Part shown: positions 1-64,000 of the stretch, piece after piece
Layout of the letters: every line of letters starts with the position of its first letter
Numbering within the stretch: position 1 is the stretch's first letter
Assembly: GCF_006345805.1 (NCBI RefSeq)
Contig: NC_043013.1
Coordinates: 18,600,001-18,664,000, forward strand
Direction: 5' to 3'
Source of the DNA: Octopus sinensis
Taxonomy: Eukaryota
Length of the DNA stretch: 64,000 nucleotides
Position numbers and translations under genes: made by a program
Notes under the pieces: model-generated
Told to the model about the DNA's origin: nothing
The model's input: only the letters and a program-made list of their open reading frames with translations
Database searches by the model: none

Positions 1-223
1 TGTAGCTTTCGAATGATGCCAGTACGTTGGCAAGGTGATCAGGCCAATATATTTCTGAAACAGAACGCCAGTCCTCAACAAGGTTATCCATTTAAAGCTG
101 AATAGACTGAAGCGACGGGATTTGAAGTGTTTTGCTCAATAACACAACGTACGGCCGGTCTGGAAATCGAAAAGACTATTTTCCTATCTTCAGTGCAACA
201 TCCTAATCATTAGGCCATACGCC
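1..223 (-). mobile_element. tRNA-head SINE, partial
   Basis: Reverse complement reads GGCGTATGGCCTAATGATTAGG (A-box-like) ... TTTCGATTTCC (B-box-like) ... TTGAGCAAAACAC, a core shared with the copies at 15228 and 61594. Confidence 0.6.
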
Positions 224-334
224 TCTATTATCTTTCTATATATCCTCACTCTCTCCCCTCTCTCCCTCTGCCCTCTCTCCCTCTGCCCTCTATCTCCCTC
301 CATATCTATATGTGTGTGTATGAAGGTGCATGTC

Positions 335-645
335 ATAGTGATTAGGACGTTCTGCTCACGATCGTTAGGTCACGAGTTCAATTTCCGGCGACGCGTTGTT
401 TCCTTGAGCATGACACTTTATTTCATGTTGTTCCAGTTCACTCAGCTGGCAAAAATGAGTAATACCTGCATTTCAAAAGGCCAGTCTTGTCACACTCTTA
501 GTCACGATGAATCTCCTAGGGAACTACGTTAAGGGTACACGTGTCTGTGGAGTGCTTGACCATTTGCACGTTAATTTCACGAGCGGGCCGTTCTGTTGAC
601 CGTACCAGCTGGGACCTTCGTCGTCGTAAATGACGGAGTGCCGGT
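335..645 (+). mobile_element. tRNA-head SINE (same family as 18341-18720)
   Basis: GAGTTCAATTTCC B-box-like, TTGAGCATGACAC core, and 3' part GAACTACGTTAAGGGTACACGTGTCTGTGGAGTGCT...GACGGAGTGCC nearly identical to 18600-18720. Confidence 0.75.
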
Positions 646-939
646 CGATATTTTAGGTTGTCACATATGAAACGTCGTATTTGAAAGGTAACAATAAAAT
701 GTTTCAAAAGTGTTAGAGAACTGATTTATTTAATTAAAGTACGATACATATTCATTTATGACCTTTACCCAACGTTTCTCAGTCATAATTCCATCTTTAA
801 AAAGAAATTTCCTCTTTTGCTGTGATAAACTGTTCGAATGCTTCAATTATCTCTTCTCAATATATAATTATCTCTTCTCAATTATCTCTTCTCAATTATC
901 TCTTCTCATATAAAAAGCTCAAAATGCTAAAATAAGGGA

Positions 940-1530
940 CAATCAGTAGGAGGGATATTAGGGAAATGGGGAGGATGTTGCAAAAAGCTTAGGGACCATA
1001 GCTTTAGGAATGTGGAGACGTGCATTGTCGTGGATCAAAATTGGGCCATCTCTATTCACTTGCCTGGGTTGCTTCTTTTTCAAATTCTCATGCATACAAT
1101 CAAATTCCTGGCAATAGGATTTTGCTGTTACCCTCTTTCCTTGTTGCAAAGATGAATAATGAATAACACCCTTTACAGACCAACATACAATGACCACTAA
1201 CATTTTAGGGGGAAATGGTGGTTTTGGGTAGTGTTTAGGTGATTCTCCTGCATCTAATCACTCCAGCTGTTGTCAAAGAGTATCCATTTCTCATCACATC
1301 GAATGATTCGATGCAAAAATGGTTCTTTTTCCAGTCGAGAAAGTAATAAGGAACACACTTCGAGACGCCAGCATTTTTGAATCTCGCTCACTTGATATGA
1401 AACAAATCTATCCGTTTTCTTGACTTTTCCAATTTTGTTCAGGTGTCGAGAAACAGTTGTGCGCGGTGTTTAGAGTTTTGCTGAAAGTTTTCGGATCGTT
1501 GTTCTCGGATTTTGTTTTACCACAACTGAA
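940..1530 (-). mobile_element. Decayed mariner (DD34D-type) transposase
   Basis: Minus-strand translation gives FLHRIIRCDEKWILFDN and VCWSVKGVIHYSSLQQGKRVTAKSYCQEFDCMHENL...GPILIHDNARLH, hallmark mariner catalytic-domain motifs. Frameshifts and stops are present. Confidence 0.9.
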
Positions 1531-1581
1531 TAACTAATTTTGCATAGTGCGCTTATATACACACACACACACACACACACA

Positions 1582-1649
<68 letters not shown>

Positions 1650-1864
1650 CATGCAGATATTACCAACATATTTCTTACAGTTACTTCCTCAAAGACGCCA
1701 ACATCACCAACTTAATCCGAAGTTGAGTCTTGTGAACAGTAACAGACTTTGATACACCTAAAACTTTTTAATGCAAAGGTATCAAAAGAAATCGAAGGTA
1801 AATCGTCCACAAGCACGCTCACATACAAACACGCAAACACACACACACACATACACACCACACA

Positions 1865-1897
<33 letters not shown>

Positions 1898-2291
1898 ATA
1901 TTAAATGGTAGATCAAATTTCTTGCCTGTAACTTGTATAGCATAAGTAAAACATGGTAACACATGTTACAACAGTAACACATGGGGTTTAAAATTCGGTA
2001 GAAATTCATTGATGTAAACTTTGAGTATATCAATTAAATTCTACCAAAAGAAGTGTTGTAAATTTTAAACCCCATTTGTGTTTTTTTTATACCTACACCA
2101 CACCTGGAATCACATCTGAGTCGGATCTACGGATATGGTACTTACATATATACCTGTACTATACTACCAACACATGATATCTCATGCTTCTTTTAACTCA
2201 CTGTGTGCCTTATGTTATGGCACCTAGCCAATTCTGGTGTTCTACATGTTGATTCGAATGAATCCTGCAACTAAACTACCCCGCAACTAAG

Positions 2292-2369
<78 letters not shown>

Positions 2370-2370
2370 G

Positions 2371-2407
<37 letters not shown>

Positions 2408-2455
2408 GAGTGTGTGTGTGTATGTATATGTGTGTATATATATATATTATATGTG

Positions 2456-2489
<34 letters not shown>

Positions 2490-2531
2490 CACACACACAC
2501 AAACATATACTCAGACACACACATACAACAG

Positions 2532-2610
<79 letters not shown>

Positions 2611-3372
2611 GTACTGTTGTTGCTTTTCAGACGATTGATATATCTTGTACAAAACAGAGCAAATACATTAAAATCCTTGCAATAACAGATGGAAAAGAAA
2701 TGTACTTTAGTAATTGAATCTGTGAAATAAATATATAAATAGTTTGTTAGATCTATACAGAGTAATGATTAAATGAATGCGGTTTATTTATTCTGTGATT
2801 ATCAATGAGTGCTCTTGAACTTTCAATCACCGAGATACCACGTAGTCATGATATCACACTGAACAAATAATGCTGGCTTGAAGAACTGTTCAGAATATCA
2901 ATAAAGAAAAATAGCGAATTTAAAAAATTGATAATGATAAAATGACTAGAAGAAAATTTTAAAAAATAAATTTTTCAAAAAAGAAAATTTTTCAAAAAAA
3001 AAAAAATATATATATATATATATATTGAGTGTTTGCTGAGAATTCTTAAGTGATTTTTAAGCAGTTATTCTTTCTGTTTTTCTTAATTTAATTTTTTTTT
3101 TACCTTTAAATATATTGCTTGTAATATATGATAATGTCTTAGAATAAGAAATGCATTTGATAATTTCATGATTTTTAAAGTTTCACTGATTTCCTCGATT
3201 ATTTATAAATTCTGTTTCATGAAAAACCAGCGGGAAAATTGATGTAGGTTTACAAAGAATTTAATGCAAGCTGGCGACAGCTAATTTCAAGTTTTCCCCA
3301 TTACAACGACACTACGTTCGCTGCTGTTAATGAAAATCTAATGGTAATACACACACACACATTAAGTAACGA

Positions 3373-3458
<86 letters not shown>

Positions 3459-3491
3459 GTGTATATGTTATATATAATATGATATATAATA

Positions 3492-3715
3492 AAGTTTAAC
3501 AATTAAGGATAATCTCTTAATAAGGGATCTTTGTCCCTCTTAGTGTGAGGCATTTATGTGTAATAATGCCCTCTATACAATATAGATATAATTAATTTGT
3601 TCAAAAGAAAAAAATTATTTTCGAATTCTTTTCTTTTATGAGGTTTTCACGCTAACTACCCGATAATTTCTTGTTAAGATCCCTTATTAAGAGATTATCC
3701 TTAATTGTTAAACTT
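3492..3715. repeat. Perfect 40-bp inverted repeat around a 144-bp spacer
   Basis: 3492-3531 AAGTTTAACAATTAAGGATAATCTCTTAATAAGGGATCTT is the exact reverse complement of 3676-3715. Confidence 0.9.
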
Positions 3716-4069
3716 ATTCCGAAATACTTTTCATTACCCGACATGCAGTTCGTAAAAAGCCCGCCATTTACCGAATTATGATTTATAAACATTCCATGTG
3801 CTTGGCCGAGTGGGCAGTTGTCTGTTCGTCTTCGCTACGTAAGGTGGTAGTTTATTTATGATGTGTTCAGAATCTTTCTGCTGATGATCATAAGACGTAA
3901 GTTGAATGTGAAATCACGGTGATACAGAACTAAATTCATTTTTTTAAATGTCTTGCTTTGAAAAACTGCATTTAGGTATGAGAAGTATAATTTTGGTAGT
4001 AATGACTTTGTCCCTCTTAGTGTGAGGCATTTATGTGTAATAATGCCCTCTATACAATAGATATAATTA

Positions 4070-4117
<48 letters not shown>

Positions 4118-4199
4118 TATATATGTATATATATGTGTGTGTATATGTGTATATATATATGTATATAATATATATATATATAATATATATATATATATT

Positions 4200-4237
<38 letters not shown>

Positions 4238-4461
4238 AGTTATAGATAAAATATAAGAGTTCCAAAGTCGATAAAAAGTAACATCATGGTAATGTTTCAT
4301 TAATTTGTAAAACGTGAAGCAAAATATCATTTAATTTATTTAGCTGAAAGAAATGTAGATAACTAGGTAACTGCCTTTTTAATATATGCACACACACACA
4401 CACACACACCACACACATACACACACCACACACACACGCACACATACACACACGCACACAT

Positions 4462-4585
4462 AGGTATACGAGTGGCCTCTTTCAGTTCCCGACTACCAAA
4501 TCCACTCACAAGGCGTTGGTCTGCCCGAAGCTGAACCCGGAACCATGTGGTTGGGAAGCAAACTTCCTACCAAACAGCCATATCT
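4462..4585 (-). mobile_element. SINE fragment (family also at 23505, 25445, 53800)
   Basis: Reverse complement GGCTGTTTGGTAGGAAGTTTGCTTCCCAACCACATGGTTCCGGGTTCAG...CCTTGTGAGTGGATTTGGTAG; similar to 53820-53950. Confidence 0.7.
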
Positions 4586-4807
4586 GCACCTATGTATATA
4601 TTATAAACGCACACGTATATACGCTTATATTTATATATGCACACGCGCACGCGAACACACACTCACACACAAATGCGCGCGCATATATATTTCGAATTCG
4701 ATGCAGCTCTAATAACAAACGTTATCGGTCACATAGCGTAAACAGTGTTGAACACACGCGCTCGCACACAAGCATATACTCACTCACGCTCTGTCTGTCT
4801 GTCTGTA

Positions 4808-4847
<40 letters not shown>

Positions 4848-4955
4848 ACACACACACACAAACACATGGTAAATGAACATACTTTTTTCCTTAGGGTGCT
4901 AAGTGTCTAAGCAGTGATGAGATGGGCTATGAGAAATGTCCGATCAAAATAAATG

Positions 4956-5080
4956 AACATCTGGACGGGGGATCACTCGGCTCGTCCGTCGATGAAGAGC
5001 GCGGCTATGCGCGTGAACTGATGCGAATTGCAGGACTGAGTGAACATAGACACCTCGAACGCACATTGCGGCCCCGTCCG
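4956..5080 (+). pseudogene. Isolated, 3'-truncated 5.8S rRNA copy
   Basis: GGATCACTCGGCTCGTCCGTCGATGAAGAGCGCGGCTA...GAATTGCAGGAC...TGAACATAGACACCTCGAACGCACATTGCGGCCCCG matches the conserved eukaryotic 5.8S blocks. No 18S or 28S is nearby, and the last ~35 nt of 5.8S are missing. Confidence 0.93.
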
Positions 5081-5147
5081 GTCATTCTAATCGGCGGTGC
5101 ATCAGCATGGCCGCAGCTCTGAGCTGAAACTAGAGAGAGAAAAAAAA
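5081..5147 (+). mobile_element. SINE/LINE-type 3' tail fused to the 5.8S copy
   Basis: GGCGGTGCATCAGCATGGCCGCAG...CTGAAAC matches the SINE tail at about 31857-31900 (GGCGGTGCTCAAGCATGCCCGCAGTCAAATGACTGAAAC). It ends in a GA/A-rich tail. Confidence 0.75.
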
Positions 5148-5185
5148 TGAAGAATAGCAGCTAAATGAAAAGGAAATAAGTACAT

Positions 5186-5630
5186 ACTAGCAGTGTAGCC
5201 CGGCGCTGCTCGGGTTTGTTTTCTAGTTGCGCTTAAAACGACAGACTTTGATGTCGCGTTAACAAAGTTTTGACATAGTTTCAATCTTTTTTGAAAAGTA
5301 AACATTTTGCATTATGTAGCTTGTTATTCTCTTTAAGTGAACATTTTTCTGGTTGAAATACACCGAAAAATGGCGACACGGCAATCAAAAAATCATAAAA
5401 AGATAGGGATTTTCATAGAAAAAAAACACCTTTTTGATGTAAATAATTTTTAGTCTTAACATGGTCCGATTTGAATTTGTTTTCTACGGAATGAAGAGCA
5501 AGCCTTCTTCTATCATACTCTCAATTTTGGTCAACTTGCGCCGCAGAGTCTCGAAGGAGATAGTGTTAGTTGAAGGTTACCAAACCTGCCACACACACAC
5601 ACAGACAACTTCAGCTTTATATATATAGAT
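5186..5630 (+). mobile_element. Non-autonomous Helentron/DINE-like element
   Basis: Starts ACTAGC...CCCGGCGCTGCTCGGG (short hairpin) and ends (CA)n-CAGACAACTTCAGCTTTATATATATAGAT, the typical DINE-1/HINE terminal architecture. Confidence 0.6.
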
Positions 5631-6475
5631 TTAGTTCACAGTAACTATGAAATACATTTAGACACATTTAAAGCTTGTCTACAAAGAAAGCAAAAAAAAA
5701 AAAAAAAAGATGATCGACAAAAGACAGCGATGTTGTATCAGGGAGCAGTCACAAGTAAAACTTTTCAAAGACATTTTTAAATACAAACAAGGTAGATGAT
5801 TATGATGATCATGAAAGTGATAGTGAGGTTGATGATACTGAGTGTGGCAATAACGTCTACCAATCATCATCTCTTTTCTTCTTTCTCTATGGTTTCTCTT
5901 TCTCTCTATCGCTCTATCTCGCAATTTTTTTTTTTACTTCTATTGCTATCTCTCCTCACACATCTGCATAATTATCTCGAAGCTATGTTCTCAGCAAAAG
6001 GGCCTTCCCACGTTAGATTGTACGTGAATGTATATCCTTATTCACGCAAATGATTTTTTCAACGCAGCTTTCTGCCTCTCTAGTTAATTAATTTCAGTAT
6101 GTAGAACCTGTACATACACCAGCAAATGTAATATTTGCTGTCCTTATATGTTCAAAACAACCTTACTTATAGGACTGAAAATCTGATTAAATATTTGCTG
6201 ATAATGAAGTGTAACGACGCCAAACGCATGCATCCTGTGATCCTTGACGTCATTCACAGCAAAATATGTATTCGCACATATTCTCTATGAGGGGTATATT
6301 CTCCCGAGAATATTTGCGCAGCGAAGATCTTCCTTCCCACGTCCGAGTATACTCAGTCATATTAAATATGATTGCACCAAAACCTATTTCCATTAATGGC
6401 GGCCGTGTCATCCCCATATATATTATATGATATATATACATATATATGATATATATATATATATATATATATATA

Positions 6476-6547
<72 letters not shown>

Positions 6548-6775
6548 CACACCGGAATCATACCGCGTTGCGTGGAAATTTTCATAAAATGTTCGAAAAG
6601 CAGAACAAATGTAAATCTGACACCAAACCTATCTGTGTTAACCACCCACCAAGAATTTTATCCTGACAAATAAATTCATTACTTTTGAAATCATAAAATT
6701 CTGAAACGGATAAGTGTAAATATATTTTCTTAACATGCCTTTTTAAAATTTTCTGGATATATAATTTATAGTGTT

Positions 6776-6829
<54 letters not shown>

Positions 6830-6897
6830 TATATATATATATGTACTGGTAGAGGGAAGCGAGAGAGAGAGAGAGAGAGATTGAGGGAGTAGACCAA

Positions 6898-7241
6898 GTG
6901 AAATCCAGGCTACATACGTTTCCTATCTACGAAATCCTCGTACGTAATAATTACTCAAAGAAGTGTACTCCGCTAGCTACTCATCAGGCCGAAAATTCCT
7001 TAACTATATGAAGATTACATTGTCGTCAAGGAATCCCAAGTGAATTCGCCGGAGCTATATTTGAAATCATATACTCACGTATTTCAAAATAGGCGAGTTA
7101 ACTTGGGTTCCTTGGCGACCATGTAACCTTCATATAATTAAGGCATCTCCAGTCAGGTGAGTAGCTAGCCGAGTACACCTCGTTGGGTAATTATTACTTC
7201 CGTGTATCTCCTAGCAAGGAAACGTGTAGCCTGGATTTTAC
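6898..7241. mobile_element. Fold-back MITE-like element (whole-length imperfect palindrome)
   Basis: Left AAATCCAGGCTACATACGTTTCC pairs with right GGAAACGTGTAGCCTGGATTT. Complementarity continues inward (about 80 percent by eye) to a loop near 7070-7080. No clear TSD. Confidence 0.8.
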
Positions 7242-7464
7242 CTGTTATACTCCCTCAATTTGGATTTTTATTCGCTTTCATAGTAACTCTAGTTGCTAAT
7301 CGTGAACTATATATAAAAAAAATAATTTTTCAGCTTATCGAGGTTATATATGGGGAACATTCGATATCATTAAATTATTGATGTTCCTGAAATTTGCTTT
7401 TTATACCTACCACTAACAGCTCGAAGTTTGCAAGCTTCCAACACTTAGATACTTGGATGTTATA

Positions 7465-7513
<49 letters not shown>

Positions 7514-7634
7514 ACACACGCACACACACACACACACAGCACACACACACATACACACAGCACACACACATGCACATATGTATGTGTGCATGTGTATACA
7601 TACATGTGTTAAATATACATACATGCATACATAG

Positions 7635-7856
7635 ATGGCAGAAACGTTAGCGCGCCGGGCGAAATGCTTAGCGGTATTTCGTCTGTCGTTACGTTCTGAG
7701 TTCAAATTCCACCGAAGTCACTCTGCCTTTCATCCTTTCGGGGTCGATAAATCAAGTACCAGTTTCGCACTGGGTCGATGTAATCGACCTTAATCCGATT
7801 GTCTGTCCTTGTTTTTCCCCTCTATGTTTAGCCCCTTGTGGGCAGTAAAGAAATAT
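7635..7856 (+). mobile_element. tRNA-head SINE with conserved central domain GCCTTTCATCCTTTCGGGGTCGATAAA
   Basis: GGCAGAAACGTTAGCGCGCCGGG head, GAGTTCAAATTCC B-box, central domain and tail CCCCTTGTGGGCAGTAAAGAAATA. About 10 copies in the window. Confidence 0.85.
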
Positions 7857-8279
7857 ATACATACATAGATAGATACACACACACACATGCATATATACAC
7901 AAATTCATATATTATATGCAAAAAATGCCTCAATTTGTGTTTGATGAGGATTCTGAAGGCTTATTTGGAAATGCGCTTTTTTCAACTGAACACGTATCAT
8001 ATCTTCACTTAGTGTTTCTCCGCGAATTTTCGATAATATTGTACTTGATTTTCCAGTCAAGTACAATATAACCGCCCCCCCTTTCCTGAAAGTAATTTTA
8101 AGAACCGTCGTTTAAACTTCCCGTCAGTCTTATCTCTATAGTATTTGCATACGAATTAAAAGTTTGTTGCTCTTTATCACCATCAATACCATCACCACCA
8201 AAGCCGCCAGCATCAATAGCATCAATAGCATCACCACCACCACACCCACAATGCCACCACTCTATCACTTGTTCCAGTA

Positions 8280-8900
8280 TTAATGTTTCTTCTTCCTTCT
8301 CATAATCTTCAACATCGCTATCACCACTTGCCTACTCCTCCACATCGCCAACAATGCCATTGTGACCATCAAACCCATCGCCACCACAACCAGCATTATT
8401 TTCCTCTCCTTCTTCCTCTTCTCTTTCTCCACTCCTCCACCTCCAACTCCACCTTTTTTCTTCTTCTTTCTCTTCATCCTGTTTTTCTTCTTCTTCCTCC
8501 GCCCCTCGACCTCCATCCATCCATCCTCCTCCCCTCCTCCCTCCCCCTTTCTTCTTCTTTCTCTTCTTCCTCTTTTCCTTCTTCTTCTTCTTCTTCCTCC
8601 ACCCCTCGACCTCCATCCATCTTCCTCCACTTCCTCCACTTCCTCCCTCCCTTATTCTTTTTCTTCTTCATCTTTCTCTTGTTGTTGTTGTTATTGTTGT
8701 TCTTCTTCTGCCACCCTCGACCTCCATCCATCCATCCTCCTCCCTTCCCTCCCCTTATTCTTCTTCTTCCTCCACCCCTTCTCTTCTTCTTCTTCTTCTT
8801 CTTCTTCTTCTTCTTCTTCTTCTTCTCCCTCCTCCTTCTCCTGCTCCTCCTCCTGCTCTCCCTGCTCATTGTGACGATTTTCCTCATCATGATCAACCAT
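8280..8900. repeat. Polypyrimidine/polypurine tract with ~100-bp higher-order unit
   Basis: CCCTCGACCTCCATCCATC recurs at about 8502, 8602 and 8714 in a CT-rich matrix. Confidence 0.8.
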
Positions 8901-9062
8901 CAAAGGCAAAAGAACAGAAAAATATTGAAATTGAAAAAAAAAAATTCATCTTTGTTGGTTCCAATCTTTGTCTATTTCCACACAGATACAATATTATTAT
9001 TCATAGATTGGTTTAGTTTCCGTCTATTGCTGTTGAGGTTATTATTATTATTATTATTATTA

Positions 9063-9117
<55 letters not shown>

Positions 9118-9133
9118 TATTATTATTATTATA

Positions 9134-9164
<31 letters not shown>

Positions 9165-9166
9165 TA

Positions 9167-9201
<35 letters not shown>

Positions 9202-9340
9202 ATTCTTCTTCTTCTTCTTCTTATTATTATTGATGTTGTTGTTGTTGTTGTTGTTGTTATTATTATTAAGAAATCATCATCATTATTATTATCATCATCA
9301 TCATCTTCATTTTTATCGTCATCATCTTTGTTAATACATT

Positions 9341-9441
9341 CTAAATTCTTCGTTCAAGTGAATAAATATTTAACTGGAACCATTTTTGAAGCTCTCCGCA
9401 AATACTAACACACTTTAACGAGTTCTCTCCATTAGTTCTGT
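9341..9441 (-). CDS. Candidate coding exon, paralog 1 of 3: (x)RTNGENSLKCVSICGELQKWFQLNIYSLERRI*
   Basis: Acceptor TTTTTCGTAG, phase 1, only open frame, ends TAG. Differences from the paralogs in the 27-codon core are all synonymous. Confidence 0.5.
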
Positions 9442-9821
9442 CTACGAAAAAGCGAGAATTTCGCATTCAAATAAATGAATAAAATAAGATAAAAATAAAG
9501 ATAATGTATAATAAAAAAAAACAAAAAAACCCTACATTCTTCAGGACAAGACCCACACTCAGAGACACACAGCATGTTTCCACAGTTAAAGTTCCAGTTC
9601 TTTATAACGTCTCTCTTTCTGTTCCACCTCTCTCTCTCTCTCGAAGTTTTATTCTGTTGTCATTCTCTGAATATTTGTGTGTGTATCAATATGTCATATA
9701 CGCACTCGCACGCGTACATACACACGCATACATACACACACACAACATACGCATACATACATTCATATACACGTGTATGTATGTGTGTATGTGTGTGTAC
9801 GCGCGCGCATACATGAAGGTG

Positions 9822-9950
9822 TGCGGTCGAGTGGTCCAGTGACTAGGATGTTGCAATCGTGATCGTAAGCTCCTGATTTCGATTCACGGGCCGGGCGGTG
9901 CGTTATGCTCTTCAGCAAAGCACTTCATTTCTCGTTAGTGTGCATCTACC
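9822..9950 (+). mobile_element. tRNA-head SINE fragment
   Basis: GTGGTCCAGTGACTAGGATG...TTTCGATTCACGGGCCGGGCGGTGCGTT...AGCAAAGCACTTCATTTC. Confidence 0.65.
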
Positions 9951-10237
9951 TGTAACAGGTGTCACTCGAAGAGGCAACGAGCTAGTCTGGTGCACAGACT
10001 AGTAGTATTTGTGATAATCATTTTTGGACTTAACAAAAATAAAATAACTTTAAACATTTTCTTTCATATATTTTTTTTACATCCAAACATTAGGAACGTC
10101 TCCCAAGAGAGACGTAGGGGAGGGCACGGGCCCTTTCAGGTTGTAGACATAGTACAATGAGATTTCTTTCTTTGAGTTCTTTCTGAATACTATCAAACAT
10201 AAGCAGACCAGCGGAGTGAAAGGAAGTTGGACCACAA

Positions 10238-10394
<157 letters not shown>

Positions 10395-10724
10395 GTCTGT
10401 CTATGTATCTATCTATTACACTTTACATCATGAGATTTCTGTGATACACGATCCCTATTGATCGTTTTTTTTCCTTTTTTCTTTCCTTCTTTTTCTATTT
10501 TTCTTTTTCTTTTTTTTCCTTCCCTTTTAACGATCCCTTTTGATCGAAAACCTAACCCACATTTTATTTTCTCCCCACAAAAAGAAGCTCTACTTTGTAA
10601 TCTGTCCCGTCTGTGTGCAGCCCTGCGTGGCTAATAAAGAAACATATCTATCTATATATCTATAGATATGCATGTATATGTATATATTTACAAAACTCCT
10701 GATGCTAATCACAATATGGTTTCA

Positions 10725-11400
10725 AATTTTGGCACGAAGCCAGCAAGTTCGTGGTAAGGGTTAAGTCGATTACATCGATCCCCAACTGGTACTTATTTTA
10801 TCGACTTACAGAGGATAAAAAGGCAAAGTCGACTTCGGCGGAATTTTGACTCAGAACGTAAAGGCGGACGAAATGCCCCTAAGCATTTTGTCCGGTTTCC
10901 TAACGATTCTGTCAACTCACGTCTTAATTTTGGTCACAATATAAAAGTTAAATTATTGTGATACTTATATATAGTTTAAAGATAAGGCGGCGAGCTGGCA
11001 GACACGCTAGCGCGCCTGGCGAAATTCTGAGCAGTATTTCGTCAGTCGTTACGTTCTGAGTTCAAATTCCGCCGAAGTCGACTTTGCTTTTCATCCTTTC
11101 GGGGTCGATTAAATAAGTACCAGTTACGCACTGGAGTCGATATAATCGACTTAATCCGTTTGTCTGTCCTTGTTTGTCCTCTCCGTGTCTAGACCCTTGT
11201 GGGTAGTAAGGAAATAGGTATTTCGTCTGTCGTTACGTTCTGAGTTCAAATTCCGCCGAGGTCGACTTTGCCTTTCATCCTTTCGGGGTCGATAAATTAA
11301 GTACCAATTTTACACTGGGGTCGATGTAATCGACTTAATCCGTTTGTCTGTCCTTGTTTGTCCTCTCCGTGTTTAGACCCTTGTGGGCAATAAAGAAATA
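10725..11400. mobile_element. SINE cluster: one minus copy (10725-10925) head-to-head with a plus-strand tandem dimer (10982-11215, 11216-11400)
   Basis: Same family as 7635-7856. The second plus copy is 5'-truncated and directly appended. Confidence 0.85.
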
Positions 11401-13526
11401 TGTATATAGTTTAAAGAAAAAACAGTGTTCAGTGGTAATGGAAGTATTCAAAGAGTAAAAATATTCAATAGCAACAGAATTTTGAAATTACTTTGGTTGG
11501 CTAATCATTTGTATCTTCGAAATTAAATTAAGCTTCAGTAATTATGAATTTTTAGAAAACATAACTAACTACTAATATTTCTTTTCTTCCCTATTTTTTA
11601 ATAAAGAACTTTTTGTTTTGCATATATTATCACTAGTTATTGTAATGATTTTTGAAAATGTTTTCTTAAATGTCTGCGAAATAAATGATGACTTGTGTCG
11701 GTAAAAACCAGTCTGAATAAAGTTCAGAACATTCATTTCTCCTCACATTGAACGAGAGTTTAGTACGTGGTCTACTTGTAAGGAACTAAGCAAATGTCAA
11801 ATTAAAAAAAACCCAATTAAAATGGACCTACTAAAAATAAAAACAAAATCATAGACATACTAACGATGATAACGATACTTGAATGATTAAAACATATTAT
11901 TAATTAACTACGTTATTGTTTTTATTGATGGCATGTAAATTATTTTCTTCTTAACAATCACACGATGAACTTGACTGCAAGTCGAAACGACGTTCATTTT
12001 GTGCTCTGTAAATATAGAGGTAAGGTTATTTAACAGCAAGAAAATAAACGGTAAGAATACATGCGACAAAAATTGTTACTGCAAAAGTAAATTAATACGG
12101 CAAATTTACCTGTAGCAAAAATGTTTACAGTAAATACCTGCCTCGAAAGTTAATAACCAGTTTTCGTGAAAAACACTTCATATGAAGCTGCTACAGGCCA
12201 GCCTTTCTTGATACAGTATTACTAGAAAGGGAATAACTCCCTTCTGGGGAAGATGCAAAGGTTAAGAGAAAATAGGAGCATGAGCCTAACATTGTATTAC
12301 TTTCTGTCTCACTCTCGTAAATACAAGCTAAGACATAAAAAAACAATTGCGGTATAGTGACTGAAATTAAAACACAGTGGAGCAGTATCGGTTGTTTCAT
12401 CGCTTTTACTCTCTAACTTGGCTAATACTGATGCAATCAGCACTTGTTAGCATGATTAAGGCCAAGCTGTAGACCATGGTTTTCATACAGAAATATAAAT
12501 AATTCTCTTTTATTTTTGCCGGTACTTCTGATGGGATATTTTGTATTCGTCTCTCTCGCCTATCAATTTACACAACATAATAAATGATACAATACATTTA
12601 TTAATTTTATGTATTAATTTCCCCACCCATGTACCTCACTAGATGTAGGTGTGCAAATTTTAACACACTGATAAGAATACACCTTGAGTTATCTTTTATT
12701 ATTTCATTCTTCAGAAAATCACTCCCAGCCAAAAACTTCGCACGTTCCAACCTGTATAGTCAGTTAGTCTTACAAGTGCAATATATTGCTATACAGGAAA
12801 ACAAGTTAATTGTGGGAACTGAATAAAATATAAAGCTGGAGCGACAATAAAAAGACAATAAAAACAACGATAATTTTGAATTAAATTTGGCGTTGGACAT
12901 TTTATAAATGTCGCAATTACTAAAACATAAAATAACAGGAAATTGTTCAGTAGACACACACCATAACAATACGTACTGAAGTGACATTACTCTCTCTCTC
13001 TCATTCTGTTTGTTGAACGCCCTCTCTTTCTTTCTCTCTCTCTGTGCATATACATATACATATATATTTGTATTATATATGCATTGTATTATATTATATT
13101 ATATTATATTATGTAATATCATATGATACACACACACACACACACACATATATACATATACATATATATGGGAAAAAGAACAGAAATGAATTTTTCGTTA
13201 ATTTTTCCATTTTCACGATTATTTACGTTTTTATTATTTTTTTGCAATTTACTTAATCATCGGTATATTATTGTTATTTTATATATAATATTTCTATTAT
13301 ATGTAATTTTCTAGATGGTGTAATTTAATTGTTCATTTTGAATGATAAAAGGTGTTTTTTCTAATTATATATATATATATATATTATATATTATATATAT
13401 ATATATATTATATATATATATGTATGTATGTATATTCCAGTTCTATATTCAAGAGATGGAGAATTATGTAAATTATTTACATTAGTTACATTTTGACGGA
13501 TATTTGTCCTTATCTTGTTTGTTGTT

Positions 13527-13572
13527 AACACAACATTTCGGCTTATATACCCTCCAGCTTTCATCAGGTGTC
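13527..13572 (-). ncRNA. Hammerhead ribozyme relic (mutated copy of 13997-14042)
   Basis: GACAC-CTGATGA-A-AGCTGG...TAAGCC-GAAA-TGTT-GTGTT. The stem III C>T change is consistent with CpG decay. Confidence 0.45.
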
Positions 13573-13622
13573 TTCGGGAAATTTCGAATCTAGGTTCTCA
13601 TTCCTAAGGTATTTTTTGATGC

Positions 13623-13680
<58 letters not shown>

Positions 13681-13829
13681 TTATTATTATTATTATTCTG
13701 GCCATTGCCTGGAATCGAACTCAGAATCTTGGGGTTAGTAGCATGCTCTGTTAACCACTGCGTCATATGCCCACGGGTATGATAATATTAATAATAATAA
13801 TAATAATAATAATAATGATGATGATGATG

Positions 13830-13930
<101 letters not shown>

Positions 13931-13996
13931 AATGATGATGATGATAACACCGAAAAATACCTTAGGAATGAGAACCCAGGTTCGAAATTTCCCCAA

Positions 13997-14042
13997 GACA
14001 CCTGATGAAGGCTGGAAGGTATATCAGGCGAAACGTTGTGTT
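13997..14042 (+). ncRNA. Minimal type I hammerhead ribozyme motif
   Basis: Stem I GACAC/GTGTT, core CTGATGA, extra A, stem II GGCTGG/TCAGGC (one mismatch), GAAA, palindromic ACGT stem III, GUU cleavage triplet. Confidence 0.6.
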
Positions 14043-14200
14043 AACAACAAGCAAGATAAGGACAAATATCCGTCAAAATGTAAGTCATGTAAATAATGTA
14101 TATATGTATAATGTATATATTGTATATATGTATATGTATGTGTGTATGATGTATGTATGTATGTATGTATATATATGCTTATATATATCTATCTATCTAC

Positions 14201-14256
<56 letters not shown>

Positions 14257-14676
14257 TTATCTATCTATAAAGAAATATAAGCATCACCAGCACGTTCCTC
14301 TTCTTGATAATCGTCTGTGTCATGCAACAAACCTAAGTGTGACAGATACGACGACGACGACGACAATGAAGATGGGCATGAGGACGACGACGACCACGCC
14401 TACCACCACCACCAATATCACTACCATCAATACCACGACTACCACCATCACCACCACCATCACCACCACCACCACCACCACCATCACTACCATTGCGACC
14501 ATCTCTATCACAACTGAAATAAACACCATAATCATAATCCTAATGACCATCATCGTCACCGCCACCGTCACCACCACCACCACCACCACCACCACCACCA
14601 CCACAACTAGCATTATAATCCTCTTCCCCTTCTCCCTCATTATCACTAGCGCCGTCATCATCTTCGTTAAAACATT

Positions 14677-14777
14677 CAAAATTCTTCGTTCAAGTGAATA
14701 AATATTTAACTGGAACCATTTCTGAAGCTCTCCACAAATACTGACACACTTTAAGGAATTCATTCCATTATCTCTGT
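14677..14777 (-). CDS. Candidate coding exon, paralog 2 of 3: (x)RDNGMNSLKCVSICGELQKWFQLNIYSLERRIL, reading on into a Val-rich repeat
   Basis: Acceptor TTTCATTCATCGCAG, phase 1. TTG replaces the TAG of the other copies, so the frame stays open to 14320. Confidence 0.5.
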
Positions 14778-15049
14778 CTGCGATGAATGAAATCTTCTCA
14801 TTGACCAATGAAATCCTACAACGTGCGGAAGTCAAGATAAGAGAGAGAGAGTAAGAGAGAGGGAGTGAGAAAGTGAGTGAGTGAGAGAGGTAGACAGAAA
14901 GAGAGAGCGAGAGAGAAAGGTAGCAGCAAAATATGCTGTCACGCATTCAATTCCAGCTTTTGGCACTTTCGGTCTTCCTTACTTGAAACATGTGCATGCA
15001 TACTTATATAAATACATGCTTATGTGTGGATATATACATATATATAAAT

Positions 15050-15086
<37 letters not shown>

Positions 15087-15141
15087 TAACAGTTACATGT
15101 ATGTGTATAGTATGTTTGCATACATACATACATACACACAC

Positions 15142-15172
<31 letters not shown>

Positions 15173-15227
15173 ATGTGTGAGTGTGTGTGTGTCTGTGTGT
15201 ATATATATATGTATATATACATACTTA

Positions 15228-15452
15228 TTGGCTTAGTGGTTAGGGTGTCAGCACCATGATTGTAAGATTGTGGTTTCGATTCCTGTTCTTGAGCAAAACA
15301 CTTCATTTCACGTTGCTCCAGTCCACTCAGCTGGCAAAAATGAGTAATGCTGCGATGGACTGGCGTCCCATCCAGCTGGGGAACACATACGCCATAGAAA
15401 CTGGGAAACCGGGCCCATGAGCCTGGCTAGGCTTTAAAAAGGGCACATTTAT
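15228..15452 (+). mobile_element. tRNA-head SINE
   Basis: GGCTTAGTGGTTAGGG...GTTTCGATTCC...TTGAGCAAAACACTTCATTTCAC...GCGATGGACTGGCGTCCCATCC; head and core shared with 61594-61745. Confidence 0.75.
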
Positions 15453-15708
15453 TTTTTTTATATACCTATGTAAAGACATAGTATATATATAAATGTTTAT
15501 TTATATAAATATATATATATATAAATATATATATTTATATATATAAAGGGGAGAGAGAGAAACATTATATATATATATATATATGCAATGAATAAATATA
15601 TATCTATATACATGAAATAAATATATAAATATGTATATAGTATATATGTATATATGAACACATACGCACATGCATATCTATATATGTAGTCACACAAACA
15701 CGGATATA

Positions 15709-16600
15709 CAGGGTGCAGTGAATAAACTCTCGTCTAAATTATGCAAAAATTTAAATAACACTGACATCTCATTTTAACAGATATATTTACCAAAATTACA
15801 TAAAAATGTCTTGAAATACGAAAGAGTAAATTTATTCAATAAAATCGTCATTGACTTTAACTACGGCCTCTAGTCGACTTCGGAATCTGCAACTCTTCTG
15901 GACGGTCTGGTTGTTTACGTTGGTGAATGCTGCCAGAATCGTTTTCTTCAGTTTAACTTTGGTGTTACAAAGAATTTTGTTGGTCTCGCACTCATCTGCG
16001 CCCCACACATAATACTCAAAGGGGTTGCAGTCTGGGGAGTTAGGTGGCCAGATGTAAGGGATAATGTGGTCGCAGCAATTGTCTGACAGCCATGGCTGGG
16101 TTCTCCTGTTTGTGTGGCATGGTGCAGAGTCCTGTTGTCAGACATAGGGTCTTCCAGCAGTCACCCTCTTGATCCAGAGCAGCACTATCTCCTCCAGGGA
16201 CTTGATGTAGGCTTCCGTGTTGAGTCTCAGGCCGCGTGGAAAGATGAATGGAGGCATAACGTCGCCATCACTAGTGATCATTGCAAACACCATGGTGTTG
16301 ATAGGAAGTTTGATTTTTACCACGCTCGGTACATGCCTGCAGATTGCACTGTCCCAAACACTCTGAAATGTTTGTATTGGAGCTTCCGGCGCGAATGCCA
16401 AGCAGTACAGCATGTCCTTTCCAAATTGTGAATTGCATCATGGTGCTGTTTTTCTCACAGACGCTGGCCAACTGTTCATACTAAACTGTGTAGTCGACAA
16501 AATCGAAGCTAAACAATGCACATGCGCAAAATTAAAAGTATAATATGGTGACAATTTACCCATCGCAGCCTGAATTTTAAGGGTGGAGCGAAAAAGGCAC
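15709..16600 (-). mobile_element. Decayed Tc1/mariner element, DD37D/E (maT-like) transposase
   Basis: ITSDGDVMPPFIFP...QQDSAPCHT...WPPNSPDCNPFEYYVWG, with 37 residues between the second D and the final acidic residue. TA-CAGGGTG terminus at 15707-15715. Confidence 0.9.
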
Positions 16601-16973
16601 TTTATACACATGTTTTTCAAAATATGTTTTTAGGGATATACTTTTATTTGCAAAATTCTTTAGAAACAACTTTGTTAAAATCTGAAGTTCTGACCTTTGA
16701 ATAATGAGCGAAAATCAGTTTTTGACATGTTTGCCGTTCCTCATTTTGTTTTTACATTTATTGTCACAAATCGATTCTCTTTTGCAAAATCCTTTAAAAA
16801 CAAGAGTCATAAAATCCCACCCTAAAATTTATATCTTTAAGCTCCGCAACGCACTTGAAATTTCGAAATTATATGAAATAAATAGACTTTTCGACTTTAT
16901 TTTCTTTATCATTTTTGATATTATCATCGAATATATGTGTCCATCCATGCATCCATCCGTTCGTCCATCCATC

Positions 16974-17011
<38 letters not shown>

Positions 17012-17652
17012 CACACATGTCTATATATGTATATACACACACATACGCGTACACACAGACACACAGACACACAGACACACACATATATATATATGTTCAT
17101 ATATATGTATATATATGTATATATACATGCATATACATGAGCACATATGTGCGTGTATACGTTCATATCTATTAGAACATAATTGTGTATGCATATCTTA
17201 TACATCCATACATACATATATGTAGACGTTTACGTATCTTGATACTTATAACATATAGAATGTGTGTGTGTGTGTATATGTATATGTATATATATTGTGT
17301 GTGTCTATGTATGCATATATATACATAATGTATGTTTACTTATGCATACACACACATATATATATGTATAAATATATATATACACGTGTATTTTTTTGTG
17401 TCTGTAAATGTGTGTCTGTGTGCGTGCGCGCATGTATGTGCTTGTGACAATTCCTGCAAGGAAAAGCGAGGATACCAGAAATCCAAACACGACTTTATAC
17501 GAGTTAAATATAACTAGAGCAAATATTTTCTTTAGCTTGCATTAAATGTATAAAACTAAGAATGTATACATTCCTACAGAGACACACTATATATATATAT
17601 ATATATGTATATATATGTATATATATAAAGATATGCACACACACACACACAT

Positions 17653-17686
<34 letters not shown>

Positions 17687-17702
17687 CTTCTTCTTTCTTT
17701 TC

Positions 17703-17759
<57 letters not shown>

Positions 17760-17847
17760 TTCTTCTTCTTCTTCTTCTTCTTCTTCTCTTCTTCTTCTTC
17801 TTCTTCTTCTTCTTCTTCTTCTTCTTCTTCTTCTTCTTCTTCTTTTT

Positions 17848-18235
17848 AAGATGGCAATCTAGCAGAATGTTTTATCACACCGGCCGGACAAAAGGCTTTC
17901 TGGCATTTCGTCCCGTCTTTACGTTCTGAATTCAAATTCCGCCGAGGCCGACTTCGCTTTTCATCCTTTCGGGGTCGATGAAAATAAGATAAAGTACCAA
18001 TCAAGTTCTAAAGTCCATGTAATCAAGCAACCCTTCATCTTTCCCAAAATTTCAAGCCTTGTCCCTATACAACAAAGTATTATTGTTATTATTATTCGAG
18101 TGTCTTTACGTTCTGAGTTCAAATTCCAACTTTGCCTTTAATCATATCGGGATCGATAAAATAAAACCAATTGATCACTAAGGGCAATGTAATCGACTAG
18201 CCCCCACTTCCTCGACCTCCACAAATTCAGCTCCT
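17848..18235 (+). mobile_element. Two partial SINE copies (7635 family)
   Basis: TTACGTTCTGAATTCAAATTCCGCCGAGG...TTTCATCCTTTCGGGGTCGATG, then a second TTACGTTCTGAGTTCAAATTCC copy at about 18105. Confidence 0.75.
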
Positions 18236-18340
18236 TGTGCTTATAATAGAATTATTTTCATTGACATTTTCGTTCTCGTTTTGTTTTTGTTATGGGGTTC
18301 TTATTATTGCTATTAATTTTATCATTATTTTTATTGTTCG

Positions 18341-18720
18341 TGGAGGCGCAATGGCCCAGTTGTTAGGGCAGCGGATTCGCGGTCATAGGATCGCGGTTTC
18401 GATTCCCAGACCGGGCCTTGTGAGTGTTTATTGAGCGAAAACACTTAAAAGCTCCACGAGGCTCCGGCAGGGGATGGTGGTGATCCCTGCTGTACTCTTT
18501 CACCACAACTTTCTCTCACTCTTACTTCCTGTTTCTGATGTACCTGTATTTCAAGGGGCCGGCCTTGTCACTCTCTGTGTCACGCTGAATATCCCCGAGA
18601 ACTACGTTAAGGGTGCACGTGTCTGTGGAGTGCTCAGCCACTTACACGTTAATTTCACGAGCAGGCTGTTCCGTTGATTCGGATCAACCGGAAACCTCGT
18701 CGTCGTAACCGACGGAGTGC
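18341..18720 (+). mobile_element. Near full-length tRNA-head SINE
   Basis: GGAGGCGCAATGGCCCAGTTGTTAGGG A-box, GTTTCGATTCCC B-box, 3' end homologous to 335-645. Confidence 0.85.
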
Positions 18721-18895
18721 TTTCATTCCATTTTTATTGTTGTTATTTTTGTTGGCATTATTATAAATATCATTATTATAATAATCATCATAGTTATTAT
18801 TATTATTATTGTTGCAGTTGTTGTTGTTTTGTTGTTGTTTCGCTGTTGTCATTTTTGTTCTCGGTTAGCAATGCCGACATCATTGTTAATACAAT

Positions 18896-18996
18896 CTAAA
18901 TTCTTCGTTCAAGTGAATAAATATTTAACTGGAACCATTTTTGAAGCTCTCCACAAATACTAACACACTTTAACGAATTCATTCCATTATTACAGT
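18896..18996 (-). CDS. Candidate coding exon, paralog 3 of 3: (x)CNNGMNSLKCVSICGELQKWFQLNIYSLERRI*
   Basis: Strong acceptor CTCTCTCTTCTAGCAG, phase 1, ends TAG. AATAAA on the minus strand about 160 nt downstream (18732-18737). Confidence 0.5.
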
Positions 18997-19187
18997 CTGC
19001 TAGAAGAGAGAGATTGACCAAAGAAATCCTACAATCTTTAGTACAAAAGGAAAAAATAAAAATAAAATAAAACCTTTTCTGTCTTAAGAATATAGTTCTT
19101 CATAATCTGTCTCTTTGACATTTCCGCTTTCCTAAATTCTGTATGTATGTATGTGTGTGTGCATATGTATGTATGTATGTATGTATG

Positions 19188-19221
<34 letters not shown>

Positions 19222-20047
19222 TGTATGTATGTATGTATGCATGCATGTATGTATGTATGTATGTATGTATGTATGTATGTATGCATGCATGATGCATGTA
19301 TGTAGATATGTATACCGGCTTAACAGCAAATCTACATCTCTCTCTCTCTCTGTCTATCTATTTATTTTTGTCTCCTCATTTTCTATCCTTCTTTTTCTGT
19401 TTATTTTCTCACTCTCTCCCATCTATCTATCAATCTATATAACTTCTACAAGTGTGTATATATATATATATATGTATATGTACACATATACACATACATG
19501 AAGACTACGCATATATATGTATATATATTTATTTATATATGTATATATATATATATATATATTTATATATAATATATATATATATATTATATATATATAT
19601 ATGTATGTAGTATGTATGTATGTATGTATGTATGTGTGTGTATAAAATCATTTCAAGGAACAAACAAAACGAAAGAAGGAAAAAGAAGGAGAAAAAGCGA
19701 ACGAGAGGACGTGCTCGTTGAAAGGAGGGAGTTTTTCACGTTCCGAGCATAGTTCCTCGTTGGAAAGGAGAAAGGGAAAAGTCCAAAGAAGAAGAAGGAA
19801 AATCAACAGGTCACGTGTAGTTATATTTCTGAAGTATATAGCAGCTAACGTTTTCTCAATTACAACATTTAAGTTTGATGCTCTCCAACGCCATTGAGTG
19901 TTCACCAATACATCGAGCTGAAAAAGAAGACAATAAAATCGTCAAATTTAGCCTGTGCACCCTCTGTGTGCGTATATACATACGTATATGTATACATGCA
20001 TACATACATACATACATACATACATACACACATACATACATACATAC

Positions 20048-20095
<48 letters not shown>

Positions 20096-20502
20096 ATATG
20101 TATGTATTTATATATGTATGTGTGTGTGTGTGTAAGTGTGTTTCTGAGAGCATGCGTGTCGTGTGACATACATATATACATGCATACATACATAACTGTA
20201 AGTTCATACATTTTTATATGTGTACTTTGGTATCCCTTATCTTTGACGACAAAGTTCGGTTAATGTTTTCCTTTATGTAAACTTCGTGACCTCTTTGTAC
20301 ACGTGAATCGAAATGAATAACACACTACGGTCTTATCTGTATTGAATCTGTCTTACATAAATTGGAAACGTGTATAATATGTTCACTCTCCATCACCTAC
20401 TAACTACGACTGAAGTGATAAATTTATTACACTAAATGTCATTTGCAAATGACTGAACTGAAAATTTCTATATCTTTAACTGAAACAACCTCTTCCATTA
20501 AT

Positions 20503-20634
20503 CTATTTCGAAACACATTCTTCTGCCGTAACATATCTCAGCCAATATCTCTGTATTGGCAAAATATCAAATAAATCATCATTTTGAGCATTGACCCTAG
20601 TGGCACATAACATAAATGCTATAACTAATAACAT
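20503..20634 (-). CDS. Possible small secreted-peptide ORF (43 aa): MLLVIAFMLCATRVNAQNDDLFDILPIQRYWLRYVTAEECVSK
   Basis: Hydrophobic N-terminus with a V-N-A|Q cleavage-like site and an upstream acceptor-like CTACAG. No recognisable homology. Confidence 0.2.
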   Translation of the reverse strand: MLLVIAFMLCATRVNAQNDDLFDILPIQRYWLRYVTAEECVSK

Positions 20635-21189
20635 AGATATTGGGTTGAAAAGCCCTATTAGATAGAAAAATTTGAAGGCTACCTGTAGACTGTTTCTGCT
20701 CAAGGTGCGTTTCCAAACAATTATTTACATGTTATTATTTATAGGAATTATGTGATTTGCTTCGAGAGCCAACGTTTCCAAAAATCTATAATATAATATA
20801 ATATAATATAATATAATATAATATAATATAATATAATATAATATAATATGATATAATATAATATAATATAATATAATATAATATAATATAATATAATATA
20901 ATATAATACAATACACACACACACACACAGAAACACACACATACACTTGCGTCAGAAATTAATTAGCACTTCTCAAATTTCTACATTAAATAGGTTAAAT
21001 CAATTAACCTATGAGCTGTTCAAAACGTCTTACGCGATGAGAAAACTTAGTATGGTGTGATTTCGGTCCTTGCGAGGCGCTACCTATATCTATTAAACAA
21101 AGGAAGATTTGTCTGCATCCGCACTCCAAGTTGTTGCACTGCTATGTCAACATCATAAGGCTGTAGACTCTCAAACTGCTCTGCAAACA

Positions 21190-21780
21190 AAGTTACGTCA
21201 TCGTTCTGCGCAACAGTGAACTCGCAACAAAGCAATAGTTCGAGATATGGCCACTAGGTGACAGCACATACCTTGAGTGAAGAGCAAATCAAGGGTGCTA
21301 ATTAATTGCTGACGGTAGTGTATATATATTTCCAACAACCTCCTTCCACTCTCATTCCGACCAGGAACTCCATATTTTCCTACAACAATTTCTACTTCCT
21401 CATTTCCCACTCGCGCATTCAAATCACCCAACACCACCACATAGCCACTTTTCCCCACCTTATCCCTCCAGAACTCTTCTTCCTATATACTTTTACTCCT
21501 TGGGCTATATATACTAAAAATACCCACACCGCTCCTCCCCACCTAATCGTAATCCACATTAATCTTAAAGACACTTTCCTCCAATACACCACACTCTTCT
21601 TTACACGCTCACTCACCAGAAATGCCATTCCCTCACGAGACATCCCTCTCCCACTCCTAACACTCGTCCAGTCATATACCGAAACTGATACTATCCTTTA
21701 ACTTTCATCTTAGTCTCGCTCAGTGCCAGAACATCCATCCTTCGCCTCCTCATCACACTCCCTGTCTCTCTCCTCTTCAT
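21190..21780 (-). mobile_element. RTE-type LINE endonuclease (APE) remnant
   Basis: GMAFLVSERVKKSV...VSLRLMWI and VVVLGDLNARVGNEEVEIVVGKYGVPGRNESGRRLLE; GDLNARVG and NESG-RLLE are APE motifs of RTE-clade ORFs. Confidence 0.85.
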
Positions 21781-22119
21781 TTCACTTGTACTACACCCAC
21801 GCACATTCCATGACCCTAGGACTAGGGTGAGATTTGGTGTTAACCTTCTCCCACCCCCTAGTCTTTTTCATGTTCTCTAGAGAGTATATAAAATTATTAT
21901 GATGTCTGTAATATTATTATCTCAGTTAGGCTGTAAACATTTTCTTAGATTTTTGAGATAAATTAATTTCTCGCTGATCACTGAATGTTTTGATTATGAA
22001 GTGATGTCTGACGAAATGGTCTGTTTATTTTGTTTCATTATATAATATATTAAAAAACAAATATCTCTACCCATGGAAAACGTACGCAACATAAATAATC
22101 CACATAATTCATATTCACT

Positions 22120-22170
<51 letters not shown>

Positions 22171-23191
22171 ATAATTTTATTATTTCCCTCGGGCATGGCG
22201 ATACTGATAACCTGGTATTAGAACTCAATATATGTTTGCTTCAGAACAACACATCAGTCGACTACAGTGCGGTAATAGGTAATTAAAATCACAAGAACGA
22301 CATTAGCTTACAACTGTTCCTGCTACAAGGTGCAATTTAATCAAAGTTGAATTCTTTTGCATCCCCATACAGCTTCATTGGAGCTGTGAAATTTAATTAG
22401 GGAAAGCATTTTCACATTTTCATTTATGTATATACACAGAAATGCATTACTAACGAAATAAAAAAAAAGCATAAACTTATGACAGAAATGAAGTCAGGAG
22501 TTTGAGGAGGAAGATCTCTCCCAAGAAGTGGATTAAGGTAAAATTTTATCTACAAATATGAATAAGGATGTGTAAAAGAAGAATCCCTACGAAAGAAGTA
22601 AAAAGAAAAACAAAAGGTAAAAATATATCTTGGGAATATAGACAGAATGAATACGACCGAATCCACGACAATGTGAGAAAGAGAATTCAATCACAACCAA
22701 ATGTTTATCTATTCATGTTGCTCTATTCACTTCTTTTCATAGAGTTTCTTCATTTTCCCATCTTTGAACATATATATAGATGACATTTTATCTTAATCCA
22801 CTCCTATGAGTGGCTTTTCCTTCAGAAACTTCTGGTTTTCTTTCCTACATAAGTTCCTGCTCTTTTCATTGGCAACTCTTTTGTCTTGCTCTCCTTCTCT
22901 CTTCCCTTGTCTGCCTGTCTGTCTGTCTGTGTGTCTTTCTCTCTTTCAACCTTTCTCTCCCTCTCCCCCTCTCTATCTCTCTCTCTCTATATATATATAA
23001 ACACATAGATCTAAATGCCTTCCCAAATAGCATGCACTTCATTTTTGAAGCTCTAATGAAGCTATAAGGTAATACACAAATATTCAACTATAAGTGCACT
23101 GCATCTTATAGCAGAAACAGATGTAAGCTAATGAACTTCATGACATAATTTCATGACATTATTCCTAGAGTTATTTTAATTACTTATATAC

Positions 23192-23235
<44 letters not shown>

Positions 23236-23504
23236 TATATAATATATATATATATAAAACTTTATGTATGTATTTATGTATATATATGTAAATGTTTATT
23301 TATATGCACAGATATGTATTTACACTCTCACACACATTCTCACACACATGTAGTTGTAGTCATAGTCTCTTGATGAGCATTCAGTTGTTTGATCAAATAT
23401 ATTATCTGTCACTGAATCAACATGTTAAGTGGTTGTATATAACACAGACATATTATGGAACCTTAATATTATCCTTAGGCAAATTGAGTGTGAGAAGGCT
23501 GTCT

Positions 23505-23670
23505 TAGAAACACGGGTATATTCCACCCGACAGGCTTGTATTCAGTTTCCGATAACCAATTTTCAGTGAATTGTAAACCGACTCTAGGGTATGGAAAATG
23601 ATATATATAAACATGATGACACGCTGTGGGAGTGAACCCGGGAAACGTGGTTGTGAAACGAAGTACTTGA
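23505..23670 (-). mobile_element. SINE fragment (4462 family)
   Basis: Reverse complement ACAACCACGTTTCCCGGGTTCACTCCCACAGCG...GAAACTGAATACAAGCC. Confidence 0.6.
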
Positions 23671-23866
23671 AAATTCGACATACATACATACATGCATACA
23701 TACATACGCACATACATACATATATACATACTTACATAAAACACATATGCATATACAGATACAAATGCATGCGCATATATATGTGTGTATATATATATAT
23801 ACATATATATATATATACATATATATACATATATATATACATTTATATATACATATACATACATAC

Positions 23867-23933
<67 letters not shown>

Positions 23934-24542
23934 CGTATACACGCACATATATATGTATATATAAGTTGGTGCGTGAAGAAAGCAAGAAAACAGTTATGAA
24001 AAATGATGGAAAATACTGTAAAATTTTACGCAGTGTGATTTTGAGTTACAACAAATTATCATTTGGATGAATATTATGAAAAAACAATAAACAACCGATA
24101 CCTAATATCCCTTCAAAACTAGATTTCGAGAGCTAAAATAATTAGTTTTATGATAGAATTCCAAATAGACAATCAGCAATGTCATATTCTGTTTGAATAT
24201 GAACATCGATGAACCTCAAAACGAAAATATACACATAGATATAGATGTAGACAAACAAATGAAGAGATCTATCAATTAAATGTAAATACTTTATGAACGA
24301 AATTAATGAAATTACATTAAGTAATTAGAAATTGACTGTAGTAGAGACAGATACGAAATTGTGAAAGAGAGAAATACTAACTTTATGATTGTGTACAATA
24401 TACACAAAATATACTAAACGGACAAGAAAAAGTTATATTTTCACAATAAAATGTTATTTTTTGATTTATCAATATCCTACATTTTATACGTACTTAATAA
24501 TATTAAAATTATAATTACAATATCTACCCATCCATATATACA

Positions 24543-24778
24543 TATAAACAGCTCATAAACAAGGGCATAAGAAAAATTATTTTCATGCCAATATGCTGAT
24601 AACAGACTTTAAATCGTCAATTTCCACTTTTCCACATTTCATTATACATTCACTATAAATACACGTGTATTTATAGTGAATGTATAATGAAATGTGGAAA
24701 TTGACGACTTAAAGTCTGTTATCAGCATATTGGCACGGAAATAATTTTTGTTTTGCCCTTGTTTATAAGTTGTTTATA
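24543..24778. repeat. Loop-less ~236-bp palindrome centred on ACAC|GTGT (24661-24668)
   Basis: The inner ~35 bp are nearly perfectly complementary; the outer arms have scattered mismatches and one ~8-bp duplication in the left arm. TA flanks. Confidence 0.92.
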
Positions 24779-25302
24779 ATTTTAACCTTTAAAGGTATTT
24801 TAATATGCTGTCAATTTTTGATGAAATATTTTTCTGAAAAAAAAATTATCCTATATTAGTAGTACATATATACATATATAGAGATAATTTTATATACATC
24901 CATAAATATATTAAATATAATCTAGGAAGTAACCTCATAATGTGCATTAAAAATCTCCTATACTGCTATTGGCTACCGTATGCCATCTTCCAGCAAAATG
25001 TTTTTCCTGAGCTGGATAAACATGTGGAACTCCAATATAGTATGATATTAATATAAAAATTAAGACAACTCGGTGAAAAAACGAGCTTTATTTGCCAATA
25101 ACAGGATTTCTTTCTGCACAAGACACCATCTTTAACTTGGTGAGGTTCTATTCACATACCATTACTTAAAAGTTGTTTTGATGGTTTATGAGTGATAACT
25201 CAGCAACTTAAAGCTAGTGTATGGCGCAAAAACAAATGTAATTTGCAATTATAGCTTGTCTTTTAATTTTGTTATGTATAAATTTGTTCATATATATATA
25301 TG

Positions 25303-25355
<53 letters not shown>

Positions 25356-25574
25356 AGAATATACATGTTTGTATATATATATATATATGTATGTATATAT
25401 GTATGCATGTATATGTGTATGTATGTACATACACACACACATTTGGCGGAGACGTGCCAGTGCGGTAAGAAGCTTGCCTGCCAGACAAATGCTTCGAGTT
25501 CGGTTCCACTCCATGGCAGCTTTGTTGATTGCCTTCTGCTATAGCCTCGTCTGTGTATATATAACTATATATAT

Positions 25575-25605
<31 letters not shown>

Positions 25606-25662
25606 CATAAAATTTTAAGTCATTAATATGGTAGACGGAACGTAACTAGAAGCATATATTAG

Positions 25663-25765
25663 CACAACAATCGTTTCGGCTTTATTCTGCACTGCTCCCT
25701 TCTGGGCGTGACACGATGTAATTACACCAGATGTAACGCACGGTGCAAAACAGCCTCATCAGGTG
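25663..25765 (-). ncRNA. Type I hammerhead ribozyme motif with extended stem II
   Basis: CAC-CTGATGA-GGCT.TTTTGCAC...GTGCAGAA..AGCC-GAAA-CGATTGT-T-GTG. Intact core, G10.1-C11.1 pair, near-palindromic ACGATTGT, GUU triplet; stem I only 3 bp. Confidence 0.6.
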
Positions 25766-26189
25766 ACGTATGATGCTTCACAATTTCCCAGATTTATATT
25801 TCATTTTCACTTATACGGTATACGGTATGGAGAGATACCAGCAGTTCGGACACATTTGTATATGTGTAAGTGTGTGTGTGTTTTGTGCGTGTATGTGTGT
25901 ATGTATGTGTGTGTGTGTGTGTGTGTTTCCGGTCTGTGTTCCTTACCCCAGCTTGACAATAGGTGTTGGTGTGTTTAAGTTCTTGTAAATTAGTGGTTCG
26001 GTAAAAGAGTCTGTTAGAATAGAGTACTGGAATCAACTCATTCGACTAAACAGTCTTCGTGGTGAAGCCCCATGGCCTCAGTCTGACTGAAACAACTAAA
26101 AGATAAAAGTTAATATACATGCATACATACACACATACATGCATACATTCATACAAAGACACACACACACATATATTTATATATATGTA

Positions 26190-26240
<51 letters not shown>

Positions 26241-28305
26241 AAATAAGCACTAGGTTATCAAGAAGTAATGCAGTACGACCGTTTCAAGTGGCTCTATTTA
26301 ATTGAACAATGCAATCATTACATCAATTTAAATGCAGGTTTATCATCAGTTGCACAAATAAATTGAATTTTAATGAGTTGGACACATTAATATAATTTTA
26401 CTCAAATACTTCAACAAAGCAAGAAGATGGAAGAAATCCATGTTGTCGCTATTGTAGCTAAGAATAGACAACACTTCCAAGAATGGCATGAAGTTCACTG
26501 GGGTCATAGCTTGTAAAGGATTGTAGTTCATTTCTAATTTATTTGTTTTTTTATCAACTGCTAAATCCAAGACTAGAAGACTGTGTCTCTTTGGAAGGAA
26601 GGGAAAGAGTGAATTGACAGCTCATGGCTAGGTATGGTCATAAATATTGTCAATATATTAGGAGTTGTAACTTGGGTATAAAGTAACTGTCTATAAAGGC
26701 GGCTGGGTAGGGGAAGACCCAAAATCATGAATTTAATCACCGGCCAAAGGAGCAAGACGCTAATAAAACCTATGATGTTAACACAGAGGAAATTGTATCA
26801 TGGCGTACTATGGGTGATTGTTTATAAACAATATTGTTATGTTGTATAAATTTAAGATTATCAAAAATGATATCACAACCAAAATAGGTAAAATGTATGT
26901 ATATATCAATTTCCAACATTAAAAAGGAAAGATTACATAGAATCAGTTTAATATTCATTTATGTACTTAATTATTTATTTATTAGGTAGTTTCTATAAAG
27001 ACTGATCTGGGCATTTACTTATGGAATACTGGAAAGATAAACATACTGTCTATATATTAAGTATAAGCCAAGAATCAGAAAAAATAAAGATGTGTACAGA
27101 TACATACACATATGTATCTCTATGCACACATGCACACATACATAAATATTTATACGTTTATATGGATATAGTATAAGCATCTCGCAAAGACTTAAGTAAC
27201 TGAAAAGTATCTCTTTACGAACAAGAAAGACAACAATTTATAAGGGATAAGAGGTTAATGCACATATATGCATATATAAATATATATATTTATACGGTTA
27301 TATGGATATAGTATAACCATCTCGCATAGACATAAGTAGCTGAAAAATCTCTATTTAAGAACAGCAACAACTTATAAGGTTAAGAGGTTAGATGGTAAGG
27401 ATGTCAAAGTAAGAAAGGAAAATAATTAGAATATATAGAAAAAGACAAGAAATTTATATAACCTACATTTAAAGAAACAGAGTATTAAAATTTGAGGTAG
27501 GGAAGAGATAAAGGTAACCCGAAAACAGGAGGTAGTAGGTATGGGCGTAGTGAGGGCAGTTAGAGGTATTCAGACCGAAGAGATTTTATAAGTTGCACTG
27601 TTACAGGTGTTATTACACATGATTTTATAGTTTCTAGGAGGTATATAATTAGGAGACTTACTTACATAAAAGCCAGTACAAATATACATAATATGATCAG
27701 TAGGGTAGAACATCATAGAAAGGAGAAAAATAGTTTAATCACCAAAAGCATGATGAAGTCAGACTAATTAGACATGCTTTATCATGGGATAGTAATTACA
27801 TATAGCACACCACATACCATAACATATAGCTTATAACATATGCAATGCAATTTAATTCACCCTATAACTCAATATCTCATGATTTTATTATATCTAATAC
27901 TAGAGGGTAAGTTTACAACGGATACGACGCCAAAACTAATTTCCATCATCAAAGTTCAAGTATGGCACCTAATTTCGAAAATACTTAAATGTACGGGTGA
28001 CGCTATGTACGCATAATACTCTTAGGTCTAATCTACTATTAATCAGTTTGTTCTAGTCCCTATACTTAAAAATCTCATAAGTTTCCATAGAGCACTTCTC
28101 ACACCCGTATCGACTATCTCTGTAAGGTTGCGCTTTCCGTATTATATCCCATTTCAGGCTAAATTCGTTCCCGCTTTCTTTCAATTCTCAAATCTTGTTA
28201 GATATGGACGTACAATTGGTTTTATGTTTGAGTCTATAATATGAAAGAAGGTTAGTGATACGCTTTTTCATATTTATCGAACATCCTATATATATATATA
28301 TATAT

Positions 28306-29456
28306 ACTAGCTTAAGGTGACCCGCTCTACGCGTGGGTAAGCGTGTGGTTGTTACTTTCTGTTGCTTCCTTTCAGCACGTAAAAAGCACCATCCGAACGT
28401 GGCCGATTGCAGCGCCGCCTTGACTGGCTTCTGTGTCGGTGGCATGTAAAAAGCAGCAACCGATTGTGGCCGCTGCCAGCCCCCCTGGCACCTGTGCCGG
28501 CGGCACGAAAAAATCACCCACTACACTCACAGAGTGGTCGGCGTTAGGAAGGGCATCCACCTGTAGAAACACTGCCAGATCAGACTGGAGCCTGGTGCTG
28601 CCTCCTGGCTTCCCAGACCCCGGTCAAACTGTCCAACCCGTGCTAGCACGGAAAACAGACGTTAAACGATGATGATAATGATGATGATTTTCCCTCTTTG
28701 TTTCGCTCTCCTTTCTCTCTCACTTTCCCACTCTCTTACTTTTATTTTCTCTCGGACTCTCCCTCGCTTTCTCTTACTCTCTATCTTTATCTCTCTCTCT
28801 CCCATTTATAAACAACAAAAGATCTTGAGTAAGTTGAGAAATAAAATATTTAGAAAGATCAATCATAAATATCAGGCAGTAACAACGGAAAGGTCTGCTT
28901 CAAGGCAGACAGCAAAACACTAACATTTAAAAGGGACAGACGAAATTGCGAGCTGAATAAAAATAATAAAATATTGGAAACCAAAGTTTGAAGGGATAGA
29001 ATCTGAGGATAGTAGAGTCACAATGGCTGGCATTTCTTAACGACGGACAGCAACGTATTGACAGTTTAACGGCTGGCGTAAAATTTTGTACTTGATGTAA
29101 AAGAAAATTCCTAAACACCAAGTTTTGAAGTGATTCTTTCTCACGACAGTAGACTCACCATGGCAAGCATTGAAAACTTCTTCATCACGGACGGCAACAC
29201 ATTGACGATTCAAAGGCTGGCGCAAATTTTTTGGCTTGATGTAACAGAGAATTCCTAAACATCCGCTCCTTTAGATTTTAATCCCCTTCCAGCCCCATTT
29301 AGACCCCTTTTCACATTTTGTTAATATAACCCGATTTCATTCGGGTCTACTGGGGCCATATTTTATAAGATGAGGAATTTTGTCCTAGAGGTCACGCCTT
29401 TCATTTGAGGAAAAAAACAGTTGTCATGCAAACTTGCCAGCACTTTTAACATAGAT
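28306..29456 (+). mobile_element. Helentron-like non-autonomous element with internal ~130-bp tandem duplication and a nested SINE
   Basis: Starts ACTAGC...ACCCGCTCTACGCGTGGGT and ends CTTTTAACATAGAT. Internal repeats at about 29005-29130 and 29145-29265. Confidence 0.5.
28380..28690 (+). mobile_element. SINE with GGCGTTAGGAAGGGCATCC domain and (ATG)n tail
   Basis: ...GAGTGGTCGGCGTTAGGAAGGGCATCCACCTGTAGAAAC...CAACCCGTGCTAGCACGGAAAACAGACGTTAAACGATGATG. Confidence 0.75.
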
Positions 29457-29510
29457 GTGCATATTTTCAGCTCAACCGACCACATAATGCACACATTATA
29501 TATATATATG

Positions 29511-29556
<46 letters not shown>

Positions 29557-30089
29557 CATTATATATACAAATGTATACAAATTATATATATATGTATAAA
29601 TTAAATTAGAGATAAAACCACTAATAGGCAAATCAAACAGTGAAAAACATAAACCAAAACATAAAAATAAAAATATACTATACAAAATATATAAAATATA
29701 AAATTGAAAAATTTAAATTAATTAACTATCAAAAAGTATTAAAAAGTTTAATATACATTAATACAGATATATACACTTTGTATAGATACATAATTATATA
29801 TAGAACACACACACGCACACACACATATATATAAATTAACCCAATAAATATCTGATTCATAATATTTGTTCTCATGAATGTGTGGTGGTGGTGGCGATGA
29901 TAATTCTGTCTATGAATGCAGACAGACGTAGAGAGAGAGAGAGAGTGTGAAAGCGCTGTCGAAGGCGGGAAGGAGGGGGAGATATAGAACGCCGTTTGAG
30001 GACGTTATGAAGAGAAAGTGAAGGGGAGTTAGACGCTGTTAGGCGACGTTATATATAGAAAGTGAGGGGAGGGGAGGAAAGAGAATGAG

Positions 30090-30337
30090 TGACGGATGAA
30101 GACAGATACATAAAAGAATGTGAGTCGACTTGTCAAAGTGCGTTTTTGGCCCTAGCAACGACACCTTTTAAGATGTGGATTTCTAACCTAGCCCACTGGC
30201 ATCCTCACCTCATTTTACATGTCCCTGTAAATTTTGGAGTCAATCCGACGGGATCTAGTGGCCTTTAACCCGTTCTCAATGCCAAAAGCAGACAAACAAA
30301 CAAACTTTTCGCATTTCAGTTTTATAAATAGAGATAA
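30090..30337 (+). mobile_element. 3' fragment of a Helentron/DINE-like element
   Basis: Ends CAGACAAACAAACAAACTTTTCGCATTTCAGTTTTATAAATAGAGAT, similar in layout to the end of 5186-5630. Confidence 0.45.
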
Positions 30338-30440
30338 AGTTACCAGACTCAGTTATGATTGTACATTTATAAATTGTTTTGGATTAGACATCGGCCTAAT
30401 AACGGACAGTGGGATTTAACTCTACAATGGCAGCCAAGAG

Positions 30441-30494
<54 letters not shown>

Positions 30495-30526
30495 CGTCAC
30501 CATTATTATTATTATTATTATTATTA

Positions 30527-30575
<49 letters not shown>

Positions 30576-30897
30576 GATTATTATTATTATTATTCCTACT
30601 ACTGCCATTTTGTGTGTTATTTTTATTTGTTATTATTTATACTTCCTTCAAATTTAGTATCATTCAAATTCATCTCAGCATCAGCAGGCATTGTGTCAGT
30701 AATCTCTATGCTTGTATAAACCTCAGAGTTACAGTCTATATTGTACATATTAGATTTGTTAGTACTGTTATTTCTAATTCCTGCACCACCATTAATATTA
30801 TTCTCATTGTAGGGGATTAGTGTTAACAGTAAGCTAGTGTTAGTAACCCTCTTGCCGATTTTATACTCTTTCTATTTAACCTTGCTATATATATATA

Positions 30898-30974
<77 letters not shown>

Positions 30975-31218
30975 TTATGAGGTCATCGTGTAAATAAGAC
31001 CCAAAGGAGTCAGGTAATGGTGAGTAAGTGCTAAGGACAGACCATAGTTAAGCTCTAGGTTCGGTGATTATGCGAATAAGGAGTCCAACTTTGGTCATCT
31101 ATCAGCATGTGTATATAAAGTTTTTTTTTCAGAATGAGATAAAAAAACCCTAAAGCTGTGAAGATTTTAGAATATTTATAAATAGGTCTCACAGCTGTTT
31201 CCAGGATAATTATATCTC

Positions 31219-31262
<44 letters not shown>

Positions 31263-32319
31263 ATATACACATACACACACTCATATATACATGCATATAT
31301 GGGTACAGGACATCACCAACAGTGCAAATAACATGAAATACGTAAACAGACAAGGGAAAAACACGAGTGAACTACGTGAGCAACGAGAAAAAAATGGAAA
31401 ACAGGACGAGCTAACACAGAGAAAGGACCTTTCATCAGTTGTCGGCTGTCTAACTACTCCTCATTTCGAGCATTCAACGACAATATGAGTCTTCAAAGGA
31501 CATTTGCTCCCATAAATTCTAAGATAAAACTTAGGAGTTATGGAGGGTCAAAGCTGGGAACTAAAACAGGAAAGTGGAGATAAACAAGGAAACCGAACGA
31601 AAACAAGCATGGAAAGTCTTTAGATCAGAGCGAGAGGAAATACTAAACGCCGGGAGAAACATTTTTTCAAATGAGAAAAGATAGTATACATATATATATT
31701 TATATTTGTGTGTATGTGTTTGTTCCCCCACTACCACTTGACAACCGATGTTGGTGCGTTTAGGTCCCTGTAACTTAGCGGTTCGGCAAAAGTACAGATA
31801 AAATAAGTACTAGGCTTACAAAGATTAAGCATTGGGGTCAATTTGTTCGATTAAAGGCGGTGCTCAAGCATGCCCGCAGTCAAATGACTGAAACAAATAA
31901 AAGAATATATATATATATGTATGTGTGTATGTGTGTGTCTGTGTATGAGTGTGTCTGTGTATGTGTGTGTGTATGTAAGTATATATATATATATATATAT
32001 ATATATACCATAAATTATGTACTTAGGTACATGCATCACTGTTGTACACAGAAACACGCGAACAGACATGCACTCTCTACACACGGTAATTATCTTTCCA
32101 CGCATATATACATGCTCAAGTGTGTAAACACTCAAGCACATATTTTGCGTTAAATTATAGCCGTAATATCTCAGTTACATATATCACCTTATCGTCGAAG
32201 CGATACACTTTCGTGCCAAGACGGAGACTTTATTTTTAAATCTTCGCCTGCATTTTAGGAGATGACTCAACATTGTGACCAATCGGTGAGTTGTGAGCCT
32301 AATTTCTGTGCCTCTTCAG

Positions 32320-32395
32320 GGACGAGGAAATAACAGAAATGTTGGTATTATATGGCGCAGATGTGTGCGATACTCGGACCGCCACAGTAAAATGA
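32320..32395 (+). CDS. Candidate ankyrin-repeat exon: (x)DEEITEMLVLYGADVCDTRTATVK*
   Basis: Good acceptor AATTTCTGTGCCTCTTCAG. EIxEMLVxYGADV matches the second helix and turn of the ankyrin consensus. No partner exon was established. Confidence 0.3.
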
Positions 32396-33170
32396 CTAGT
32401 GTCTGATTTTGGCTTTTAGAAATTCGTGTCTTCACTGGCATTTGGAAAAATAGAAATAAAATGTCACAGAGGAACGCATCCACATACCAAATTGTACAAT
32501 GATAACTATATCACACTCTATATCTTTGAAGAAGCTAAATTAACAACAAATAACAGAAAAGCACAGAAAAAAGGAAAATATCAAGCGATTAGAAATACTA
32601 CAGATTTCAAGTTGGAGTATTAATTCGAATTTGCTCACATGTATAAATACATACATACACACACAAGAATTGCGACACATGGATATTGACAAAACTTAGA
32701 GAAAACCTAAAGATAAACAAGCTTAGAAACATAAGTATATTCCTACCCACCTGTAGTGTCTATAAACCTAATAAATAAAATCAGTCGACGTGAATCCAGT
32801 CTTTCGTCTCATATGGAAAGTCCCAATAATGCAGCATCTTCCTATAATGCAGCAGCAGAATTGAGCGGATTCAAATATAAAATCACATTCTTCCGAAACA
32901 CAACAAACTGTAAAAAAAGAAAAAAATACAAAAGGAAGGTATATAACTACGCAGCTTATACACGAATTTAGAGTTAACGGCACACACGCACACATACACA
33001 TACACACACACACATCCATACGCACACATATGCATTCATTTACATACATATGTATATATATATGCACTCATGTAAGCATATGCATGTATACATTATACAA
33101 TATATAGACACATTGATATGTTACATACACATATATACACACATATGTACCTATGTATATATATATAGAA

Positions 33171-33301
<131 letters not shown>

Positions 33302-33434
33302 AAGGAGCTGATGATTTCATTTGAATGAAACACTTCTAGTCCTGTAGAAGCTCCTTCTATAAAATAAATTAATTTACTCTGCTATGTATTGAGTACCTTA
33401 TTTACTGTGGTTAACCCCGACTCAACCCGGGACC

Positions 33435-33528
<94 letters not shown>

Positions 33529-33529
33529 A

Positions 33530-33580
<51 letters not shown>

Positions 33581-35200
33581 GTGTGTGTGTGTGTGTAAAC
33601 ATATATATTTGTATATACAAGTGCATACACTTACATAAATATAAACATATGCATGAACACACAAATATACACATTAATATGCATGCATAGACATCGTAGA
33701 TATACGTATATAAATTAAGTCCCCGCCGTTACGTACCACACGTACACACACGCAATTCATAGAAATATGGGAGAGCTTAGTGACACTGAATATGAATTAC
33801 CGCGTTAAGACTTCTGGGAAATATGTCAACGATTTGTTGTGTACAGCAAATACACATAAGGCAGAGTGTCACGTACGTATCATAGGGAAATGAACGCCTT
33901 CGATTGACTGCTTTTATTCTTGCCACTACGATTACAGCTAGTGTTCGTGAAAACCGATAGATGTCCCTATCAGTTTTTCGTTAACGAGACATACGCACAT
34001 ACGCGTGTACGCACACACAGATACACGCACAGACACGGACACAGGCATAGACACACACACACATACGTACACACGGAAGCACGCACACACACCTACTCAG
34101 ATACAAGTATTGCTTAAGCGGAATATCGGGAGTTTTGCTTTTATTTTCAGCAAAACAAAAGAACAAAAAAAAAACAAAAAAACAAAAGCATTTCTCCGGT
34201 TTCATTTAAATATTGCTGTTGCCTGCTGAATAAAGCTGTATGATAGAATAATGATTGCAATGATTGATTGCAGTGTTTCAGTGATAGGATTGTCTCTTGA
34301 TTATTTATGAATATTTTTGTGGCAAACGAAGAATTGAAACTCTTACACAATATACGACTCGAATAGAACACTCTGTTTGTTGATATTTTTGTTGCTTTTG
34401 TTTATAGAATAAATATAAAAAACAACAAGTACAGTTCTACAAATATTAAAATATTTCGTTGTTTGATAAAACCAATTCTAAATCACCATTAAAAAAATAT
34501 TAAAAATGTTATTTTGAATAAAGTTTGTCCATTGCTATTATTTCAGGTGATGCCTGCTTTTGGAAAAAGAGAAAAAAACCCCTAATAAAAGCAAAAACAA
34601 AGCAAAAATAATACATTAATTAATAAAAATCGTAAACTTACAACAATGTAATATTTACGACACCAATTAATTATGTTTTGTGTGGGGAGGAAAACGTTAG
34701 GTATTGATGAAGAATTGGAGATAATTACATTGTTTAAAGAATTAAGCATATATTCCACTGTTCTCAATTGTATAAATTCTGCAAACATATTTCATACTGC
34801 CTTCTTTTTGTTCACCAAAATTAGTTTTCCATAGAAGGCTTTGTTAATATTATACAAATTTACATTCTTTCACGAGTGGATAAGTGTGGCATCAGAGATT
34901 TTTGAGTGTGTTGCTTGTAGGTATGTATTTTTTTTTTGTTTTGCATAACATCTTAATCTGAAAGACATAACGCCATCTTGAAAACAGCACTAAATCACTC
35001 TTCTCACAATAGAGAATACTTATGTTAGATATTGTCTAACACAATGTTGGTGGTGTTGTTGATATTTTCATCTTTGAGAAAACAGTGGACTGGCTGAAAT
35101 TCCTCAGTTAAAATTGGCGGTGTATTTAATATTGTAGCGCTAAAAGTGAGATCTCAACCAACGAACTAATTTCCATTTTCGGTGAGAAAACAAATTGAAG

Positions 35201-35313
<113 letters not shown>

Positions 35314-35684
35314 ATCAAGCAACAAAGGAAGAGAAAACATCAAAGTTTCACTTAAGAACAGAAAATTGCCTTTCGGACTAACAACAAAATACTAATGCGC
35401 TTTGGGTAGATGGTTGGGTGCAGGGGTGGTAATTCCGACAGTGGAATTCTACTAACTGTCTTCAGCCAGAATAAAACCGAAAAGACATCCCTGTTCACAA
35501 AGTATTTAAGTATGTTTAGCATAAAGCAGTAGCTCAGGCAAATTTCGTAATAGAAGTGGGTGAGAAAAAAAGTGAAAAATAGGGGTTTTCGGTTACACAG
35601 AATCTGGACGCGATAGAGAAATTTAGTTATCTGAAATTAGCGTCAGAAATTTGGTGGGAATCAGTAGTTTTCGTGTCTGTTATT

Positions 35685-35905
35685 AAAGCGATGAGCTGGC
35701 AGATTCATTAGCGCACCAGACAAAATGCTGAACAGCATTTCCTCGATTTTTACATGCTGAGTTCAAATTCCGCCGGAGTCGACTTTGCCATTCATTTTAT
35801 GGGGGTCTACAGAATAAATATTAGTCAAGTACTGGAACCGATGAAATCAGCTAGCTCCGCATCCTGAAATTTCAAGCCTTTTGCTTATAGTAAAAAAGGA
35901 ATATT
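35685..35905 (+). mobile_element. SINE (7635 family), diverged
   Basis: AAAGCGATGAGCTGGCAGA...GAGTTCAAATTCCGCCGGAGTCGACTTTGCC. Confidence 0.75.
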
Positions 35906-37325
35906 ATCGTTAACACTATTATTATCGTTATTAGTATTATTAATATTATAGTTAGTATTATTACTATTGTTGTGGTTACTGCACTTGTTACCATTAGTGT
36001 TAAAGTTGTAATTATTCTTAAATCTCCCTCTACATCTACAGTTTGAAGTTCAATTATTCCGATTTGTATATGTATTATTTTTTATTTATATAAAACATCG
36101 TGTAAAACCATTACTTCTAAATGCTTCATTATAATAACCAGCATTATTCTGGAATATCTACTTATTTCCAGAAAATTAAGAGATCCCAGTCGAATATTAC
36201 TAACTAATCCATTAATTATACATTTGTGGTGGTTAGAAAATTTATGGATATATTGCAAGTGTCGAGTCAGTTCATGGAAAGGCTGTTTATTTTCCCTTTT
36301 TGTATTTCGTTTTGACGTCCTGTTTTTCGTTTATCTTTTATTTTCATTAATGGCATGCTATATATTCTTCAGCGTATAATGACACACAATGTATTTTTCA
36401 AAACTTTTAACATTGCAATGGATAGATAAGATTTCCCTCTTGGGTCATTTATAAAATGCAAAAGCAAGTATCAAAGTAGATTACAGCAAGAAAACTTTAA
36501 ATAAAGGCGTTGCACAGTGGTATGGTTCTTGCCAGTAGAGTTAATCAGAGAAACGAACAAGCAACTTTTAATCTTATTAGACCTTTACAGGAAAGCATAT
36601 TTTATCACTTGATTATTGTTCTATAAATTTCGTCGTTTACTTTTCAGAATTTCCCTACTTAATTCCTTGTTGTATGGACGCAGAGTTTAAAATAGTCCCA
36701 GAGAGAGATTTTTCTTTATTAATTTCATAGTTAATTTCAGTGAATCGAAATTAATATTCATTACGTACATGAAACATTACCCGCTTGCATCTGGGGAATA
36801 CAAGAGGAATCACCACCAAAGTTTCTTACTAAAATAGGTGCAACTACCTACTGAACTGCGTACTATTACTACAGTCAATTGTGTTGACCTTTCTGGAGTA
36901 AACACAAGGCAATACATTTAATGAATGGGATTGTAAGGAGCTCATACGTAGCGTAATCTTCCTGAAGGCGAAACGGATATGCTTGGTGTAAAGGTCAACA
37001 CATCGGAATAGTACTTGAGTATAGACACACACAAACATGCACAAACATACATACATACACATACACTGGAATATCTAAATACTCATATGTTTATCATATA
37101 TAGACATACATATTCACACAAATACTCGCACATAAATATACACGTGAGCACACATCGCGCATGCGCACGGAGATCCGTATGTACATACATATGTACACAC
37201 ATATGTAATCTTGTTTCCGCACATATACATGCGCTACTCACAACGCGCACAAGCACATAAATTAGAGGCACACGCACTCACGCACACTCACTTACCCACA
37301 CATATACTGGTGCATATGTATGTAC

Positions 37326-37377
<52 letters not shown>

Positions 37378-37999
37378 ATCCTTTTCACTACATGGGCTCA
37401 ACTCTCCTCCCCCTCTTCATTTAACCATCCTCCTCTCTCCTCTCTTCTTTTCACACCTACTTCCTCCCACCTACTTCTCCGCTCTTGCTCTGACACCTAC
37501 TTCTCCTCTTCACTCCTACACACCTTCTTCCTTCCACCCTCTCTCTTCATCGTCACTCCTCCTTTGTTACCCCACTCCTACACATTCCAACCCATCATCC
37601 CTATACATCCCATCCCAACCCACCCCATCTCTTACACCCCACCTAATCTCTTACACCCCACCCCATCTCTTACACCCCACCCCATCTCTTTCACCCCGCC
37701 CTTGCTTCTCACACTTTCGCCTCCCCCACACCACAAAATCACCACACCACACACCGCCACAACACACCACCACACCACACACTACCACACCACACCACCC
37801 CGCACACACTAGCACTGACCACTTTCCAGCACCCACACCATCATCCGCACACCTACACATACACACATGCACACGTCAAGATCACCAGCCTCCTTTCCGT
37901 ACGCACCTACATGCTCTCACACACATGCACGCGCCCCTTCGTTGCGAGATGAACACTACTTTATTATCTCTCCTTCTTCCTAGCTCTCCTGTGTGACCC

Positions 38000-38215
38000 C
38001 TCTGTCCAGCGAAGGTCATGATAGCTTGCTAGCCACTAAACCATTTTTATTTTCTCTCCTTGCTTGTTTCTATGTTCCTTTCTGTTGAAGAGCGTAGGCT
38101 CGAAACCTAAAAGGATTTCTCACTTCCCGAGCTTTAAACTAATACATCTGCTTGTTGTTTACACACCCGTCTTCGTTTTTTTTTTTGTAAATTCTCAATA
38201 TATTAATATATATAT
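38000..38215 (+). repeat. Interspersed pLTR-like repeat (also 40920-41110 and 61960-62095)
   Basis: Shared TGAAGAGCGTAGGCTCGAAAC...ACTAATACATCTG...ACACCTGTCTTCGTC; lies adjacent to the Penelope-like ORF remnant. Confidence 0.65.
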
Positions 38216-38313
38216 ATATATAACATATGTAGCACATATATCAGTAACATATGTAGCACATATATCAGTAACACAGAGACACACACTAAATTTTCTGTCG
38301 GGTCTTGTGTATC

Positions 38314-38600
38314 CAAATTTAAAATTTGCCTGAACAACCACAGATCTTCTTTCAGGGTCCCGGAGAGATGCAAAACAACAACACTCGCAGCATACGTATG
38401 GCACCTAGAGGACGATCATACGCCATTTAACATCAGGTGGAAATTACTAGAACTTTGTGGACCCTATCACAATGGAACAAGACTGTAAATTGTGTATAGC
38501 AGAAAAAATATATAATCCTTATGGACTCACATGAGCCAGGAGGATGCCTGAACTCCAGGACGGAAGCCGTGGGGAGATGTCCACATTTTCGTAAATTTTA
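38314..38600 (+). mobile_element. Penelope-like element, C-terminal GIY-YIG region remnant
   Basis: KFKICLNNHRSSFR...TTLAAYVWHLEDDHTPFNIRWKLL...PYHNGT / CKLCIAEK / LNSRTEAVGRCPHFRKF matches the recalled PLE C-terminal pattern (HxSSF, LxxYxW, IxWxI, CxLCxxEK, LNxRxE, CxH). Frameshifted. Confidence 0.85.
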
Positions 38601-38946
38601 ACTTCAAAATTGGAAAATCTAGCTATTAAGCGAAGGAAAACTCGCCCGACCATAATTTTTTAAGAGGAATATTTCTTGAGCTAATGCCGGCATTCTTGTG
38701 TTTTTAAAATAAAACTTTATTTGCAGAGAATATTTATCGTTTAGAGAAACTGAAGATATGTCTATTTCACGCTAGATATGAAATTAATGGTTTTTCTAAA
38801 ACTTAGTTTATACATACATAAATAAATAACTGCTCTATATTTTATAGGGTCTTCTCCTGACTTATAACGAAGATATACATGCATGCACACACACACACAC
38901 GCGCACACATATAATGGATAATAAATAATAAAACGAATGGTTTACA

Positions 38947-39327
38947 CCTGGTAGCTTACTGGTAAAGCACGGTCAGTTTCAGGGTGATCGTTAGGTAAAT
39001 AACAAATGAAAGACAGAAGATGGAATATACGAGAATATACTACCAATCACAACAATTGTTTCGATAGATGATGAGTAAAGCACCGGCACAGTTTCGATTA
39101 CCTGTTGTTATCCGTAGATTTATTGCAGGAACTTCGTAGGGGCTGTTGGGGTAACAGTATCAATAAAATAGATGGAATGTGTAATAGACTTTATTAGGTA
39201 CAACTCATGTTTCGACCCACTCTGGGTCTCTTCGTATACATCAATAGAAAGTCTGAGTAGATATTTCTTGAGTCGGCTTACGTACCGCTATATATCCATC
39301 AATTCGAGAATGAGTAAAAACAAAGAA

Positions 39328-39401
<74 letters not shown>

Positions 39402-40066
39402 GGTATGTGTCAGTGCACAACACTTTCGGCCCTTGAGTCACTCTGTTGCTTCTGTTACATATAATTAAAAATATGAATATACTCATATTTTGAGTTCTAT
39501 TTTTCCTATTTACATCACCATACCTGTATGTACATAAAAACATATTTGTGTGTGCGTGTGCATATATATGTATATAAATATATATGCATAATACATATAT
39601 ACATATTTATATATATATGCATATATATGCATGCATGCATATATATTCATATGTGTGCGTATATATATATGTATATATATATGTGTGTATGTATTTATAT
39701 ATATATAAACATACACACACACGCATATATACACACATACATATATATGCATTTTCCTGCTACAAACATATACGCATAGAAACACACATATAAGTATACA
39801 AACACGCAAATGCATACGCACCGATGCATACATACACACGTATTTATATATACTTCTAATTTCGATTCATCCACTCAGAATATTGATACATACATATTTT
39901 CATTCTTTGATACATTCACACAAGCATATACACATGCTTACACGCATATATGCAAACAAACATTGTTACATATATATATATGTATGTACACACATATTTA
40001 AATACCCATATACATGCATAACATATATAATTACATGAACATAATACGCACTCTCACATAACACAC

Positions 40067-40097
<31 letters not shown>

Positions 40098-40692
40098 TAC
40101 ACACATACATATATATATGCTTGTGTGTATATACATAGACGTACAGAAACACACACACACACACATATATATTTATAAATACACACATATATATACAAAG
40201 AAAAAAATACATATCCGTATGCTCGATGTACATCAATCTGGTAAATATAGAAACAGAAATATAAATATCTAAAAAAAAAAAAGCAATTTAAATAATAAAC
40301 TATATTGGTATGAAATTGCTATTGAAGTATGAAATTACTTATTTCATAGCGTGTGTGATATCGCTTTTGTGCTATTCCACATTTCAAAATCTTCGGGTTT
40401 TTTTTTATTATATAAGCGTAACACCTTTCATATTTCAATATGATAAATAATATATATATTATAGACACTATACGATGTATTATACTTATTTTATAAAGTA
40501 TTATATTATTGTGGTTCACGTTACATTATTGTATGTTATGCTATTTATATAATATTTCATCTATATTGTTCATGGTATGCTAATGTTTTAAACAAGCGTT
40601 GTCTTAATGCCGAACAAAATTGATGAAAAAACCCAAACCATATCGCACCTTGTTCTAACAGTATTCTGTACACAGTTGATTGATATATAATA

Positions 40693-40733
<41 letters not shown>

Positions 40734-41101
40734 GTATATGTATATAAAATTATAAATTAGGGTATCTACGAGATACCCTAATTTATTATTTTAATAGTTA
40801 TTACCTTTGAAGGTTATTTTTTCCATGCTGGCCACTTGATAAAATCGATATTTTATTTTAAATTAATGATCTTATCCTTATTTATATAAATTTATATACG
40901 TATATATATATACATATAATTTTTTTCTCTCCTTTCTTTTTTCTCTCCTTGTTTCTCTCCTTGTTTTTTTCTGTGTCCGTTTCTGTAGAAGAGCGTAGGC
41001 TAGAAACGTAAAATACTTTTTCTATTCTTGAGCGTTATACTAATTCATCTGTTTGTTTTCTACACCACCTGTCTTCGTCTCTTGTTTTTTTCGTAAACTC
41101 T

Positions 41102-41144
<43 letters not shown>

Positions 41145-41786
41145 TCAATGTCAGCGTGGAAAATAAGAAATAAGACCATTTGGATCATGCCTTGTAGTTT
41201 AGAGTGTGGGATTAATTCTGTGCAATTTTTTTTTCACTTTAAATAGCGTCAAGCACAGGTGTTGCTGGAAAGGAAAAAGAAATGAACATCTTGTATATGC
41301 ATGTATGGCCGAAGCCTAAAAAATCACAAAGAAAGTCGATATTGATATTGAAGTAAATAGCAAAAAGGCTCTGGAATATCGCCCCTACGAAGTTCCTGCA
41401 GTAAATCTACGGATAACAACAGGTAATCGAAACTGTGCCGGTGCTTTACTCATCATCTATCGCAGTGCTTTTCAAACTTTTTGCTGGAGCGGAACCCCAA
41501 GGAAACATTCCACTGGCTCGAGGAACCCCTGTGCAATAATTTAATAGTCTTATGCACACATATCTGCACAGGAGACTTAAAAATTACTGCCGATTTTAGT
41601 AGTTTTGTAACTTCTTGCGGAACCCCTGCACTGTGCTGGCGGAACCCTGGTTGAAAACCACTGATCTATCGATGCAATTGTTGTGATTGATAATATATTC
41701 TCGTATATTCCATCTTCTGTCTTTCATTTGTTATTTACCTAACGATCACCCTGAAACTGACCGTGCTTTACCAGTACGCTACCAGG
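38947..41786. repeat. ~197-bp inverted repeat pair (38947-39143 and 41381-41786); the right arm is interrupted by a hAT MITE
   Basis: After removing 41463-41671 the right arm is the near-exact reverse complement of the left arm. Confidence 0.9.
41463..41663. mobile_element. hAT-superfamily MITE, 201 bp
   Basis: TIRs CAGTGCTTTTCAAAC / GTTGAAAACCACTG; exact 8-bp TSD ATCTATCG at 41455-41462 and 41664-41671; subterminal GGAACCC repeats. Confidence 0.92.
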
Positions 41787-41989
41787 GGTAAATCAGTCGT
41801 TTTATTATTTATTATCCATTGTGTGTGTGTGTGTTGGTGTGTGTGTGTAAGTGTTTGTGTGTGTGCGTGTTGGTGCGCGTGTGTGCATATGTGTGTGTAT
41901 GTGTTTGTGCGTGTGTGTGCGTTTGTGTGCGTATGTGTGTATGTTTGTATAAATCTACAAGACTGTCAGACGTCTTTATATACCATTGG

Positions 41990-42400
41990 TCAGTATGCTG
42001 TTCATTCTTACTTCGATTGTGCCCTTTACCTCCATTTGGGCCATTATTGTATCATCATGTCGCCTTCCCATTGTCTTGCATCTTGAATGGTCACTTCATA
42101 TCTCTTGGACACCACTCGCGGTCAAAGCATGGGTTCACTTATTGTGTGTCATCCTTGTTATATGTCCAGTCCCAGTTCAGTCCCAGCCCAGCTGAACTTG
42201 TGCTTTCAGTATACTGCACTCACACCTCCCACGTCACTCTGTTTTCACATAAGCTCGTTTCGGATATGCTCTCATAGCAACATAGTATGAATCTTTCCAA
42301 GGCCTTCTCCGTCGTAGCCAGTCGCTGAATTTCCTTCTTCGAAGTAATCCACAACCCACTCGCATATAAAAACGCCTTAATATAATATAAATATAACAAA
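41990..42400 (-). mobile_element. RTE-clade LINE, 3' part of ORF, decayed
   Basis: FLYASGLWITSKKEIQRLATTEKALERF, then GHITRMT...REWCPRD, matching the post-RT RTE motifs YxSETW...RL..T.RA.ER and WAGH..R...EW.PR. Confidence 0.7.
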
Positions 42401-43326
42401 AGATAACAAGAAGCTAGAACGGCAACCATGCTGCCTTCTTAGATAGCTTTCTGTTCATTAAATCATTTTAAACGTATTTATCCATAATTTCGTACACATT
42501 TCGAATATTATTATCAGAAACGCAGCACAATCGAACTTAAAGATACGCACTTCACTGATACAATAGTTTTAACAGGGATATTGATATAACTTACGTAGTT
42601 TTTTAAAATTGTATCTGAGTAATCCCTAATCCTTATTCGCTATCATCCTTATAGTTTCTATATATCACGTTATATCCTGTTATAACGTATAACTAATTCT
42701 TATCCTATTATTAAGAAATGATATACCATTTATGTATTTCATATTAATTATCATATAGCAGCCATTTCGCTTTGTATGTTGTCTTACTGTGTCCTCTCGT
42801 ATTATCAGTGTTGTCTATATTCTATTAGTTTTCTCTCTATCGTGAGAGGTATACAGTTATGTCTATCTAGTTGGCTTGATATTCCATCATTCCCCACTTT
42901 TCTCTCTTCTTCCTCAACTGCTGCCCTTACCCCTCCCTCTCTCTCATACTTCATACTCCTCCTGTTTCTTCATTATGTTTCTATTGTTTTCCATTTCAAA
43001 ACCTTAAAAAAAAAGCATTATTTTAAAACAACATTCTGTTATAATCATTTAGAATAGATTAATAAACAAAATAAAATAAAATAAAATAAAATAAATAGAT
43101 AACAAATATAGAAAGGGAGAAGAAAGATGAAGTATAAATGGGGGGGGGGGAGAGGGAGGGAGAATTTGGAAAAGGAAAAATAAAAAGAGAAACACGGGAA
43201 CCGAAATTATAAATTTTGTTATTAATCGTTTTTCTTCCGTTGATTAATTCAAAGCTGAAGGCGAAACAGCAGGGGAGCAGCGGAGAAAGGATAGAGTACA
43301 ACAACAACAGGAACAACAGCAGCAGC

Positions 43327-43376
<50 letters not shown>

Positions 43377-44019
43377 GAACAGCAACAACAACAAATATGG
43401 CAGTAACAATGTCAGCGTTAATAAATACAAGCTTATAAGAATAATAATTGCAACAGCAAAAATAACAATAACAACAATGGCAACAACAACGACACAACAG
43501 TAACAACAACAGCAATTATAATAATGATGATGACGTTTATGATGATGATGATGATGATGATAATAATAATAATAATAATAATAACAGCAATGGTAGAAAA
43601 CTTCACACAGCAATCACAACTGGCAGCAAAGAGGCAGCAGAACATGACTAACAACAACAACAACAGCAACAACAACAAAAACAACAATAGCAGCAGCAGC
43701 AGCAACAACAACAACAACAACAATTGCAACACGACAGCAATAACAGCAACAGTACAATACCAACAAGAACAATATCAACATTAACAACGATAACAGCAAC
43801 ATCAATACGAACAACAACAACAACAAAATAACAATACAGCAGCAACAACAAGAGCACCAATAACAATAACAACAACAAGCCAGTTAAGTTCGCTGGAACC
43901 CATTCATTGTGCAACCGCAAGTTGTTATCATCGCAAGTGTTTAAGGTTAATTAATGGATCTGTGCGTTATTAACTTTAAATCCTGATTTCACTCAAGACT
44001 GTCATCACAAAGAAACGAC

Positions 44020-44056
<37 letters not shown>

Positions 44057-44159
44057 CGACGACAGCCACAACAACAACTGTCGCAGTAACCAAGATAACA
44101 AGAGCAGGCACAGCAGTAATGGCGGCAATAACAACGGCGACAACACGGACAATCACAAC

Positions 44160-44375
44160 AAGCTACAAGAGGAATTGCAGTGACGATGACGTCATATCTA
44201 ACGTTGAAGATTGTTTTTGACCAACAGGATGAAGGCTTTCTCACTAATGGGATCCAAGCGCGGCAACACTGGTGGAAGAAGTGTGTGGACTGCGAGGGGA
44301 ACAATGTTGAGAAGTAAACCTCATTTGGTCGCCTAGCATGAGAGTATCTTGGCCAGCCTATGAACTTCATGATGA
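44160..44375 (+). mobile_element. Mariner transposase C-terminus and 3' end
   Basis: FDQQDEGFLTNGIQARQHWWKKCVDCEGNNVEK* matches the mariner terminal motif GI..L..RW.KCV...G.YVEK. Confidence 0.85.
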
Positions 44376-44649
44376 ACAATAACAGAAGTAAACAGAAAGA
44401 CTAATATATGAGATCGGCAATAGTCAAAACCTTAAAATGTAGCTAACTTATATATTGTACTGCAGAAAGCTTCATATTTGATTACTTTTGAATATTTATG
44501 TATTTTAAAATTCTATTTTATGAATATGTTGTTGATTATCATAAAAAAGAAATTAATTATTTTGGGAGTAATTAAAGTGAGGTCCAAACTAAGTAATAGT
44601 CTTACTATAGCTGTGTGTCATTGGAACATATAAAGGAACCTGAAATCCA

Positions 44650-44960
44650 ATATTTATTGTGATAGTCCTGTATTATTGCAAAACTTAAATTCATATAATT
44701 GAGGTTGAATATTTGCTGTGATAGTCCTGTATCATTGCAAAACTTAAATTGATATAAGTGAGGTTGAATATTTGCTGTGATAGTCCTGTATTATTGCAAA
44801 TAATGAATGTAACACATTCAATATTTATGATTCTAGTTCTCTATTATTACAAAACTTCAATAAATGTAATTGAAATTAAGGGTTGGTTGTAGTAGCCCTG
44901 TATTAATGAAAAGAGTAAATAAATATAACAGAAATGAAATATTTGCAGCGCAGTAGCAAA
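44650..44960. repeat. ~60-bp minisatellite, 3 good plus 2 degenerate units
   Basis: AATATTT..TGTGATAGTCCTGTATTATTGCAAAACTTAAATT repeated in tandem. Confidence 0.85.
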
Positions 44961-45992
44961 ATTATTAAAGTAAAAATACTGAATTGTTTTTCGTCAAGAT
45001 AACCAATTCTGCTTCCCTCACTATCTTATAGCGTTGAGATTCAAGTAGTTTTGGTGAACTGATTCGTATATTTTTAGCGCAGCTTTTGTTGTTTTCGCAC
45101 GGTGTTTGGTGTGTTTGTTAATGTTTCGTTTATTTGTGAAATAGGAACTATTAAATATTTTAGCTTTGTAGATGAGTCTATACGTATGCGTAAGTCAATG
45201 TGGGCGTCTGTTTGCATACGGATGTGCTTATGTGTATGTTTTTGATGTAATATAAATATTGTCTTAAGAATTCTAGTCTCTTAATATTATAAAAGACGTG
45301 GTGACTGTTTGCGTGTGACGGTGTGTGTATGTGTATATGTGTGTGTGTGTGTGTGTGCATGTGTGTGTTTAAGCGATGGTGTGTATACATGTGGGCGTAT
45401 TTGTGCTGGGAGAGAGATTGTGAGTAAAATAGTATAAGTGAAGGAATTGTTCGCGTATGCGTGAGCAGCCTTTGTCTGAAAATGATCAAAGTTGGTTTTT
45501 GTTTCGGAGTTAGTATAAGCAAGAAAGACAATACATACATAAATACATGCATGCATACATACATACACATCTAAATATGTGTGTGTATATACATGTGTGT
45601 GTGAATACATAGAGTGAGAGTGGGAGTGAGACAGAGAGAACGGAAGAGTATATGTATGTGCAATATGTTGTCTTAACTAAATGTATGTAGAAATGGAAGT
45701 CTACTGCGTATAAAATCACATACATATATAGCTATGCGTGAGCATACACACTCACATAAGTGTGAATAATTGAGTTTCTATTGTATTATATAGATAAATG
45801 ACTTAAGGCACGTATGTATTTATATGTATGTATATATTTAAGTATGAGTGCGTGTGTCTGTGCGTATATGCATACATATATAATGTATATATTATATATA
45901 TATATATATTTATATTACATCAAAAACATACATACACACACACACATATATATATATATACATATATATTATACATATATAATGTATATATA

Positions 45993-46045
<53 letters not shown>

Positions 46046-46196
46046 ATGTATATTTGCGTGTGTAAAGGTCTATTAATATTCATGTGATCTGATAAAGCTG
46101 GATGAATATTTTAGACATTTTAATATCCAATTATGAATGGATATTTTAAGTAGTTAGATATATATAGAAATATACATACATACATACATACATACA

Positions 46197-46232
<36 letters not shown>

Positions 46233-46235
46233 TGT

Positions 46236-46315
<80 letters not shown>

Positions 46316-48041
46316 TCATAAGGAAATCAATCGAAGAAGTGTACGGGGAAGGCTAGTTACAACAAAACTCCATCATTGTAATTTAGATAAAAATAACAGT
46401 ACAAAGACATATGCTGAACTGTAGGAAACTCTTTCATATTTTTGATCTTCCACTTAAAGACAGAAATTATAGACGGAGAGTTGTCTGGTAACATTCTTTT
46501 ACTGGAAGTACCCAATCTACTAGACTTAAACGCTATGTAACACAATCGCATGAGTCAATCTTAGCGGACAGAAGTGTAAATTTCTTATCTGGGCAGAAAA
46601 GTCGAAGATTCGAAGCTAATGTCTTAAACCTTCTTTTCACTGATTTTGAATATGTAGCTAGATTTAGTAAATATTTTGGTTCATGATCATGAAAGTCCTC
46701 ACTATACAATAATACTATAATATTGGAAATGTGTAGAGTCTGATGAGTGTTAATTCCCATGAGATAAACATAGATTACGCTGGTTTCTTTTGATTGACAC
46801 TTCGTCAGCAGATTTAGAAAGAAACGAAAAAGCATGACCAAGCGGTGCATATGTTTGCTATCAGCTGTACTGCTTCAACAAGACATTTACAATTCTTGAA
46901 AAAGAGTTTGGCAATGTGTCTGCCTCGAAATTATTATTTTATTTTTAAAGACTGCTCTAAAGGGGAGATTGCTGTAAACTTTCCCAGGAAACACAAATTA
47001 TAGCTACGGAAACCATTATTTAAATATTTGTGTCTTGAAGCTTGCATAGTATATTCTTTGTCGCTCGATTTCAAAATATCTTTTTACAGTTGCTTTGTGT
47101 CACTCACGGGACGAAAATGGAATGAACAGTTTTTGCTGGTGCAACGCTACTCAACGTTTTTCTCTGACATTTGACCTTTATTTCTGCATGTATACTTTTA
47201 TTCTTTTATGTATGTATTTTTTTATTCTTTTACTTGTTTGTATTCTTTTATTCTTTTAGCTTTTTTTGTATGTATTGTTTTATTCTTTTCTGTATATATT
47301 GTTTTATTCTTTTATTTGCTTCACTCATTAAAAAAAATGAACGTACTTCCATAGTGAGACTCGAACTTATGATCGTCAGATTGCAATATTTTTGTATTGG
47401 GACTCTTAATAACTGTTTTGCTGCCCTGGTTTTTAGTCTGCAAGCAATTGTATGTTTTCTAGATATAACTACCTTTACGACATGGCCTCTTCCATGACAC
47501 CATTGTCTATATAACGTTGCGGATCTTAAAACCTCGTCTGTACTACCAGACCTCATAAATTAATTATTCCTCTGATGTTACTGCTATTACATCCTAACTC
47601 TATGAATTAACTAGCTGTCATTTGATCCTTTGTCCATATGACAATATGACATAGTTGCCCTTGCGTCGGAAATGTCCGTGTGACCTAACAGTACATACAA
47701 CTGACCCGTTATTTCCTAATTGCCCTTATAATTTAAGTATTATCGAGATATAACTGTCCTTATATCTTTACTCTCTTCTGACCTAACAGTCCTTACACAC
47801 TATCTGAAAGACCTAACTGTCACTAGACTCTGATTGTAGTGATTGAACTGCCTTTTATCGCAAGAATTTCTCTTAGATATTGCAGGAAGCAAATGAAATC
47901 TATATTTTGCAATTATTGAACATGTTAATAATGCTACTAATTTTAGGTTAATTACAGCTTCCAAATATTTAATTAAGAATAATTATTAAAAATTTGATTT
48001 TCAGATATATCTGTTATTTTCCTCGTTTCTATTTGATATAT

Positions 48042-48092
<51 letters not shown>

Positions 48093-48202
48093 AAAAAAGG
48101 TTTGAAAATGCAATTTAAACGATGTTTATTTACTTAACCGGTTTCACTCTTTGGTAAAAGATTGTCAAAAGTTACATTTAAGGAAACATTGAATAATATG
48201 GG

Positions 48203-48335
48203 TTCAAAAAAAGTTTTTACATAATTGTCACATTGAATATATGCATTCAAAAAAGTTTTTACATAATTGTCACATTGGATATTATGAATTCAAAAATGTT
48301 TTTTTATACATAATTGTCACATTACATGTATAAAT
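48203..48335. repeat. ~41-bp minisatellite, 3 units
   Basis: TTCAAAAAAGTTTTTACATAATTGTCACATTG repeated. Confidence 0.85.
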
Positions 48336-48616
48336 ATAGTGTTTGGTAACAGAGAGTTCAATAGTGTGATGAGAATATTTGGGAAAATTTGGCAGAAAAG
48401 GATAAAACAAATATATTATTGGGAATTGGTTGCGTTAATTATTGGTTGTCGCAAATTGTCACATTACATGTATATATATACAATCTTTGGTATATATATA
48501 CAGCCTTTTGACAGCAAAAATTAAAATGGATTTTTTATACATCTCAGAATATTTTAAGTACAAGGCGAGAATATGTTTTTACTGACCTGTCGGTATTAGC
48601 AGAAAGGCTGCTGCTG

Positions 48617-48668
<52 letters not shown>

Positions 48669-48749
48669 AATAATGATGATAATATCAATAATAATAACAG
48701 AGAAGAAAAAGGAGTAGGAGAAGAAGAAGATGATGGTATTAGAGAATGG

Positions 48750-49545
48750 TTTCGATTTTTGGTACAAGGTGAGCAATTTGGTGGGAAGTTGTTATTGAGC
48801 GCGAAATGATGAAAGGCAAATTCGATCTCGGCAGGAATTTAACTCAGAACTCAAAGATGCACAGATAACTCAATGAAGTTTGTTCGACGCGCTAACGGTT
48901 TCACCAGACCATCAATAATAATAATGATGACATAGGCACCAGGCTAGCAATGTTTGATGGGTGGGGTTAAGTCGTTTCTTGTGATTTTCTTCACAAGCCG
49001 TTGATACATCGTGTGCTTAACATTTAGCTGAGCAGTTATGGAATATTCTGAAATTCCAGCAGCTACTATTAACATAGTTCTTTCCATGCTAATCGATAAC
49101 GGTAATAGTAATGTCCCAACTAGTACTGTTATTATTATTACAATTATTAAAAGAATTACCATAACATTCTTTGGTATATTTTGGAATTTTGTCTTCCTTA
49201 AATCATCTTCAGCATAATTAGTTTTCTTGTTGGTACCAAATAATTTCAGTAAATACATACATACATCCATATCTATATCTACACACACATGCACACACAC
49301 ACACGCTCACACGTGTGTATTTGTATGAATGTATGTGTGTAGGTATAAATAAAATGGTGAACTGGCAGAAACAAAATGCTTCGCAGCATTTCGTAGTCTT
49401 TACGCTCTGAGTGCCAATTCCGCAGAAGTCGACGTTGTCTTTCATCTTTCGGGGTTAATGAAATAAGTATTGGGGTCAATGTAACTAACCAGCCCTACTC
49501 CCCTAAAAACTTTCAGGCCTTCTGCCTGTAGTACAAAGGACTATA
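48750..49545. mobile_element. Oppositely oriented SINE pair (minus 48750-48905, plus 49361-49545; 7635 family)
   Basis: GATGAAAGGCAAATTCGATCTCGGCAGGAATTTAACTCAGAAC versus CTCTGAGTGCCAATTCCGCAGAAGTCGAC...TTTCATCTTTCGGGG. Confidence 0.7.
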
Positions 49546-50332
49546 TGCACATAAATTCTTCTTTCTTTAATTTTCATAACGCGGTTTCCCCTTTACTGTT
49601 TCTAAATATTCTTTTAGTTTTACACTTGTTATCTTATAATAGTATTTTGATTTATCCAAATCCTTCTCCTCGCCATACGACTTAAATACATTCCATCTAT
49701 ATCAATTTTTAGTGGGTTGTGGCTTCGGAATGTCAATTTTTACCTGTTGTTTTCTTATTCTATTTTTTGTTTTGTCTAAGTTCTTCAATTAACTTACTCT
49801 TTATTATTTCAACGCAATAAATTTATTGCTGGGAAACACAACATATTTATAATATTGTCTTATTTCTTGCATTCAGTTCAATATTTAATATTAAATCTGA
49901 CTCTTCTTTCTTTAGTTTTATCGTCTGATATTTATAAAGGTTTCAGGAATAATTCTCTGATTTTGGTGTCTCTGGTTAATTTAATGTGCTCATTGATCAG
50001 TGTTCATACTTAATTCGACTCATCGCAGAAAAGATCCGGCAGATTTATCTCATTTGATATATTTTATATCTTTCTTTGTCTTCACAGATTTTAAGAACAA
50101 TTTTTAGAGAAGGCACACAAGTGATTTGTTTTCTACTAATCGAATTTTAAAAATATTTTTTCAATGTTAACACTTTCCTGGTCTGTTGAGATACGTGCTT
50201 ACATTGTGTTTTGTTATTATTGTTATTGATATTATCACGAAGGAAGTAATGTATAAGAAAGATGTCTCGTAGATGAAGAAAAATGTTGAGGAAAAATATA
50301 AATAATGACAATGTACCCGCACATTCAAACTC

Positions 50333-50396
<64 letters not shown>

Positions 50397-50435
50397 CAAA
50401 TTGAGATAGGGTTTGTAAATGCAACCCTCCATAGA

Positions 50436-50472
<37 letters not shown>

Positions 50473-50546
50473 CGTTTGTGTGTATGCGCAGTCGTATGTG
50501 CATATTTGTATGTATATATATATGTGGGTTTGTGTAAATTTATATG

Positions 50547-50586
<40 letters not shown>

Positions 50587-50929
50587 CGTGTGTATAAATA
50601 TACATACATGCACAAATTTATATACGTGTAGAAGCACTTAGAAAGTGTATCATTAAGAACGATGAGAGCTCAAACGAAGGCGACATGATATAATCACACG
50701 AACTATTTCTTTGACGTCGTTAATTAGATATAATCTAGGAAGTAACAAAAATAACAAAAAACCCATAGAGAATAAATATATACAAATTTATATATAAATA
50801 TTATAATATATATGTAAATACATACATCTTATAAAAATAATGTAATATGCATGCATATATACATACTTATGTAAACATATATATATACACACACACATAC
50901 ATATAGATATATACACACATACATACATA

Positions 50930-50973
<44 letters not shown>

Positions 50974-51867
50974 CATATGCATACACTCACACTCACATAC
51001 ATATATATACATATACATATACATAAACACACACACATATATATGTATGCATAAATACACTTATAGATGTATAGACGTACATACATATACTTATATATAA
51101 AGAAAAACGTGGAGAGAAAGTAATATATAAACACTTGTAGACAAACAAATACATGAAAACTATAAATGTTCTTTAAACAGACATATATCCGTTTAATAAT
51201 TTTTTGATGTGTATTCGTTTTTCGTTGTTCAATGTTTTTTTAAATTCTTTTTCTATAAATTCGCTTACAATTCACTATTTGTTATGTGCGCAATATCTAA
51301 TCGAAGTGATATTTCTCACGTATTGGATAACAAATATTAAAACACACTAATAAACTCAAAAGCAAAATCACCCAAAATATCTGATAAATAATACAGAAAA
51401 CTCGACATTAACAGAAAAGAAAAAATAAAGGAGGAAAATCTAACATCGTAATTCCTAAATATATTACGTCTAATCTTGAATTTGCTTTCATTCGCCTCCA
51501 AATTCCACCTGTGGAATTGACAAGATTATGGTAGGGATGTATAAAAATGGAGTTGTATATGTTTAATAATTAGCAGAATCACGCATCATTTATCGAGAGA
51601 ATCAATACAGAATGCTTCGATGTGTCGCCATTTTGTAACATTTTTAACACAGAAAACACTGTCAGCCTTCAAACACACGGCCATTGCCACAGCAGCTAAT
51701 ATGCTCAAATATGTTCAAATGTTATTCACCTCTTATCAAACACGTGCGTATATATACATATACATATACACATACATATATATGTACATTCATAAATATA
51801 AATATTAATATATATATAAATAATATGCATGCATATATGTAGAAATATGTACATACGTTTACACATA

Positions 51868-51916
<49 letters not shown>

Positions 51917-51919
51917 CAA

Positions 51920-51962
<43 letters not shown>

Positions 51963-52100
51963 TGAATATGTGTGATGTGTAAGCTTATCAGCTTGTTAAC
52001 TCTAGGTTTGCAAACATAATTCAAACGTCCTCCGGGGACATATTTGACATAAAACCGTTCACATAGACAAACACATTCATACATACCTACTCAAATACAC

Positions 52101-52131
<31 letters not shown>

Positions 52132-52423
52132 ACACACACACACACATACGTAAGGTTTGCTAACTTATATTGAACATCCTTCGGGTCATATTTGAGATAA
52201 AGCCATTCACAAACACAAGCTTACCTAAGTACATTCATACATACTTAGTACCATTTCCATCATGCCACATACACATACATCCGTTCACACACAGACTCAC
52301 GCACACACAAAGACGTTTATGCAAAATGGCTACGAACTCATTTAAAGAAGACATCTTCCCTCTGAGATTAAAAACAGACATTTATGATTCTCCTCCGGCA
52401 CTGGATTGCCATAAAACTCTGTA

Positions 52424-52505
<82 letters not shown>

Positions 52506-52854
52506 ATATATATATATTATATATTTGTATATTATATATTATGTATATAACTATATATATATATATTATATATATATAATATATATATATACATATACAT
52601 ATACATATATATATATTCACGCATAAATTTTTTAAATATTTGTGTGTGCCAGGACGTATACGTGTATATGTGTGCATGTATGGTCAACTGGCTCAAAAAT
52701 TGGAATAAATGGAAAGAAAACGCATAATCGTAAAAGACATCATCGCCATTTTAAATATACCTACAACGAAAAAGCAACAAGAACATAACTTACAGCGAAA
52801 TCTAGAAATATCTGCACACATTCGCACAAACACACGCAGAATATATATATATAA

Positions 52855-52905
<51 letters not shown>

Positions 52906-53119
52906 GAATATAAACAAGAAGGGTAGTAATATTATTTACTACCAGGTGCCCAGCACAAAAGACGAATTAGTCATAAGACAAAAATATTATTCATATAGAA
53001 AAATATTATCATGTAGTTATACAATTAAGGGCTCCTAAATAAAGATGCCGAGTGCTGGGAACACAAAAAGGGGATGAATTTATCGAGAGTGAAAATCAAA
53101 AACGTTTACCGATAACTTT

Positions 53120-53201
53120 AACAACTCGTACCGCGGTTTCTGCTTCTTTCTAGCAAAACACAGAATATGTTTGCTAAGGCCAGCTTCATCAGCGAGTCGC
53201 C
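53120..53201 (-). ncRNA. Type I hammerhead ribozyme motif (left arm copy)
   Basis: Reverse complement of 53459-53538, with two small indels confined to stem II. Confidence 0.6.
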
Positions 53202-53458
53202 TGAATTTAATCGAGGTCTGCAGCGATGTGGGACTATGTGTTAAACCCGACTACTAGCAGATCTTAACTTTTCAAAGTAAATAATATTACTACCCTTCTT
53301 GTTTATATTCGCATACTACATGATGAATTTATTCGTAAAATTCTTCCCGGCATGCCCGTGTAAATTTTGCGTCTGCGCAGAGATTTGAAAAGTTAAGATC
53401 TGCTAGTAGTCGGGTTTAACACATAGTCCCACATCGCTGCAGACCTCGATTAAATTTA

Positions 53459-53538
53459 GGCGACTCGCTGATGAAGCTGGCCTTAGCAAACATTTCTGTG
53501 TTTTGCTAGAAGAAGCAGAAACCGCGGTACGAGTTGTT
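53459..53538 (+). ncRNA. Type I hammerhead ribozyme motif (right arm copy)
   Basis: Stem I GGCGACTCG/CGAGTTGTT, CTGATGA at 53468-53474, stem II including TAGCAAA/TTTGCTA, GAAA at 53518-53521, palindrome ACCGCGGT, GUA triplet (cleavage after 53529). A-A apposition at the stem II base is non-canonical. Confidence 0.62.
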
Positions 53539-53617
53539 AAAGTTATCGGTAAACGTTTGGATTTCACTCTCGATAAATTCATCCCCTTTATTTAGGAGCC
53601 CTTAATTGTATATATAA

Positions 53618-53715
<98 letters not shown>

Positions 53716-53724
53716 AATAAATAT

Positions 53725-53789
<65 letters not shown>

Positions 53790-54120
53790 CTTCCTCATAG
53801 CTCACTGGTAAAAACTATACTTCTCAACCACATGGTTCCGGGTTCAGTCCCACTGCTTGGAATCTTGGTTAAGTACCTCTCATACACGAGTGCCGACCAA
53901 AGTGTTGTGATTTGTTAGACAAAGTAAATGAAAGATGCCTTTTGTAGATATACGAATATATGTATGTATATATGTATGTATATATATATATATATATATA
54001 TATTATATTAAATTAGAGACAAAACCACTATTATGCAAAACTACTATTATATATATATAAATTTTATGCGTAATGAGATAAAAAACCAAGGCTGTGTAGA
54101 TATTAGAACATTTATAGATA

Positions 54121-54174
54121 GGTCTTACAGCTGTTTCCAAGATATTTATTAATTATATCCCTCCATCGGAGACG
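54121..54174 (-). ncRNA. Degenerate hammerhead motif (family also at 31184-31225)
   Basis: GTCT-CCGATGGA-GGGATA...TATCTTG-GAAA-CAGCTG-TA-AGAC: stem I, palindrome ACAGCTGT and GUA intact; core mutated. Confidence 0.4.
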
Positions 54175-54456
54175 GTGTGAGAGGATGGTTAAGTAATAGT
54201 TAATTTAGATAGGATACAAAATAGAGAGTGAGGTGGAGGAAAGAAAATAGATGTGAGACAGGTAGGGATATTGAAGTTGTAGATAATTTTTTAGGCAGAA
54301 TAGTATATATGTAAGATTCCAATACCTTATGAGTAAAATCCAGCAGAATTTAAAATGGGTCATTCCAAATATAGAGTTTATACACAATGTAAGATTCCAA
54401 TACCTTATAAGTGAGATCCCGCAGTATTTAAACTTGGTCATTCCAAGTACAGAATT

Positions 54457-54526
54457 TATACACAGTGTTATAGAGTCAAAGGTTTTTATTTAAATAAAAA
54501 CCTTTGACTCTACAACACTGTGTATA
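54457..54526. repeat. 70-bp loop-less palindrome at the end of a ~78-bp tandem duplication (54309-54465)
   Basis: 35+35 bp with one mismatch; centre between 54491 and 54492. Confidence 0.93.
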
Positions 54527-54559
54527 CATTTTCTAATTGACAATTAGGCATCTCCTCAC

Positions 54560-55512
54560 AAAACCAACTATGCCAACTATTGCTTGTATAAATGTCAATT
54601 TATAAACCGGACATAAAGCCAGACGTTTCCAAGCTGTTTTTCGTAGTTATACTCTTTACTTTGACTTTCAAAACTTTATGGCTGTACATCTCTTGTTTGT
54701 TCCAAAGAACAAACTCCATTCTGTTATGGTTGCACTTGATAGTAGTTTTGAGGGGAATGTTCCACCATTATCCCTTGCATTGATGTTCATGTATATATTT
54801 ATATTCATCAACAGCGTGTGGGGTGGATGGAGTCTCTATATTCATTCCAGTATAGTCTTTTTTTCTGATGGTATTTAATATTATTTTAGCAGTAACGTCG
54901 TGTCTCATATGGAAGTAACACCTTGATGACATGTTTGGGCAGCTGATAATCGCATGTGCGATTCTTTCACAAAAAATGACATAATCTTTTTGGGGCGTAT
55001 TTTGGGATTCCAAGGGCTTCCCTCTTTTCTTTACCACGCATTTTGCAGCAATCTCCTATTCTTGCATTGCAAATGCATAGTCCTCGAAGTGTGATGTAGC
55101 GTTCACATACCATAAGAGAGGCTGCCTTTCATGTCGATATTACAGTCGTCTTCTTCAAATGCCACCGAGGCCGAGTTCGCCTTTTATCCTTTCGGGGATC
55201 TATAAAATACCAGCTGAGTATTGGCTTCGGCGAAATCGACTAGAATCCTCTCCGAAAATTTCAAATCTTTTGACTATTGTAGAAAGGATATTACATGTCG
55301 TCTTCAAGTCTGGAAAACATGCCCATATATGGTATTGTTTGGTATGCAGAGCATTTCATATCCAGGTTTCCTTTGAAGTATGTTAGTCTAACTCTTTTGG
55401 GGTGGTATGGTATGTTGTAGTAATGGAGGGATTCCTGAGTAGCTCACTGCTGACGCTTAGAATGTTATCTTCGCTCTTCATTATTAAGTTTGTGCGTTTA
55501 TTTTTGTTGTTG

Positions 55513-55546
<34 letters not shown>

Positions 55547-55810
55547 ATTGTTGTTGTTTAGCAGATGTTCTCTGTGACAGATCTATACGATAATCGAAGA
55601 CTATCTGCTCTGATCTCGAGCCCCTATTTATACATGCTTTCTTGGACTGAGACTGTCAACATTACTAGTTCTGTAGGAGATTCCTGTTGATGTCCAGATC
55701 TTGAAGGTTTCGATGCCTATGGAGTGGATTTCTTCTGCACCCCAGTCAAGTATCCCTTGAAATCAGCACTGGTACAGCAAATGTGTTGTGGGATATTGCC
55801 TTCTTGTGAC
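54560..55810 (-). mobile_element. R4/Dong-like non-LTR retrotransposon: post-RT region, zinc knuckle and restriction-like endonuclease remnant, interrupted by a SINE (55135-55310) and microsatellites
   Basis: HNTFAVPVL; TSHFEDYAFAMQE; IAHAIISCPNMSSRCYFHMRHDVTAKII; WWNIPLKTTIKCNHNR. These are the recalled pattern of RLE-type R4 elements. Confidence 0.8.
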
Positions 55811-56020
55811 ATGAGAACGCTATAGTATTTTCGGGTCACTCTCGGGTCACTAAGCAAATGAAATAAGTATTGGGGTCAACTCGTTCAACTAAATATTTTG
55901 AAGATGGTGCCCCGGTATTTCTACAGTTTGATGACTGAAACAAGCAAAAGAATATATATATATATATATAGGTTTGTTGGTGCAAACAGAAAAAATAGAA
56001 CTCAAAATATGAGTACGTAT

Positions 56021-56073
<53 letters not shown>

Positions 56074-56827
56074 CATATACACACAAATACACAAATAGAT
56101 AGATGGATATGCGAAAAGAGTCGGATTTATCGAGGTAAAATGTACACAGGATAGACCAATAAACAACCGGTATATTGAAAAAAGATACACCAAGTAGAAC
56201 TAGCCACTAAGTGTTTCAAATCTTTATACGTTGGTCTATACACTCAAAGATGGTCTCTGTGAGAGGAGCATTCATTAAGGAAGAACTTTTGCTAATTGTT
56301 CTTTATATTAAATGAACGAGATGAACGTCAGATGGACCCGGAAACTTGATGTACGGCGATTGAAAGAGAAAAGGAGACCTTTTGTTAAGAAATCGATATT
56401 TTATATCTGAGAGATATCATTAAAATGTCCAAACGTATTTCAACTGGACGATGTTGCTGCTGCTGCTGCTGTTGATATGATGATGATAATGATGATGCTG
56501 ATGATAATGATGATGGCGATGCTGTACTCCTGCTGCTGCTGCTGCTGATGATGATGATTACAATGGCAATGATGATAAAGGTGAAAATGATGGGGATGGC
56601 AATGATGGCATTGTTATTATCATCATTCATTATTGTCATCATCATCATCATCATCATCGTTGTCGTCATTTTCATCGTCGTCACCGCTATCATAATCATC
56701 ATCAGCATCGCTGTCACTGTCATTGTTGTTGACATCATCATCGTTGTCCTTAAAATCCTCATCCTCATCCTCATCATTATAAACATCATCGCTATCATTT
56801 TCTTATCATCGTCATCTCCATCTACTA

Positions 56828-56885
<58 letters not shown>

Positions 56886-56916
56886 GCTGCTGCTGTTGGT
56901 GGTGCTGGTGCTGCTG

Positions 56917-56973
<57 letters not shown>

Positions 56974-57639
56974 ATTAATGATAGCTGTGATGTGGAGATG
57001 GTGATAGGGAAGATGGGGATGATGACAATGGTTTTGATGGTAATTGTGGCAACGATGTTGATGATGTGAATGATCGTAATGGTAAGGATAGGGAGGATCG
57101 CGGAGTGTTTAAGGGGTTTTATGGTGGTACTGACGGTGACGATGATGATGATGATGATGGTGAGGGCGACGACGACAAAGACGATGATGACAATGATGAT
57201 AATAATAAAGATAACGGTGATGAAGTTGGTTATAGCATTGGTAGTGGTGATAATGATGATGATATTGGAGATGCTGGTCTTAGAAATGATAATTACGATA
57301 ATGATAATAACGATGCTGCTGCTGCTGATGATGATGAAGATGATGATGATGACGATGAGTATGATGATGATGAAGATGATGATGATGATGATGATGATGA
57401 AGAAGAGGAGGAGGAGCGTGATGATGCTTAACGTCATCAACGTCATAATCAACATCAGCAAAACCAGCAAGAAGAATAACCAATAATTGGTGGCACTCTA
57501 TACATGACTATGAGTATGTATGTATGTATGCATGTATGTAAGAATATATGATTGTGTGTCTATGTAAGCATAATACATATGCGGATAGATATGAATGCAT
57601 GCATCCATACTACGCAAACACAAAAGTGTGTATGTTGTG

Positions 57640-57732
<93 letters not shown>

Positions 57733-57745
57733 CAAATATATATAT

Positions 57746-57801
<56 letters not shown>

Positions 57802-58429
57802 TATACACACATACATATATATATACATATATGTGTATGTTATTTATATATGTATATAATATATATATTTATCTATATATAATTCTGTATAATTCTGTTT
57901 CTCTGTGTGTATGAATTAGTAAGTATGTGTAAGTGTGTATGCGTGTATGTGTGTTAACTTGTGTGTGTCTGCGCGGCTTAGGTGCGTACAGGTGTGTATG
58001 TTGAGGTGTTTAATAACGTCATAGGAAACAAGTTGATGAGAGAAATGTTTGGTAGGAAAAGAGGAAGAGGTAGAAGCAAACAGTGGTTAATTGCGGCTGC
58101 TACGTCTATAAGAAGCAGCCATATATCTACTGAGAAAATGTCAGTACACTAATTAAATGAATCAAATGTGTTGAAGAACTTCCTTGAGAACCTTGGCCAT
58201 ACACCTTACACCGCCAACCATAGTCCATTACCTCCCAAACCAAACCGACCGATCGACCGACCGTCCAGCTTGCCAGCCAGCCGAACAGCCGAACGGCAAA
58301 TCAAGCAATGGAACTTCAGCTACTCCACTACATCAACGTCAATCAATCAGCCAAGCAACGGGAAAAGAAAGAAAACACAAGAGCAGGGAGACTAAAACAC
58401 GTTGTTAGATTTGCTAAAAATAGCAATCA

Positions 58430-58945
58430 AATCTTCCTCTAATTACAACTCCACACAGTGGTTGTGCGAAACATCTTGCCCCCAGACTTTTTTCCAAAAT
58501 TGGTGGATTTCCGCTGCTTCAAGAGGTGTATTATCTTCTGCATCTCATCATAAGCTCTTAAGAAAGCTGCCTCTGGTTATTTGAGAATAACCGGTTTTAC
58601 TGGAATTGCGATTTACCAACAGTGTAGGGTTGTACCCTTAAAGATTTTGCCCGCACACGTTGTTTTAGGGTTTCGACAAGCTTTTTTAAAACCCTTTATT
58701 TCTATTTGATATTTTGGGTCCTTGTACTTCTTTTAGGATTTTTCCATTGCCCTTTGGACCATTCTTCTATGCGACTCATATCTTTACGCAAAGTTTTAAT
58801 ATCGCCTGCAATAGTCTGTTTCCACCATGCCTTCTTCTGTATGTCTGCTTTCCTCTCTTTCTTTCTTTCCAACCAGTTCGCTTACTAAAATTGAAGCGGA
58901 TCTTATTGATCAATCCTTTGTTTCCGTTATATCTTTTGTCAGAAT
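58430..58945 (-). mobile_element. R4/Dong-like element, N-terminal pre-RT region remnant
   Basis: WWKQTIAGDIKTLRKDMSRI...LKQRVRAK...NRLFSNNQRQ...FWKKVWG. Same strand and expected order relative to 54560-55810. Confidence 0.7.
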
Positions 58946-58954
58946 GTATTTCAA

Positions 58955-59105
<151 letters not shown>

Positions 59106-59269
59106 AAGAGAGCGATGCGATTGCAATATATATTTTATGGGTTTCAGAAATATTTCGAAATATTGTTCAAATCAATAAAATAACTGTTGCAATCGAACAG
59201 CTCTCTTCGTATTGTGTATTTACCTTTGTGAGAAGTTACGCCAGCCCTTTTAAATTATTATTATTATTA

Positions 59270-59340
<71 letters not shown>

Positions 59341-59341
59341 G

Positions 59342-59822
59342 AGTGAGTGAGCAGTGCATGCCATGAAAGTGACATTAGGGTAAAATATACGAAGCCCAGT
59401 GTATCCATCATGACTACCCGTGTGATAAGGGTACACCAGGCACATGCATCACAACCATATGTGCGCGACATGGCGATCTCATATCAAGATAAACAGCACA
59501 TGACCTTGCAAGTGTCGGCCCAGTTAGAATTATATTCTGGTCGAGTAGCCCATCCTGCTCAAAAGGTCCCTGAATAAGGATTGTTTAGGGATGTTGAACG
59601 AACCACCCACGGCTATGATGCTCCCCCAATGCTTCTGCTCGTGATCAGAGATGCACATTTCGTCAGCCACTAAGGGACATGGTCAACTGGTTAAGATCAA
59701 ACAACTGACAAGCAAATCTGTGGTATTGAACAGAATATTTTCTGTAGGTCATCTTTTATACCAAGACAAAACAATGTACATGATAACACTTCCAAGCACT
59801 TCTGATCAGGAGCCATGAGAGG
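59342..59822. mobile_element. Interspersed repeat, probably a non-autonomous LINE-derived element, bounded by (ATT)n tracts
   Basis: GC-richer complex block between two (ATT)n arrays. It resembles an abundant octopod repeat from memory only. Confidence 0.4.
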
Positions 59823-59848
59823 CATTATTATTGTTATTATTATTATTA

Positions 59849-59908
<60 letters not shown>

Positions 59909-59918
59909 TATTATTATT

Positions 59919-60135
59919 AAGGCGTGAGCTTGCAGCATCGTTAGCCACCCGAGCTAAATGCTTAGCGACATTTCGTCCGTCTTTACGTTCTGAGTTCAAA
60001 TTCCGCCGATGCCGACTTTACCTTTCATCCTCTTGGGGCCGATGAAATAAATAACAATTACAAATTGGGGTTAATGTAATCGACTTATCTCCTCCACAAA
60101 ATTTTGAGGCCTTGTGCATAAAGTAGAACGAATTA
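59919..60135 (+). mobile_element. SINE (7635 family)
   Basis: AAGGCGTGAGCTTGCAG...TTACGTTCTGAGTTCAAATTCCGCCGATGCCGACTTTACCTTTCATCC. Confidence 0.8.
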
Positions 60136-60148
60136 TTAATGCTATTAC

Positions 60149-60243
<95 letters not shown>

Positions 60244-60247
60244 TTAC

Positions 60248-60339
60248 ATAAGGTCAACGAGGGTACGGACTCCGACCACTGCCGTGAGAACATCGTTGTC
60301 TTCGTCTGCCGACAAAGCATTTTTTTCCAAATACGCCAG
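60248..60339 (-). CDS. Candidate exon: LAYLEKNALSADEDNDVLTAVVGVRTLVDL
   Basis: Canonical donor GTAAGT at 60247-60242, weak acceptor TTTAG, protein-like composition. Could instead be part of a decayed TE ORF. Confidence 0.3.
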
Positions 60340-61250
60340 CTAAACTTGTAGTGTTTATTAGTCGTAAGACACCCGCTATTTTTGTCCTGTTTTTACCATT
60401 ATTGTTTTTTGTATTTTATATTCGTGTGGCATCGTCCGTTTTTCTGTCCCTATTTCGTATACATTCGATCCTTCTTCCAAGAAATCTAATGCTCGTAGCT
60501 TTGTTTTTCCTTGGGGCTGGCCGGATCGGAGCGATCTCAAGATTAATCAGCCGAAATTGCTAGGATGATCCGGTTCTTCACTGAAGATTGAAGGCTTCGA
60601 ATGTCCCGTCCGTGTTTTCTGTATCGTCTTCTAAATGTTTTACGTTCTTGTTCCAATTTGTATTTTTCTATATATATATATATATATATAAGTATATTGA
60701 AATGCATTTCATTCATTGTTCTGTTCAGAAAAGAGGTTAGGGGAGTGAGATGGCGGTGTCAACATGTTAGGCGAGGGAGGGTGGGTGGTGTAAGTCTGTA
60801 TGTAGTCAGGTGACCTTTTAGAAATAATAGCGAATTGTTTCAAATAACATCGTATCACCTACAGGAGGAAATGATAATTGGTAACGTAGAACTTAGTATT
60901 TGTACAAACTGTTCACGGTTGGTATACCTCTGATCATAGGATACCTGCATCGGAGTTGTTCTGTTTCTTTTGGACAAGGACGATGACGACGACAACGACA
61001 ACAATAGACAAGTACTTGAAGAACTTTTAAAGCGCAAAGTTTCGCGATTCACCTATTCGAATAGAAATAACGCCAGTAATGTTTCAACTAATGAATAGCT
61101 AAAGGAAAGCAAAATGAGTAATAAAATTAATTAACCAATAAATAAATATATACAACAAAATTTAAAATGAAGCTATAAACATAAATGGAAAACAATAAAA
61201 ATTAGGTAGTGGAAGGTAAAGTTCTGAGGAGAGTAGATGTATACATGGAC

Positions 61251-61319
<69 letters not shown>

Positions 61320-61356
61320 ATATATATATGTATGTGTATATATATATATATATACA

Positions 61357-61435
<79 letters not shown>

Positions 61436-61450
61436 CATAAATATATATAC

Positions 61451-61495
<45 letters not shown>

Positions 61496-61593
61496 CATAT
61501 TATATACATATATATGTTAATATACATATATATATATACATATATATTATATACATATATGTATATGCGTGTGTGTGTGTGTGTGTGTGAAGG

Positions 61594-61745
61594 CGCGTGG
61601 TTTCCAGGTTAGGGTGTCAGCATTATGATCGTAAGATTGTGGTTTCGATTCCTGGGCCGGGCGATGCGTTGTGTTCTTGAGCAAAACACTTCATTTCACT
61701 TTGCTACAGTCCACTCAGCTACCAAAAATGAGTAACGCTGCGGTG
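61594..61745 (+). mobile_element. tRNA-head SINE fragment
   Basis: GGCGCGTGG...GGTTAGGG...GTTTCGATTCCTGGGCCGGGCGATGCGTTGTGTTCTTGAGCAAAACAC. Confidence 0.75.
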
Positions 61746-61756
61746 TGTATATATAC

Positions 61757-61875
<119 letters not shown>

Positions 61876-62376
61876 AGTGTGTGTGTGTATGTATATACAT
61901 ACTAGCCAGCCGGCATGATTGATCGCTAACTTCACAAGATTTTTATAGTCTGTTTCTTTCCTCGTGTTCCTTTCTTTTCAAGAGTGTAGGCTGGAAACTT
62001 GAAGGACTTTCTCACCTTCCCGAGCGTTAAACTAATACACCTGTTTGTTGTTTATACACCTGTCTTCGTCTTTTGTTTTTCTGTAAACATTAACGTACAT
62101 AAACGTATATATATTTCTGTAAACATAAACGCACATAAATTTTATATGCGTGTGTATACATAAATGTATATGCACATGTATGTCTGCGAGTGCATGCATG
62201 GGGATTTATACTTGTTTACGTATATAACATATTATTCACACAGGAATATATACATATAAATATATATATATGTATATATATGTATACACAGACAGACAGA
62301 CACACATATATTTATATATCTATGTATGTAAAATGTATGTCCATATATATATAATATATATATATAATATATATAT

Positions 62377-62456
<80 letters not shown>

Positions 62457-62528
62457 ATATATATATATATATACACTCACCCACATGTGAGCGCATGTGT
62501 ACACACACACAAACAAACATGTACATAC

Positions 62529-62595
62529 ATTTAGTAGTGTTTCGGAGTGGTATTTGAGAAGGATATTTGTGAACTTGTAAAACTGGTGGGCTGTG
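62529..62595 (-). CDS. Candidate 67-nt exon (two open frames: [22 protein letters not shown] or [22 protein letters not shown])
   Basis: Strong acceptor CTTTCTTTACCTCCACCTATTACAG and donor GTATGT; identity unknown. Confidence 0.35.
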
Positions 62596-62746
62596 CTGTA
62601 ATAGGTGGAGGTAAAGAAAGCGATGAGGCAACGTGTATTTAAAAGGTCATTAATTATTGATAAATATATCAATAACACTCGTTAATGCGTCTCCTTCCTA
62701 CCTACCTACGCATACTTCCGTTTATTAGCGATGATTGTCATGATGA

Positions 62747-62777
<31 letters not shown>

Positions 62778-63069
62778 AGTGGTGGTGGTGGTGATAATTT
62801 CGTATAGCATCATCATCGTCGTCACCGTCAAAGGAAGCCGAGAAATATTTCTCTTGTTCTGTTTATAAGCATTCATTCAAGCATACGTCATACATGCGTA
62901 CACACACACATTAATGAGTTGTGCTTCTATTCTTATATTACTGTACCATATTATATGCATATCCTATATATGTGCGTGCATGCATACACACACACTCGCA
63001 CACACACACACTCTTACTCATACACGCACTTACACTCACATGCACACACATATATGCATCCACAAAACA

Positions 63070-63663
63070 TGTACCGAGAGTGATAAAAATCAGACATACA
63101 TTCAACATCAAGGTGTTTGCAGTGATCACTAGTGATGGTGACGTTATGCCTCCATTCATCTACCCACACGGCCTCACACTCAACATCTAGGCCTACATCA
63201 ACTGCCTGGAGGAGATAGCGCTGCCCTGGATCAAGTGGGCGGCTGCTGGATGATCCTATGTCTGGCAACAAGACTCTGCACCATGACAAACAAGCAGGAG
63301 GGCCCAGTCATGGCTATGAGACAATTTTTCGACCATATCACCCCTAAAATCTGGTCAACTAACTCCCCAGACTGCATACTATGTGTGGGGCGCAGCTCAG
63401 CGACAGACCATAAAAACTCCTTGTAACACCAAAGATGAACCGAAGGCAAGGATTGCAGCAGCATACCGTTCAGAAGAGTTGCGGGAAATTCTGAAGACGT
63501 CTGGAGGTCGTGGTGGAAGCCAATGGCGATTTGATTATATGAATTTACTCTTTAGTATTTCAAGATATTTTTTATGCAATTTTGGTAAATATATCTGTTA
63601 AAATAAGAGTTCAATTTTATTTTCATTTTTGCTTAATTTAGACAAAATGTTTACCGCACCCTG
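63070..63663 (+). mobile_element. Decayed DD37-type Tc1/mariner element (same family as 15709-16600)
   Basis: VFAVITSDGDVMPPFIYPHGL; QQDSAP; NSPDC; YVWG; terminal CACCCTG at 63657-63663 matches the CAGGGTG TIR. Confidence 0.88.
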
Positions 63664-64000
63664 TGTATATGCTTATATCTATCAGGTATATGTATAGATT
63701 TAATTTAATGTCTAAAACATCGTTTGAATCTCTAGTATCCCTTTATCCACCATTCTATTGCTATAGGCATACACGCGCCACACACACACACACATTAGCA
63801 CACACGTACATACACATACACACACACACGCACACTCAGACACATTAACACACACGCGTACACACATACACACACATACACACATACGCATACATCCATT
63901 CATATATATATCTACGTGTACAAACAACATTGATATAATACATGTACACCGACATACACACGCACGCACACACGCATATATATATATATATATATATATG

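What the first reader, a model, noticed from the sequence alone, without database searches (positions are those of the whole stretch)
4946..5151. 5.8S rRNA head fused to a SINE 3' tail: chimeric retrocopy or possible 5.8S-derived SINE
Seen: about 125 nt of clear 5.8S rRNA (4956-5080) stop at the start of the GC-rich hairpin. They are joined directly to GGCGGTGC..CAGCATGGCCGCAG..CTGAAAC plus a GA/A-rich tail, the same tail as the SINE end near 31857-31900. AAATGAA flanks both sides (4951-4957 and 5145-5151; 11/12 match if extended). Established: SINE heads are known from tRNA, 7SL and 5S, with rarer snRNA- and 28S-derived cases, and small-RNA/LINE chimeras arise by template switching during reverse transcription. 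5.8S is a Pol I product with no internal promoter. Inference: this is a template-switch chimera made by the partner LINE; if multi-copy with a fixed junction, it would be an unusual SINE class. I do not know of a described 5.8S-headed SINE but cannot verify novelty.
Basis: partly seen in the sequence, partly recalled or inferred. Interest (0 to 1): 0.82.

Follow-up and report, generated by a model that had tools for sequence, protein, structure and literature searches.

The report
5.8S rRNA fused to SINE tail
A reverse-transcribed copy of a cephalopod 5.8S ribosomal RNA, with its GC-rich hairpin cleanly skipped, is fused to the short 3' tail that local SINE/LINE retrotransposons use; most likely a one-off by-product of retrotransposition, it would be a new SINE class only if many copies share the junction, which could not be tested here.

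Summary
Window 4961-5083 is a copy of a cephalopod 5.8S rRNA. It is 97.6% identical (120/123) to a 161-nt 5.8S found unchanged in three independent rDNA units. It carries no ITS1 or ITS2.

The 5.8S does not stop at the GC hairpin. Twenty-four nt of hairpin are deleted exactly between two GGCCCCG direct repeats. The 5.8S then resumes for 7 nt (TCCGGTC) and ends about 10 nt before the mature 3' end.

From 5084 to 5130 a 47-nt retroposon tail follows, then (GA)4A8. The tail shares GGCGGTGC...AGCATGsCCGCAG and CTGAAAC with the SINE copy at 31856-31894 (0 chance matches expected). Its second hairpin differs, keeping pairing through three double changes. The tail therefore comes from a related but different lineage. 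It has no match in the rDNA spacers examined.

A 12/14 flanking repeat fits a target-site duplication only weakly (p about 0.02-0.05).

Best reading: a chimeric retrocopy made by template switching from a tail-bearing RNA to mature 5.8S rRNA. No Pol III boxes and no second copy were found. However, no octopod genome was searchable here, so a multi-copy 5.8S-headed SINE family remains untested (about 25%).

The parts
4947..4960 (+). Candidate left target-site duplication, AAAATAAATGAACA. Its last bases overlap the fuzzy 5' junction: GAACAT at 4955-4960 lines up with the rRNA's GAAACC, with 3 mismatches.
   Evidence: 12/14 match to 5140-5153. Shuffles reach this at 0.022 and genomic control pairs at 0.055. 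An alternative exact 8-mer, TAAATGAA at 4950-4957 and 5163-5170, has p about 0.09.
4961..5076 (+). 5.8S rRNA-derived head, part 1, equal to positions 5-120 of the reference cephalopod 5.8S. It has 3 substitutions (C>G, C>G, C>A) and retains 15 CpGs.
   Evidence: Rfam 5.8S hit. blastn gives 113/116 identity to L011, L012 and L014. Global alignment. CpG observed/expected is 1.32.
5070..5076 (+). Deletion scar: a single GGCCCCG where the rRNA has two copies 24 nt apart. The GC-rich hairpin (reference positions 121-144) is missing.
   Evidence: Alignment to L011 and L012. Two overlapping blastn blocks, 4961-5076 and 5070-5083.
5077..5083 (+). 5.8S rRNA-derived head, part 2: TCCGGTC, equal to reference positions 145-151. 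The last ~10 nt of the mature rRNA (GAGAGGCGGT) are absent.
   Evidence: 14/14 blastn block 5070-5083 against L011 4375-4388.
5084..5130 (+). Retroposon (SINE/LINE-type) 3' tail. It consists of ATTCTAATC, hairpin 1 (GGCGGTGCATCAGCATGGCC, 5093-5112), hairpin 2 (CAGCTCTGAGCTG, 5114-5126) and AAAC.
   Evidence: The motif is shared only with the SINE copy at 31856-31879. CTGAAAC terminus shared with SINE copies A and C and B. Two-hairpin fold at -17.7 kcal/mol. Pair counts. No match to rDNA, ITS2 or 28S.
5131..5147 (+). Simple-sequence 3' end, TAGAGAGAG followed by A8. The A-run may partly belong to the TSD.
   Evidence: Read directly from the sequence.
5140..5153 (+). Candidate right target-site duplication, AAAAAAAATGAAGA.
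31720..31895 (+). Comparator, not part of the element: SINE copy A, whose tail carries the same hairpin-1 motif. Related copies are B at about 25937-26100 and C at about 55860-55955.

Best explanation
This is an RNA-mediated chimeric retrocopy, most likely a single or low-copy, dead-on-arrival insertion.

Proposed sequence of events (inferred):
1. A LINE reverse transcriptase started target-primed reverse transcription on an RNA carrying the family's 3' tail. That RNA was either a LINE 3' end or a SINE of a lineage related to, but distinct from, the SINE copies in this window.
2. It copied about 47 nt of the two-hairpin tail.
3. It then switched template onto a mature 5.8S rRNA about 10 nt from that RNA's 3' end. 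The join may involve TC or GGTC microhomology.
4. It copied the rRNA to, or to within 5 nt of, its 5' end. On the way it jumped across the very stable GC hairpin between two GGCCCCG direct repeats, which removed 24 nt.
5. The cDNA was integrated, probably with a ~14-bp target-site duplication.

Shown directly: the two-part composition, the exact rRNA coordinates, the deletion scar, the absence of rDNA spacers, the tail's fold and the low divergence from functional 5.8S.

Inferred: the template switch, the timing of the hairpin skip (during reverse transcription versus later replication slippage), the identity of the enzyme, and the low copy number.
For: - **Head identity.** The head is 97.6% identical (120/123) to a 5.8S that is 100% identical in three rDNA units with 18S or 28S neighbours (L011, L012, L014).
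- **Cephalopod source.** The head is 94.3% identical to the 5.8S of the named cuttlefish Acanthosepion pharaonis.
- **No spacers.** Upstream and downstream flanks have no similarity to the ITS1 or ITS2 of those units, and the tail has no rDNA match. A genuine dispersed rDNA fragment in the cuttlefish (L015) keeps about 280 nt and 220 nt of GC-rich spacer. The template here was therefore processed rRNA.
- **Junction position.** The join lies at rRNA position 151 of about 161, near the 3' end. This is the geometry expected for a switch from the tail RNA to the acceptor's 3' end.
- **Hairpin loss.** The hairpin is removed precisely between 7-nt direct repeats.
- **Tail.** It matches the SINE tail motif with 0 chance matches expected. 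It folds into the same two hairpins and ends in CTGAAAC plus simple sequence, like SINE copies A to C.
- **TSD.** A 12/14 flanking repeat brackets the whole unit.
- **No promoter signal.** There is no B-box match within 3 mismatches and only one 3-mismatch A-box match. There is no other copy in the window.
- **Precedent.** Template-switch chimeras of small RNAs and 28S rRNA with LINE, Alu or SINE 3' parts are documented (PMC4494074; bioRxiv 10.1101/2025.02.02.635956; PMC2104539).
Against: - The TSD is only marginally significant, and a second candidate pair exists.
- The 5' end has three consecutive mismatches to the rRNA (CAT versus ACC), so the exact 5' boundary is uncertain.
- The partner LINE was not found, so LINE-tail origin rests on similarity to SINE tails only.
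- The tail's hairpin 2 differs from all three SINE copies in the window by compensated changes. That means its donor was an actively maintained lineage I never saw. That lineage could be a 5.8S-headed family itself.
- Low copy number is assumed, not shown, because no octopod genome could be searched.
- Meeting such an element in a single 64-kb window is a priori more likely if many exist.
Confidence: 0.6

Rival explanations
1. It is one copy of a multi-copy, 5.8S-headed SINE-like family. A founding template-switch chimera of hairpin-deleted 5.8S head plus recognised tail became a master copy. The master would be transcribed from flanking promoters or a cryptic one, and the partner LINE amplified it through the tail hairpins.
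For: - The tail is intact through both hairpins and the CTGAAAC terminus.
- Hairpin 2 has three both-sided changes that keep pairing. This points to a separately maintained, functional tail lineage not represented by SINE copies A to C.
- An internally deleted small-RNA head has precedent in real families such as SINEU-3 and monomeric Alu (PMC4494074).
- Promoter-less heads exist in the U1/U2-derived SINEU families and in 28S-derived SINE28 (PMC4494074; PMC10946416).
- Finding the element in one arbitrary 64-kb window favours high copy number.
Against: - Only one copy occurs in 64 kb, while the ordinary SINE type occurs three times.
- There are no Pol III A or B boxes.
- The head is 97.6% identical to functional rRNA with no obvious family-specific drift.
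- No ORF continuing from 5.8S into this tail exists among 1.84 billion representative proteins. No junction match exists in the viral, metagenome or prokaryote-genome collections. Both are weak negatives.
- No such family appears in a 2024 review of rDNA in transposable elements, or in my full-text searches.
Confidence: 0.25
2. Two independent events produced the arrangement. Either a 5.8S fragment and a 5'-truncated SINE/LINE tail landed side by side, or two cDNA fragments were captured together during double-strand-break repair. No template switch was involved.
For: - The TSD is weak.
- The segment between TCCGGTC and GGCGGTGC (ATTCTAATC) aligns to the SINE tails only with gaps.
- 5'-truncated retroposon copies are common.
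Against: - A 3'-truncated, tail-less 5.8S cDNA has no obvious way to integrate on its own with tail-specific LINEs.
- The two parts abut without any intervening target DNA.
- They are in the same orientation, in the order expected from a single cDNA.
- The only flanking repeat brackets the whole unit.
Confidence: 0.09
3. It is a native rDNA fragment (5.8S plus the species' own ITS2), or an assembly artefact that joined rDNA reads to a SINE.
For: - GGCGGT is both the 3' end of the cephalopod 5.8S and the start of the tail motif. This creates a superficial continuity that also let Rfam extend its alignment to 5101.
- Dispersed rDNA fragments do exist in cephalopods (L015, L013).
Against: - The tail has no match to ITS2 or 28S of three rDNA units, but matches the SINE tail.
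- No ITS1 lies upstream.
- The hairpin deletion and three substitutions are not features of rDNA reads.
- The flanks are unique, ordinary AT-rich sequence.
- The species' own ITS2 was not available, so exclusion is not absolute.
Confidence: 0.03

Closest known systems
Template-switch chimeric retrocopies of small nuclear or nucleolar RNAs and rRNAs with LINE or SINE 3' parts. Examples: U6/L1, U3/L1, 5S/L1, U1 or U2 with Alu, 28S/L1 in mammals; MGL-LINE bipartite and tripartite chimeras in Magnaporthe.
   Same: - The 5' part is an abundant non-coding RNA in sense orientation.
- The join lies near that RNA's 3' end, to a 5'-truncated retroposon 3' part.
- There is one simple-sequence tail and one flanking duplication.
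- The element is non-autonomous and usually dead on arrival (PMC4494074 section 19; bioRxiv 10.1101/2025.02.02.635956; PMC2104539).
   Different: - The RNA partner is 5.8S, which none of those catalogues lists. The 2025 L1 survey has no occurrence of '5.8S'.
- The host is a cephalopod.
- The 3' part is a structured, hairpin-bearing tail of the kind SINEs share with tail-specific LINEs, not an L1 poly(A) end.
- A second, intramolecular skip removed the rRNA hairpin.
SINEU families (U1/U2 snRNA-headed SINEs of crocodilians; Kojima 2015, PMC4494074)
   Same: - The head comes from an RNA without a type-2 internal Pol III promoter.
- The proposed origin is a template switch onto the small RNA.
- SINEU-3 has an internally deleted head.
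   Different: SINEU families have 137 to about 7,700 copies with shared junctions, shared deletions and subfamilies. Here only one copy is known. SINEU is mobilised by Tx1 with target specificity. The partner here is unknown.
SINE28 (28S rRNA-derived mammalian SINE; Longo 2015, cited in PMC10946416) and SINE3 / 5S rRNA-headed SINEs
   Same: rRNA-derived sequence sits in a LINE-dependent non-autonomous element.
   Different: 5S heads carry an internal Pol III promoter. SINE28 is a documented multi-copy family. 5.8S is a Pol I product cut out of the 45S precursor. No copy-number evidence exists here.
tRNA-derived octopus SINEs (OK, OR1, OR2; Ohshima and Okada 1994, cited in PMC4758252) and the SINE copies A, B and C in this window
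   Same: They share the hairpin-1 motif, the CAG...CTG hairpin 2, the CTGAAAC terminus and a simple-sequence end.
   Different: - They have a different head. Copies A to C have no 5.8S similarity.
- The inner three pairs of hairpin 2 differ.
- Which named octopus SINE copies A to C belong to was not tested. My recollection that this is the abundant octopus SINE is memory only.

Membership tests
Template-switch chimeric retrocopy (U6/L1-type) | The 5' part is a processed cellular RNA without precursor or spacer sequence. | tested here: met
   The head equals 5.8S positions 5-151. Flanks have no ITS1 or ITS2 similarity. Contrast the spacer-bearing fragment L015.
Template-switch chimeric retrocopy (U6/L1-type) | The 3' part is a 5'-truncated LINE or SINE 3' end in the same orientation, joined at or near the 3' end of the small RNA. 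| tested here: met
   A 47-nt tail shares the motif with SINE copy A. The join is at rRNA position 151 of about 161.
Template-switch chimeric retrocopy (U6/L1-type) | A single target-site duplication flanks the whole chimera. | tested here: inconclusive
   A 12/14 repeat, with p about 0.02 from shuffles and 0.055 from genomic controls. A second 8/8 candidate also exists.
Template-switch chimeric retrocopy (U6/L1-type) | The junction is unique: each chimera is an independent event. | not testable with these tools
   No octopod genome is searchable here. There is one copy in the window.
SINE (LINE-dependent multi-copy family) | Many dispersed copies share the same head-tail junction and diagnostic changes, each with its own TSD. 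| not testable with these tools
   Only one copy in 64 kb. Junction scans of the viral, metagenome and prokaryote collections gave only chance bacterial hits. The protein-level searches found no second junction.
SINE (LINE-dependent multi-copy family) | An internal Pol III promoter (A and B boxes, or 5S-type) lies in the head. | tested here: not met
   No B-box match within 3 mismatches. One 3-mismatch A-box match at 5033. 5.8S is a Pol I product (established knowledge).
SINE (LINE-dependent multi-copy family) | The 3' tail is shared with a partner LINE. | tested here: inconclusive
   The tail is shared with SINE copies in the window. No LINE or reverse-transcriptase ORF occurs in the window, and the partner LINE was not found.
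Functional 5.8S rRNA gene | It lies in an 18S-ITS1-5.8S-ITS2-28S unit with an intact GC hairpin and 3' end. | tested here: not met
   No SSU or LSU hit in the window. The hairpin is deleted and the last ~10 nt are missing.

The most novel reading that the evidence does not exclude
Octopods harbour a previously undescribed SINE class whose head is a hairpin-deleted 5.8S rRNA, a Pol I-derived RNA with no internal promoter. It would be mobilised through its own variant of the two-hairpin tail, and this locus would be one copy. It would show that template switching onto an rRNA can found an amplifying family. It would add a fifth or sixth kind of SINE head to tRNA, 7SL, 5S, U1/U2 and 28S.
Probability: 0.25. 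Interest if true: 0.75.

Novelty: new member of a known kind. Interest (0 to 1): 0.42.

Why it matters
As a single locus it is a clean natural record of two reverse-transcriptase template jumps in one cDNA. One jump is intermolecular, from the tail RNA to 5.8S rRNA. The other is intramolecular, across a GC hairpin between 7-nt repeats.

It occurs in a cephalopod, where retroposon mechanisms are little studied, and with an RNA partner (5.8S) that I could not find reported in chimeric retrocopies or SINEs. Such chimeras are the proposed raw material from which new SINEs arise.

If genome-wide searches show many copies with this junction, it would be a new SINE class with a Pol I-derived head. 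That would raise the question of how such an element is transcribed. If the locus is unique, it is a minor curiosity.

Tried and rejected
1. **Pan-eukaryote consensus comparison.** I first compared the head with the Rfam consensus and with my memory of mollusc 5.8S. That suggested about 15% divergence and 'compensatory' changes in rRNA helices. Real cephalopod 5.8S sequences showed those bases are lineage-typical, and true divergence is 2.4%. I rejected the idea of an old element or structure-constrained head.
2. **ORF as a handle.** I used the spurious 66-aa ORF 4922-5122, which reads through head and tail.
   - The word-indexed search found only an unrelated organism's 5.8S.
   - The exhaustive HMMER search found rDNA read-through ORFs but none continuing into the tail.
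3. **SINE translation as query.** It found no candidates.
4. **Exact look-up of seven window ORFs.** None is in the collection, so the source assembly is not represented there.
5. **Junction pattern scans.**
   - Viral contigs gave 0 matches.
   - Metagenome contigs gave 4 and prokaryote genomes gave 4.
   - All eight are bacterial chance matches with no 5.8S.
   - Tail-only and head-only patterns in viral contigs gave 0.
6. **Full-text search for tail sequence strings.** Only unrelated 10-mer hits came back.
7. **Literature search for a 5.8S-derived SINE, retropseudogene or chimera.** Nothing relevant was found.
8. **Naming the organism.** I could not identify the organisms behind GCA_024449705.1 or ERR13252635. 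The cephalopod assignment rests on the named Acanthosepion pharaonis relative.
9. **tRNA and Pol III box scans.** ARAGORN found no tRNA in the window, so neither the element nor SINE copy A is called as one. In the A/B-box scan the chimera had no B-box match within 3 mismatches and one 3-mismatch A-box match; SINE copy A, run as a control, gave only 2-3-mismatch matches, so the scan is weakly discriminating.
10. **Flank repeat check.** Neither flank belongs to a repeat family in the window.

Full report
**What is at the locus**

Rfam's gathering-threshold scan of the 64-kb window returns one hit, 5.8S rRNA at 4957-5101 on the + strand (86.7 bits, E 4e-20). The window has no 18S or 28S, no tRNA and no credible protein-coding ORF. 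It is microsatellite-rich intergenic DNA.

The 5.8S-like head is unique in the window. The motif GGCGGTGCnnnAGCATGsCCGCAG occurs twice only, at 5093-5116 and inside a SINE copy at 31856-31879. It had 0 matches in 100 dinucleotide-preserving shuffles.

**Getting a proper 5.8S reference**

Comparison with the pan-eukaryote Rfam consensus made the head look about 19% diverged at conserved positions. This was misleading.

I used a spurious 66-aa ORF (4922-5122) that happens to read through head and tail as a handle. An exhaustive HMMER search of 1.84 billion representative proteins found ORFs that read through real rDNA. Three of them led to contigs:
- L011, from NCBI GCA_024449705.1;
- L012, from Logan ERR13252635;
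- L014, from ENA ERZ23499442.

On these contigs a 5.8S (117.4 bits) sits next to 28S, and in L011 and L014 also downstream of 18S. Their spacers differ, but the 161-nt 5.8S is 100% identical in all three.

A sister type of this 5.8S, 94.4% identical, belongs to the named cuttlefish Acanthosepion pharaonis. The reference is therefore cephalopod. The window's head carries the bases that distinguish the reference type from the cuttlefish type, at 97.6% versus 94.3% identity. I could not name the three source organisms. My impression that the window and its SINEs are octopod rests on memory only.

**Corrected anatomy**

| Window coordinates | Content |
|---|---|
| 4961-5076 | rRNA positions 5-120, 113/116 identical |
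| between 5076 and 5077 (scar GGCCCCG at 5070-5076) | rRNA positions 121-144 missing: 24 nt, essentially the whole GC-rich hairpin |
| 5077-5083 (TCCGGTC) | rRNA positions 145-151 |
| not present | last ~10 nt of the mature rRNA (GAGAGGCGGT) |
| 4955-4960 (GAACAT) | lines up with the rRNA's GAAACC with three mismatches, so the 5' boundary is fuzzy within 5 nt |

- The rRNA has two GGCCCCG repeats flanking the missing segment. The element has one.
- The chance that seven specific bases follow the scar is about 6e-5.
- There is no similarity to ITS1 upstream or ITS2 downstream.
- For contrast, a dispersed rDNA fragment in the cuttlefish genome (L015) keeps a few hundred nt of GC-rich spacer on both sides of its 5.8S.

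The template here was therefore processed 5.8S RNA, not rDNA or pre-rRNA. The hairpin is excised and the rRNA resumes.

**The tail**

- 5084-5130 is ATTCTAATC, then GGCGGTGCATCAGCATGGCC, then G, then CAGCTCTGAGCTG (the last four letters of GCAG overlap hairpin 2), then AAAC. It is followed by TAGAGAGAG and A8.
- It has no match in the rDNA units.
- It aligns with the 3' ends of three SINE-like copies in the window: A at 31720-31895, B at about 25937-26100 and C at about 55860-55955. All three end in CTGAAACAAnnAAAAGA plus a microsatellite.
- It folds into two adjacent hairpins, as copy A's tail does.
- Hairpin 2 keeps its outer CAG/CTG in all four sequences. In the chimera the three inner pairs are all different and all still paired: CAGCTC/GAGCTG here against CAGTCA/TGACTG in copy A.
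- Formal pair counting gives 3 pairs changed on both sides and 95.5% of cells paired in that helix. With partners slid by 1-3 columns, 26-44% of cells pair across the whole two-hairpin structure, against 89.8% as drawn.
- With four sequences this is suggestive, not proof. The chance of three inner pairs complementing by accident is roughly 2-5%.

It implies the tail was copied from a related but separate, structurally maintained lineage. That lineage could be the partner LINE, another SINE subfamily or, in the exciting case, a 5.8S-headed family.

**Flanks**

AAAATAAATGAACA (4947-4960) and AAAAAAAATGAAGA (5140-5153) match 12/14. Shuffled flanks reach this in 2.2% of trials, and real genomic pairs at the same spacing in 5.5%. 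An alternative exact 8-mer pair, TAAATGAA at 4950-4957 and 5163-5170, has p about 0.09. A TSD bracketing the whole unit is therefore plausible but not strongly established. The flanks belong to no repeat in the window.

**Mechanism**

The geometry is that of a template-switch chimera. It is a sense-sense fusion. The retroposon part is 5'-truncated. The join sits close to the 3' end of the cellular RNA. The cellular RNA is copied to its 5' end. One simple tail and one candidate TSD complete the pattern.

The hairpin loss between direct repeats reads as a second, intramolecular jump by the same enzyme, although later replication slippage cannot be excluded. Possible microhomology at the join is short: TC, or GGTC against GGGGTC in the SINE tails.

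Such chimeras are documented for the following partners:
- U6, U3, U5, 5S, U1, U2, 7SL, 7SK, Y and tRNA;
- 28S rRNA with L1 or Alu;
- a fungal LINE.

The sources are PMC4494074, bioRxiv 10.1101/2025.02.02.635956 and PMC2104539.

The head's 2.4% divergence, with all 15 CpGs kept, suggests a fairly recent event. This assumes the species' own 5.8S equals the reference.

**SINE or one-off?**

- *Against a family.* There is one copy in 64 kb. No B box matches within 3 mismatches, and there is only a poor A-box match. No protein-level or DNA-pattern trace of a second junction appeared in any collection I could search. Those collections do not contain octopod genomes in searchable form, and the window's own ORFs are absent from them. 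These negatives are therefore weak.
- *For a family.* The tail is complete and lineage-specific. Internally deleted, promoter-less heads occur in genuine families such as SINEU-3 (PMC4494074). Meeting such an element in an arbitrary 64-kb window is more likely if copies are many.
- *My estimates.* About 0.6 for a single or low-copy chimera, about 0.25 for a multi-copy family, and the rest for independent adjacent events or artefact.

**Novelty**

- A 2024 review of rDNA inside transposable elements lists 5S-derived SINEs and the 28S-derived SINE28 among rRNA-derived SINEs, but nothing from 5.8S.
- A 2025 survey of L1 chimeras never mentions 5.8S.
- Full-text searches for 5.8S-derived, 5.8S pseudogene or 5.8S retropseudogene returned nothing relevant.
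- The library lacks most subscription journals and Repbase. 'Not described' is therefore provisional.

As it stands this is a new member (5.8S partner, cephalopod host, structured tail) of a known kind, the template-switch chimeric retrocopy.

**Verdict**

The chimera interpretation is supported. The SINE-class interpretation is open and can be decided by one BLAST against octopod genomes.

Noticed in passing
L015 (Acanthosepion pharaonis GCA_903632075.3, CAHIKZ030002123.1:268407-275057), about 2990-3650; 5S at 1443-1560 (-): A full-length 5.8S (3273-3430, 117 bits) with GC-rich ITS1-like and ITS2-like flanks lies in AT-rich DNA. No 18S or 28S occurs within 3 kb, and a 5S rRNA hit lies 1.7 kb upstream. 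This is a dispersed rDNA fragment that kept its spacers. The annotation calls a 216-aa 'unnamed protein product' across it.
   Followed up: partly
L013 (ENA ERZ21867824 ctg61564l), 10272-10350: A cuttlefish/squid-type 5.8S fragment (about rRNA positions 50-137, 95% identical to the window's head over 63 nt) sits in AT-rich non-rDNA sequence. It has no spacers and no recognisable SINE tail. This is another dispersed 5.8S piece in a cephalopod-like genome.
   Followed up: partly
window 31720-31895, about 25937-26100, about 55860-55955: Three diverged copies of a SINE-like repeat all end in CTGAAACAAnnAAAAGA and run straight into (TA)n or (TG)n microsatellites. Their tails differ in the region before hairpin 1 and in hairpin 2, which suggests several subfamilies. 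ARAGORN does not call a tRNA in any of them.
   Followed up: partly
window, throughout (for example 2412-2530, 15093-15228, 19961-20197, 39540-39752, 57516-57828): More than 300 sub-threshold Rfam 'evalue' hits to mir-297, mir-466, mir-3149 and mir-1277 are all (TG)n, (TA)n or (CA)n microsatellites. They are far below gathering scores and are not miRNA genes.
   Followed up: yes
window 4790-4860: A (TCTG)n, (TC)n, (CA)n compound microsatellite lies about 100 bp upstream of the chimera. It is unrelated to the element but typical of the region.
   Followed up: no
L011 1080-3944: The 18S rRNA hit spans 2,865 nt for an 1,831-nt model. The rDNA that provides the reference 5.8S therefore has very large 18S expansion segments.
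   Followed up: no
window 4922-5122 (+): A 66-aa ATG-to-stop ORF reads through the 5.8S head and into the tail. It is spurious. Equivalent ORFs over real rDNA are present as 'proteins' in public collections, which is what made the reference 5.8S retrievable.
   Followed up: yes
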